Shown: in pieces, positions 1 to 64,000 of the stretch
How the letters are laid out: each line of letters begins with the position of its first letter
Position numbering within the stretch: position 1 is the stretch's first letter
NCBI RefSeq assembly: GCF_020745735.1
Contig: NC_083409.1
Location: 20,532,098 to 20,596,097, forward strand
Origin: Hemiscyllium ocellatum
Lineage: Eukaryota
Reading direction: 5' to 3'
Length of the DNA: 64,000 nucleotides
Translations under genes and position numbers: made by a program
Notes under the pieces: generated by a model
Databases searched by the model: none
Seen by the model: the letters and a program-made list of their open reading frames with translations, nothing else
Told to the model about the DNA's origin: nothing

Positions 1-605
1 AGAAAACTGTGAACCATCTGCACTCCCTGGAATCTGACAGCACAGGAGGAGGCCATTCAGCCTATCATGTCTTTGAATGACCCAGTTAATCCCACTGCTC
101 CCCTCTCTTTCCCCGTAACCCAGCAAATCTTTCCTTTACAGCTCAATCTCCAATTTCCCTCTGACATTCCCTCATGTCCACAGCGTGAGACTGCCCTGAA
201 CCTGGGCTTCAAATTGGCATTGCATTCATTCATTGGGAGACAAACTGCCTGGGCTGGGAAATGGAACTCAGGATCCTGAACATTCCCTCTCCCCTCCTGA
301 GGAACACTTCATTTGGTTTTGCATATTCACTTGTGGGAAGTGGGCTTCACCAGCTGGGCCAACATTTTTTACCCTGTCTCTAGTTGCCCTGGAGTAGGTG
401 GTGGGAAGCTGCCATCTTGAATTGTTATCGTCCACAAGCTGTAAGTTGACCCACAATGCCAGCATTTTGACCCAGCAAGGCTGAGGGATCAGCGACATAT
501 TTCCAAGTCCGGATGCTAAGCTTTTTCGAGGGGAACTTGCAGCTCACAGTGTTCCCATGTATCTGCTGCTCTTGTTCTAAATGGAAGTGAACGTGGGTTT
601 GGAGG

Positions 606-801
606 GAAACCAAAAGAACTGCAGATGCTGTAAATCTGAGACAAAAATAGAAAGTGCTGAAAAAGCTCAGCAGGTCTGGCAGCATCTGTGAAGAGAAATC
701 AGAGTTAATATTTCATGCTCAACCCGAAATGTTTACACTGATTTCTCTCCAAGATGCTGCCAGACCTGCTGAGCTTTTCCTGAAATTTCTACTTTTGTCC
801 A
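606..801. mobile_element. Short Penelope-derived hairpin insertion (family A) inside an older LINE fragment
   Basis: Arm gaaaaagctcagcaggtctggcagcatct is mirrored by agatgctgccagacctgctgagcttttcc. Flanked by near-identical tgggtttgga(g/a)g at 594-605 and 802-813 (TSD). Confidence 0.7.
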
Positions 802-974
802 TGGGTTTGGAAGGTGCTACCTGAAGATCAGTGATGAATTTCTGCAGTGCATCTTATCGATAATACACACTGCTGCTATGGAGCGTCAGTGACAGTGAGT
901 TTGGATGCTTTGAGAATGCGATGCCAATCAAGGAGTTTGCTTTGCTCTGGATGGTATCAAGCTTTTTGAGTGGA

Positions 975-1140
975 TAAGAAAGACATAGGATACAATAGAC
1001 AGAGATAGGAAAGGTTTCAAGGGATATGTGTGAAATGCAGGCAAATAAGATGAGTTCACTTCAGAAAACCTGGTCAGCATGTAGAAGTTTGGCTTAAGGG
1101 TTTGTTTCTGTGCTGTATGACTCTGTGACACTATCAATCT
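975..1140 (+). mobile_element. CR1-type LINE 3' end fragment
   Basis: ggatatgtgtgaaatgcaggcaaa...tttctgtgctgtatgactctgtgac matches the 3' tail seen on other CR1 copies in the window. Confidence 0.6.
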
Positions 1141-2450
1141 ATGAATGTTGTTGGAGCTGAACCTGTCCAGGCAAGTGGGGAGTATTTGCTCACACTCCTG
1201 ACTTGGTTGACAGGTTTTGGGGGGATCAGTAGGTGAGTTACTCGATGCAGTATTCCGAGCCTCTAACTTGCTCTTGTCACCACTGTGTTTCTTTGGTGAA
1301 TCCAGTTGTGTTTCTGGTCAATGGCACCTCAAGAATGTTGATAGTGGGGATTCAGTGATGGGAATAGCATTGATTGTCAAGGGGCGATGTTTAGATTGTC
1401 TCTTATTGGTGATGGTGATTGGCTGGCATTTGCATGGCACCAATGGGAAATGTCACTTCTCAGACAAAACCTGGATATTGTCCAGATATTGTTGCATTTG
1501 CACGTGGACTGCTTCAGTATCTGAGGAGTTGGGAAGAGTGCTGAACATTGTGCAATACGAGTTTGCCTTGAGTTGCAATATCTGTTCGGAGTCTGTCCTA
1601 TTTAGTACGGTGATAGTACCACACAACACAATGGAGGGGATTCTCAATGTGAAGGTCAGACTTTGTTTCCAGAAGGACTGTGTGATGGTCACTCTTACCA
1701 ATACTGTCAAGGATAGATGCATCTACAGCCACAAGATTGGTGAGGATGGGGTCAAGCATCTTTTTCCATCTTTTTGGTTCCAGCTGCAGAGCCAGTCCCT
1801 CAGCTACATCCATGAGGAACCAACCAGCTCGATCAGTAATGCTGCTGCCAAGCCACTCTCAGTGGTGGGCATTGAAACCCCCCACCCAGAGTACACTCTC
1901 TGCTGTCATCATCCTCAGTGCTTCCTCCAAATGTTGTTCAACATCCAGGAGAGACTGATACATCAGCCGAGGGAGCAAGATATCTTGTAATCACCAGGAG
2001 GTTTCCTCGCCCATGTTTAACCTGGTGTCATGAGTCTTTACGGGGTCCAGAGCCAACTTTGAGACTTCCCAGCGTAACTCCCTTCTGGCTGTAGACCACT
2101 GTGTCATCAGCTCTGCTGGGTTTGCCTTTCTGGTGGGACAGGACACATGCAGGGACAGTGATGGTGGGGTCTGGGGCATTGTCTGCAAGGTATGGTTCTG
2201 TGAGTATGACTATGTCAGGCTGTTGCTTGAGTCATCTGTAAGACAGCTCTCCTGAATTTGGCACTAGCTCCCAGATGTCAGTAAGGAGGATGGAGCAGGG
2301 TAGACAGGGCTGTTTCTGTCATTGTCTTTTCGGTGTCTAGATCGATGCCTGTGGTCCGTCCGGTCTCATTTCTTTGTTGAAACATTGTCATAATTGATAC
2401 AACTGAGAGCCCTGCTCGGCCATTTCAGAGGGCACTAGAGAGTCAACCAC
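1141..2450 (-). mobile_element. Decayed L2/CR1-group LINE ORF2 fragment (AP-endonuclease region)
   Basis: Minus-strand peptide LDPILTNL...IGKSDHHTVLLETK is an APE-type LDL..T...SDH motif. Related copies lie at about 38560-39900 and 59210-59870. Confidence 0.7.
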
Positions 2451-3284
2451 ATTGCTAGAGGACAGCGCCATGTACCCCGGCAGTACATTCCGACCTCCCC
2501 CACTTCCCCATTCTGTATATGGAAGGCGGAAGCCTGCCAGCAGGATATTCAACCGCAGGAGCTGTCACAGCCCGTGCGTAATTCTGTCCCACATTAAATC
2601 CACACAAATCTTGAATTCACATAACACCTTCAATATCCAAACATTCCAAGAATGTTCACAAAGTTGCAGTAAGAGGGATGGGGGAGGGGTTGGAGGAACA
2701 TAAGAACTAGGAGCAGGAGCAAGCAATTCAGCCCCTCGAGCCCGCACCACTATTTAATACAATCATGGCTGATCCAATCTCAGACTCAACTCGACTTTCC
2801 TGCCCACTCTCCATCATCCTTTAACCCATTACCCATTAAATATCTGTTCATCTCCTCCTTGGTGTGAGACAGGGAAGGGACCACTCCATTTCAGAAAAGA
2901 CTGACCATGGAAGGGGAAGGAGAGGGGAAAGGATTGGAACATGTTGTGAATGGACAGAATGGGTCAGTGGGTCAGAGCCTGTCCTGTCCCTCCAACTCAC
3001 GCTGATGATCTGAGGATCTCCTCTCTCTGCTAGGCCTTCACGGAATGAGGTTTGTGTCCAAATCAGTCCCCAGTGAGAATAGGCCAACAGCACAGAACAG
3101 CACAGAACTGCCCTTCATTTGACCAGAGTCTGTCCATCTTCCTGAGAGAGGCCAAACCCTGGTCAATGTGGAAATAGGGTCTTACTCCAGGAGAAGACAG
3201 GGGTCAAGGGTTAACATCCATTAGTGGGACAGAGCAGTGGGAGATTTATCCTGCATTCACTGTCACCACCGAGGACACTGTCAG

Positions 3285-3346
3285 AAAGAGAGAGCAGTGA
3301 GGCAGAGAGAGAGATGGAGGGAAAAATTGCGTGTGCGTGTGTGCGC

Positions 3347-3380
<34 letters not shown>

Positions 3381-3995
3381 AAGAAAGAAAGAAAGAATGA
3401 GAGAGAGAGATAGAGGGACGAGCATCTGATACGGTGTAAGATATGTGAGCGGACCAAGAGAGAGGTAGAAGGAGGTAAAAATGGTGAGGTTGAGGGATAG
3501 AGAGAGAAACAAGATGTGAGACAGTGTGACTGAGAGGGATGGAGAGAGACAAAAAGACAAGGAGAGAGAGAAAAAGAGACATGATGGGTGTGAGACTAAG
3601 CATGTAGAGAGTTGAGAGGGAGGGGAGGGTTGAGTGTGAGAGAGAAAGAGAGATGAGTATGGGTAGATTTATAATGACAGAGAGAGGGAGAGAGACTGCA
3701 AATTGGGATTGAGAGAGGGAAGGAGAGAGAAAGAGGGAGGAATAGAGAGTGACAGATAACAATTGGAGGCTTTTAATTGAAATGAGAGAGGGAGCGAGTA
3801 ACAGAGACAGTGAGAGATGGAGAAACAGATGATAAGATGGAGTAAGAAAGCATCAGTGAGTTGGAGAGAGTGGCTATGAGACAGAGTGTATGTGTGTGAG
3901 AGAGGGAGAGAACATGAAAGAGATTAACAGTGGGAGAGAGAGATAGAGGTAGAGAGAAAGAAATGGTAGATGTGAGTCAGAGAGAGAGAGAGGGA
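3285..3995. repeat. GA-rich low-complexity tract with (GT)n(GA)n(GAAA)n microsatellite at about 3330-3412
   Basis: Directly visible purine-rich repeats. They explain the spurious S/L-rich ORFs 3211-3762 and 3246-3560. Confidence 0.95.
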
Positions 3996-4487
3996 CAAGT
4001 CCTGGTCACTACACTCTGGGAAGAATGTGATTGTACCTGAGAGGGTACAGGGGAGATTTCCCAGGATGCTGCCTGAATGTGAGCTTTGGGCACACCTCCT
4101 CCCTGCCCAGCCCTGTTAGAATTTTATATGTTTCAATCAGATCCCCTCTCATCGTTCTGAACACGAGTGAGTCCATGGCCAGGCGAGTTGGAGAGTGAGA
4201 GGAGAGTTGAGAAGAAATGTTTTCACCTAAAGGGTGTTGGGAGTCTGGAACTCACTGCCTTAAAGGCTGGTTGAGTCACAAACTCTTGTGACATTGGAGC
4301 AGTGTTTAGATATTCCCTTGTGTTGCTGTAACCCCCAGGGTAATGGGCCAAGAGCTGGAGGATGGGATTAGTGTCATCAGATCTTTGTTTACCAGCACAG
4401 ACACAATGGACCAAATGGCCTCATTCAGTGCTGTTCACATCAATGACTCTGAGACAGAGAGAGTGACAGAGAGAGAGAGAGAGAGAA

Positions 4488-4584
4488 GAGGAAGTGTGAG
4501 GGGCTGACGTGGCTCTCTCTGCCTGATGCCATTTACATACTGAGGAACACCCAGTCAGACTCTCACAGGCTGCAGCTTTATAAA
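4488..4584 (+). promoter_or_regulatory. Ig light-chain V promoter
   Basis: GAGGAAGT PU.1/Ets box 4488-4495, TGACGTG CRE-like 4505-4511, octamer variant ATTTACAT 4531-4538, GAGGAA 4542-4547 and TATAAA 4579-4584, about 60 nt upstream of the leader ATG. Confidence 0.75.
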
Positions 4585-4644
4585 GCAGAGCCCAGTGAAG
4601 GGAGAGTTTATCAGGAACCAGGCACAGGGTCAGGAGCACACACC

Positions 4645-4693
4645 ATGATTTCACACATCCAGCTGATCTGGCCCCTGGCATTCTGTGTCGCAG
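4645..4693 (+). CDS. Ig kappa-type (NS4-like) light chain, leader exon MISHIQLIWPLAFCVA(G)
   Basis: caccATG context, hydrophobic signal peptide, 49 nt ending at a phase-1 donor gcag|gtataa. Confidence 0.92.
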
Positions 4694-4879
4694 GTATAAA
4701 TCTCTCTCCTTCCACCTTGAATCTTTCACTGTTCTCCATTTCACTCCAATTCCACTGACTTGTGATTGAAGGGAAAATGCTGAAACCAGAGGAATGCTCA
4801 GTGTCTCCAACAATCTCTCATTTGACAGGCTCTTTCTGTGACAGTTCTGACTTCACTGTTTTTCTCTCTGACCCCTCAA

Positions 4880-5212
4880 GTATCAGTGGGGACATCACCA
4901 TGACCCAGTCTCCCCCGGTGATGTCAGTGGGACGGGGCCAGACCGCAACCATCACCTGTACGGCCAGTCAAAGCATTAGCAGCAACCTTGCTTGGTACCA
5001 GCAGCGAGAAGGTCAGAAACCTTCTCTCCTGATCTATGGTGCAGCAACTCGATTCACAGGAGTCTCGGAGCGATTCACCGGCAGTGGATCAGGGATCAGT
5101 TACACCCTGAAAATCAGCAACGTTCAGAATGAGGATGTGGCTGACTATTACTGTCAGCAGTATTACAGCTGGCCTTTTTTTATGTTCGGTAAAGGAACCA
5201 AGCTCAGACTGA
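4880..5212 (+). CDS. Pre-joined, in-frame V-J exon of an Ig kappa-type light chain
   Basis: (G)[110 protein letters not shown]. Both V Cys, the FR2 Trp, DYYC and the J FGxG motif are intact, and there is no RSS between V and J. Donor ctga|gtaagt at 5213. The upstream acceptor reads caa| (4877-4879). Confidence 0.96.
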
Positions 5213-5586
5213 GTAAGTAAACCTCAATCCTCTGTTATTAACCCTGTCAATACTGAAACACACTTTCTAAAATAAAGTTGCTGATTTGTTGAAGGTGTTA
5301 GTGGGGAGCTGCAGTGAATGAAATGGTTGATTGAGGAGCACTGTGTCTAACAGGGTGTCCAGCTGCATTTCATTACTTTCATGCCCTCTTTAAAAAAAGC
5401 AAGATATAAGTCAGTCAGTTTTACTCACTGTGTGGAGGAGCTCTGTCCATTTGCAGCCTGTAGTCCCATTCCTGCAGCATGGAGTGAAATCAGTGAGTAG
5501 CCTCCTGCCAGTCTCAGTGTGACGGACACGGGCAAAGTTTGATGTGAGCTCTGGCTCCCTGTCCCAGTCTCTGATCTCACTGACCT

Positions 5587-5609
5587 CAGCAGCAGCAGCA
5601 GCAGCAGCA
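5587..5609. repeat. (CAG)n microsatellite in the J-C intron
   Basis: cagcagcagcagcagcagcagca is directly visible. Confidence 0.95.
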
Positions 5610-6061
5610 CAGTGAGACACCGAGCTCCCACCTCCCCCAGCTTTAACTCTGCTCAATCACACAATCACAGAATTGTTACAGTGCACAAGGAAGCCATTCC
5701 GTCCATCCTTTCTGGACTAGCTCTCCGAATGAGCAATTCACTGAGTGTCATTCTCCTGCCTTCTCCCTGTCACCCTGCACATTGTTCCTTTTCAGATAAC
5801 AGTCTCATTCCCTTCGGAATATTTTAATTGAAGCTGCCTCCACCACACTCTCAGGCAGTGCACTCCACACCTAAACCACCCACTGGCTGAAAATGTTTTC
5901 CCTCATCTCACTTTTGTTACTTTTCCAATTACTTTCAATCTGTGGTCACTCGGTCTCAATCCTTTCACAAGTGGAATCATTTTCTCCCTATTTACTCTGT
6001 TCCAGGCCCCTCCTGATTTTGAGTTTCTGGAACAATTCTCCTCGCTGCCTTCTCCTAAGAA

Positions 6062-6261
6062 TTGAAGGTGCCGGTGTTGGACTGGGGTGGACAAAGTTAA
6101 AAATCACACAACACCAGGTTATAGTCCAACAGGGGGTTTATTTGGAAGCACTAGCTTTCGGAGCGCCCCTCCTTCATCAAATGGTTGTCAGCGGCGCTCC
6201 AAAAGCTAGTGCTTCCACATTAACCTGTTGGACTATAACCTGATGTTGTGTGATCTGTAAC
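6062..6261. mobile_element. Short Penelope-derived hairpin insertion (family B)
   Basis: cacacaacaccaggttatagtccaacagg...ggaagcactagctttcggagcgcc is mirrored by ggcgctccaaaagctagtgcttcc...cctgttggactataacctgatgttgtgtg. A second copy lies at 40690-40941. Confidence 0.7.
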
Positions 6262-6269
6262 TTTCTCCA

Positions 6270-8100
6270 AAGACGACAGTCCCAAATTCTCCAATGTATC
6301 TTCATAACTGATATTCCTCATCCCTGGAATGATCTTTGTGCATATGTTTGCCAGCTCTACAAAACATTCACCTCCTTCCTGCATTATTCACCTTATTTAT
6401 GTCCCTCATGATTTTATAAACCTCTATAAGGTCACTCCTCAGCCTCCAGTACTTCAGGGTAAAAGGTCTCAGCTTTTCCAGCCTCTAATGGTCACGGAGT
6501 CATACAGCGTGGAAACAGATCTTTCAGTCTAACTTCTCCATGCTAGCTCGATATCCAAAACTGACTTCAGCCCATTTGCCAGCATTTAGCCCACATCCCT
6601 CTAAACCCTTCCTAATCATGTACCCATCCAAACATCTTTTAAATGCTATAATGGTATCCGTCTCCAGCACTTTCTCTGACAGCTCGATCCGTACACGCAC
6701 CACCCTCTGTGTGACAAGTTACCCCTCAGGTCCCTTTTGGATCTTTTGCCTCTCATCTTAAACCTATACCCTCTATTATGGATTCCCTTTCCCAAGGCAA
6801 AGACCTGCGATGTACACCCTGTCCATGGCCGTCATGATTTTATAAACATCTATAAGGCCATCCCTCAGTCTCCGATCCTGCAGGAAAAATAACCCGTCTA
6901 TTGACCCTCTTCCGACAGCTCAAACCCTCCAGTTCCAGGCAACATCCATGTAAATCTTTTCTGCTGAATTTTAAGTTTAACAGCATCCTTCCTATCACAG
7001 GATGATCAGAAATGTTCACATTATTCCCAAAGTAGCCTCACCAATTTCCTGTACAGCTGCAAATGAGGTCCCAACTCTGACACTTAGTGCAGTGACCAAT
7101 AAAGGCAAGTGTACCCAACACCTTCTTCATCTCCCTGTCTCCCTGTGACTCCACTGTCAAGGAATAATGCCCCTGCACCTGCACCTGCCCCTGCCCCTGC
7201 ACCTGCCCCTGCACCTGCCACTGCACCCTGAGGTCACTTTGTTGAGCAACACCCCACAGGGCCCCACCATTAACAGTACAAGTCCTGCCCTGGTTTGACT
7301 TTCCAAAATGCAACATCTCACATTTATCTAAATTGAACTCCATTTGTCACACGTTTAGATCAGAGTGGTGCTGGAAAAGCACAGCAGGTCAGGCAACGTC
7401 CGAGGAGCAGGAAAATCGACGTTTCGGGCAAAAGTCCTTCATCAGGATTCCTCTAGCCGAAACATCAATTTTTCTGCTCCTCGGATGCTGCCTGACATGC
7501 TGTGCTTTTCCAGCACCACTCTGATCTAAACTCTGGTTTCCAGCATCTGCAGTCTGCACTTTTGTCCATTTGCCACACCTCTGCCCATTTCCCCAAATGA
7601 TCAAGGTCCCACTGTACTCTCAGATAAGCTTCTTCACTATCCACTGTACCACCAATTTTGGTGTCATTTACAAACTCGCTATGATTCCTATATTCACATC
7701 CAAATCATTTATTTAAATGATGAAAAGCCATGGACCCAGCACCAATCCTTGTGGCACACAGCTGACATCTGATCTCCAGTCTGAAAAGCAACCCCTTACC
7801 ACCACTCTCTGTCTCCTATCTTGAAGCCATTTTTTTACCCAAATGGCTAGCTCCCCCTGGATCCCATGTGGCCTAACCTTCCTAATCAGTCTTTCATGTG
7901 GAACCTTGTCAAATGCTGAAGTCTATATAGACAGTGTCTACTGTTCTGCCTACCCCAATCTTCTCTTCAAACAACCTCAATCACGTTAGTGAGACATGAT
8001 TACCATGCACAAAACTGCATTGATTGTCCAAATGCATGTAAATCCTGTTCCTCAGAATTCACTCCAATAACTTACCCAGCAATGACATCAATCCCACTGG
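6270..8100 (-). mobile_element. Nested CR1 LINE ORF2 (RT, 3' part) fragments
   Basis: Minus-strand MEFNLDKCEMLHFGKSN...LAFIG is a typical CR1 RT C-terminal motif. Interrupted by a (CCTGCA/C)n expansion at about 7168-7228 and by the hairpin at 7353-7564. Confidence 0.8.
7353..7564. mobile_element. Penelope-derived hairpin insertion (family A) carrying a minimal type I hammerhead motif on the minus strand (7414-7450)
   Basis: Inverted arms 7354-~7428 and ~7456-7530. TSD tccatttg(t/c)cacac at 7339-7352 and 7565-7578. Minus strand reads AATC-CTGATGA-A-GGAC-TTTT-GCCC-GAAA-CGTC-GATT. Confidence 0.75.
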
Positions 8101-8399
8101 TTTATAGTTCCCTGGCTTTTCCTTAAACAATGGCTAACATTAGCCAACCTCTCTGGTTCTCCAGAACCTTACTCGTGGCTGTCAATCAGAAACATACCTC
8201 AGCAAGGGGTCCAGCAATCTCTTTCCTAGCTTTCCACAATGTCCTGGGATACACCTGGAGATTTATCTACCGTCTTGCACTTTAAGAAATCCTCTTCTGT
8301 AATGTCTTTCTCCATGATAAATACTGACCTGGAATTTTAATTTAAGACCTAAACCATTTCCTGTGGACCCACCCAGAGGTACATTGTTCACCTTCATGG

Positions 8400-9960
8400 G
8401 GCCCTATTCTCTCTCTCGTTACTCTTTTGCCCTTTTCTTATTCACTATAATTCTACCACTTTTGCCCTTGAGTAAGTTCAGAAATTGTTTGCCTTCCTTC
8501 AAATGTATCTCGACTATACCTGGTGCACATCCTCTACTATTCTTTTCAGGTCTTTCCTGCCAACCTTTGATCCCACTTTATTCAGATCCGTTACATCCAT
8601 ATCCTATAGAAGCTGGCATTTTCCCCAGTGAAGATGTTTGACCCTGAAAAGGCCTTTGTTCTTTTCTACCATCACCCTCAACTTTGTGATACAATGATCA
8701 CTCTTCCTTAAGTGTCCTCTCACTGACACTTGATCCACTTGGGACTTCTCATTCGCAAGATCCAGATCTAGCAGAGCCTCCTTTCTCATTGGACTGGAAA
8801 CATGCGGCTGGAGAAAATTCACATGGACACACTCTCATGACCCTGGCCCCTCTCTGTCCTTCACACTGCTACTACCCCAGTCTATATTCAGAAATTAAAG
8901 ATATTTCCACCCCCCCCCCATTTATAATGACTATTACATTTGCAGGTCTCTGTAAATTCCTTGCAAATGTATTCCTCTAAATCCTTCCCACTGGGTGGTG
9001 ACTTATTGACTGCACTGATGATTCTGTAGATCTTGGTGCTCCTCTCTGGTATTACCTCCTGACTCCCACAGCCCTGCCAAGTTAGTTTAAACCCTCTCCA
9101 ACAGCACGAGTAGATCACCTCAAAGGAGCTCAGTGCCAGCTCTGTTCAGGAGCAACGCTGTCTGGTCTATCCAGGTCCCATCTCCCCCAGACCCAGTCCC
9201 AATGTCACAAGAATCGAAAACCCTCCCTCCTGGATCCTCTTTCCAGCCCCACAGTCACTTGTGTTATCCTCCTGCTAATCTTGTCACTTGCCTGTGGCAC
9301 TGGGAGTAATCTGAAGATTCCTACTTTTGAGTTCCTGATGTTAATTCCCTTCTGAGCTCCCTAAATTCTGACTGCAGGACTACATCCCTTTTCTCCCTCT
9401 GTCACTGGGACCGATGTGGACCACGATTGATGCCTGTTCCCCCTCTCCCCTCAGGGTGCTCTGCAGTCACTCAGTGACATCCTTCACCCTGGCACCAGGG
9501 AGACAACACACCATCCTGGATTCTCATCTGCAGCTGCAGAAATACCTATCGATGCCCTCACTCTCGAATCTCCTTTCACGATCAGTCTTCCAGTCTTCCT
9601 TATACCCCCCCCTCCCCCCAATACAGCTGAGCCACCAGTGGTGCCATGGGTTTGGCTCTGGATGCACTCCCCAGATGAACCATCATTCTCATCAGGATTC
9701 CAAACTGAATCCTGGTTGGAGAGTGGGATACACTCAGGGGATTCCTGTACTAGCTGCCTGGTCCTTTTGGACTGGCTGCTGCTCCCCCATTCCCTCTCTC
9801 CCTGCATACTCTGAAGCTGCAGAGTGACCACATCTAGAAATGTGCTCTCCACGGAGCTCTCAGCCTCACGGATGCTCCGCACTGACACCAGCTGCTGCTC
9901 AAGCTCCGAAATCTGGAGCTCCAACTGCTGTCACTGACCACACTTCCTGCACTCATGGTA
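8400..9960 (-). mobile_element. CR1 LINE ORF1 (esterase-type) and start of ORF2, decayed
   Basis: ORF 9484-9924 (LQISELEQQLVSVRSIREAE...LIVKGDSRVR...VSLVPG) resembles a CR1 ORF1 coiled coil followed by a GDS esterase motif. Endonuclease remnant LLDLDLANE...SDHCI at 8604-8822. Confidence 0.7.
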
Positions 9961-10129
9961 TTCCAGGAACTGGGAAGCATTCTGAAATTCCCACATGGAT
10001 ACATACTCTCTCCACTCTTTGGTTGTCTCTGGGCAAAGTTCTAATGACAAACAGCTCCAGCAGGGCTCACAGTCCAGTGGGTTCAGTGTTCCAGGGTTTT
10101 GGGGAAACTCTCCAGAAGTCTTTAAGAAA

Positions 10130-13100
10130 TAGGAGCAGAAATCAGCCAATCAGCCCATGGAATCTGCTCTGCCATTTGATCTTGGCAGATATGCTTCTCA
10201 CCCCATTCTCCTGCCTACTCCACAGGAACGTTCGATCCCCTTAGCAATCACAAACCTATCTATCTCTGTCTTAAATACACTCAGTGACCTGGCCTCCAGC
10301 CCACTGTAGCAATGAGTTCCACAGATTCCCCACTCTCTGGCTGAAGAAAGTCCTCCTCATCTCAGCTCGAAAGGTTGGCCCTTCATACTGAGGCTGCACC
10401 TTGGTTACCGAGTCTCTCCTGTTTTTGGAAACATCTTGTCTGCATCCACTCTACGCATGTCTATCAGTATTCTGTAAATTTCAATAAGGTCCCTCATCCT
10501 TCTAAACTCCAGTAAGTACAGACCCAGAGTCCTCAACCGTGCCTCATATGACAAGCCTTTCATCCCCAGGATCATTCTTGTAAATCCCTCCAATGCCAGC
10601 ATGTTGTTTCTTAGAATATGGGTCCCAAATCTGCTCACAATATTCCAAATGCAGTCTGACCAGAGCCTTACACAGCCTCAGCAGTACATCTCTGCTCTTG
10701 TATTCTGGCCCTATTGAAATGAATGCGAACATTTTATTTGCTTCCCAAGCACAAACTGGACCTGCCTGTTAATCTGAAGGGAAACCTGAATGAGGTTTGT
10801 GCTTTAGATTTCCAAAGACTTTCCTCATTTAGAAAACAGTCTTTGCATCTGTTCTTCCTCCCAAAGTGCATACCCTCACACTGTCACACATTGTATTCTA
10901 TCTGCCACTTCTTTGCCCACTCTCCGAGCCTATCCAGGAGCTTTTAAAGCCTTCCCACCTCCTCAACACTACCTGTCCCTCCACCTATCTCATGTCACCT
11001 GCAAACTTAGCAACAATGTCTTCACTTCCTTCATCCAGATTGTTAATGTATAACGTGAATAGTTATGGTCCTAACATTGACACCTGCAGAACTCTACTCG
11101 TCACCAGCGGCCATTGTTCCTCATGCTCTGCTTTATGCCAACCTGCCAGTCCTCAGTCCATGCCAGTACATTGCCCCTAACACTGTGGGTGCTTATCTTA
11201 TGTCAAATGCCTTCTGGAAATCCAAAAAGATTACTTCCTCAGACTCTCTTTTGTCTGATTGGTTCATTGCCTCCTCAAAGAATTCTAACAGATTTGCCAG
11301 GCATGACGTCTCCTTGATGAAGCCATTGCACTTCCAAGTCCTCTGCAATTTCATCCTTAAATTGAAGTCTAAAACCTTACCAACAACTGAGTCCTGGCTA
11401 ACTGGCCGATAATGTCCCATCTTCTACCTCCCTCCATTCTTAAACAGGGGTGGTATGTGAGCCATTTTCCTGTCCCTTGCCCCTACCAAATCCGTCCCCA
11501 CCCCACCTCCACATCCTGACTCCATTGATTCCTGAAAGATCATCTCCAATACCTCCACAATCTCCTCAGTGATCTCCTTCAGAACACACTGGTGTAGTTC
11601 ATCCAGTCTGGGTGAGTTATCCACATTCAGACCTTCCAGCTTCCCCAGTACCGCCTCCTTAGTGATGGCCACTACACTTCCCTCCAACCCCTGACAGTCT
11701 TGAATTACTGGTACACTGCTGGTGTTTTCCATGGTGCAGACTGATGCAAAGTATCTATTCAATTCCTCTGCTATTCCTAATTTTCCTGTTATTCTTTCTC
11801 CAGCCTCACTTTCCAGTGATCCATAGTCTATTTTTGACTCCCTCTTCCTTTTTATACACCTGATAAAACTCCTGCAATCTTCTTTTATATGACTGGCTAG
11901 ATAGCTTCCACATTTCACCTTCTCCACCTTTAATGCTTTTTCAGTTATCCCCTGCAGGTTTTTAAAGGCTTCCTAATCCTCTGGCTTACCACTACTCTCC
12001 ACCACATTGTGTGCTTTTTCTTTTGCTTTTATGCTGTCCTTGACCTCCCCCATCAGCAATGGTTGCCTTGTCCTCCCCTTGGTATGTTTCTTCTTTTTTG
12101 GGATGAGTTCCTGCTCTGCTTCCTGAATTACCCCCAGAAACTCTGCTGTTTGCTGCCCCATCATCTTACCTGCTCGGCTCCCCTTCCAACCAACTCTGGC
12201 CAGCTCCTTCCTCATGTCTTTGGAGTTACCTTTACTCAACTGAAATACTGTTCAATCTGATTGCAGCTTCTCCCTCTCAAACTACAGGGGGAATTCGATC
12301 ATATTATGGTCATTTATCCACAGGGATACTTTCATCTTAAACTCACTCATCATGTTTGCCTCAATACACATCACTGAATCCAGACCTGCCTGTTCCATCA
12401 TGGCTCAACCACAAGCTGCTCCAAAATCCATCTCGTCGACATTCTATGAAATCTTTCCTTGAAATACACTACCCAGTCCACCTATCCATTGAAGTCTGCC
12501 CTGACATTTTCTGTCTCCTGACTGATTTCCTTCCCCACACCCTGATTACTGCTTGGAGACCTGGACATAACTTGCATCAGATTCTTTATTTATTGCAGTT
12601 CCTCAGCTCTACCCACACAGATTCTACACCTTCTAACTCTACATCACTTCTTGCTATTGATTTAATTTCATTTCTCACTAACAAGGCAACTCTTCCACCT
12701 CTGCCCATCTGCCCGTCCTTTTGATGGGACATGTATCCGTGGATATTTAGTTCCCAGCCTGGATCCCCTTACAGCCATGTCTCTGTGATACCCACAACAT
12801 CGTACCTGCCAGTTTCAATCTGCACTACAAGCTCATTGTGTATATTGTGTGCATTAAAGTACAACACCCTCAGCCCTGCATTGACTGCCCTCCTTCCCAT
12901 CATTGTCCCCTTATTTGCTGTGCTTTACGTTCGATTCCTGATCCTTTCTGTACTCTCTGTCCTTTTACATCTTCTAGAAACTTGAATAACCTTTCCTGAG
13001 CCCTCCTCCACTTAACTAGTTTAAATTCCTTGGAAACTCAATTTACCTCAATGTGTGGCATCACTTTTACTCCCTTACTCGGAATGCTTTGTACATTTAG

Positions 13101-13260
13101 ATACAACCTCTTTAAGTTTGTACTATTATTGATTTTCCATGCACTTTCAGGGTTCCTTTGATGTTCAAAACTTCCATCCCTTTCTTTTATTTTCTGGTAA
13201 CAATCAATCCCATCACTAACCGGCAATCCTACCTTCTCCTTTACCTTCCATTTTCTCATT
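10130..13260 (-). mobile_element. CR1 LINE ORF2 fragments (EN/RT) with 3' tail
   Basis: KETSCLANLLEFFEE...VIFLDFQKAFD (11193-11420), LVRLHLEYCEQIWDPY, LKRLYLNVQSIPSK (EN N-terminus, about 13080-13120). Many stops and frameshifts. Confidence 0.85.
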
Positions 13261-13494
13261 TTCCATCCAACTGAACCAAATTACTTTCTCTTTGGGTTGA
13301 GTTCAGGACACTATTTATCATTGAGCCAACATCATTATTACTGTTTGATCTCATTGCTTCTAGTGGGATCTTGCTGTGCAGAAACTGGCTGCCACGTTAC
13401 TGACATTGCAACAGTGACTGCTTGTCAAACAAAACTGTCTGTAAATGTCTTTGGGCGAGCCTGAAGTGTTAAGGGCTGGATTGAAATACAATTA

Positions 13495-14110
13495 GAGTCA
13501 GAGGGATGGACAGCACAGAAACAGACCCTTCGGTCCAACTCGTCCATGCTGACCAGATATCCGAAATTAATCTAGTCCCATTTGCCAGCATTTGGCCCAT
13601 ATCCCTCTAAACTCTTCCTATTAATATACCCATACCTTTTAAATGTTGTAATTGTACCAGCCTTCACCACCTCCTCTGGCAGCTCATTCCATACATTTAA
13701 CACTCTCTGAATGAAAACGTTGTCCCTTAGGTCCTTTTTAAATCTTTCCCCTGTCACCTTCAGCCTATGCCCTCCGGTTCTGGACTCCCCCACTCTGGAG
13801 AAAAGATCTTCTCTATTCACCCTATCTATGCCGCTCATGATTTTATAAACGTCTATACGGTCACCCATCAACCTGCAATGATCCAGGGAAAACAGCCTCA
13901 GCCTATTCAGCCTCTCCCTTTCGCGCAAACCCTCCAACCTTGGCAACATCATTGTAAATCTTTTCTGAACCATTTAAAGATTCACAACATTTTTCCTCCA
14001 GCAGGGAGACCAGAATTGCACACAGTATTCCAAAAGTGCCCTAACCAATGTCCTGTACAGCCGCAACAGCTCCCATCTCCAATAATCAATGCACTGACCA
14101 ATAAAGGAAA
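13495..14110 (-). mobile_element. CR1 LINE 3' end
   Basis: LVRALLEYCVQFWSP..., VQKRFTMMLPRLEGL...YKIMSGIDRVNRE...GYGPNAGKWD on the minus strand. Confidence 0.85.
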
Positions 14111-15259
14111 GCAAAGCAAATGACTTTGTCACTTCCCTACCTACCTGCAACTTCATCTTCAAGGAACTAATCTTCATTTTTTGGATGAACTGAGAGTCTT
14201 TCAGTTGTGAAAGATGCCATTCCATGGCACTATTGGATGAAGAGCAGGCAGTTCCCCCTGGTGTCCCTGGTCAATATTTATCCCCCAGTCAAAATCACTA
14301 AAAATCTATTTCTCTGCTAATTATCACATGGGGTTTGGGATCTTGCTGTGCACAGTCTGCTAGAAAGATCCATTGGGACATCCTGAGCTGGGAGCAGGTG
14401 CTACACAAATGCAAGTCTTTCTTTAAGGGTTGGAGTCTCCTGATCCGGATCCTCATCCATTTTCTGCGCACTCTCACCTTCCGGGGTCATGAGGTCATTA
14501 GGAGCAGTGACCCTGACCCTAGGACACTGAGACTCTTTGCAGCCTCACCCTTGACCTCAGCCCAATAGTGTGCAGAAAGGTTTGAAATATAATCTAGAAC
14601 CTTCTACACAGACACCCCAATGTGACTATTTCCTGACGTGTGTGGATCCGAGTCTGCTCCAATGTTCTCGGACAAAGTTCTCCTGATCTGTGGGTGATCG
14701 GAGGTTTGTTAAAGAGAGATCGAGCTCCATCCTACTTTCTAGCTCTTGCTCCATAGCTCTGGAGGTTTCGCTGTTTCAAGTGAATACCTAAGTGTTTTTT
14801 CAATGTGATGAGTGTTTCTGACTCTCCCACTCTTTCAGACAGTGAGTCCCACATCCCACCAGCCTCTGGGTGAAAACAAATACCCTCAACTCCCCTCTAA
14901 TCCTTCCCCCAACTGATTTCAATCTCTCCCCAGGGTTATTGCCCTCTGTGCTGGTGGAAATCAGTCCTTCCTACACACTCTGTCCAGGCCCCTCCTTATT
15001 TACACACCACCATCAAATCTTCCCTCAGCCTCCTGCGATCCAAAGAAAACATTCCCAGCCAATCCAATCATTCCTCAAAGCTCAAAGTCCCCATTCCAGA
15101 TAAACTCTTCCTCTGTCCTGGTCTCCTGTGGGATCACATCCTTCCTGTAATGTGGTGACCAGAACCATACACTGTTCCCTCACTGTGCTCTAACTGGGGT
15201 TTTACACAGTTCCAGAATAAACAAACTCCTTGCTTTCACAGTCAACCAAAAATGAGATA

Positions 15260-15590
15260 AGGGAGGTGATGGTCTAATGGTGTTATTGCTGAGCTGTTAA
15301 TCCAGAGATCCAGATAATGTTCTGGGGACCAGGGTTAGAATCCAGCAGATGGTGGCATTCAAATTCAATCAAAACAAAATCTGCAATTTAGAGTATAATG
15401 ATGACCATGAAACCATCGTTGATTGTTCGGAAAAGATGCCATCTGATTCCCTAATGTCCTTTAGGGAAGGAAACTGCCATCCTTACCGTGTGACCCCAGA
15501 CCCACAGCAATGTGGGTGACTCTAAACTGTCCTCTGGGTGATTAGGGATGGGCAATAAATGCTGCTGATCCAGCAATGCCCTCATTCCAT
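15260..15590 (+). mobile_element. tRNA-derived shark SINE (second family)
   Basis: gggaggtgatggtctaatgg head and body tcctttagggaaggaaactgccatcctt...gggatgggcaataaatgctg. A near-identical copy lies at about 58090-58390. Confidence 0.65.
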
Positions 15591-16730
15591 CAAGGGAAAA
15601 AGAAAAACAGTTTCTCCCATGTGTCTTCTTAACCACCTCACTGACCTGCATTAATCACCATGGCCACATCTTCCACCTCCACACACGTCTGACTTCCAGC
15701 TTCAAACCGACGAGAGACATTCCTTCATTATCTGAGAAACAGATCGAAAAATCAAACACAGGAGCAGCAGTAGGCCATTCGGCCCTTCAGACCTGCTCCA
15801 CCATTCAATATGCTCATGGCTGATCATCCAACACAGTCCCCTGTTATGCTTTCTCCCCACATTCTTTGATCCCTTTAATCCTAAGAACTATATCTAATTC
15901 CTTCTTTAATACACATTGCATCTAATTCCCTTTTGCTGGAAAAATGGATGACAATTATTGAGTTGTTGTCTGTTGACCAGTATGGACGCAATTTGCTGAT
16001 GAGCCTTTTCGGTCTCTATGAATCTTTGACCCTATTAATATATATTATGAATAACTGGGTACCAAGGACTGATCCCTGTGACACCCTAAGTTGTAATTAC
16101 CTGCCATTCAGAAAAAGACTCCTTCTTTCTGTGCTGTTGGCCAACCAGTACCCAATCCATGTCAGGACATGGTCCCAATCCTCTTGTTCATTTGGTCTAG
16201 ATCTGGAAGTCCCACCTTTACTCTTTGTAGGAACAGATTCTGAATGATCTCTGACTCGTCCTTCGAGGGCTCCCACTGCCCTGACACTGATTTCCCATCA
16301 TGTCACTGCTTCCAGTCCACTTTTACCAAAGCACCACACAGTTTAGTTAAATGAAAACTTTTACACTTACTGCACTTCCATCCATAGTCTCAATCTCACT
16401 GAGTTTTGAGCACCGTCGCTGAAATGCTCCCCCAGTGATAACCCTTCCAGTTGCTCACAGTCATTCCATAAACAATGGTCTAAAACTGTCCCTTCTCTCT
16501 CTGCTGCTTCACCATCACCTTCTCAGGAGCAATTAGGGATGGGCAATAAATGCTGGCCCTGCCAGTGACCCTCACATTCCCAAGAAGCAATTTGAGCAAT
16601 GCCTGTTCATTTGTCAGGTTTATTCTGTATTGACCAAAAATGTTCAAAAAGATTGTAATGCCAGTGAATATTGTGAAGGTTGAATTCCCTTTGAATGACA
16701 GGGATTAAAATTGCTCCTCTTATCTTTCAG

Positions 16731-17058
16731 GCCGTGAGAACTCTCAGCCCAAGCTGACCCTGCTGCCTCCCTCCCTGGAGCAGGTCAATACCAAGGGCAT
16801 GCCACCCTGGTGTGTCTTGCCAATCACTTCTATCCCGATGAGCTGGAGGTGCAGTGGAAGAAGGATGGTGCAGTCATTTCGGACGGGGTTCAGACCAGCA
16901 ACTACCTGCGAGCTTCGGACAGCACCTACAGTGTCAACAGCCTGCTGACCCTCTCCGGGTCTGACTGGGAGTCCAATGCTCGCTTCTCCTGTGCCCTCAC
17001 CCACGTGACCCTCCCCTCTCCCCTCAGCAAGCGCATCAGGAGATCAGAATGTGTGTAG
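16731..17058 (+). pseudogene. Ig kappa-type light-chain constant exon with a 1-nt frameshift
   Basis: Acceptor tatctttcag|gc is phase-compatible with the J donor. (S)RENSQPKLTLLPPSLEQVNTKG is followed by ggc-at-gcc (16796-16803), which shifts frame before ATLVCLANHFYPDELEVQWKKDG...YSVNSLLTLSGSDWESNARFSCALTH...SECV*. C1-set Cys/Trp motifs are intact. Confidence 0.93.
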
Positions 17059-17587
17059 AGTGTTCGCGACAGTCCACAGAGGAGACACAACTTTAAATAG
17101 GACAGGGCTGAGCTGGCAGGACAAAGGTCATAGTCAGCACTGAATTTCAACTCTCTTCCTTCTCAGGACTGCTCAGAGAACCTTCTGAGGTTTGCATGTT
17201 AAAGCAGGTCATTGTGACAGTGTCGAGGGAGCTTTACGCGATGTCAAACGTCATGCTGTACCTTGTCCTGGGAGTGTTTGATGGGGACATGGTTGACTTG
17301 TGATGCCAAGTAAAATCTCTTGAAGTTGCTGAAGACTGTCAGCTGTAAAAAACAATGTGGACCTCAGAATTCTCTGCTTCAGTAAACCAGATCTCCTTCC
17401 TGCTTAGCTGTCAGTTCCAATTTAAGGTTTGGTCACTGTTTAAAGGGACAGGATTATCATGTTATTGAGAAAATCTCCACAAGTGTTTTTCTCAAGCTCC
17501 AATGTGTCTATGAATTTGAGCAGCTTCCTCTGTCTGGGCTGTTAATTGCAGTTGTTTTTTTTCTGTCAATGTAAATCTGGAAAAGGG

Positions 17588-17593
17588 AATAAA
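17588..17593 (+). terminator. Polyadenylation signal of the light-chain gene
   Basis: AATAAA about 530 nt after the stop codon. It is conserved in the inverted copy (TTTATT at 28283-28288). Confidence 0.75.
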
Positions 17594-17964
17594 GGTGAAG
17601 ATTCAGTCTCTGTCTCTGTGCGCTTTGGAAATAGATGACCTCCCCCCCACCTCAGTTGATTGGCTGCATTTCAGCAGGTCATTGTCAAGATTGGCTGGTT
17701 GGCCTGTCAATCAATTACAATCAGCAATCGTTAATCATTTTCAAATGATCCCTTTGATCAGGGATTTGTGTAGGTTACAAGATTTCAAAAAGAACAGAAA
17801 CTGAAAGCTGTTAGGACTCAATAAGTACAATCTGATGCATTCCCTCTTCACTTTGTTGGTCCAGGCCCAGCTGATGGGATCGTACTGTGCAACCTCTGCT
17901 ACATGTTGGGTAGCTGCTGAAACAATCTTCTGCCATTCACCAACATTGTCGACCTTATGTGTCT

Positions 17965-18257
17965 CTCTGAGCGTGTGTTTAACTTAATGTTGCCTGTAGG
18001 TCTCTGAGTGTGGGTGTGTTACTCAGTGAGACACCCACAGACAGCACTGAGTAACAACACCCACATTCGGAGACTCCTGCAGGCAGCATGGAGTGTGAGC
18101 ATGTTACTCAGTGCTGCTCTCTCTCAGAGTGAGCGTGTTACTTAGTGCTGCCTGTAGGTGTCTCTCTCAGTGTGAGTGTGTTACTTAGTGCAGCCTGTAG
18201 GTGTCTCTCTCAGTGTGAGTGTGTTACTTAGTGCTGCCTGTAGATGTCTCTCTGAGG
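17965..18257. repeat. 43-bp minisatellite with one inverted unit
   Basis: Unit gtgagtgtgttacttagtgctgcctgtaggtgtctctctcagt starts at 18129, 18172 and 18215. Degenerate units lie upstream and an inverted unit at about 18040-18088. Confidence 0.85.
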
Positions 18258-18339
18258 TCTGTGTCTCCGAGCGATGGATTGAGAATGGGCTTTGTGCTGG
18301 GGATTGAAGATTAGGCTTTAATCTTCTCAAATCATGAAT

Positions 18340-19525
18340 GAAAAACAGTTCAGGCTTGTGCCCGAAACGTCGAACTTCCTGTTCCTTGGATGCTGCCTGA
18401 CCTGCTGCACATTAACCAGCAACACAAAGCCACAGATTCCCATATCTAACTGGACCACACCTCCTCCCATTCAGTATCCTGCAAGAACTCCATCCCATTC
18501 TTCCAATTCCTCTGCCTCCTCCCCATCTGCTTAGATGAGGAGACCTTCCACTGATCATAGATGTCCAACTGTTACGAACAACGTGCTTTTCCTCCTTCTT
18601 TCATCCAACGCTCTCCTCCCTTTCCCACTCCACTGCTCTTAATCCAGCCCCCTCCAAACACAATTAAAACAGAGTCCCCATTGTCCTCACCTATCAGCCC
18701 ACCAATCTCCGTATCCAAAACATCATCCTTAAACACTTCTTCTAACTCCAACTAGACCACACCACCAAATACATCTTCCTCTCCCCACCACTGGATGCCT
18801 TCCATGAGGACCATTCTCTTTGACAATTCTTGGTTTGCGTCACTCTCCCACCCACCCTTCCGAACCCCAGGTACCTTCCCTGCTACTCAAAACGATGCAA
18901 AGTCTGCTGGTACCCTAATCCTCACCTCCATCCAGGGCACCAAGCAGTCCTTCCAGGTGAGACAGAGGTTCACCTGCCTCTCCTCCAACCTAATTCACTG
19001 CATCAGGTGCTCCCGATGTGGTCTTCTCTACATCGGGAAGACCAAACATAAACTTAGGGAATGGTTCACCAAGCATCTTAGCTGGGCCCGGAGGGGCTGA
19101 CTTGACCTCCCAGTCACTATCTATTTTAATTCCCCTTCCCACTCCCTTTCTGAAATGACCATCCTTGGCCTCCTCCATTGACACAACAAACCAAACTGCA
19201 AATTGGAGGAACAACACCCCATATTACGCCTGGGCGGCCTACAGCCCAGAGGACTCAACATTGAGTTCTTCAATTTCATATAACCACCGTTCCCACTCCC
19301 CTGTCTCCCTTCCAAATCTCTCTCCCTCCCTTCCACTCCTTCCTGCCAGCTACCACATTCATTCCTCCCATTGACCAACCAGGTCATAACCTCTACCTGT
19401 CATCACCAATCCCCACTTCATCATCCTGTCCCTGCCACCCCCTTTATCTTAGCTCTCCCTACACCCACCCCACCCCACCCCACCCTCATTCCTGAAAAAG
19501 AGTTACACGCCGAAATGTCAACTAG
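18340..19525 (+). mobile_element. Penelope-like retroelement fragment (RT C-terminus, GIY-YIG endonuclease, pLTR)
   Basis: ORF 18795-19100 SFQVRQRFTCLSSNLIHCIRCSRCGLLYIGKTKHKL is a PLE GIY-YIG motif. Degenerate hammerhead core cctgaaaaag...ccgaaatgtc at about 19494-19519. The pLTR resumes at about 20158 after the SINE dimer. Confidence 0.85.
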
Positions 19526-19526
19526 A

Positions 19527-19832
19527 GTGGCACGGTGGCTCAGTGGTTAGCACTGCTGCCTCACAGCACCAGGCACCTGGGTTCAATTCCTGTCAGTCTA
19601 TGTGGAGTTTGCACATTCTCCCCGTATCTGCATGGGTTTCCTCAGAGTGCTCCAGTTTCCTCCCATAATCCAAAAATGTGCAGGTCAGGTGAATTGGCTG
19701 TGCTAAACTGCCCACAGTGTTAGTTGTGTTAGTCAGGGGTAAATATTGAGTAGAGGAATAGGTTTGGGCGGGTTGCTCTTCGGAGAGGCTGTGGAGACTT
19801 GTTGGGCTGAAGGGCCTATTTCCACACTGTAG
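19527..19832 (+). mobile_element. HE1-type (V-SINE) shark SINE, copy 1
   Basis: ggcacggtggctcagtggttagcactgctgcctcacagc (A box), gggttcaattcc (B box), V-domain tgtggagtttgcacattctcccc and CR1-like tail gggctgaagggcc. Confidence 0.88.
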
Positions 19833-19836
19833 AGAA

Positions 19837-20157
19837 GGGGGCAGCATGGTGGCTCAGTGGTTAGCACTGCTGCCTCACAGCACCAAGGTCCCAGGTTTGA
19901 TTCCAGCCTTGGACGACTGGCTGTGTGGATTTTGCACATTCTCCCTGTGTCTGCATGGGTTTTCTCCGGGTGCTCTGGTTTCCTCCCACAGTCCAAAGAT
20001 GTGCAGATCAGGTGAATTGGCCATGATAAATTGCCCATCGTGTTAGGTGCATTAGCCAGAGGGGAAATGGGTCTGTGTGGGTTACTGTTTGGGGTCAGTG
20101 TGGACTGGTTGGGCTGAAGGGCCTGTTTCCATACTGTCGGGAATCTAATCTAATCTA
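19837..20157 (+). mobile_element. HE1-type SINE, copy 2 (head-to-tail with copy 1)
   Basis: Same architecture as copy 1, ending in (aatct)n. Confidence 0.88.
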
Positions 20158-21099
20158 CTCTGCTGCCTGGCTTGCTGTGTTCCTCCAGCCTCCTCCAGCC
20201 TTACATTGAATGTAAACAGCAGGAAACGGCTGAACAATCAAGTATCAGGGCCATAAACAAATGGGACATGAAACAGATAGATGCATTGAGGTGGTCATTC
20301 ACAAAGAGAAAACCAAACTGGAAATGAAACATTCAGACACCGTGGACCGAATTTAATATCAGAAAATGTGAGACCATGCACTTTGGTCAGAATAATCTAA
20401 AGGCCGACTATTATTTAAATTGTGAGAGATTCCAACAAAGTGCAGTACAGAGTGATCTGGGTGTTCTTGTGCATGGGACACTGAAAGTTAGTGCAGGTAC
20501 AGCAAGGAATTGAGAAGGCAAATGGAATTTTCACCTTTATTGCTGTGGGTTGGAATTTAAAAGTAGAGAAGTCTTGTTAAAACTGTACAGTGTGTTAGTG
20601 AGCCTGCATTTGGATTATTGTGTGCAATTTTGGTCCCTGTATTTAAGAAAAGATGGACAGCCATTGGAGTCTCCCTCCTGCTCCTATTTCCTCTGTTCTT
20701 GTGTGCTCCAGTGTCCTTCCCTCACAGCAGAGCTGGTTGGAGCCTGCCAGCAGTAACAGCCTCCAGTCTCTGGGTGGTGCTGCCAAATGATCTGCCTTGC
20801 CCAGGCTGTCACAGTTCCCACGTTACAACAATATCAGAAGTATTCCATTGGCTGCAAAACATTTTCAAACATCTAATGTTCAAGGACGGTATAACAGAAA
20901 TATAATTCTCTCTCTTTTTATATTTTATCTCCATGACTTCCCACCTATTACCTAACAACATTCTACACTTGTGTCAAGTCCAGAATTAATCATGAATCTC
21001 TGGGAGAGCTTAATCTATGACAACACTGGTATTAATGACCACATCCTCAGTGGGCTTTGTGGGTGAAGGTCAATAGCAGTCTCATTGTGACTTGATCTG

Positions 21100-21245
21100 A
21101 GTTGGTCTGAGTCAGTCAGTGTTATTGTTCTGGGTAGAGACAGTACTGACCAACCTCAGACCCTGTGATCTGATTGAGATGAAGGGTTAGTTGTGCAGGG
21201 CTTTCACACCTGGCTCACACACAGAAGGAAGCAGGGATTCCCCAT
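21100..21245. promoter_or_regulatory. Candidate 3' enhancer of the light-chain gene
   Basis: AP-1 TGAGTCA 21108-21114, E-box CACCTG 21207-21212, Ets-like AGGAAG near 21226 and consensus NF-kB GGGATTCCCC 21234-21243, in sequence I do not recognise as a repeat. Motif evidence only. Confidence 0.35.
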
Positions 21246-23045
21246 TTTGCGAGAGTAAATGGAACGAACAAACTGGGTGTGCGTGACACCCCCACCCTGT
21301 CCCCAAGAGAGTGGGGACAGGAACAGTAATGTTCTCAGAGAGAAAGGATGGTAGAAATGGTACCCCACAGAGAGAGAGAGAGGACAGGAAGCATGACACT
21401 CCCCAGAGACAGGCAAACAGTATCTGTCTGCTCCCCACTTTCTTGTTGTGACATATGTCGTTGGGAAATGGGTTTGGTTTATATTTTCTCAATTGTATTT
21501 AGGTTTGATGAGGTGATTTGGTAACAATGATTCCAATTCCATATTTTGTGTGGCAGCAAATCTACTGAATGTCATCCTTTCATTTGGAGGTTGCCCAGGT
21601 TTCTGTCCAGGCTGATGCAGTATGGTCTACCAGTGCTGCTCCTATTGGGCTAAACCATCACACACGAGGGAATCTGAACCTTCTCTTTGTGCTGGCAAAG
21701 GGAGAGATTTGTTTATACTGTAATTGCGGCCAAAAAAATTAGTTAGTGGATGTAATTCCAGCTGAATATAATGTTCTGATGTTCATGATGGGATTTATCA
21801 CGACAGTTCCCACTTGCCTTTACACTGATGCTGGAACAGGAAGTCACCATGCAGTGGTCTCCGGGCTCACACTGAGAAACCAAGTTGATGGTATAACTGC
21901 AGAGAGCAAGACAATGGCTTGGACTCACCGAACAACCAGAGGCTTCAGCCAACAACTGGGTCACAGACAAATGGAGTGTGTAAATGCTCAGTATCTCAGG
22001 GAACAAACACAACTACCGAGTTACAAAACTGAACAGGACTTTTTATGAAAATTGGCATTCCAAACATAAATTCCAAACACGATATGTGTAAAAATTGAGT
22101 GCAATCTCATTACAAAGACTACATCATTTTCGTTGAAAGCTGGACGATAATGGGATGAGAATTCAAACAACCACCCACTCTATCACACGGTGTTCTCATC
22201 ATAACACATTTGCAAGCCTCTTAAAACATGGAAGGAGAGAGAAACATTGCAAACTATATTACCATGAGTGAGGATCCATTAAAAACTAGGATCATGATGT
22301 TAAATGCTCCCAGCCATAAACAACACTGATGCATTCACATCATTAGTTTGTTAAGTGATGTTAAAAAGTCTGCCAACCACTTTCATGAAGAAGGAATATT
22401 TAAATCTCAAGAGGCATTGATGACTTTTTTTCAGGATTATAGCAAGGAAGCAGCAGCTGACACATGAACTTCAACAAACTAATGATAACAGGGACTGAAT
22501 ACAGAGCAGGCCCCTGAGAGAGAGAGAAAAATCAACAGCAGAGATCTGTCCAGTGCTGGGAGCATTTTAGTCAAGACACTTTGTTGCCAGCAAGTTACTG
22601 CAGCTTGAAATTTCCAGTATTGTCAGAAAGAGAAAAAGGACAATGTGCAGATTGTTGAACAGGCCCCTACACTTGGGCCTGAGGCAGGAGCCCAAGCTCC
22701 AACACACTGGCCTCACTTCACACCAACCTTCACACAGTGCGGGGTCATGAACTCCGGCCATCAATTCCTCTGGGACCGGGACAATTGTAGAAGAGTCAAT
22801 AGAGAGTAAAGCAAGATGGAGAGGGTGTTTGGAAAGGGGTTAGAGGAGGAAATATACTTTGTGCCACTCAGTACAAACAAAAGTCACACTGAAGTACTTT
22901 TCTTATCACAGGGGACATTTTCACTGTAGTGTGATACGTACCCTGCTTCTGAAGCTGTACACTCTCTCTATGGGTCTCTCCAGATTGAGCCTGATCGCTC
23001 CAAGCAAGGCCCCAGTTTTTGTTTTATTGATCAGGGACAATGAAG

Positions 23046-23065
23046 CAGCTGCCCTCTAGTGGCGA
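23046..23065 (-). promoter_or_regulatory. CTCF-binding motif
   Basis: Minus strand reads TCGCCACTAGAGGGCAGCTG, a close match to the CTCF core consensus CCAC(C/T)AG(A/G)GGGC. Confidence 0.6.
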
Positions 23066-25849
23066 GAGAGCGCTTGCACGGCTGCTGAGGATTATGGGTA
23101 AAGTCCCCTTCCATTCGTGCCCACACAAACCAGCAGCTACTTCAGCTGCTTTATGGAAAACCACAAACTTTAAGGCGCTGTTCTTTCAACGGTGGAACTG
23201 GACGCACGGTCATACGAATTAGGGACAAATGAAGGAGATTCATCCTCTTCAGCCTGCTCCCCATGGCTGACCTGATTATTCACCTTCTTACCTTACTCTG
23301 ACAGATTTTTGATAAGCAATGACTGTCTACTTCTTCACTACAAGCATTCAGACGTTTCAATTTCAATTCCAAAGACCTATGACCTTTGTAAGAAATCAAA
23401 ATCCTGCTCATCTAGGTCTTAAATGACGGAACTTATTTTAGTTTTATATTCTCCCTGAAAAGGAAGCATTCTTTTCACAGCCACGCTGTATTCTATGCTC
23501 TTGTTGATATGACATCTACTTTAATCAGCTGCTCTCCCATGAGAACAGCTGCCTATCCTGCCACCTTCAATGACTGATGCACAGAAACATCCAGGTCCTA
23601 CTGCCCCTACACCCATCCATACTTGTACCCTTTAGTTTGTTTTGTGTCTCCACCTTTTCCTTCCAAAATAAATCAGTGACATCCCTTTCTATTAAATTCT
23701 ATCTGCGACCATTTGTTCATTCCATTACCTATACCTTTTTTGAAGTTCCACACTACCTTCTTCATGAGTCGCAGTAGATCCAAGTTTCATACCATCAGCA
23801 AATTTTGAAACCATGCCTTGTGCACTCAGATTTAAATATTTTAAATAATTTTAGAATGAACTATTTTATAAACTATTGTAAATTAAACCTCAAATTTATT
23901 GCCCATCTCTAGTTGCTCGGACTGAGTTCTGAGCCAGATTATGGGGCCTTTAAGAATGAATCACGTCGCTGTGGGACTGGAGTCACAGACCGGGTGATGA
24001 CTGGGTTCCCTTGTCCAAACTACATTCATGAACGTGACATTGAGTTTCCTGGGTTTTTTTGTTCAGATCCCAGCACCTTCCTTCCCAGATATTACACGGC
24101 TCACCACTGCCCTCTCCAGGACAATTAGGGAAGTGCAACAAATATCAGCCATTTTTGTGCCCGCCCATCCCAGGAGAAATCAAAATAAATGAGATACACT
24201 TCAAATGATCAAACTGGTGAGGATTGAATTCATCTCTTTGAAAGACTGGAGCCTAGGCGAGAAATAGAGCCATGACATGGGTGACCCTGGTTTGTCAGAC
24301 TGAAAGGTGGCGTGTCATTTGGATTGACACTGGGATCAGACACAAAATGAATTACACTCAAAGACCGAACAAACGTCTATCAAAGTGGGTCACCAAACTG
24401 CAAAGAGCAGCAATTTATCTGGGAGACCTCAACAGGTATCAGTGGGTGTAAGTGCTTTCAGCAGGCAAGTGTCAGATGTTGTAGAACACACCAGAAACAC
24501 AGTCACACAGAAAGGGAAGCTATTGGGATAGAGCAGGGAAACGGGAATAACTGAATTTCTCCACTGAGAGCTGGAAGAGGTTTTCTCGGTTGTAACTCCT
24601 CTGAGAATGATAAAGCTTGAAGGGCTGTTTATATTATAGACAACACTGCAGCGCGCAAGAAAAGATGTGGAGTGACAGATCTCCTTTAAATCAGAAATAA
24701 AGGTCAATGTGATTTTGGATTGAATATTGAGAGTGAGGAGATGGAGGGGAGAGTGACCATGGCAGCTGTCCTGAAGAATGGTTAGGTCATGGCTAGAATG
24801 GTGCACAGTTAGAGGCTGCTTTGAGGGACAATACATAATGGGACATGGACAGGGGATCTAGGGTCACCAGAGATGTGCAGGATAGCAAATGGAAAATGCC
24901 ATGGAAAATGCAGGATTACAGGGATAGGTCGGGTAGGTGTGGGTCAGGGTGGGGTGACCTTCAAAGGGTCTGAATGAGCTTGCTGGACTGTGTGGCCTGC
25001 TTCCACTCTGTAGGAATTCCTCGATTCTGTGATTCTATGAAGGCCAGAATAGGATCTCAACAGTGGAGGGAGGGTATTCTGATGTTCAAAAATTCTTAAA
25101 CAAATAAACACAGTAAATGTAGATTTATCGTCAGTGCAGACAAGCTGAAAGGCAAAATGACTTATTCTCCAGTCATATACCAGGTACAGAAAAGAGATCA
25201 GGAAAAATATTTTGATGCAATTATTGGAACTTAATGATGAATGATGATAAACAGAGTGCTCCATTCAAAAAAAGACAGAATTACTTTTTAGAATTTCAAC
25301 AGGCCTGAAGCAAAAGAGGAAATCAGGATCAAATAGTCATTTGAAAATATAGTACTTGAGTGAGACAAGATCCTTCTTGTGAAAACATTTCATTTTGCCT
25401 TGCTTTCTCTCCATGGATGCTGCCTGACCCACTGTGATCTCCAGAGTTTTGCTGTGCGATTTCTTACAAAATGTCTTGTTGTGTGCAAGACAAAAGCTTT
25501 GACAAAATGTCTCTTTTTTTTCAGTAACACTTGAATTTGGATCAGTTTGGAGAGAAAGCAGGGCCATGGAATCATCTTTCCCTGTCGGGAGGGAGGGAGT
25601 GTGTGTGGAATCTCCCATGGGCAGGGTTCTCCTGGCTGCCACCACAACAGGAAGGCTGGAGCTTGATAATCGAGCTGAATGGACAGGGCTCACTCTCACA
25701 GTCCTCAGGGCCATCGAGCCTCTTGTGATGGGGGCATCTGCTTGGTGTCAGGGCAGACAATGACATTGCAGTGGGATTAGAAATGGGACAACTCGACAAT
25801 GGATGCTGCACAATGGCTGCACTGACTCTTCCTCTCTGCCTGATCCCTC

Positions 25850-26640
25850 CCCACACACAGGAGAAGTTGCATTAGGAACCTGTTCTAAAGGGCTACAACC
25901 CACTGCAGCACTCCCAAACTGCAAAGAGAAGAACACTTCTACAAAGACTTTGCCACGAACAGATATTCCCGCAACTTCATTCACAGATGCATAACAGACA
26001 AACAACGCGATGAGGGTATGCCACGACCTAACCCACTAGCCACACTACCTTATATAAAAACATCACAGTACTCCAACCACTCATAAACTGCCCAGAAACT
26101 GACAGCCACGCTCAGACAACCCATGAGAACAAAAGGCCCATACCTACCGTGTGAAAGACAGATGTAATTTACAAGAATCCATGCAACGTTTGCATGAAAC
26201 ACCTCGGACAAACAGACAGACAACTAGCCATGCACATCCATTAACACCAACGAGCCACTAAACCCCATGAGCAGTTGTCCCGAGTAGCTATACACACAGA
26301 TGACAAGGACCACAAATTCGACTGGACCAACACTATGATCATAGGACAAGCTCAACAGAGGACAGCCAGGGAATTTCTAGAGGCATGACGCTTATCCATG
26401 GGCTTCACCAATAAGCACATTGACCTAGACCCAGTATACCAACCACTGCAACGAACATCAGGAACCAATAACTGGAAACAGCAGGTATGGAACCAAATAA
26501 GTTCCAGAAGACACAGCACAACAGCACTTCACAGGAAGCTCCAAAGCTCTGAAGATGTCACCGAGACAGGGGACAAAATGTTTACAAATCAACTTCCCAG
26601 CTCGGTGAGCATACCCACTACTACAGCAAGGTGGGGGTTC
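25850..26640 (+). mobile_element. Second Penelope-like fragment (different family)
   Basis: Broken frames resembling RATTHCSTP...EEHLYK...PRNFIHRC...LATLPYIK, a YKxPC..C...GQT GIY-YIG-like segment and NKHIDLDPVY. Degenerate hammerhead core CTGAAGA at 26549-26555. Confidence 0.7.
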
Positions 26641-28239
26641 CTGTCCTACAGTGCTCTCCAAATCCTTACCTGCCATCTTCATAGTCAGATATTCATGCCC
26701 CTTACTACACATGGAATTGGACTGCCTGGTCCTGAGTCTTATAACATCCTTCTGGGACAAAGTCTCCAGGTATCTCTGCACCTCCCTGATGTGTCACCAA
26801 TACTTTCAACTAAGCCTCCAATCCCAACACCCTGTGTGGGAGTTGTTGTAGATGTATACATTCACTACAGATGTATTTAACCTGAGTCACTTTAACTCAA
26901 TAAAGAAATGTTGATCCCCTTTACAAATGAAAGATATCCATTCCTCTATTAAACCAGTAATTGTCTTCAGTATCTGAATTAAAGTTTGAGTGCTTTCCAT
27001 TTATTGACCCTCCCGAATTGGGGTGTCCCGAAGCAGTACAAGATGACATAAGGATATAGACGGGTTGGGAGGGTCAGATGGGCTGATCAGTAACAAGTGT
27101 AATTCATTCAGATAAATGTGAGTCAGTGGACTGAGCTCCCCCTGACCATGTGAGTGAGGTGAGGGCAGAGTGACAGCACTTGACATCAAGGCCTGAGCAA
27201 TGCAGCAGTTTTTCACCTGCTATTCCAGGGAAGGGATCAACATCGGGATCCCTCTGAGCAACTCCTGGGAATTCTGTCATCCCAAAGGGACACGTCCTCC
27301 TCTTCAGTTCCCACAACCAGCAGCAAGTCAGCCACACACTGTGCAAACTGTTTGGGGGAGCTGACCTGAACTCTCACAGCCCTGTGCCATGCTCTGCTGG
27401 AAGATGTAGGGACTATTGGGGAACCCTGTTGGCAGACAGCTCCATCAATATTGTTGGTATTTAAATGTGAAGATGAACTTGTCCTGGTCCTCAGCCTTCC
27501 CTGACCCGATATGGACCAGAACATGTTCAAAATGACCAACTGTGTAATGACCCACTGCCAGTCCGACAGCAATGAGCCAATCTGCTCTGAACACTCCCTG
27601 AGTGAGCTCACTCCATTATGTTCAGATACACTGCCATTGAGTGCCCAGGGAGCCCACCCTTCCACTCTCTGATTTTGATAGCCCTCCCATCACAGAGACC
27701 CCCGGGAAACCCTTCAGTTCGTTCTCCACTGGAGGGGGCTGGTCTCAGTGGTTTTGATGGATGCATCTGTAGGTGAGATATAATGATATATAACTCAATA
27801 TGTTCTCTATTCCCCACCCACACACATATGGACACAGGCTCTTCTCCATTCATCGTACACCATCAGACACAGGTATTCAGGATGGGTACTGCCCTTTCAG
27901 AGCATCACCATGGTGGATGGAGGGTTATCGAGAGAAAGGTACCCTCCCCACTCTGGGTTTGGACCTTTCCCATTTACACTCTGAGTTCAGCTCACTCTCA
28001 ACATGATTCTTCAAGCTTTCTGAACTCCAACACACCTTCCTTCTTTCCTCCATTTATTGGGGATGATTTTCTCAGGGCCCTGCATTCCTGCTGAAAGTGC
28101 CCCTTCTGTCCCTAACTGTAGTAATGCCCTCCTGCTCCCGGGACCCCATTGCCCTCTCTATTCTCCCCCTCGTGTTCCGTGCCTTGAGGGTGGAGTGTTT
28201 CAATTCACAGACTCTTTCCCTGAGGCTTCAGCTCGGGCC

Positions 28240-29033
28240 ATTTCCAAAGCACACACGAGACAGAGACTGAATCTTCTTCATCTTTATTCCCTTTTCCAGA
28301 TTGACATTGACAGAAAACAGACTGTAATTAACAGCCCAGACAGAGGAAGCTGCTCAAATTCACAGCCACATTGGAGCTTGAGGAAAACACTTGTGGAGAT
28401 TTTCTCTATAACCTGAGAATTCTGTCCCTTTAAACAGTGACTAAACCTTAAATTGGAACTGGTGGCTGAGCAGGAAGGAGATCTGGTTTACTGAAGCAGA
28501 GACTTCTGAGGTTCACATTGTTTTTATACAGCTCACAGTTTTCAATCTTTGAAAGGTTATGCTTGTTATTACAACTCAACACTGTCCCCAACAAACAGTC
28601 TCTTGGACAGGGACAGAATAGGGTCAGATACAGAGTAAAGCTCTTTCCGTACTGTTTGCACCAACGACACCCAGGACAGGAACAGGATAAGAAACAGAAT
28701 AAAGCTGTCTCCAGACTGTCCTCTTCAAACACTCCCAGGACAGGGACAGCACTGGTTGGGTACAGAGTGAAGCTCTCTCTACAGTGTCAAAGTAACCTGC
28801 CTTAACCCCTGAACCTCAGAGTCTCCCAGAGGCCAGTCTCAAGAAGGAAGAGAGTTGAAATTCAGTGCTGACAATGACCTTTGTCCTGCCAGCTCAGCCC
28901 TGTTCTATTTAAAGTTGTCTCTCCTCTGTGGACTGTCTCCAACACTCTACACACATTCTGATCTCCTGATGCTCTTGCTGCGGGGAGAGGAGAGGGTCAC
29001 GTGGGTGAGGGCACAGGAGAATGAGCGTTGGAC
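28240..29033 (-). pseudogene. Inverted remnant of a second kappa-type C exon (3' ~87 nt) plus complete 3'UTR
   Basis: The reverse complement aligns to 16971-17632. It encodes ...LTHVTLSSPRSKSIRRSECV* (stop at 28947-28949), has a conserved 3'UTR and polyA signal, and carries its own 1-nt deletion (gctcgcttc to gctcattc). Confidence 0.92.
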
Positions 29034-29537
29034 CGGCAGAAGTATCAGTTTGAATATTTGTATCCAACACCTAACAAACCCGATGTTTTTTTAAATTCCT
29101 TTTTGATTGTGGACATTGAAGTCTCCCACCCAGAGTACATTCTGTGTCCTCACCACCCTCAGAGCTTCCGCCAAGTGCTGTTCAACATGGAGGAGAGACT
29201 GATTCATCAGCCGAGGGCAGACAGAACATGGTCATCAGCCACAGGTTTCACAGAATCAGAGAATCATACAGTGTAGAAGAGGTCCCTCATCTGATCATGT
29301 CTGTCCCACCAAGGCAAAACTAAAGCTACTCTCCATCAGCTTTCCAGACCTGGGTCCAAAGCATTGAATGTTTGGATATTTCAGGTGCCCATCCAGGTAT
29401 TTTTTAAAAGATATATTTGTTAAATATTGACCAGGACACCATGGGGATCTGTTCTGCTCTTCTAATAGTGTCATGGCATCTTCTACTGCCCCCTGAGAGG
29501 GCAGACATCAGAACATCCCATCTGAAAGATAGTCTTT

Positions 29538-29880
29538 GAGCACTGAACCTCTGACAGTGTTGCGCTCCCTCAGTATTGACACACCAGCAGTGCAGCACTC
29601 CCTCAGCATGAACTATCTGATAGTGCAGCACTCCCACAGTATTGACTTTCTGACAGTGCGGCATTTCCTCAGTACGAACCCTCTGACAGTGTGGCACTGT
29701 CTCAGTACTGACCTTCTGACAGTGCAGCACTCCCTCAGTACTGACCCATCATTAGGGAAACACTCCCTCAGTACTGACCCTCCAATAGTGTGGCACTCCC
29801 TCAGTACTGTCCTTCTGACGTGCTGCATTCCCTCAGTACTGACCCTCTGACAGTGCTGCACTCCCTCAGCGCTGCACTGC
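29538..29880. repeat. 33-bp tandem repeat, about 10 copies
   Basis: Unit cagtactgaccctctgacagtgcagcactccct, with starts at 29571, 29604 and 29637. The same motif occurs once at about 42055-42078. Confidence 0.9.
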
Positions 29881-32009
29881 ACTCTCGGCCTTGATAATTT
29901 GCTTCAGTGATAGAATCACGTAATGATGGAATCTGTACAACGTTGAACAGGCCATTCACTCGAATGAGTTCACACCAATCCTCCAAAGAGCATCCCACCC
30001 AGATCCAAACCAATGCACTATCCCTGCAACCTGCATTTCCCAATGGCTCATCCACTCAGTCTGCTACATTGTGAGTGGGAGGGGATAGTGCTCCCCGCTG
30101 AGACCAGGCTGACACCTCCCGGTCCAATGGCCTACCTTGCTTCCCCATCCCAGCCCACACTTGGAGGAATGAGACCACCTGGGGAGGCTCGAGATGTTTC
30201 CTAGCCAGAGATAGTGCCTTCAGGAGAGAGATGGTGAACAGATGATAGGGGCAGGGGGCAGTGGGGTCTGTTGTCTTGAGGTGGGGTGTAGGACACATTG
30301 AAGCAGATGATGGCCAGTGCTGAACCCTTTCCCCAGAAAGTGATTGCAAGTTGATGGGTGAAAGTAGCGGGGTGGGGGCACTAGAGTAATCTTTTGTTGC
30401 TGCTGAAACTCTTGCTGCCTGCTCAGTCACGTCTGAGAGACGCACAGACACATCAGACACACAGGAGGCAGCTTTCTGTGGATGTTCTCCTGGGGCAGGT
30501 CTCATCAATCATGGAGCTATGATCAGTAACAGTGTAAGCTGTGCGGTTCTGAAAGCCTGAGTCTGCAACTCAGCTCGGAAGGACGTCAGCTCATTCATCA
30601 AAACTGGTTCTGTCCCTCTGCAGCCTAGCCGGTCTGCCTGTGCCTTTTCACCACTCCCAGGTTTTCCCTTGTGTTACAGCTCATTCTCCTGAGGGACAGC
30701 TGTACTAAGGCCCAGTGGAGTGGACTCAATGGGCCGAATGGCCTTACTTCCACTCCTGTGTCTTATGACCTTGTCACTCTGTCAGATCCTCTGAAGAAAC
30801 TCATGGCTAACCATCGCCCTCTCCAGGATAGTTAGGGAAGGACAATAAATAGCAGACACGTCAATGCTCTCCCCATCCCGGGAGTAATCAACATAACTGA
30901 TGGACAATTCAAACAATCAAACTGATGGAAGGTGGTTAACTCAGTCCAGTGATTAAACTTCACCTGGTAATTCCTGTATTAAGTTCAAGGTGAAACTATC
31001 CTGGTCTCTGCTGAATTTAGATCAATTTTCATTGTTAACTTAATACATTTCCATCTTCATTCTTTCTCTCCAAACTGATCCTAATTTGAATGTTGCAAAA
31101 ACAAAACATTTTGTTGAAGCTTTTTGTCTTGCATGCATCAGGACAATTTACAAGAAATGTCACAGCAAAGGGAAACAATATTTAAACTGGCGTGTTCATA
31201 GTGACAACACCTCAGGGTGTCAGCACTTTCCTCATATGCAATATCAATGTCATGTTTTTCTCTTTTGATTGGTACTTTTACAATTATCCTGATGAGGGCA
31301 AAATGAAAAGCTGCCAAACACCGGGCATTTTTCAGACCAGTTCAATATTCTCAAATGACTACTTGATCCTAATTTGCTGTTTTGCTTCAGACCTGTTCAA
31401 ATTCCAAGAAGTAATTCTGTCCCATTTTGAATGGAGGACCCAGTTTACCAGCACTCACTAAGTTCCAATCTCGGCATCAAAATATTTTCCTGATCACCTT
31501 CCTTACCTGGTGTATGACCAGAGAATGTGTCATTTTGCCTTTCTGTTTGTCAGTATTGACAGTAAATTTACATTTACTGTGTCAATTTCATAATGAAGTT
31601 TTGTTATCAGAATACCCTCCCTCCCCCCTCGAGATCCTGTTCTGGCATTTCCTTGTAACCTAGATCTCCTATCCCTGTCCATTCTGCATTGCCCCTCAAT
31701 GAAGGCCATAACTATCCACCATATTCCAGATGTGACCTAACCATTCTTCAATACAGCTGTCCTGGCCACTCTCCCCTTCATCTCCTCACTCTCAATATTC
31801 ATTCCAAAGTCCCATTGCCCTTTCCCATGTCTGTTCTTATCAGGACAAGGGTCGAGTTGCGAGTCATCAGAGCTAGTGGAGAGATCATCGCTGGATCGTG
31901 ATCGTGATTGGACATTGAAGAATTGTTTGGTTGTGCTGACCTGCTCTTGGTAGATCTTCATGCTGGCTTCGGCCTAACGCCAATTCAGGGACCAGCCAAC
32001 CTTGGAGCC

Positions 32010-33479
32010 ATGGCCTCAGCAGCCACTCACAGCCCTGGACAGGAGGTTCGAAACACAGTCAGGGTGACTGTGAAGAAGGTGGAGGAGCACACACTGGTCG
32101 ATCGGACAGTATTTGTGAAGAAAGTGTTGCTGTGGGTTTTGAGTAGTGTGTACTGTCTGCTGGATTTCCCTGGGGCTGGCTACTTTGATATGACCTTCAG
32201 GAGTGTGAAGCATTGTGAGCAGCTCCTGAAGGTCTTCAAAGAGAAGGAAGGGGGAAACTCTGTTCTCCACCTTGCCGGTAGTCCCATTGTGTATGTTCTT
32301 TCTGCGCAGAGTAGTTGGGTTGTTACAATCCAAATGTACAACCCTTTCGTCCCAGCGGCAGATGTTCTCACCTTCTTGAAAAGATATGTCCAGGTTGAAG
32401 GAGAGAGCATTGATGTGGTTGATCTTTTTGGGATCTGGGCCAGCAAAAGACAGGTCAAGGTAACCCTGAGGGTCAATGCCAGCGGGAACATCTTCCACTC
32501 ACCCTCCAGCTTCGCCATCAGGGGAAACAGAGGTTACCTGACGTACGCAGGGCAGCCGAAGGTGTGCCGAACCTGCGGGAGGTCAGGCCACATGGCGGCC
32601 GACTGTAAGGTGACCGTATGCCGAAACTGCAAACAGGAAGGCCACCCGACCAAGGATTGTAAGGAGGCCAAGAATTGTAACCTGTGCGGAGAGGCGGGCC
32701 ACATGTATAAGGCCTGCCCAAGACGAGGAGCCGCCAACTACGCACAGATGGCTGGAGGTGGCGACACGAATACAAGCCGTGGACCGACAAAGACCAGCAA
32801 GGCACCAGAAAATAACACGGAAACGGTGCCTGGAGGCATCCAGAAAGAAGGGCAGGCATTAGCGGAGTAGACAGCAGACAGCGAGGAGGTGCAGCAGCCG
32901 ATCCAAGCTCCTTCAAGGCAGATGGAGGAAATGGAAGAGGAGGAATCAAAGTAGGCAGAGGACTGGATCACAGTCAAAAACAGGAAGAGAAAACCTCTCG
33001 GGGGCCCCAAAGCCACCCAGAGAAGGGGGAAGCGACACCTACAAGTCGAAGACGCAGGCAGCTCTTCCGATGGTGAGGACGGGCGCAAGGAGGGTCGTCA
33101 TGAGAGGAAGAGACAGAGCACCGTGGGGAGAAAGGAGGGCAGCACCGCCCAAGAAGGAAAAGACGATCCCTCCGAGGGGACGGGTAAAAGCCTCCCCCTA
33201 CCCGGTGAGAACCAGGAGGTACCCACCGGCCCACAGCTCCAGGTAACTGGGAGCAGCGGTCCTATGACAGCCCTGCTATCCGACGGAGAACTGGTCAGTG
33301 TGGACCATGGGCCCGACACGAAGACACCAGAGTGGGGTAATGGTCCCAGCGCGGAGCTGGACAGCCACCTCAGCCCTGGGAAGGTCCAACAGTTTGCCGC
33401 CACCACGGGGATGCACACAGCTACCCCAGAGGGGCAAGACCAGCAGCAAATGGACACCGGTAAACCTGTAAACTGTTAA
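32010..33479 (+). pseudogene. Tx1 ORF1 (RRM-like region plus 3x CCHC, ZCCHC3-like), interrupted
   Basis: gccATGG start. Knuckles CRTCGRSGHMAADC, CRNCKQEGHPTKDC and CNLCGEAGHMYKAC. In-frame TAGs at 32868-32870 and 32952-32954, after which the frame continues into ORF 33123-33479. Confidence 0.88.
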
Positions 33480-33480
33480 A

Positions 33481-36400
33481 ATGGGGTTTAAAATTGCCAG
33501 CATCAACGTGCGTAGCGTCAAATCGGCTACGCGATGCGGTTCAACGATGGCCTTCCTGGCCAGTGTCAAAGCCAATGTCCTGTTTCTGCAGGAGTGTGGG
33601 ATACCGCACCTCAGCAGCTACAGGAGGTGGTCGAGCATGTGGGCCCATGGGCCGTCAGTTTGGTCGGGGGGCAACGATAACCGCTCCTCATGCCTAGGGA
33701 TCCTGTTGCGGGGAGGCAACTTCACCATCTCCGAGGTTAAGGAGGTTGTGGGTGGGCATCTCCTCGTCACGGATGTTAAATACAGAAACGCTCCCGTAAG
33801 ACTAATCAACATGTATGCCCCAGCAGGTAAGAGTGAACAGTTGGCCGTCCTGCAGCAGCTTCCACTGTTACTGACTACGTCCAGGCCGGTCATTCTGGCC
33901 GGAGACTTCAACTGTATCGTTGATGCAGATGGATGATCCAGCGGGGGGGTCAGTAAACTGGACGCCACGTCCAGAGCCCTGATGGACACGGTAAAAGATG
34001 AAAAGCTGCACAACGTCTTCAGCACCCCTGCAGAGGGAGCGCAGCGTAGATACACCTGGTCATGGACAGACGGGTCTATCCGTTCAAGGATAGATTACCT
34101 GTTTGTGTCCCGAACGTTCTCGGTCAGAACCACCGACGTCAAGCCGGTGTTCTTCTCTGACCACTGCCTCCTGCTGGCTGACTGTCACCTACAGGACGAG
34201 CAGCGGGCGGGTAAGGGAACATGGAAGCTGAACACAAAGCTGTTGACCCTGGGAAACATTGAGGAGCTGAAGAGGGACTATGCAGGTTGGAGAACCGCGA
34301 AGCCCCTCTTTGAGTCTCCAGCAGACTGGTGGGAAACAGTAAAAGGGAACATCAAGAGGTTCTTCATCCTCAAAGGTGTTCAGGAGATGAGAGAGATGCG
34401 GGGGAAACTGTCCCAGCTCCAGGAAAGTATGCAGAACCTGTTCTTTCTGCAGATAATGGGGGTGGATGTCACGGAGGACCTCAAGGAGGTGAAGGGCCAG
34501 CAAGCCTCGGTCTTTGCTTCGGAGGCTTCCAAGATAATCTTCCGGTCCAGGGTCCGCTCGGTGGAGCAGGACGAGACGTGCTCACGTTTCTTCTTCCAGA
34601 AGGTGCACAAAGACAGCTCTGTGCTCAGCAGCCTGAAGGAAGAAGACGGCTCGGTAACATCATCACAGTCTGACATCATGAGGATCAGCAAATCCTTCTA
34701 TGCCAGCCTGTATGATGCGAAGCCAACCGACAGTGTGGCCTCCCAGTCGTTCCTGTCCTCTATCACGGAGGTCCTAGATGACGGAACATGAGAGAGGCTG
34801 GACCAGCTGCTATCTCTGGATGAGCTGACCAGGGCCCTCGAGTCCTTCAAAAAGAATAAAACTCCTGGAAGCGACGGCTTACCAGTCGAGATCTATTCCG
34901 CCCTTTGGGACTTGATTGGCTGGCACCTGCTGGATGTGTATGTCAGTATGCTTCGGGCAGGTACCATGAGTGAATCCATGAGGAAAGGCATCATCACACT
35001 CATCTACAAGCAGAAGGGGGAGAGGGACGAAATTAGAAATTGGAGACCGATCTCACTGTTAAAAACAGACTACAAAATCTTGTCAAAGGTCATCGCCAAC
35101 CGAGTCAGGTCTGTTCTGGGAGCGGAGATCCACACTGACCAAACCTGTGCTGTACTGGGCAGGAAGATCTCTGAGAGTCTTGCACTCCTCAGGGATACGA
35201 TCGCCTACGTGCAGGACAGGGGGTGGACACCTGCCTCATCAGCCTGGACCAGGAGAAAGCTTTTGACAGGATATCGCGTACATATATGACGGATGTCCTC
35301 TCCAAAATGGGCTTTGGGAGGGAATCGGAAATTGGATCAGACTGCTCTACACCAACATTGTCAGTGCAGTCTCAATCAATGGGTTGGAATCAAATAGCTT
35401 CCCAGTTAGATCTGGAGTCAGGCAGGGCTGCCCACTCTCTCCTGCCTTGTTTGTGTGTTGCATAGAGCCATTTTCCAAATCCATCAGGAAGGATGCGAGC
35501 CTGAGAGGGGTGACTATTCCTGGCAGTGGGGGCCTACAGGTTAAGGCCTCCCTGTACATGGATGACGGCGCCGTTTTCTGCTCGGATCCGCTGTCCGTGC
35601 ACAGACTCCTGTGCATCTGTGACCAGTTCGAACAGGCCTCGGGGGCCAAGGTAAACCGAGGCAAGAGCGAGGCCATGCTCTTCGGGAACTGGACTGACCA
35701 ATCCTATATCCCCTTCACCATCAGGACTGACCACCTGAAGGTGCTGGGTATTTGGTTCGGGGGGCTGGGGCGTGCGCCAAGACCTGGGATGAGTGGACCA
35801 GGAAGATGAGACAGAAAATAGGCAGATGGGAGCAATGGTCGCTCTCCATCGCGGGAAAAAACCTGGTCATCAGGTGTGAGGTACTCTCAGTATTGTTATA
35901 TGTGGCACAGGTCTGGCCTATCCCCAGAACCTGTGCTGCCACAGTCCCCCGGGCCATCTTCCACTTCATGTGGAGATCAAAGATGGACCGGGTCCGAAGA
36001 GACACTATGTACAAAGACCGGTGCAATGGGGGAAAAAACACTCCCAATGCCACCCTCACCCTGATGGCCACCTTTGTGTGTGGCTGTATCAAGCTGTGCG
36101 TGGATCCCCAGTATGCAAACACCAAGTGTCACTACGTACTGAGGTTCTACCTGTCCCCGGTGTTGCGAAGGATGGGCCTGGCCTCGCTGCCGCGGAATGC
36201 TCCGAGTAGTTGAACCGTTCCATACCACCTGTCCATCGTGGAGAAAGTTTTGAAGAAAAACACCTTTGACCACAAGTCCATCAGGAAGTGGTCAGCACGT
36301 AGCGTCCTTGAGATCCTTCGGGAAAAGGAGAGGGTGGATCCTGTTGAGTGGTTCCCTGAGCAGACTGTCAAAGCCATTTGGCAGAATGCCTCATTGCCAG

Positions 36401-36654
36401 AACTTTCCAACAAGCACCAAGACATGGCTTGGCTGGTGGTGAGAAGGGCTCTGCCTGTGAGATCATTTATGCACGCCCGGACTCTCTGCCACACCGCACA
36501 CTGTCCTCGAAGCGGCTGTGGGGGGGACGAGACTGTCACACACCTCCTTCTGGAATGTGCCTATGCAGGTGAAGACTGGAGAGGAATGCAGTGGTATTTG
36601 TCGAGGTTCGTCCTGAGCAGCGCCGTGACGCGGGACTCCGTGCTCTACAGCCTG
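33481..36654 (+). pseudogene. Tx1 ORF2 (endonuclease-reverse transcriptase), interrupted
   Basis: MGFKIASINVRS, LAGDFNC, RSRIDYLF, FSDH, KTPGSDG, NWRPISLL, SLDQEKAFD, VRQGCPLSP, YMDD (35555-35566) and CPRSGCGGDETVTHLLLEC. Stops at 33934, 34789 and 36211, and frameshifts near 35222, 35318 and 35760. Confidence 0.92.
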
Positions 36655-37985
36655 GGAAGGTAGATCCAAGTTGAGGGAGAAGCCACCGATGTGATTGACC
36701 CCTGTGGGATCTGGACTAGTAAGCGGCAGGTCAGGGTAACTCTGAGGGTTGATGGTAATGGGGAAATTCTCCACCCACCCTCGAGCTTCGCAATTGGAGG
36801 GAACAGGGGCTACCTGACATATGCAGGGCAGCCGAAAGTGTGCCGATCCTGTGGGAAGGCGGGACACATGGTGGCGGATTGTAAGGTGACCATCTGCAGG
36901 AATTGCAAACAGGAGGCTCACCTGACTAAGGACTGTCAGGAAGCAAAGAGCTGCAACCTGTGCGGAGAGGCAGGCCACATGTACAAGACCTGCCCAAGAC
37001 GGGGGAGGCAGGGGGCCCACTTACGCACAGATGGCTGGAGGTGGCAATGTGAGTCGTGGATTCCCAAAGACCAGCAAGGTCCACCCAGACAGCAGGGAAA
37101 CGGAGACTGGTGGCACCCAGAAAGAAGAACAGGCTGGAGTGGAGGAGGCAGCAGCCAGTGGAGAGACACAGCAGCTGATCCTAGCTCTAGCTGGGCAGAT
37201 GGGAGCAATGGAGGAGGAAGTAATCGAGAAGGCAGAGGAGCGGATACCTGTTAAAAACAGGAAGAGAAAATCCTGCCAGGCCCCCAAAGCCTCCTAGCAA
37301 AGGGGGAAAAGACAACTGCACAAGGGAGAGATGGCCAGATCTTCGGATGGGGAAGACGAGCGCAAAGAAGGTCATCACCACCAGAAGAAGAGACAAAGCG
37401 CCGTAGATAAAGAGGAGGGCATTTCCTCCCAACCAGGAAATAATGGAACCCTGAAGTCCACCTTCCACCTAGTGAGAACCAGGGGGTACCCACAACTCCA
37501 GGTAACTGAAAGCTGTGATCCTCTGACAATCCCATTGTCAGACACAGAACTGGACGGTGAGGACCCTTGCCTTGGCTCAATGACACCAGAGCGGGTAAAT
37601 GACCCCAGTGAGGAGCTGGATAGCTACCTCAGCCCAGTGAAGGTCCAGCAGTTCCTGCTCACCATGGGGATGCAGACAGCTACCCCAGAGACGGGACAGT
37701 CAAATGGACAATGGTAACCCCATAAACTGGGGATTAAAGAAGGTTCCTTTGTTATCGTATAACAGGGCACCCACTCACTAGGTGGGTTCCGCTGAAGCCG
37801 CATCTAAATAATAAGAGACTGGATGGTTAATAAAGGGAACTGTAAATAGGATAACTGTAAATTCGATTAATTCAATCTTTTCTTTGTAATGTTAAGACGT
37901 GCAATGTATATATCTATGAACGACATGACAAATTGTACAGGTACCATTATTTCTATGAATAATGTATATTTTGAAATTTTTAAAA
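36651..37985 (+). mobile_element. 5'-truncated ORF1-only Tx1 derivative (ORF1 directly followed by a 3'UTR-like tail)
   Basis: IDPCGIWTSKRQVRVTL...CRSCGKAGHMVADC...CNLCGEAGHMYKTC parallels the first ORF1. After the ORF1 end (about 37717) and ggggattaaa, no ORF2 follows. An AT-rich tail ends tatgaataatgtatattttgaaatttttaaaaa. Confidence 0.8.
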
Positions 37986-38559
37986 ATCCTGTTTTTCTGC
38001 AGGCAATACATCTCAAAAACAATCACATTTGTTTCAACAAAATGTAGTAGACAATATATTTTGGTCCAAGGAAGGACTGGACGTTTTGGCAATGATCTGA
38101 ATTTGTATCTGGAATTTTAATGAATCTGTCAACATGGAAAATAATGAATTTGTTTTTTAAGAGTATTGTGTGTTTTACTTTTGTTGTGGAAGTTTTCAGC
38201 AACTGCGTTGCACATTATCAAAATGTGAGCAGAGTTTTCAGAGCAGATTGTAGGATGTGGGTTGGACTGAAGCTTTCTCAGTGAGAGGAAAGTATTAATA
38301 GAAAAACTATTTTTTTCAGTTTTCACCCCAACAGGGGAAAACCTCAAAGAAGGGCTATGTAATTGGAAGAGCATTGAGTTGTCAGTGTGGCAGAGGGATT
38401 TACTGTACTCAGTGCCTTCTTCCCCAAGCTGCATTCATCCAGACATCCTGATGTGTAAACAAAACAGAAATTTATTAAACTCCAGCAGGTCTGGCAGCAT
38501 CTGTGGAGAGAAAGCAGAGTTAGTCCCTTCTGAAGCATCTTGACTTGTACTTGTTGCAT

Positions 38560-39900
38560 CAGACTTTGCCGAGTCAGGAGGTAAATTACTTCGCACAGAG
38601 TTCCCAGCCTCTGATGTTATCCTGCAAACCTTGTTTATTTGACTAATCCAGTTCCATTTCTGGTAAATGGTGACATCCTCCAGGATAGTGTTAGTGGGAT
38701 TCAATTATGGTAATGTCGTGAATGATGAGGGGAGATGACTGGATCCTATGTTTTGGTCATTGTCTGGCACTGTTTGTCACCAATGTTATTTCCAACCTAT
38801 CAGCCCAAGACTTCTTGAATGTTGTTCAGGTTTAACTGATAGTGACTCGGAATACAGCTGAGGAATTATGAATGGGATTCAACAGTGTGAGTCATGAAGC
38901 ATCCTCATTTCTGACTTAATGGAGAAAATGACTCTGAAGATGATTGGATCTTGGACAATGCCCTGGGACTGAGGTGTTTGAACGTGCAACAGACACAACT
39001 ATCTCCTGATTCCAATGGCTTCAATTTTTCTAACACTCCTTGATACCATACTTCGCCAAAAGCTCCCTTAATGTCAGCCCAATTATTGGATGTAATGAGA
39101 ATTGGAGCTGAATGGTCCTGACAGAAGCCAAACTGTCAGTGTTTTATTGGGGAATGTATTTCTTCATTGCATTGTTAATGATGATCAACCATTTTGCTGA
39201 GGATTAAGCAGAGACAGATGGAGCAACGTTTGAATAGTTTGGACATTCCTCCATTTTGAGGGCAGGATTTACCTGGGTAAATTTACACATTGTTAGTAGT
39301 TGTCAGTGTTGTTGCTGCATTTAAACAGATTGTCAAGAGATATGACTCGTTCTGGAGCACAAGCCACCAATCGTATAGTTAATATGTTTTCAAGTCTTAT
39401 TGTAATTGCAGTGTCCTCTTATCCCGTCATAAGTATCAGAGAAGGATGGAGTTAAGTTGGTTATTTTCCCCATTGGTTTTGTTCTTACCTGCTGCAGATC
39501 AAGTCTATCAAATTTACCTTTTAGGATTTCACCAACCTGGCCATTAGTGCTGCTATAAATGTATATTTGGTGATGAAAATTGAAGTCATTCTGAGACCTT
39601 GCCACCCTCACTACTTCCTCAAAGTGGCGTTCAACATGGAATACTGATTCACCAGTTAGGGGGTGGCGGGAATCAGCAGGAAGTTGTCCATGGTTGACCT
39701 GATGCCCTCAGACTTTATGGAATCTGAAGTCAATATTGAAGTCTCCCAGAGCAACTCACTCCCAATTGTATGATACTGCCACTACCTCTGCTGAGTCTAT
39801 CCTGCTAAGGAGGAGTGTGCAACATTGGCTACAAATTGGGTGTGACTATGTCAGGCTGAAACTTGAGTGTTCTGTGGGGCAATTAGACACAATCCCTGAC
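38560..39900 (-). mobile_element. Old L2/CR1-group LINE fragment of the same family as 1141-2450
   Basis: Shared segments, e.g. gactatgtcaggctg at about 39844 versus 2207, and agtaaggag. Confidence 0.6.
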
Positions 39901-40689
39901 AATGAGTAAGGAGAACTTTGCAGAGTCGTCTGGACTGGATATATTGCTGTTATTTCTGGTTCCTTGATTGTTATCACATGGTGTGTTTGGTTTTATTATT
40001 TACCTTCCCCAGCAGTTTATGGAAGAACTAGGTGGCTTACTTGGCTACTTCAGACTGAAGAGCCAACCATGTTGCTGTGGGCTTGGAGACATATGGAGAC
40101 CAGAACGGGTGGGGAAGACAGATGTTCTTACATAAGGGATGACAGAGTTTTCAAAGTGGTGACCCTGGGATTGTGCTTGGTATTGCCAGGGGCATATGGG
40201 TGTTTTTAGTATTCATGGGATACCTTTTGGAAAATTTATTATTTCCTGTCTGTTTTCTGGAATGTTTTCAGTGTTGCTGGGGTGTCAGCATTTTAAAGAT
40301 GTCCCTGAGAATGTGTTGGTATTTGGTATTTACATGGACTCTCATGGAGGGTTTCAGCATTTATTGAGACTCCCTGGCAGCATGCTTTTAGAATCTTCAT
40401 CCATGTGTTTGAATGTTTATTCAAATAGATGGGAATAACTATTTGTAAAAATGGAACCAAAGCAGATGAAAGAAATTTAAAATTCTCCATGACATTTTTC
40501 ATTTTCCCAAACTAGATTTGTTAACTTTGCATTGAATCAACACTCTTGTGTAAATTAGATCAAGATTCTTTTAAGCGATGTTTATTTCAGATATTTCTGG
40601 AAGTTTCCAAATATGTCATTTGTTCCTAGACTTGAGTAAGGGTTGTGGTTTTTGTCCTAGCACCTAGTAGAATTTATGATAGTGGAGGT

Positions 40690-40941
40690 GCTGGTATTGC
40701 ACTGGGGTGGACAAAGTTAAAAATCACACAACACCAGGTTGGAGTCCAGCAGGTTTACTTGGAAGTACTGTACTGGCTTTCAGAGTGCTGCTCCTTCATC
40801 AGGTGGTTGTCGAGCAGGATCATAAAACAAAGGATCTTATGATCCTGGTCCACAGCTACCTGATGAAGGAGCAGCACTCTGAAAGCTAGTGCTTCCAAAT
40901 AAACCTGTTGGACTATAACCTGGTGTTGTATGTTTTATAAC
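40690..40941. mobile_element. Penelope-derived palindrome (family B) with two inverted hammerhead motifs
   Basis: Arms mirror around aggatcataa...ttatgatcct. The plus strand at 40857-40891 reads TAC-CTGATGA-A-GGAG-CAGCA-CTCT-GAAA-GCTA-GTG, with a mirror copy at about 40775-40805. Confidence 0.75.
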
Positions 40942-42079
40942 TCTGTAGAAATTCGGCAATGTTTGGAGTGGAGTATCTTTTGGTTGTAGTGTACTGATGG
41001 TGTTTCGCCTCTGGTTTTCTTCAGTTTCTTCCTGTCAACTGATGTAAATTTCAGTCTCAGCAGTCTACTGGTTTCCCCATTCTGTTGCAGTATTTAGAGT
41101 TCTCAGACATGTGCAGTTTTGGCGCGGTTTCACTTAACAGGCAGTCATCCCGATAAGATAGGCCATCTTTTTGAACAGCAGTGGGCCTTGTAATGGTGGT
41201 AGGTGATTTGAGATTAAATAGAGCTACCAGTGATGAATAAGCAAGTCAGAGAGCGTGTGTGGAGGTGATGTGCCTAAGGTGCTGACTCATTTGTAGTGTC
41301 AGAAGTATCTTTGAAGTTTTCAAGTTGGCAGGGTTCGTGTTTGAAAATGTCAGACTGTACCTGAACCCAGAAGTATCTAGAAAATTAAATTTGCCATCAT
41401 AACCTTTTTAATGTAGAAAGATGATTATTCCTGTAAGGTGTTGACCCTGACCTCAATTTCTTTCTCTTGGAATGGAAATTTATTTTCTCAATTTTCTTCC
41501 CTGTTCTCCATATTCTGACTGAGAATTTGGCCAGGTAATCACTTTTTATTTCTGAGCCTTTATCATCTGTTGCCGGGCAAATTAGAGAAGGAATCAGAGG
41601 GCTGATCCGTCCCACAGGAGTGCACTTGGCAAAGGGGAATCACTGGATGGATTCTCTTCACTTTTCTTCCTAAGTTGAACCTGTTCCCTACAGCTTGGAG
41701 ATTGATCAGTTGCAGAACACTTCAGCTCGGTGGTGTGCAACAATATCACAGTGTTGTGTGTAATCGTAAAACAGGGCCTGTGTCTGTTGTCTTGTATTGA
41801 TCTGTGCAACTTCAGAAAAGAAAAGAAAACTTGTTTTAAATGGCACCATTTACAATCATGGAAATTTCTTTCTGTAACTTACAACGTGTGAACACTTTGT
41901 AGTTTACGAAATAGCAATTGCAAAATACAATTTGAGCATATTAGGTTCATCAAAACAGCAAATTGTTGAATAGGATAGTCTGTTGAAATAAATATTGACC
42001 AGAATGCTGAGGTCTTCTGCATCCGTCTCATCTGAAGAACACCATTAGTAAAATAGTGCAGTACACCCTCAGTACTGTA

Positions 42080-42299
42080 CAGGTCATTCTGCTATAACGT
42101 GCATTTCGTTAACACAAATTTGCTATAATATGATCGACAAATTGGGGACACTGTTTCTAAAGCACAAACTCTGAAAACGTGTGTTGGCTGTAACCCGATT
42201 ACATCGCGAAGACTTTAAGTGCTGTTTCTAAAATGTGATTTTCCGATATCATGGGGGTTGGACAGCAATGCAACCATTGTGTTATAGAAGAACTACCTG
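42080..42299. mobile_element. MITE (Tc1/mariner-pogo-like) inserted in a SINE
   Basis: TIRs caggtcattctgctataac and gttatagaagaactacctg, with a 5' TA flank. No coding capacity. Confidence 0.75.
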
Positions 42300-42697
42300 G
42301 AATGAAATGTCTGCCTGAGAGATCTGCTCAAATCTCTGGTGGGATTTGAACCCACAATCTACTGTCACAGGCTACACAACTGCTGTCTGGTCAGTGACTG
42401 CCCTTTCCTGCTCTTAAAATAAGTGGCACAGTCGTGATGAAATACCCTTTTGGTGTGGTGTGCACATTATATCATATTGCTCCCATTCTGATCCTCTTTA
42501 TTTGTCTAAATCAATGGAGAACAAACTAATTTCATGAATTATCAACCCTTCCACACATTCTCATGTCAATAAATTTTATTCATTGCCCTGAAGGCCTCAA
42601 TTGATAGAGATAAGCAAAAGACCAAGCAGATTATCAGACTTTATTGTTTAAAATATTAAATCTCTTTGATTTATAGGATATTTGATTAATCTACATG

Positions 42698-42856
42698 CAG
42701 AGGAGCCTCGATTATCTGGCATTCGATTATCTGAATTTCGGATCATCCGAACTAGATTGTAAGATCCCGATGCTTGGCTAAACTGTATTACCCGGAATTC
42801 AATTATCCAAACAAAACACTCCTTACCATGTCGCTCGGGTAATCGAGGTTCCTCTG
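42698..42856. mobile_element. MITE (Tc1/mariner-like)
   Basis: TIRs cagaggagcctcgattatc and ggtaatcgaggttcctctg, with a 3' TA flank and internal tcgattatc repeats. Confidence 0.8.
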
Positions 42857-44269
42857 TAAATTGTTCCATTGTTTTAATGTTGTGCTTCCTTGTGAATCTA
42901 CATTATGATCTGAAAAGCACATGGCTGTTCTGGGTTGTGTTTAATTGTTTGCAGTGAACAGGACATTCACAACAACATCAAGTGTCCCAAACTAATTGTT
43001 ATCAAAGTGATTTACCTTTCTCCTTCCGTTATTTTTTAAAAATTGGAACTTTCATTCAACCTTCAGAGTAGTCACAGCATATAACCGTGCGTCAACTCTT
43101 TTCCAGTTCCTGATGAGAAACATTTCTGCCATGACACTAGCCAACCTCTCACTTTACAGTCACTTTCAAATAAATGTTTGTTCAAACCATTCTTTGTTTC
43201 TATATTAAAGGCATTTGCTGGAACAGGCAATAATATTTGAAGAGCTCATTTATCCACCATTTTCCAAGGATGGGTAGTGGAGGCTTTCCTTGGCTAATTC
43301 TTTTCATTTTCACCACATAAGGGATATTGTGATCTAGGCATTTGTGTCTGAGCATAAGTTGGACTTTCTCTGCAGATTGCAGCTGCAGTAACATATCCCT
43401 ATTGTGACCTTTTACCACCTGCTGTAGTTGTTTTATCAAACTCCCTGTTCAGTTATGTATATCTCATGTTCTGAAAAGATTTCTGTGTTGTGGCTTCTGT
43501 GACTATTGGACTCTTTGTGACACTCTGTGACAATCCATTTCTCTCTGTGACTCTGTCTTGTCTTTTGGAAAGGGAACATGCATTTAACGTGAGGTGAACT
43601 GATAGAGTTGTGAAAAGAGGTCTATAATGTAAGAAAAAATATCAGTCATGGTTTAATTTTACTAACGTCAGTAAATGACAATTAACCATTAATTTACAGA
43701 AATGGAACATTTACATTGTGAGAAGGAAGAGAGACGAGATAATGTAGGGACCAGGAAATGGGACTTGGCCAGATTAGCAGTTGTTTAATGAATGGTAGAG
43801 TCTCAGAAAAACAACCAAATATTTGCAGGGGCAAATATTTGATCAAAGGACTGTTATAAAGAAAGAAATACTTACATCTAAATAGTGAGTTTTGTGGTTA
43901 TGGGGCATCTCAAAATGGCTCTCTGCCATGAAGTACTTTTTGAATTCTGGTCATTGTTTCAAGGGAGGTATTATGAAGTCATAGTTCCAATTGTTCTGGG
44001 ATAATAGCCACTTGGTGATCATGATAATCTGGATAATCAGATTCCGAGCAAAAACTTGGTTGAATATATAGCACAGACACCAAAAGAACTGCTGGAAATC
44101 TGAAACAAAAACATAAATTGCTAGAAAAGCTCAGCAGGTCTGGCAGCATCTTTGGACAGAAATCCGTGAACATTTCTGATTCAGTGACCTTTGTGGTTAC
44201 GGGACATCTCAAAATGGCTCTCTGTGAATGAGGTATTTTTTGAATTCTGCTCATTGTGTTATAAGTGAT

Positions 44270-44910
44270 TTCTGTCTAGGTATTCTAAATCTCCGGAGAA
44301 TAGTTCCTGACACTCGGCTAACTATTCTACTCTAGGGTTCTGATTCAGACCAACCGGGTTGTGCCTCCGAACTCTGCCAACCGCGGACTGTCCTTTAACC
44401 CTTGTATCAAGGAAGACTGTCCACAGGGTTCAGTTCCAAGAGCCAAACTCCAAGCTGTCAGCATCAGCCCTTATCCCCACCGGCTATCACTTCTCCCTTG
44501 GCAAGTCGAAATGCTGCGAGACACACACAAACGGAGCAACAGATGTTTATTCAATCTTCGAAGATTGGGCGAGTTTCCAAAAAGGACTTCGGAAATCGCG
44601 CCGGAAGATTTTACAGCACCAATATTTATACAATATTTTTCCATTCAAAAAACATTAGTGATAATTCCATTGGTTAAAACATCTCACGCTATGGATTTTC
44701 TTACATTAAAAATCATTAATGACAATTCCATTGGTTAAAACATTTCACGCTTTTCTCTGCCAATTCCTTAATTAAAATGTTATATTTTTTTACAATTCTT
44801 GTTAGTTAGTACATTCCATAAAAAGAGCTTTCATTGTATTTTGCCCTCTGTGTCTAACTGAAACATTCCTTGGTTTCTTGCCCAAGGTTACCATGTTCCT
44901 GGCACAACAG
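44270..44910 (-). mobile_element. LTR-like segment
   Basis: Minus-strand order: two 38-bp direct repeats with CCAAT (44730-44734 and 44669-44673), TATAAATA (44623-44630), then AATAAA (44546-44551), followed by CpG-rich sequence. No PBS or TSD identified. Confidence 0.45.
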
Positions 44911-45031
44911 AGGTGACTTCTAGTTCATGCTTCATTATGGACTAATCGATCATTAGTTTCATAATTTAGCTTTTATTCATTAAACCTCAGTTTTAGTACA
45001 GAACTTACCCCACTCATACCAAGAGAGTGTG

Positions 45032-45219
45032 NNNNNNNNNNNNNNNNNNNNNNNNNNNNNNNNNNNNNNNNNNNNNNNNNNNNNNNNNNNNNNNNNNNNN
45101 NNNNNNNNNNNNNNNNNNNNNNNNNNNNNNNNNNNNNNNNNNNNNNNNNNNNNNNNNNNNNNNNNNNNNNNNNNNNNNNNNNNNNNNNNNNNNNNNNNNN
45201 NNNNNNNNNNNNNNNNNNN
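45032..45219. other. Assembly gap (188 N) next to a (GT)n tract
   Basis: Run of N, with GT-rich microsatellite at 45220-45305. Confidence 1.
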
Positions 45220-45272
45220 TTGTGTGTGGGTTGTGTGTGTAGGTGTGTGTATGTGTGTGGGTTATGTGTGAG

Positions 45273-45303
<31 letters not shown>

Positions 45304-45813
45304 TGAATGCATGAAACTGCAGAAATTACATTAACCATATCAATTGTTCCAAGGTAGGTATTATGATGCCATGGCTCAAATTGATATGGCAAAATAACTG
45401 GGGAACAAGGACATGGGCTTCTGTTGATGGTTACTGACATTATTTGATTTTGGTTCTGGTGTACACACACAGATGCTCCTAGTTTGAACCTACTACTTAC
45501 TACTTGCACATTCTTCACTGAAGCTACATTATCTCTCAGGACTGGAGAACATCCCACACTGGTGAAGGATTTGATGCTCGATGTTGGTATACCAAGCAGA
45601 ATTCAATTGTTTATACAAAATGTTGTATTTTATTATCATTAAATAATGTCGACTTAATTTTACTTTTTTTGACCAAATGTCATAATGCAAATAAACATTG
45701 AAAAGCCAAATCCAACATAAATATTTGAGTTTCTGATTGCAAGCTTGTAATGTAATCTAATCTGAATCTGGAAATCTGTGTTGTTGATTATCTTTGCTTT
45801 GCTTTTGTTTTAG

Positions 45814-45899
45814 GTGAGCTGACAAGTTGTGGAGTAGAACATCTAACAAGTCAGTCCTACTAAATCAGAGACTGATAAAGATTCAAAGTACGAGGCAAG
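45814..45899 (+). pseudogene. CEP350: CEP350-like first coding exon, copy 1 (ATG replaced by TTG at 45827)
   Basis: tttag|...|gtacag boundaries. The span from TTG to the donor is 73 nt (24 codons + 1), the size and phase I recall for the human MRSSKSKE...TVQ|A exon. Peptide similarity is weak (LWSRTSNK...TRQ). Confidence 0.5.
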
Positions 45900-46899
45900 G
45901 TACAGTGGTGCTGATTTGTAAACTACTCCAGTTAGTTGTAGTGCCTTCAATCACTGTTGTGGTGACTATTGGGTTCAGTCATCAATACTGTGTGGCAGAT
46001 TAGAGATCATTTGATCCTATCACCAAAGGACTGTTATGAAGAAAGAAATATTTCCATTTAAATCAGGAGTTTTGTGTTTATGGGACATCTCAAAATGGCT
46101 CTCTGCCAATGAAGTATTTTTTGAATTCTGGTCATTGTTACAAGGAAGGTATGATGATGTCATGGCTCCGATTGTTATGACATAATAGCCAGTTGGTGTT
46201 AGTACTGGATAATCAGATCCCCAGCAAAACCTTGATTGAATATACAGCACAAAAACCAAAAAAACTGCTGGAAATCTGAAACAAACAAAAAAATTGCTGG
46301 AAAGCTCAGTAGGTCTGGCAGCATCTGTGGAGAGAAATCCTTTAACATTTCTGGTTCAGTGATCTTTGTTATTATGGGACAGCACAAAATGGCTCTCTGC
46401 GAGTGAGGTATTTTTTGAATTCTGGTCATTGTTCCAAAGGAGTATTATGATGTTGCGTGTTGTCGCTCCAATTGTTATGTAATAAAAGCCAGGAGAACAC
46501 GGGCTTGGGCTTCTGTTGATGCTTACTGACATTATTTGATTGTGGTTCTGGTGTATATACACACACAGATGCTCTAGTTTGAACTTACTACTTAATTCTT
46601 TTACATTCCTCACTGAAGCTAATTTATCGCTCAGGACTGGAGAACGTCCCACACTGGTGAAGGATTTGATTGTGCTGTAAGGCTCAACATTGGTATACAA
46701 ACCAGATTTTAATTGTTTATACAAAACGTTGTATTTCATTATCATTAAATAATGTCAACTTAATATTGCTGTTTTAGACCAAATTGGAAATCCAAATCCA
46801 AAATAAGTATTCGAGTTTCTGATTGCAAGCTTGTAATGTAATCTAATCTGAATCTGAAAATCTGTGTTGTTGATTATCTTTGCTTTGCTTTTGTTTTAG

Positions 46900-46985
46900 G
46901 TGAGCTGACAAGTTGTGGAGTCAAACATCTAACAAGTCAGCCCTCCTAAATCAGAGACTGATAAAGATTCAAAATACGAGACAAG
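46900..46985 (+). pseudogene. CEP350: CEP350-like first coding exon, copy 2 (TTG at 46913)
   Basis: Tandem duplicate of 45814-45899 with the same TTG and the same splice sites. Confidence 0.5.
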
Positions 46986-48645
46986 GTACAGTGGTGCTGA
47001 TTTGCAAGCTACTCCAGTTAGTTGTAGTGCCTTCAATCACTGTTATGGTGACTATTGGGTCGAGTCATCAATGCTGTGTGGCAGATTAGAGATCATTTGA
47101 TCCTATGGCCATAGGACTGTCATAAAGAAAGAAATATTTACATTTAAATTGGGAGTTTTGTGGTTATGGGACATCTCAAAATGGCTCTCTGCCAATGAAG
47201 TATTTTTTGAATTCTGGTCATTGTTACAAGGAAGGTATTATGATGTCAGGCTCTGATTGTTATGACATAATAACCAGTTGGTGTTAGTACTGGATAATCA
47301 GATCCCCAGCAAAACCTTGATTGAATATACAGCACAAAAACCAAAAGAACTGCTGGAAATCTGAAACAAAAAAAATTGCTGGAAAGGCTCAGAAGGTCTG
47401 GCAGCATCTGTGGAGAGAAATCCGTAATCATTTCTGGTTCAGCGATCCTTCCTCTGAACACTGCAACATTAACTCTTATTTCTCTCCATGTTGTGAGGAA
47501 GAGTCACTGAACCTGAAATGTTAACTGATTTCTCTCTACAGATGCTGCCAGACCTACTAAGCCTTTCCCGCCGTGTCTGTTTGAAGATACAGTAAATGTT
47601 TTATTAACTGTCACCAATGGGACCAGGAGTGCTGGTTGATCAAATATTCCAGTGGAAAACAGACTGACATAATCAATGCTTAGTAATAGAAACCTAATGC
47701 AGGGGTATACACATCACTTTATTTGTCGTATAACTCACTGAAACAAGCATGCACATTTGCCTTAAATAAAACTTAATGGCAGTGTGCCTTCTCACTTGCA
47801 GCCTCAACTGATTACTCTGACACCGTGAAAATGCGGTGACCTTCGAGTATTTCAGGTATATAATTTTTGTTGGTTTATTAAGAGCAACAGTTCATAAAGT
47901 GCCAGTTAAAATAATATTTGCTGTCCCATGATTGTTTTTGGCTGCCTGGTTGAATTACTAGCACATATTGCAGTTCACCATCTACATTGCACAATTCAGT
48001 AGTGTGATGGAATACTTTCAACTTGCCTGGATGAGTGCAGATCTAGCAATACTGAAGAAGCTTGACACTATTTGGGACAGAACAGCTGAGGGCTAACACC
48101 ACATGCACAAACCTGCACTCCCTCCACCTTCAACACTCAGCACCAATCTGTACCATTTGCTTAATACACTTACAGAAGCTCTCTAAGACTGACAGGGTGG
48201 CACCTACCAAAACCATTCCAAAACTTTAATTCCATGCTATACATTTCTACACATTCTATCTTCTGCATCATAGCCCTGCTCGCTTATCACCCTCTTGTTA
48301 CTTACTTTCATTCTCTGCCTTAACCCAGTCCTTCAGTTTCAAAGTTCCTATGTACGGATTTGTTTGTGGCTCCCGTTTACTTTTCCAACTCTTTTCTGCC
48401 CTGCCCCCCTCCATATCTCAGGTCATTCTGTCTGCTGAACATTTTAGCTCCATACTTCCCAGTCTCACCCTGACATTTCCTGCTTCTTAGCTTCCAGTTT
48501 CCCTCAAAATATATGTTTGACACCCTGCATGTTTTCTAGTTCCCCTTTGATTCCTGCCTGGCTCTATCCTAAGAGTTTTTACTGCAGGAAACATGCTATT
48601 TTAACTTGCATTGTGTTTGATTCATTATTTTTCTTTCATCCCAAG

Positions 48646-48760
48646 TTGCGGCACATAGAAAACAGGCTTGAAGCTGTACCCACCACGACTGCAGTGACAG
48701 ACACGGTGATGGATACTAAGAAAGCTTTGAGCAGTGCTACTCGAAAAATTAGCAGACTGG
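48646..48760 (+). pseudogene. CEP350: CEP350-like exon LRHIENRLEAVPTTTAVTDTVMDTKKALSSATRKISRL
   Basis: Matches recalled human LRHIENKLEVAPTSTAVCDSVMDTKKSSTSATRKISRK. Boundaries aag|...|gtaagt, phase 0 to 1. Confidence 0.88.
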
Positions 48761-49287
48761 GTAAGTGGAAGGAATACAAAATGAATTGTTCATGGTAATT
48801 AGATCAACAGTTACTCTTGACCTCATGCTGGCCATTGTTAATCAGATAAAAGTAATAACCCTGGTGAAATTAAATTAAGTGGTCGAGGGTCATGCACTGA
48901 CATTTTGCAGTGTTTTGAAAGCATTTGCAACAGATACTGAGGCTATGGAATCTTTTCCTTCTCTCTAATTTTTGGAGCTTCATTGGTAAGGCTTAGCAGG
49001 CAAAGTCAACCCTCCATTCCCTTCCTGAAGTGGTCATCTCCTGCTTCCATCTGTGTCAACACCTGTTGCCCATTGCAGATTCCCCCCAAATGTCTGGTTT
49101 ATCACTTTGTGCTGGTCCACAGAATTTGAGGAGGTGGGCGAGAAGAATTAACTTAGCATCTATCTCTTCTATATTCTGACAGCAACAGTTTAAGAGAAAC
49201 TTGTGCTTACTAACCAATCCCATTGATTGTGATAATGGAATGCATGCTCCTTTTTTACTTCTTAAACTTTGTTTCTATTTCTATCAG

Positions 49288-49459
49288 ATGGAAGGTATCT
49301 GGAGGATTCTGTAGCCAGTGCTACATCTGTCAAGTCCAGTAGTCGCAGCAAATCACGGAAGGTCAACACCTCCCGCAGTCCCTTGCGATCTGCCACCCTG
49401 GAAAGTAATATTATGAAGAGCAGTCGAGATGAATTCAGAGATCCATTAACTGCATATAG
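49288..49459 (+). pseudogene. CEP350: CEP350-like exon DGRYLEDS...SRSPLRSATLESN...EFRDPLTAY
   Basis: Matches recalled human DGRYLDDS...SRSPLRATTLESN...EFREPLVSYR. Phase 1 to 2. Confidence 0.88.
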
Positions 49460-50456
49460 GTATGACCAGACGTATGTACCTTCTGTCGGTCACTTTCTGT
49501 TATCAATTCCTGAAGCTGTGCATATTTTAGAAACAACCAATACCTGCTTGACAGCTTATAGTTGCACTCTTCTGACACTCAAATCACAACAGAGTCAACA
49601 GTGGCAGGATAGATACATAGAGGATCCCAGGCTTCAGAATGCTTGTTCTTTCACACGTAATCTCATCCGAGGGTGTAATTTTAAAGATCTTGCATGCAAA
49701 CATTTTCTGTGCTTATGACATTTTACAGTGTGTTCCAACTTGTGTACAAATTGACTTGCAGATGCACTCTAGAACAGAAACCATTTGTAAACTGGGGTCT
49801 GCCAGTAACCTGAAACATGGGCACAATTTCAAATATGGAATAATAATAATAAAACGTGGTTACAAGAATCCTTTGCCGTGTAGCCCACCTTAGTTGATTC
49901 TATTTGTCTTTTATTCAATGCTCACTGCTCTGTGAAACCAACTATTAATGGAGGTACGTTAGTGAAGCTCAGTCTTGTGCAGTATTTAGATCATCATCAG
50001 TTCATCAGAGCCATTAAGTTTTTATAAATTGGGACTGGAGTACAAAAATGAATGATGTTAAACCATCACAAATTACTGGTTAAGCTATAGTTAAAATGTT
50101 GTCCCCAGTATTGGGAACCCTAATTCAGGAAGGACTTCAAGGCTGTGCACAGGAACCAGAAAGTGTTAACTTGACATTCGCTGATTATAGTAATCAAGAG
50201 AGATTCGATAAGTTGCTGATCATTATGATTGAATAGTGGTTCAGAGGAGACCTCAAACCTGGTCAGGATGTTGGAAGAACTGCTTCTACTGGTGGAAGAG
50301 ACAGTAAGTAGATGGAAAATACAAAGTGAAGTTATGGAAGTCACCAAATTAATAAAGTTACAGTTTCATTTCAAGGGGAGGCGATGGCCAAGCGGTATTC
50401 GTGCCACGTAAATAATCCAGATACTCAGTACATTTTAGTAAGCCTACACTGGATAG

Positions 50457-50630
50457 GTCAGGCAGCATCAAAGGATCAGGAGAATTGACGTTTCCAGCAT
50501 TAGCCCTTCTTCAGATTTATGCCCGAAACGTCAATTCTCTTGCTCCTTTGATGCTGCCCGACCTGCTGTGCTTTTCCAGCAACACATTTTGCAGCTCTGA
50601 TCTCCAGAATCTGCAGTCCTCACTTTCTCC
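50457..50630. mobile_element. Penelope-derived hairpin insertion (family A, short left arm)
   Basis: TSD cct(a/g)cactggatag at 50443-50456 and 50629-50642. Minus-strand CTGAAGA-AGGGC-TAAT-GCTG-GAAACGTC. Confidence 0.72.
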
Positions 50631-51393
50631 TGCACTGGATAGTCCAACATATGTTGAGCTGGGGTGAATTCTCCTTGCTGCTCATAGAAATTGGGTTCTT
50701 GGCATTTTTTGGACTTCATCAAGGGGAAATTGTCATCAGTGAGCGTTTGCTTTATGTAGTGTATGTGATTTTGGAAATCTTTAGCTCTTGTATAATTGTG
50801 TGCTGTCTGTTGATGTGCATGTGATGTCATTGTCCTTTATTTTTCCTCTGGCATCCCAGAGAGCTACCAGCCATACGGTGGCTAGTGTGATGGTAGTCAC
50901 TGATGAATCCTCTTGATGACTCAAATGGACTGGTAAACCCAAAGGACCTTTTAGGCATTGGCGAGTATGTTGTGAAGCTGTTGTCTGGGTTGTCAGGTTT
51001 GGCAGGTTCATCAGCCTTTAGGCTGCTGTGTCCAGTCAGTACATTGTTGTTTAAATTTAACAGTGAGAATGGTATTGTACAAGATTGACTTTTGGGAATA
51101 GTAGAGGGAACATGGGCCCATCCAGTAAGGATAGCTGTTTATCCTCATAAAGGGCTTGTGCCGGAATCATGGAGTCTCCTCTTTGGATGCTGCCTGACAT
51201 GCTGTGCTTTTCCAGTGCCACACTTTTTGACTCTGTTTATCCCTAATGCAGACTAAATCCTACAGATTGTTTAAAGCAGAGCTTCAGCAAACAGATACTT
51301 GATGGCATGAAATCTGCAGTGTTAAATGGTTTAAGTGATGTCTCATTTTGGCAGTTGTCAACATTTGTGATTGTGTAAACTTTGTGCTTTCAG

Positions 51394-51602
51394 TGCTCAC
51401 GGGAAGTCATCAAAGAAAAGCACAAGCTCTTCATTGTTCCATTTCACTGTGAGTTCAATGTCTCAGAGCACTTTTCAGAATGACGCAGAGATAACATCCA
51501 GAGAGGGGACAAGGCAGCTGCGTGCTACTACCTCCACACCTTCACCTACTCTAGTCGACATCAGTGTTACTGCAGCCAGGCCCTCCACATCCTCTGCTGC
51601 AG
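51394..51602 (+). pseudogene. Possible CEP350-like Ser/Thr-rich exon(s)
   Basis: Open frame with AG/GT boundaries whose phases (2 to 1) fit both flanking exons. Homology is not convincing, and an internal gtgagt donor is also present. Confidence 0.35.
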
Positions 51603-52498
51603 GTTGGAACTCTTGGAATCATGTTTTCTGTAACTGTCATTTGTTTGTCCTAACCGTCCCCATTGGAGTAATTTAAAAAAATAAAACCCTGAGTAAGTAG
51701 ACAACCAAGGTGAAGTGACAGGCATCGGGATGATTGGAAGAAATGGTGAGGGGCCACGTGACGTGGAAGCAGGTGCTTTTCCATTCAAGTGGTCGGATCC
51801 TGTCCGAGGAACATTAAGCAGAAGTAGACTATTCAGCCTGTTGAGCCAGCCCCTGTCATTCAGTACAATCATGGCTGATCAGTGCTTCAGTATCGTTTTA
51901 GCCACCCTGTTCCCATCACCCTGTACACTATTGGAAATCAAATCCGTCAATTTTTACATAAAACATAATTGATGACTATGCTTTCACAACTCTCTGTGGC
52001 AGTGAACTCCAAAAGATTCATGACCCTGAAGTAACAACAGAATTATCATCAGCTCAGACTTATGACATGGTCTCACTTATAAGTTGTCCCGCCAGTCCTT
52101 GACTCCCCAACGGGGGAAACATTACCTACATCTACCCTTTAAGTATTTTGTAGATTTCAATGAAATCAATTCAAAATGCTGGAGAATGCAGGTCCAGTTT
52201 TCCCAATCTCTCTCCATGAGAATGTCCTGGAAACAAGTCTGGTGAACCTTTGTTGCATTCCTGATCATTCACCAGGACCCAAATACAATGATTGGGTTTG
52301 GATCTTCTGCACGCTTTGCTATTTGTTTTATCCTGTGAATCTCATGAAAATTTCAATGTCTTGTCCCTTGTCATTTTTTTCGCAGTTCCCGAACTTGTTT
52401 TGAATCCTGGAGAGGTGTGCAGTTAACCCTATGATCCCAATGCATTATTGAACTAATTGTAAAAGTTGAAATTACACTTTTCACTTTGGTTATTGCAG

Positions 52499-52662
52499 CC
52501 TCGATGCTCAGCTCCCCACCAAGTATCCAACACCACATGACTGCTCAACACACTTACTTGGATGCTATGGAAGAGTCCATCCGTCAGCTATCGGAGATAG
52601 ACATGACCCGGGGAATAGCCTTTGCTCAACAAGAGACTGTGTCGTTGGCTCAGATCCTAAAG
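52499..52662 (+). pseudogene. CEP350: CEP350-like exon ...MEESIRQLSEIDMTRGIAFAQQETVSLAQILK
   Basis: Matches recalled human IEESVRQLSDVERVRGISLAQQESVSLAQIIK. Boundaries gcag|...|gtacag. Confidence 0.88.
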
Positions 52663-53202
52663 GTACAGGTTTATGCCTTGTGGTCTTTCAGAAATGGTTT
52701 TGTGAAATTGTCTTAAGTGATAATGGCTGCGCTCGTTTTCCAAACCAGGCAACATTCTGAGCAACGTTCTTCAGTTAAATCAGGCAAAACAAAGATTATT
52801 CCAAAACTAGAGATTAAATTTACTTACCCTTGGGTTGTGATTTAGGACAATGCCTAATCTTAAATGTGCAGATATTAGCATCGAACCTGCGCTTGACTGC
52901 ACTTTACAAGTTGACTGATAGAAGCAGGGCAAACTTGCCAAGTTTTCAAGAAATTTCAGCTTTCTAAAATTTGAGCCATTATGATGAGATTTATGAGAAA
53001 ATGTTTTTTTATTTATAAAGTTGCAATATTAAAATTAATTGATTAAAATCTTGTCATTTGTTACTCGTAAGATTTTGATGCATTTGCATTTCAATTGTTA
53101 TTCTCTCTCTCTGGACACTGCAAATTTAAATACCAGTTTTTCACAGAGCAGAGCAGTGGAATGTAGAGTGATGGTTCCTATTTAATCTTTGTTTGTGTCC
53201 AG

Positions 53203-53281
53203 GCCCAACAGCTGAGACATGAGCACGACATAGCCCTGCTGAAGCTGAAGGCCGAGCAGGGCCAGAAAGAAAGCTGTACAG
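53203..53281 (+). pseudogene. CEP350: CEP350-like exon AQQLRHEHDIALLKLKAEQ with an internal frameshifting deletion
   Basis: 79 nt long. After EQ the tail ARKKAVQ (cf. human TRNKAAQ) is in another frame and EALESQRQLEE is absent. Confidence 0.85.
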
Positions 53282-55952
53282 GTACTTGAACATGTAACAG
53301 GTGTCTGGAAATGCAAACAATTCAGTGTTGACTGCTTCTCACCGTGCAATAAGAATAAACAAATTATAATTATAAAGTGCCTTTAACATTGAAGCCAAAC
53401 CTCTCCCCACCCCTGCCCTGTTCTGTTCCACCGGTAAACTGCCCCACTCAACAAAAGCACAGAATTGCATAGCTGATGACTATGCAGCTGAAAGCTTCAG
53501 TGCTGAGCTGGGGTGGTGAAAATGAAAATGCTAAAATGGGGAACGTAGACACTTCAAAAATTTCGAGGATTGAAGGAAATTGCAGAGATAGAAAGGAAAA
53601 ATATGTCTGGAAGGACAGGACTTCTTATACTGAAGCTGTTGGCAAGTCATGAATCAGCAAGCACAAGGATCGTGGGTAAAAGGGGCTTGGAAAGAGGGTG
53701 CAGTAAGTGGAGCTTTTGAATATGTTGAAGTTGATGAAAGTTCAGTCAAGAGAACATTGGAATAGTCATGTCTGGAAGTGAACAAATAAGTAAACAGCTG
53801 AGGGTGCAATTTTGGGTCATGTGATGGAAGAGTTTACTGAAGGTAAGAATTCCCGTTGGATGAGCTCTGTAGTAGGTTTCCTTTATTCATGGAGGGAATT
53901 GCCTTTGTATTCATGACTGCATAGCTGTGATTGATTTATAAATGCCATCGGAATCAGTACCTAAACACCCCATTTTCACTCCTTTTCACAATGTCTGAGA
54001 TCTTTTAACACATTGTATCATGCTCTACTTTGGAGAAAAGAAAGCATGAAATGGATCCTCAAGGAATCGGAGCAGGAGTAGGGTATTCGTCCCCTTGAGC
54101 TTGCTCCCCCATTCTATCAGATCATGGCTGGGCCAAACCAGGTCTCAACTTGTCTTTTCTGCTTGATCCTCATAGCCCTCAACTGCTGAATATTTCAAAA
54201 ATCTATCTACCCTCTTTTAAATTAATTTGATATAGAATCATAGAATCCCCACTGTGTGGAAACAGGCCCTTCGGCTGAGCAAGTCCACACCCACCCTCTG
54301 AAGAGTAACCCACCAGACCCATTCCCCTACCCCATTTAGCTGTCACAATTTTTTGGGCGAGAGAATTCCAGCCATTCACTGAGAGAGAAAAAAAATCTTT
54401 ACTTTTTTTAAAATGAATGTTCCCTTCTGTAATGTCCCCTGGGTTGAGACTTCACTGGTACTCGAACATTTAATCAACATCAACCCCTGTCAAGCTCCTC
54501 AGAACATTATTTCCATAAGATCACCCATTATTTGTCCAGACTCTATTGAATAATGACTTGACCTATTCTTGACAGACCAACCTTTTCATCCTCGAAGCAA
54601 CTAAATGAATCTTTTTTTGAGTGGCTTCCAATGCTAGTTTATCCTTTCTTAAATATGAGAGCAAACATTGTATACAGTACTCCAAGTGAGGTCTCAGCAA
54701 CAGCCATTGTGGTTAACCAATCCTCAGTCCATGCTAATACATGACCCACGATGCCGTGAGCTCCTATCTTGTGCAGTTAACCTTTAAGTAGCACCTTATC
54801 AAATTCATTTTTAAAATCCAAATACAGAACATCATCAGATTCTCCTTTATCAGCCCTACTTCTTATCTCCTTAATGAACTCTAGCAAATTTGTCAAATAT
54901 AGTTCCCTTTCACAAAATCCAGTGTACCATGTTTAATGATAAGCTTTTCCAAATCTATTTCTTCCTTTAATAATCAACTCTGCTGTTCTGCCAAAACAGA
55001 TATTAAACTAACTTTCCTGATTTCTGTCTCCCTCCCTTCTTAAACAGGCGCATCAATCCACTGGAAGCTCCCTGTATCCACTGATTCGGGAATAATTCAA
55101 TTGATGCCTTGAATATCTCTGCAGCCAGTTTCCTTCAAAAATGTTTGATACAGGCCATTAGGTCCTGTCTGCCTTTAATCCTATTAGTTTGTCATTACTT
55201 TGTCCCTTGTGACAAAGACTGTTGTAGCATTTGTCCTCCCACGAATACCTTGCTTTTTGCTATCTTTGGGATGATAATGGTATTCTCCTCCATGAAGACC
55301 AATGTAAAATATCGGTTTAAATTATCTGCTATTTTCCCTGTACACATTATCAATTCCTGAATCAGAACCTCCAAGGGTTCGACGCTCACTTTAGCTACTC
55401 ACTTTTTACATACCTGTAGAAACTTTTGCCTTTCGTTTTTGTTTCTTGTCAATTTAATTTCATGCTCAATTTTTTTTTCCTTTTTCGTCCTCCGCTGCTG
55501 TGTCGATCTTTTCCTTGTGGGTACTGTCCTTGACTGCCTTTGTTACCCATGGGTGGTTCACCTTTCTCTTAGAGTTCTCCTTTCTGCGTCAAATAAGATT
55601 TTGCTCAGCATTATGAGAAAAGCCCATCATATCCCAGTGACGGAGCATGTGAATTTTTTAACACTGGATGCTTCAATTTTAATGATGTTCTCATTGGTTT
55701 TTGCTGTTTCACAGAAGAGCTGAGATCATCTGGAAAGGAGGTGGCAGCTGATTCAGTATTAGTTCCAGAATTAATTTGAATACTTGCAAAAATAAATTAC
55801 TTGCAACATTGTGAGAGCAGGGGTCTAGCCAAATAGCTATTCCAAAGACGTGGCACACATGTGATGGGTTGAGTAGGGGCCTCTGATTTCAAAAGCAAGA
55901 TGTGATCCAAGTTGTCTTCTAACCTGTGCTGTGCTAATTCTTGCTGGTTTAG

Positions 55953-56113
55953 ATGACTGAGTTGGCATGTGCGCAAGTTGCAGCAGGATCTCTGACTGCC
56001 ACAAACCCACCTCATGGAACAGCTCCTGTGCCAGTGACAGTGCTGCTGGACCAACAGAGGCAGCAACATTCAGACTTCATGAACCAACTTCGAACCAGTA
56101 CTGAACCTGACAG
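55953..56113 (+). pseudogene. CEP350: CEP350-like exon MTELACAQ...LLDQQRQQHSDFMNQLRTSTEPD
   Basis: Matches recalled human MAELTRT...LYDHQRQHLPDFVKQLRTRTETDR. Boundaries tttag|...|gtaaga. Confidence 0.8.
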
Positions 56114-56274
56114 GTAAGATTTTTACACTGTCCCAAACCTGATCAATAATATTAAACTTCTTGGCTTCATAACCTAAGGCTTGTTGCTTGATGCAATGCA
56201 CAGTTTTTGATGTTTTCGCTATTATCTGTGATCAGGAGAGGCAGGATCAATGCACTCAGTCTTTTAGGAAAAAG

Positions 56275-56620
56275 GAGGTGGCTCAGTTGTTAACACTGCT
56301 GCCTCACAGTGCCAGAGACCCAGGTGACTCCAGCCTCAGATGACTGTCCGTGTGGAGTTTGCACATTTCCCGTGTCTGCATGGGATGCCTCTGAGTGCTC
56401 TGGTTTTCTCCCACAATCCAAAGATGTGCAGGTGAGGTGAATTGGCCATGCTAAATTGCCAATAGTGTTCAGGGATGTGCAGGTTTGGTGCATTAGTCAG
56501 GGGTAAATGTTGAGTAATAGTGTTAAGGGATAGGTTTGGTTGGGATACTCTTCAGAGGGTTGATGTGGATTTGTTGGGCCGAAGGGCCTGTTTCCACACT
56601 GTAGGAATTCTATTCTATTC
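56275..56620 (+). mobile_element. HE1-type SINE
   Basis: Same head, V-domain and tail as 19527-19832. Ends in (attct)n. Confidence 0.85.
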
Positions 56621-57865
56621 TATGGTCAGAGTAATTTTGGGGGTCTAACAGAATCCTGGTATTCAGAAGGCACTCTGTTAGTTAAAATAGTATTGTGCAC
56701 TCTTACCTTCTGCAGCAATTTGAAGTAGACTGCTCTGTACAGTTTCTTCAAACATTTTGTTCTTGAACCAGTCAGGGACTTGGTAATATGATTGATCAAT
56801 GAGTTCAAAATTAAAGACACTTTTGGTAAGATTCAATGCAGCATAATAGAATTTAGCTTTAGGCGAAGGAATTTGGTTCTTGAATTAGTATCTAAAGTTA
56901 AAGGCTGTTACAAGGGTATAAAGTAATAGTGAGCTAAATGGGAATTGGTCGAGAGGTTAGAAAGTTAAAGCAGAAGAACCTATTCAGTTATTTCATAATT
57001 CTCAACAATGTACATTTATTTATAAAAGAAATGCACGATGAAAAGGTGGCAACAGCGGGGCATAGCTAAATGAATTGTGGGTGACATCAAATTGAAAGAA
57101 AAGATATACAAAACTGCAAAGGTGGTGGTAGGCCAGAAAATTTGAGAATTTCAAACTATCGAAGGATGAGCAAAAAACTGCTGGAAGATACTTTGTCCCT
57201 TGTGATAGAGACTGTTATAACATCTTACCTCCCATTATATACCTTGCTTTTTTCCCACCTTTGGGATGGTAACAGTATCTTGCAGATTAGTAAGATAATT
57301 GGGCAAATTATCCCATGAGTTACTCAGTCTAAAACAAAGTGCTCTTGTGATGCTGTGGTCATGTCTCCAACTTTGAGCCAGAGGCCTGGATAAATCCTAC
57401 CTGCTCCAGAAGTGTTGATTAGGAAAGAAACATGAGACAAACTTCAGTAATTGAATGTACAATCTTGATGGTCTCTGGAAATTCCAAACTTGACTATTTT
57501 GTATCCTCACCTGAGGCCTGATCTCAATTAACCCATCTCATTTAAACTGAATTCCCTTTGCTTGTGTTGAATATAATTGAAGTTTGTCCTGTCTGCACGC
57601 TCCCTTGTGCAAAACCTGTTGCAACCTGTCAAAGAACAAGATTGTAAAGTCAGATTAGCTGATAGTCTGTTCAAGGGACAGTAGGTGTTGCAGTATTGAT
57701 CCCATTTTCCATTGAACTGAGACAGGAGATGGTGTGCTTGCTGAGATGTCCATCACTGAAAAAATTGTTTGAATTAAAAAAAAACTGCTTTGGCTGTGGT
57801 GGAATTGAATCCAGAGACTTAGCTAGAAGTAGCTGATCGTTGTTTCTTTCTTTGTTTCATCGTAG

Positions 57866-57988
57866 AAAGAACGAGTGCAGCCCAACACCAGCTGGATCTG
57901 CAGAGAAACTGCCAGACACTAAAATGCGTAACTCCACTTTATTAGACAGTCTGACTGAGTCATCCAGACTCAAACATCATGATCGGAG
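57866..57988 (+). pseudogene. CEP350: CEP350-like exon KNECSPT...DSLTESSRLKHHDR
   Basis: The end matches recalled human DSYSESSGYKNHDRR. Phase 2 to 2 fits both neighbours. Confidence 0.7.
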
Positions 57989-58408
57989 GTGGGCTATTTA
58001 TGTTCGCTGTGGATGCTTTTACATAGTACAATATTAATCCAAAACATATCTCTTGAGTACTGAAAACAACAAATATTGGAGATCACAGTGGGGAGGTGAT
58101 GGCCCAGTTGCTGGACTGTTAATCCAGATATCCAGATAACATCCCGGAGAACCGGGTTCGATTTGAATTCAATAAATATCTGGAATTAAGAATCAAATGA
58201 CTATGAATCCTTGTTCGATTGTTGGGAAAAACCCATCTGGTTCACTAAAATCATTTAGGTAGGAAACTACCATCCTTGCCTAGTTTGGCCTACTCCATAC
58301 ACACAGCAATGAGGTTGACTCTGAACTGCCCTCTGGGCAGTTAGGGATGAGCAATAAATGCTGCCTAGTCAGTGACACCCTCATCCCATAAACATATTAT
58401 TTTTAAAA

Positions 58409-58570
58409 ATCCATGGAGAGAGCAAGCTAACATTTTGAGTCGAGATGACTCCTCATCAGAGCTCTGATAGAGTCATCTCGACTCAATGTTAGCTTGCTCA
58501 GTCTCCATGGATGCTGCCTCATCTGCTGTGAGCTCCAGCATTTGTTGTTTTCAGTACAGATTCCACCATC
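58409..58570. mobile_element. Penelope-derived palindrome (related subfamily)
   Basis: Arms atccatggagagagcaagctaacatt...gagtcgagatgactc are mirrored around atcagagctctgat (58409-58512). The hammerhead core has decayed (CGAAA to CAAAA). Confidence 0.7.
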
Positions 58571-59209
58571 TGCAGTAATTTCCTTATATATTTCTTCTGT
58601 ATTTTGTTTATTAAATGTCCACTAAATTGCAACTCCTACTCAACACCTTCCCAACAGAGTACTGTGGTCCTAGTGCCAAAAACCTCCATTGACTTGTTCA
58701 ATTACACCATACGTTGGGGAAATTGCAAAATGCCACTGTGGCTGAAAGGAATGGAATCAGAGTCATACGACATGGAAACGGACCCTTCGGTCCAACTCGT
58801 CCAAGCCAACCAAATTTCCCAAACTAAACTAGTCCAATTACCCTGCATTTGACCCATATTCCTCAACCTTTCCTATTCGTGTCCCTCTCCAAATGCCTTT
58901 TGAATATTGTAACTGTACTTGCATCTACCACTTCCGCTGGCCGTTCATTCTATATCCGACTCAACCTCTTTGTGAAAAAGTTGGCAACTGATGGTTTCAC
59001 TGTTGCCTACGGTGAGTGAATCGCTGGGGATTATTGTTCATTAAGGACCACCCCTTGCTGAGCATGGCTCAGGGCCTCAAGAGATTCCTAAATGTGGCTT
59101 CGGCCTCCTTGTGGGTTACCACATGCTACTCAAGGCCTTGTGTTTGAGAAGCGCAGGGATATATGGATGGGGGTGCTGTGGAAGGAAGGAGGCAATGTTA
59201 ATTAATGAA

Positions 59210-59870
59210 TTAATTTTTGGAATGTGGATGTCACTGGCTGTGCGAACATTTATTGGCTAATTCTAATGCGCTTGAGAAGGTGGCTGTGAGCTCCCTTTTT
59301 GAATCACTGCAGTCCATGTAGGGCGACTGGTCGTGCTGTTGGGAGGGAGTTCCAGAATTTTGGCCCAATGACACTTAAGGACAGCTGAAAGATTTTCAAC
59401 TCAAGATGGTAGTAGCTCGGAAGGGAACCTGTAGGTGGCAGTGTTCCTATGAATCTGCTTCCCTTGACTTCGAGATGGTACTGTCATGGGTTTGTAAGAT
59501 CCATGTTGAAGTGTTATGAATTTCTGCAGTGTATCTTGTCGATAGTACACACTACTGCCCTGGGCATTAGTGGTGGAGGGAGTGAATGCAGTCTGCTTTT
59601 TCCAGCTGACGTCAAGCTTCTTGAGTGTTCTTGGAGCTGCACCCAAACCAAGCCAAGTCACGAATAGTCTATTGCATTTCTGACTTGAGGATTGTAGATG
59701 GTGGACAGGCTTCAGGGATTCGGGAGGTGGTTTATTTTTGCAAGATTCATTGCCTCTGACCTTCTCTTGTAGCCACAGTAGTCAGATGGCAAGTCCAGTT
59801 CAATTTCTAGTCAATAGTAACCCCCCAGAATGTTGATGGTGAGGAATTTGGTTATAAAAATGAGTCACTA
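59210..59870 (-). mobile_element. L2/CR1-group LINE fragment
   Basis: Homologous to 400-930 (e.g. tttctgcagtg.atctt.tcgata.tacacact) and to 63690-64000. Confidence 0.6.
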
Positions 59871-60529
59871 GCAGTAAATGATACCGGTTCGTCAGGTTAC
59901 AAAGAAAAGTTGAGCATGGGTTTATTTCTGGGGCTACAGAATGGAGATGTGTTAGATATGTGTAGAACCGTGAACAGATCACCCTTGGAGCACTGCAAAC
60001 AGTTCTGATCCATTGTAATATGGATGTAGAGGCAGTAGGGAATATATTAAAATATTTTCTGGAATTATATCAAAACTGAATTTGAATCCATCAAGCAAGA
60101 TTGGACAGCCTTGTCTTGTTGAAAAAGAGTATCATGGTCGAGGCCATTAAGTTATGTCGGGGTTTGATAGGGTTGACATAGAAAAGATACTTCTGCTTGG
60201 GAATGACACTATCCACTGGAGCTATGGACACAATTATAGTCACTATTACATCCAACAGGGAATTTGCTGGGGAGGAGGTGTTGGGTAGTGGGGAAGGTCT
60301 TTACCCAGAAAGAGGTTTGAGGTCAAAATTACACCACCAGGAATAATTGAAGCAAACAACAGATGAATTCAAGAAGAAGCTGGGAATACAAGTGATCGAA
60401 AAAAAAATATGTTGATGGGTTTAGGTGGAGAGATACAGAAGGAGGCCTATGTAAATCTCAAATACCAAGACTCTGTTTTTGCGTTCTAAAGCTGTGCATG
60501 TGTGTTGATCTGTGACATTTCTATGGCAG

Positions 60530-60690
60530 CAGTGGCAGCAGTAAACAAGACAGCCCATCCGTACCATTCTTGGAGAAAAGCAGAACCTCCCACCATACAA
60601 AGGGAAACAGCTCTATTGAAGAGGTGGTTCAAACAGCAGCTGACAACTCGATCCACAGTGACAGTCTGCCTTCATTACCTGGTGAGAAAG
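60530..60690 (+). pseudogene. CEP350: CEP350-like exon SGSSKQDSPSVP...SSIEEVVQTAADNSIHSDSLPSLPGEK
   Basis: Matches recalled human SGSSRQESPSVP...SSIDEQVQTAADDSLRSDSVPSLPDEK. The donor is GC (aaag|gcgaat), with an alternative same-phase GT donor at 60682. Confidence 0.85.
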
Positions 60691-61149
60691 GCGAATTCTT
60701 TAACCAGAAATGGTGTTTTGTCCTTTCACTGATCTCATGACTTAAATGGGGATTTGTGTCTCTTCAATTAGATGATTCAAATCAACTGTCATGTAAGCAC
60801 TCCTTCTATACCCAAAGGATATGTGGGTCAAATAGTAACATGATGTGCACTAATTTATTTCAAGATTCCTTTATTCAGTCATGTGCTCAAGCTATTCAAT
60901 CCAACCTCCTTGTGTTCCCCTTGGATCTGTGGTTGTGCAGATGGAAACTTCCACATGTCCCCTTAAACAATGTGTGATTCAACATAACAGTTGTGTTGAA
61001 TCAATAATTGTAACCCAACTCTGCTCCTTGGGCAGAAAACTAATCCAAGGATTCTAGCTCAGCCTTTAACTTCATGTTCAAGTTCTAAATCTTTCAGTGA
61101 ACAATGGAAAATAACAAAGAACAATGTAAATCATTTATTGTCTCTCCAG

Positions 61150-61334
61150 ACTCTGCTTCTGTTGCCACTGAGTTCAATGAGTCAATGACTGAGGATGAAA
61201 TTGAAGAGCAATCCTTCCGTCCCCTTCTGCCATCAAAGAGCCATTGCTGCTTTAATATGGGGAAGAAACACAGGCAGCAGGATGATTCTGATGATTCCAT
61301 ACTGCTGGATCAATCGGCTTCAATAGCTGTCAAA
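61150..61334 (+). pseudogene. CEP350: CEP350-like exon DSASVATEFNESMTEDEIEEQSFRPLLPSKSH...AVK
   Basis: Matches recalled human DSTSIATEYSLKFDESMTEDEIEEQSFRSLLPSESH, apart from a 4-residue deletion. Phase 1 to 0. Confidence 0.9.
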
Positions 61335-62254
61335 GTGAGTTCTCCCATGGGTTAGCCAAGGGTGAGTGATGGTGCCAGTTTGTGGGATCTCAGTGCTTGG
61401 AATAGTTGCTCCTCTCCATGTTCTAGGTATCTTGCTATGAGACTCAGATGTAGAGGATGAGGAGCAGATGGGTCAATGAGTATAAGGGAAGTGTTGGGCA
61501 GGGGCTGTTTTTTACAAATGATAATTACCACTCACTAACAATGTGCCCAGAGTTTATAAATATTGAAGAGGAATTAATCTTTTACATTGTTAATCTTTGT
61601 GATCGAGTTACCGTGCAGTGAAGACAAAGATTAATATTTACTGGGATTCCTTGCTCACCTCATCCGGTAAACACAAGCTAAATTTGACTGCTAAGAATGT
61701 CCCTGAATTTACAACTTTCTACTGTCCATTAAAGGCGGTAATAAGATGCAAAAGACAAGCGGCGCTTGCAGAGGAATTTGATTTGAACAAGAGACATTTG
61801 TGCAGATAATAAGAGATATTCTAATTGGAAGGATATGGTTAGTGATATCTTGTATGGATCTATGTTGGAGCCCTAACTACTCGCTATTCATGATGAAAGG
61901 AAAGCCACATTCAAAACTTGGGGCCTCTCTCCAGATTAGCAGCGATCTCGAGTGTAGGTAGATGAAAGCATAAAATAAGAAAACAACCTTGACAGATGAA
62001 GTAAATGAAAAATCTACAGATGAGTTTGTGTTGGCAAGTGAGAGGTTGGATCAAGATAGGATATTTCTTGATTGTGAAAATCAAGAGACAGTGGAGTTCG
62101 AAGAAACTTGATGGGGGTGATCCAGCTGTATGTAGTTCATGAAAATGTCACAAACAGGCTCAAAAAAGTGAACAAGGATCAGTGGAATGTTGACATTTAT
62201 ATCCAAAGAAGTTGCAAAAGCAAAGGATTAGAAGTCATGCTTCAGCAATTCAAA

Positions 62255-62441
62255 GCTGAAAATGTGTTGCTGGAAAAGCGCAGCAGGTCAGGCAGCGTGC
62301 AAGGAACAGGAAATTCGATGTTTCAGGCATAAGCCCTTCATCAGAATTTCCTGTTCCTTGGATGCTGCCTGACCTGCTGCGCTTTTCCAGCAACACATAT
62401 TCAGCTCTGATCTCCAGCATCTGCAGACCTCACTTTCTCCT
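62255..62441. mobile_element. Penelope-derived hairpin insertion (family A)
   Basis: Perfect 15-bp TSD cttcagcaattcaaa at 62240-62254 and 62442-62456, with ~60-nt inverted arms. Minus strand CTGATGA-A-GGGC-TTAT-GCCT-GAAA-CATC at 62317-62344. Confidence 0.8.
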
Positions 62442-63248
62442 CTTCAGCAATTCAAAACCGAATCAGACCAATCCGTCAGGGCTGGGCACCATGGCTTAAG
62501 AAGAGTATCACTCTTAGTGGAAGTGCAATGTAGACTTACTGAAGTGATACTTGGGCTCCGAGGCTTAATTTAAGAAGAGAGATTAAATAGATAACATGTT
62601 AGAGTCAGAACATTGAGGTGTGATATTGTGGAACACTTTTACACACAGAAATGGATGAAGTTTGAAACTCCCTTCTACAAACCGTGATTGATTTGAAATC
62701 AGTTACAAATTTTAAATCTGAGATTGGTAGATTTTTAACCAAAATGCTGAAGGATTGTGGGACAAAGACAGGGATTTGTCATGATGTTGAAGATTACCAT
62801 GATTTGGGTGAATGGTAGAATAGGCTCAAGAAGCTAAGTAGCCACCTCCTGGCTAATGTTGATGTAACCATGACACCTTTATTCTCTGTATGTGCAACTC
62901 CTATTCTGTTTTTGGTTATTTATCAGAACCTGGCAGCAAATTAGTAACTGGAGTCTTGACCAGAAAATTATCAGTATGAGGGACTTTGCAAGTCTTAATG
63001 TGTTTCACAGATGATGAAATGAGACAGCCAGCATTTACTCATCCTGATAAATATTGGGATAGTTTGATGGGATCACTTGTGATGCAGCATGATTGGCATA
63101 TCTGATGATGCTCCAACTACTTTTAATTGTTGTTGTTGTCTGCACTCAGTCCTGAGGTTTTGTGGATTGCAGGACAAGTTTTGCTTGGGTCAGGGGAAGC
63201 AGATCACCTCACTCTGTACTGTTTGTCCTCCTGTCTTTCACTGTTCAG

Positions 63249-63436
63249 CATGATTTGAGCATGTCCTTCTCTGGAGGTCAAGACAGTTTCTGTAAATTCA
63301 CCATGGAGATGGTGCGACAATACGTGGAGGAGGAGGAGACGCGTGCACAGCACCAGGTGTCCCTCCTCAAACTGAGAGAACAAGCCATGCAGGAAAAGAC
63401 CAAAGCAGAGCTGGCCTGGTTGGAACACCAGAAAAA
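63249..63436 (+). pseudogene. CEP350: CEP350-like exon ...FSGGQDSFCKFTMEMVRQYVEEEETRAQHQVSLLKLREQAMQEKTKAELAWLEHQK
   Basis: Near-identical to recalled human FSGGQDSFSKFTMEMVRQYMKEEEMRAAHQSSLLRLREKALKEKTKAELAWLEHQKK. Boundaries ttcag|...|gtgagt. Confidence 0.93.
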
Positions 63437-64000
63437 GTGAGTAGCTGACCTATGCAGTGATGGTAAGCTGAATAGCCTTTCAAAAATGCAATGTAAGAAT
63501 GTGCAGATCCTTCCAGTAATCCTTTCCGGAGAAGGGGGAAAGCTAGTGTCTACTCTCATTGCAGTGAGGCTGTTGTGCAGAAGCTAGGTATTCACGTCAT
63601 CTTTCCCCTTATCACTGTTTGAATTGAGTAGAATGAAGCCAATTTTGATTTTTGTTTCAAATTTTTAAGTTTGTTCTTTGAACTTGGGATGTTTGCGGTA
63701 ATGCTGGTATTTATTTGCTATCCCTCATTCTCGGAATGGTCATGGTGTTGAGCTGCCTTGAGCCACTGCAGTCTGCTTAGTCAATATAAATGTATCAACT
63801 CGCAAGTGCTGTTAGGTTTGGAGTTCAAGGCTCTGGAATAGATTGTTCCAAGACTGTTGTCCTCACCCACAGGTCAGGATTTTAAACAAATAATTTCATT
63901 AGACTTCTTCGCTGCTGTTAAGGCCAGTATTGTTGTCCATCCTTCATTGCACTTGGGAAGGTGATAGTGAGCCATTTCCTCAAACATCTGCAGTTCACCT

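Follow-up and report, generated by a model that had tools for sequence, protein, structure and literature searches.

In the nurse shark, six germline-joined NS4 genes, two of them pseudogenes, were described by Lee, Fitch, Flajnik and Hsu in 2000 (R4, R7, R18 and RE18, with R6 and R19 as the pseudogenes; PMC2193156). In that study, the leader intron of NS4 was given as 186 bp and the spacer between V and J as about 500 bp, and the joined genes were traced to no fewer than five independent joining events. Germline joining of a few kappa genes in the nurse shark is also stated in the review literature (PMC5192425). Germline-joined shark immunoglobulin genes are standing evidence for RAG action in germ cells, which reshapes antigen-receptor loci, and each well-resolved joint is a data point on joining frequency and on end processing. 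Germline-joined kappa genes, dead ones included, were already described by Lee et al. in 2000; the gene described here adds a further example and leaves current understanding unchanged.

The bamboo shark Chiloscyllium punctatum provides the genomic material for comparison. Seven genomic kappa V regions of this species were used: five split clusters that include a J (L001, L002, L003, L006 and L007), one contig with a V only (L008) and one joined gene (L009, positions 3001-7428 of BEZZ01000502.1). L009 has a leader, a leader intron, a fused V-J (CMQDYSVPQTLSFGKG), a GTAAGT donor and a C exon on one strand and no RSS, and in all of this it is like the gene described below. Unlike that gene, it has a canonical acceptor (CAG followed by GT) and an in-frame C exon, and it is apparently intact.

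The window, i.e. the whole stretch of 64,000 nucleotides that was analysed, contains a light-chain cluster that homology assigns to the cartilaginous-fish kappa class (type III / NS4-type). We consider it quite likely that this cluster was joined in the germline and has since turned into a pseudogene, where germline residence is judged from the assembly context and from the precedents above. The sequence-only reading had proposed a kappa-type gene of the nurse-shark NS4 kind with V and J already joined, and homology, collinearity and the footprint of an RSS-to-RSS deletion all agree with this part of it. The features of the cluster are collected in the table; they lie on one strand, in the order promoter, split leader, 186-nt intron, V, J, 11.5-kb intron and C.

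Features of the joined kappa cluster, in window coordinates
Feature	Position	Strand	Remark
Octamer-like promoter element ATTTACAT	4531-4538	+	Same sequence in bamboo-shark clusters L001 and L003
TATA-like box TATAAA	4579-4584	+	Shared with L001 and L003
Leader exon of 49 nt (MISHIQLIWPLAFCVA plus 1 nt), beginning with the ATG at 4645; GT donor at 4694	4645-4693	+	
Leader intron, 186 nt, terminal bases AA in place of AG	4694-4879	+	Base 4879 is A; G in the relatives
Fused V-J exon, open and in frame	4880-5212	+	Leader end at 4880-4890, V-J from 4891
V-J junction, 13 bases including a 7-T run at 5175-5181	5171-5183	+	Split relatives have 456-516 bp with both RSS here
J-C intron, 11,518 nt, starting with GTAAGT (5213-5218)	5213-16730	+	Repeats and reverse-transcriptase fragments inside
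Kappa C exon, preceded by a TTTCAG acceptor	16731-17058	+	Stop of the original frame at 17056-17058

The best protein matches are kappa V regions or full kappa chains of bamboo, epaulette, basking and horn shark, at 77-85% identity, and a nurse-shark light-chain cDNA product (P0077) lies in the same range. The best database matches among the shark proteins carry the name 'immunoglobulin kappa light chain-like'; these and P0077 are 80-85% identical to the window sequence. The C domain, although frameshifted, is by eye about 95% identical to the kappa C of bamboo and epaulette shark. Its C terminus (...RRSECV) and an ELEVQWKKDG motif agree with chains of the bamboo shark and of the epaulette shark (Hemiscyllium ocellatum), unlike those of the nurse shark, and because of these two matches the source can be taken as an orectolobiform-like shark. 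Two unusual motifs of the V-J region, GRG and LKIS, could at first sight be signs of decay; as they are common to Hemiscyllium chains too, they are better regarded as lineage traits.

The V-J region itself is well preserved. Its open frame at 4891-5212, as found in the list of open reading frames, starts with DITMTQ, passes through CDR3 into J and closes one base into a codon, so that the uninterrupted in-frame V-CDR3-J followed by a GTAAGT donor, as described from the letters alone, was confirmed. The frame matches the Pfam V-set family (E=4.9e-16). In an alignment of 16 sequences, all the invariant V residues and almost all the near-invariant ones are present. The C exon, 11.5 kb downstream of V-J, matches the Pfam C1-set family (E=1.2e-19). 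Promoter, leader exon, J donor and C acceptor are all canonical, and the leader exon is nucleotide-identical to those of L001, L002 and L003. No second V was found within the 64-kb window, and no second complete C exon either; the only other C sequence in it is an inverted 3' fragment.

The layout at the V-J border becomes clear when compared to the split bamboo-shark clusters. In these, V ends in ...CCT(T/C)G(A/G), and after it come CACAGTG, 12 nt of spacer and ACAAAAACC. On the other side, GGTTTTTGT, a 23-nt spacer and CACTGTG precede the J start, which reads G(C/T/G)(T/A)(T/C)(A/C)CG TTCGG. The split clusters thus retain a V 12-RSS, the intervening spacer DNA and a J 23-RSS, whereas the window has the 13 bases of the junction instead. 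No heptamer or RSS-like site was found within 5100-5260, in agreement with the earlier statement that V and J are not separated by an RSS.

Outside this border the two kinds of cluster are collinear. L001, L003, L006 and L007 show 89-90% nucleotide identity to the window from the promoter through V and then from J into the intron. In the case of L001, window 4088-5170 corresponds to L001 1787-2862 (89% match) and window 5184-5444 to L001 3379-3638 (91% match); further downstream, 7799-9830 in the J-C intron is collinear with L001 7245-9285. What is absent from the window is L001 2863-3378, a stretch of 516 bp that contains the 12-RSS, spacer DNA and the 23-RSS (456 bp in the equivalent region of L003). 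To be precise, the missing L001 stretch consists of the last 2 bases of V, everything from the V heptamer through the J heptamer, and a few initial bases of J. With precursors taken from another species (C. punctatum), this missing interval reads as the footprint of a V(D)J-type deletion.

The proposed course of events would accordingly begin with a split kappa cluster, in which a V(D)J-type deletion would have fused V and J, the resulting joint then entering the germline; the joined cluster would later have been pseudogenized by two lesions. The nurse-shark NS4 joined genes are like the window gene in isotype, in cluster layout and in the 186-bp leader intron, and there too a V-J spacer of about 500 bp was removed with few bases lost or gained and some members are dead. 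Their CDR3 sequences differ from that of the window, and the species differs as well, judged from the C terminus (SECA in the cDNA product P0077, SECV in the window). The joined bamboo-shark gene has the CDR3 MQDYSVPQTLS, which is unrelated to the window CDR3, so the two joints are regarded as separate events. The V-J regions of these two genes are 70% identical, and the J-C intron measures 3.5 kb in L009 as opposed to 11.5 kb in the window. One further candidate for a joined gene, the one encoding P0010 (CHYESSLYT), was rejected: its DNA has a normal heptamer after V and it is therefore split.

A V-J exon devoid of RSS could also be obtained by two other routes, namely a primordial exon that was never split, or conversion of a split gene by a reverse-transcribed rearranged transcript. 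Conversion by such a cDNA is at odds with the retention of both the leader intron and the J-C intron. As both introns are kept and the RSS-to-RSS interval alone is gone, the locus is likewise not a retrocopy, as had been concluded before from the introns; their collinearity with the split clusters adds to this. Regarding a primordial exon, the gene is nested in the kappa family and, with its flanks counted in, shares 85-90% nucleotide identity with split clusters. This makes a split ancestor far more parsimonious, and the same argument was made for NS4 (PMC2193156). We regard both routes as extremely unlikely.

Another possibility is that a somatic B-cell rearrangement, or a chimera of the assembly, underlies the join in place of a germline allele, as the junction in itself resembles any V-J joint of a lymphocyte. 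The joint of one clone would however make up a tiny share of the reads, and Southern blots failed to reveal somatic joints even in nurse-shark DNA from blood leukocytes (PMC2193156). Moreover, the flanks are seamlessly collinear with the relatives and the nearest gap lies 40 kb away. The cluster is also dead, with a CpG-to-TpG change in J, which does not fit a somatic joint. Altogether, such an origin appears very unlikely, and a deletion carried in the germline is the reading that we follow below.

At the level of single bases, the junction can be divided into contributions of V and J by analogy with the relatives. On the V side, L006 and L007 (AGCTGGCCTTG(G/A)) serve as the model and supply ...TGGCCTT. 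On the J side, the model is given by L007, L003 and the Hemiscyllium J, the latter read from protein P0076, which supply (T)TTACGTTCGG. The run of seven T's had been suggested as a possible non-templated addition. The run is real, but four to five of its T's can come from V and J ends of the relative type (CCTTG(G/A) and G(C/T)T(T/C)ACG, respectively), and only TT or TTT are left over as bases with no template. These two or three T's may represent N addition. Aligning the junction to unrearranged V and J ends, which had been put forward as a way to define end processing, was possible with ends from C. punctatum, i.e. another species, and the numbers of bases trimmed and added can accordingly be given only approximately: about 2 nt would have been removed from V and about 1-2 nt from J. 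P nucleotides, for which the same alignment was meant, were rejected as the origin of the T's, as the palindromes of CCTTG(G/A) and G(C/T)T(T/C)ACG yield no T runs.

The nurse-shark joints show little sign of N addition, while the window possibly has its two or three untemplated T's. If these are truly non-templated, the window joint would contrast with the six joined genes of the nurse shark in this respect. We hold it rather unlikely that either of two stronger statements applies, namely that the T's are truly non-templated, through germ-cell joining with a TdT-like step, or that the two lesions described below are errors or confined to one allele and the gene yields a working light chain of fixed specificity. 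Next to the junction, the Met codon before FGKG is ATG in the window, and the corresponding codon is (A/C)CG in all five J's of the split clusters (ACG in four of them, CCG in one). From this we infer a CpG-to-TpG transition, a change typical of germline decay.

The first of the two lesions concerns the acceptor of the leader intron. In all seven bamboo-shark genes, the joined L009 included, the intron ends in CCTCAG and the exon continues with GTATCAG(T/C)GGGGAC; the window reads CCTCAAGTATCAGTGGGGAC, so that AG is changed to AA at 4878-4879. The earlier description of the leader and J-C introns as intact therefore holds insofar as both are present, but not for this acceptor. The leader exon closes in phase 1, the expected start of the next exon being 4880. 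Use of the next AGs, with exon starts at 4881 or 4887, shifts the frame and leads to a stop after 23 or 21 residues, respectively. Cryptic acceptors that keep the frame exist upstream, e.g. one with an exon start at 4829, which would place 17 extra residues behind the signal peptide. Rescue of leader splicing by a cryptic acceptor of this kind was considered and rejected: these sites lie upstream of the strong pyrimidine tract, and the C exon would still be unrepaired. In the window gene, leader, V-J and C are consequently not joined by canonical splice sites in one open frame.

The second lesion lies in the C exon. After TTTCAG, the exon starts with (S)RENSQPKLTLLPPSLEQVNTKG, the same as in functional chains. 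Between 16799 and 16800, 1 nt is deleted, which gives GGCA-TGCC in the window in comparison to GGCACTGCC. In its surroundings, the deletion site reads AAGGGCA-TGCCACC, where two cDNA-like contigs have AAGGGCACTGCCACC and the genomic L009 has AAGAGCGCTGCCACT. All the retrieved full-length shark kappa chains read KG(T/S)A(T)LVCL at this site. Followed from the C acceptor, the frame of the window gene contains 49 wrong residues and meets a stop 72 codons in, and the remaining part of the domain (ATLVCLANHFYPDELEVQWKKDG...SECV) lies in a different frame. The C domain is thus destroyed by the frameshift of this 1-nt deletion, and its intradomain and C-terminal cysteines are not found in frame within an intact domain.

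Taken as assembled, the gene can by its predicted exons make no light chain, because the leader-intron acceptor is ruined and the C exon is frameshifted. The proposal that it encodes a hard-wired specificity therefore does not stand. Since the gene shows only two lesions and is otherwise clean in its V-J frame, its promoter and the remainder of C, the inactivation is probably recent. The mode of inactivation differs among the known dead genes: in the nurse shark, R19 combines stop codons with an out-of-frame joint and R6 is disrupted at many places, while the window gene has an acceptor substitution and a C frameshift.

As either lesion could be an assembly error or a variant of one allele, we also weighed whether the gene might be functional, i.e. 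a germline-joined kappa gene with a fixed, hard-wired light chain, its lesions being assembly errors, allele-specific or bypassed. The open V-J frame with every invariant residue retained would fit this, and so would the intact promoter, leader exon and J donor. Such genes do exist, as the bamboo shark has its intact joined L009 and the nurse-shark genes R4 and R18 are expressed in neonates (PMC2193156), and the upstream in-frame cryptic acceptor at 4829 could bypass the first lesion. The frameshift in C, on the other hand, cannot be bypassed by alternative splicing, and the window offers no other complete C exon. Two independent disabling changes, both at positions that are invariant across the comparators, would have to be explained away. 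Neither of them lies in a homopolymer, the type usual in long-read errors, and the first is a substitution. We therefore judge a functional gene to be quite unlikely and retain the reading of a joined cluster that became a pseudogene.

What the window copy adds is a clean deletion footprint together with a clear fate: it was not kept and would have been inactivated by a frameshift and the loss of a splice site. This fate fits the view that most germline joints are evolutionary accidents and not selected innate-like receptors. An open V-J frame alone is no proof of a working gene.

Some further observations concern the related sequences. In the C. punctatum kappa models P0074 and P0078, the annotated start is an ATG within the leader intron (MLKPEECSV...). 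Both in the genes of these two models and in the window, the final ~130 bases of this intron can be read through in the V frame. The start inside the leader intron is likely an annotation artefact. Two short contigs from bacterial assemblies, L004 (Salmonella enterica, JAGUME010000068.1) and L005 (Aeromonas veronii, JAAQQN010000299.1), encode intronless shark kappa V-J-C, as does the protein P0063; these look like cDNA contamination of bacterial assemblies.

Concerning the rest of the window, the only run of N is at 45032-45219 (188 bases), far from the gene. An Rfam scan of the whole window (1-64000, including 7353-7564) gave zero matches at the gathering threshold, a cut-off that minimal hammerheads might fail to reach. 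Upstream of the promoter, at 4448-4480, there is a (GA)n tract, and (GA)n is found in the bamboo-shark clusters too. A (CAG)n microsatellite is located at 5587-5611, just inside the J-C intron. This intron is mostly repeat-derived and contains a weak reverse-transcriptase match at 11193-11420 on the minus strand. A stronger match to RVT_1 (E=2.7e-17) lies at 35267-35806 on the plus strand, within a G+C-rich block at 32-38 kb. The inverted fragment mentioned above is a partial kappa C copy at 28240-29033 on the minus strand, which comprises the final ~85 coding bases (FSCALTHVTLSSPRSKSIRRSECV) and 3' flank, with 85% identity to 16971-17632. Neither a V or J nor the 5' part of a C exon accompanies it in the window, and it is probably the remnant of a neighbouring cluster in tail-to-tail orientation, outside the joined gene.
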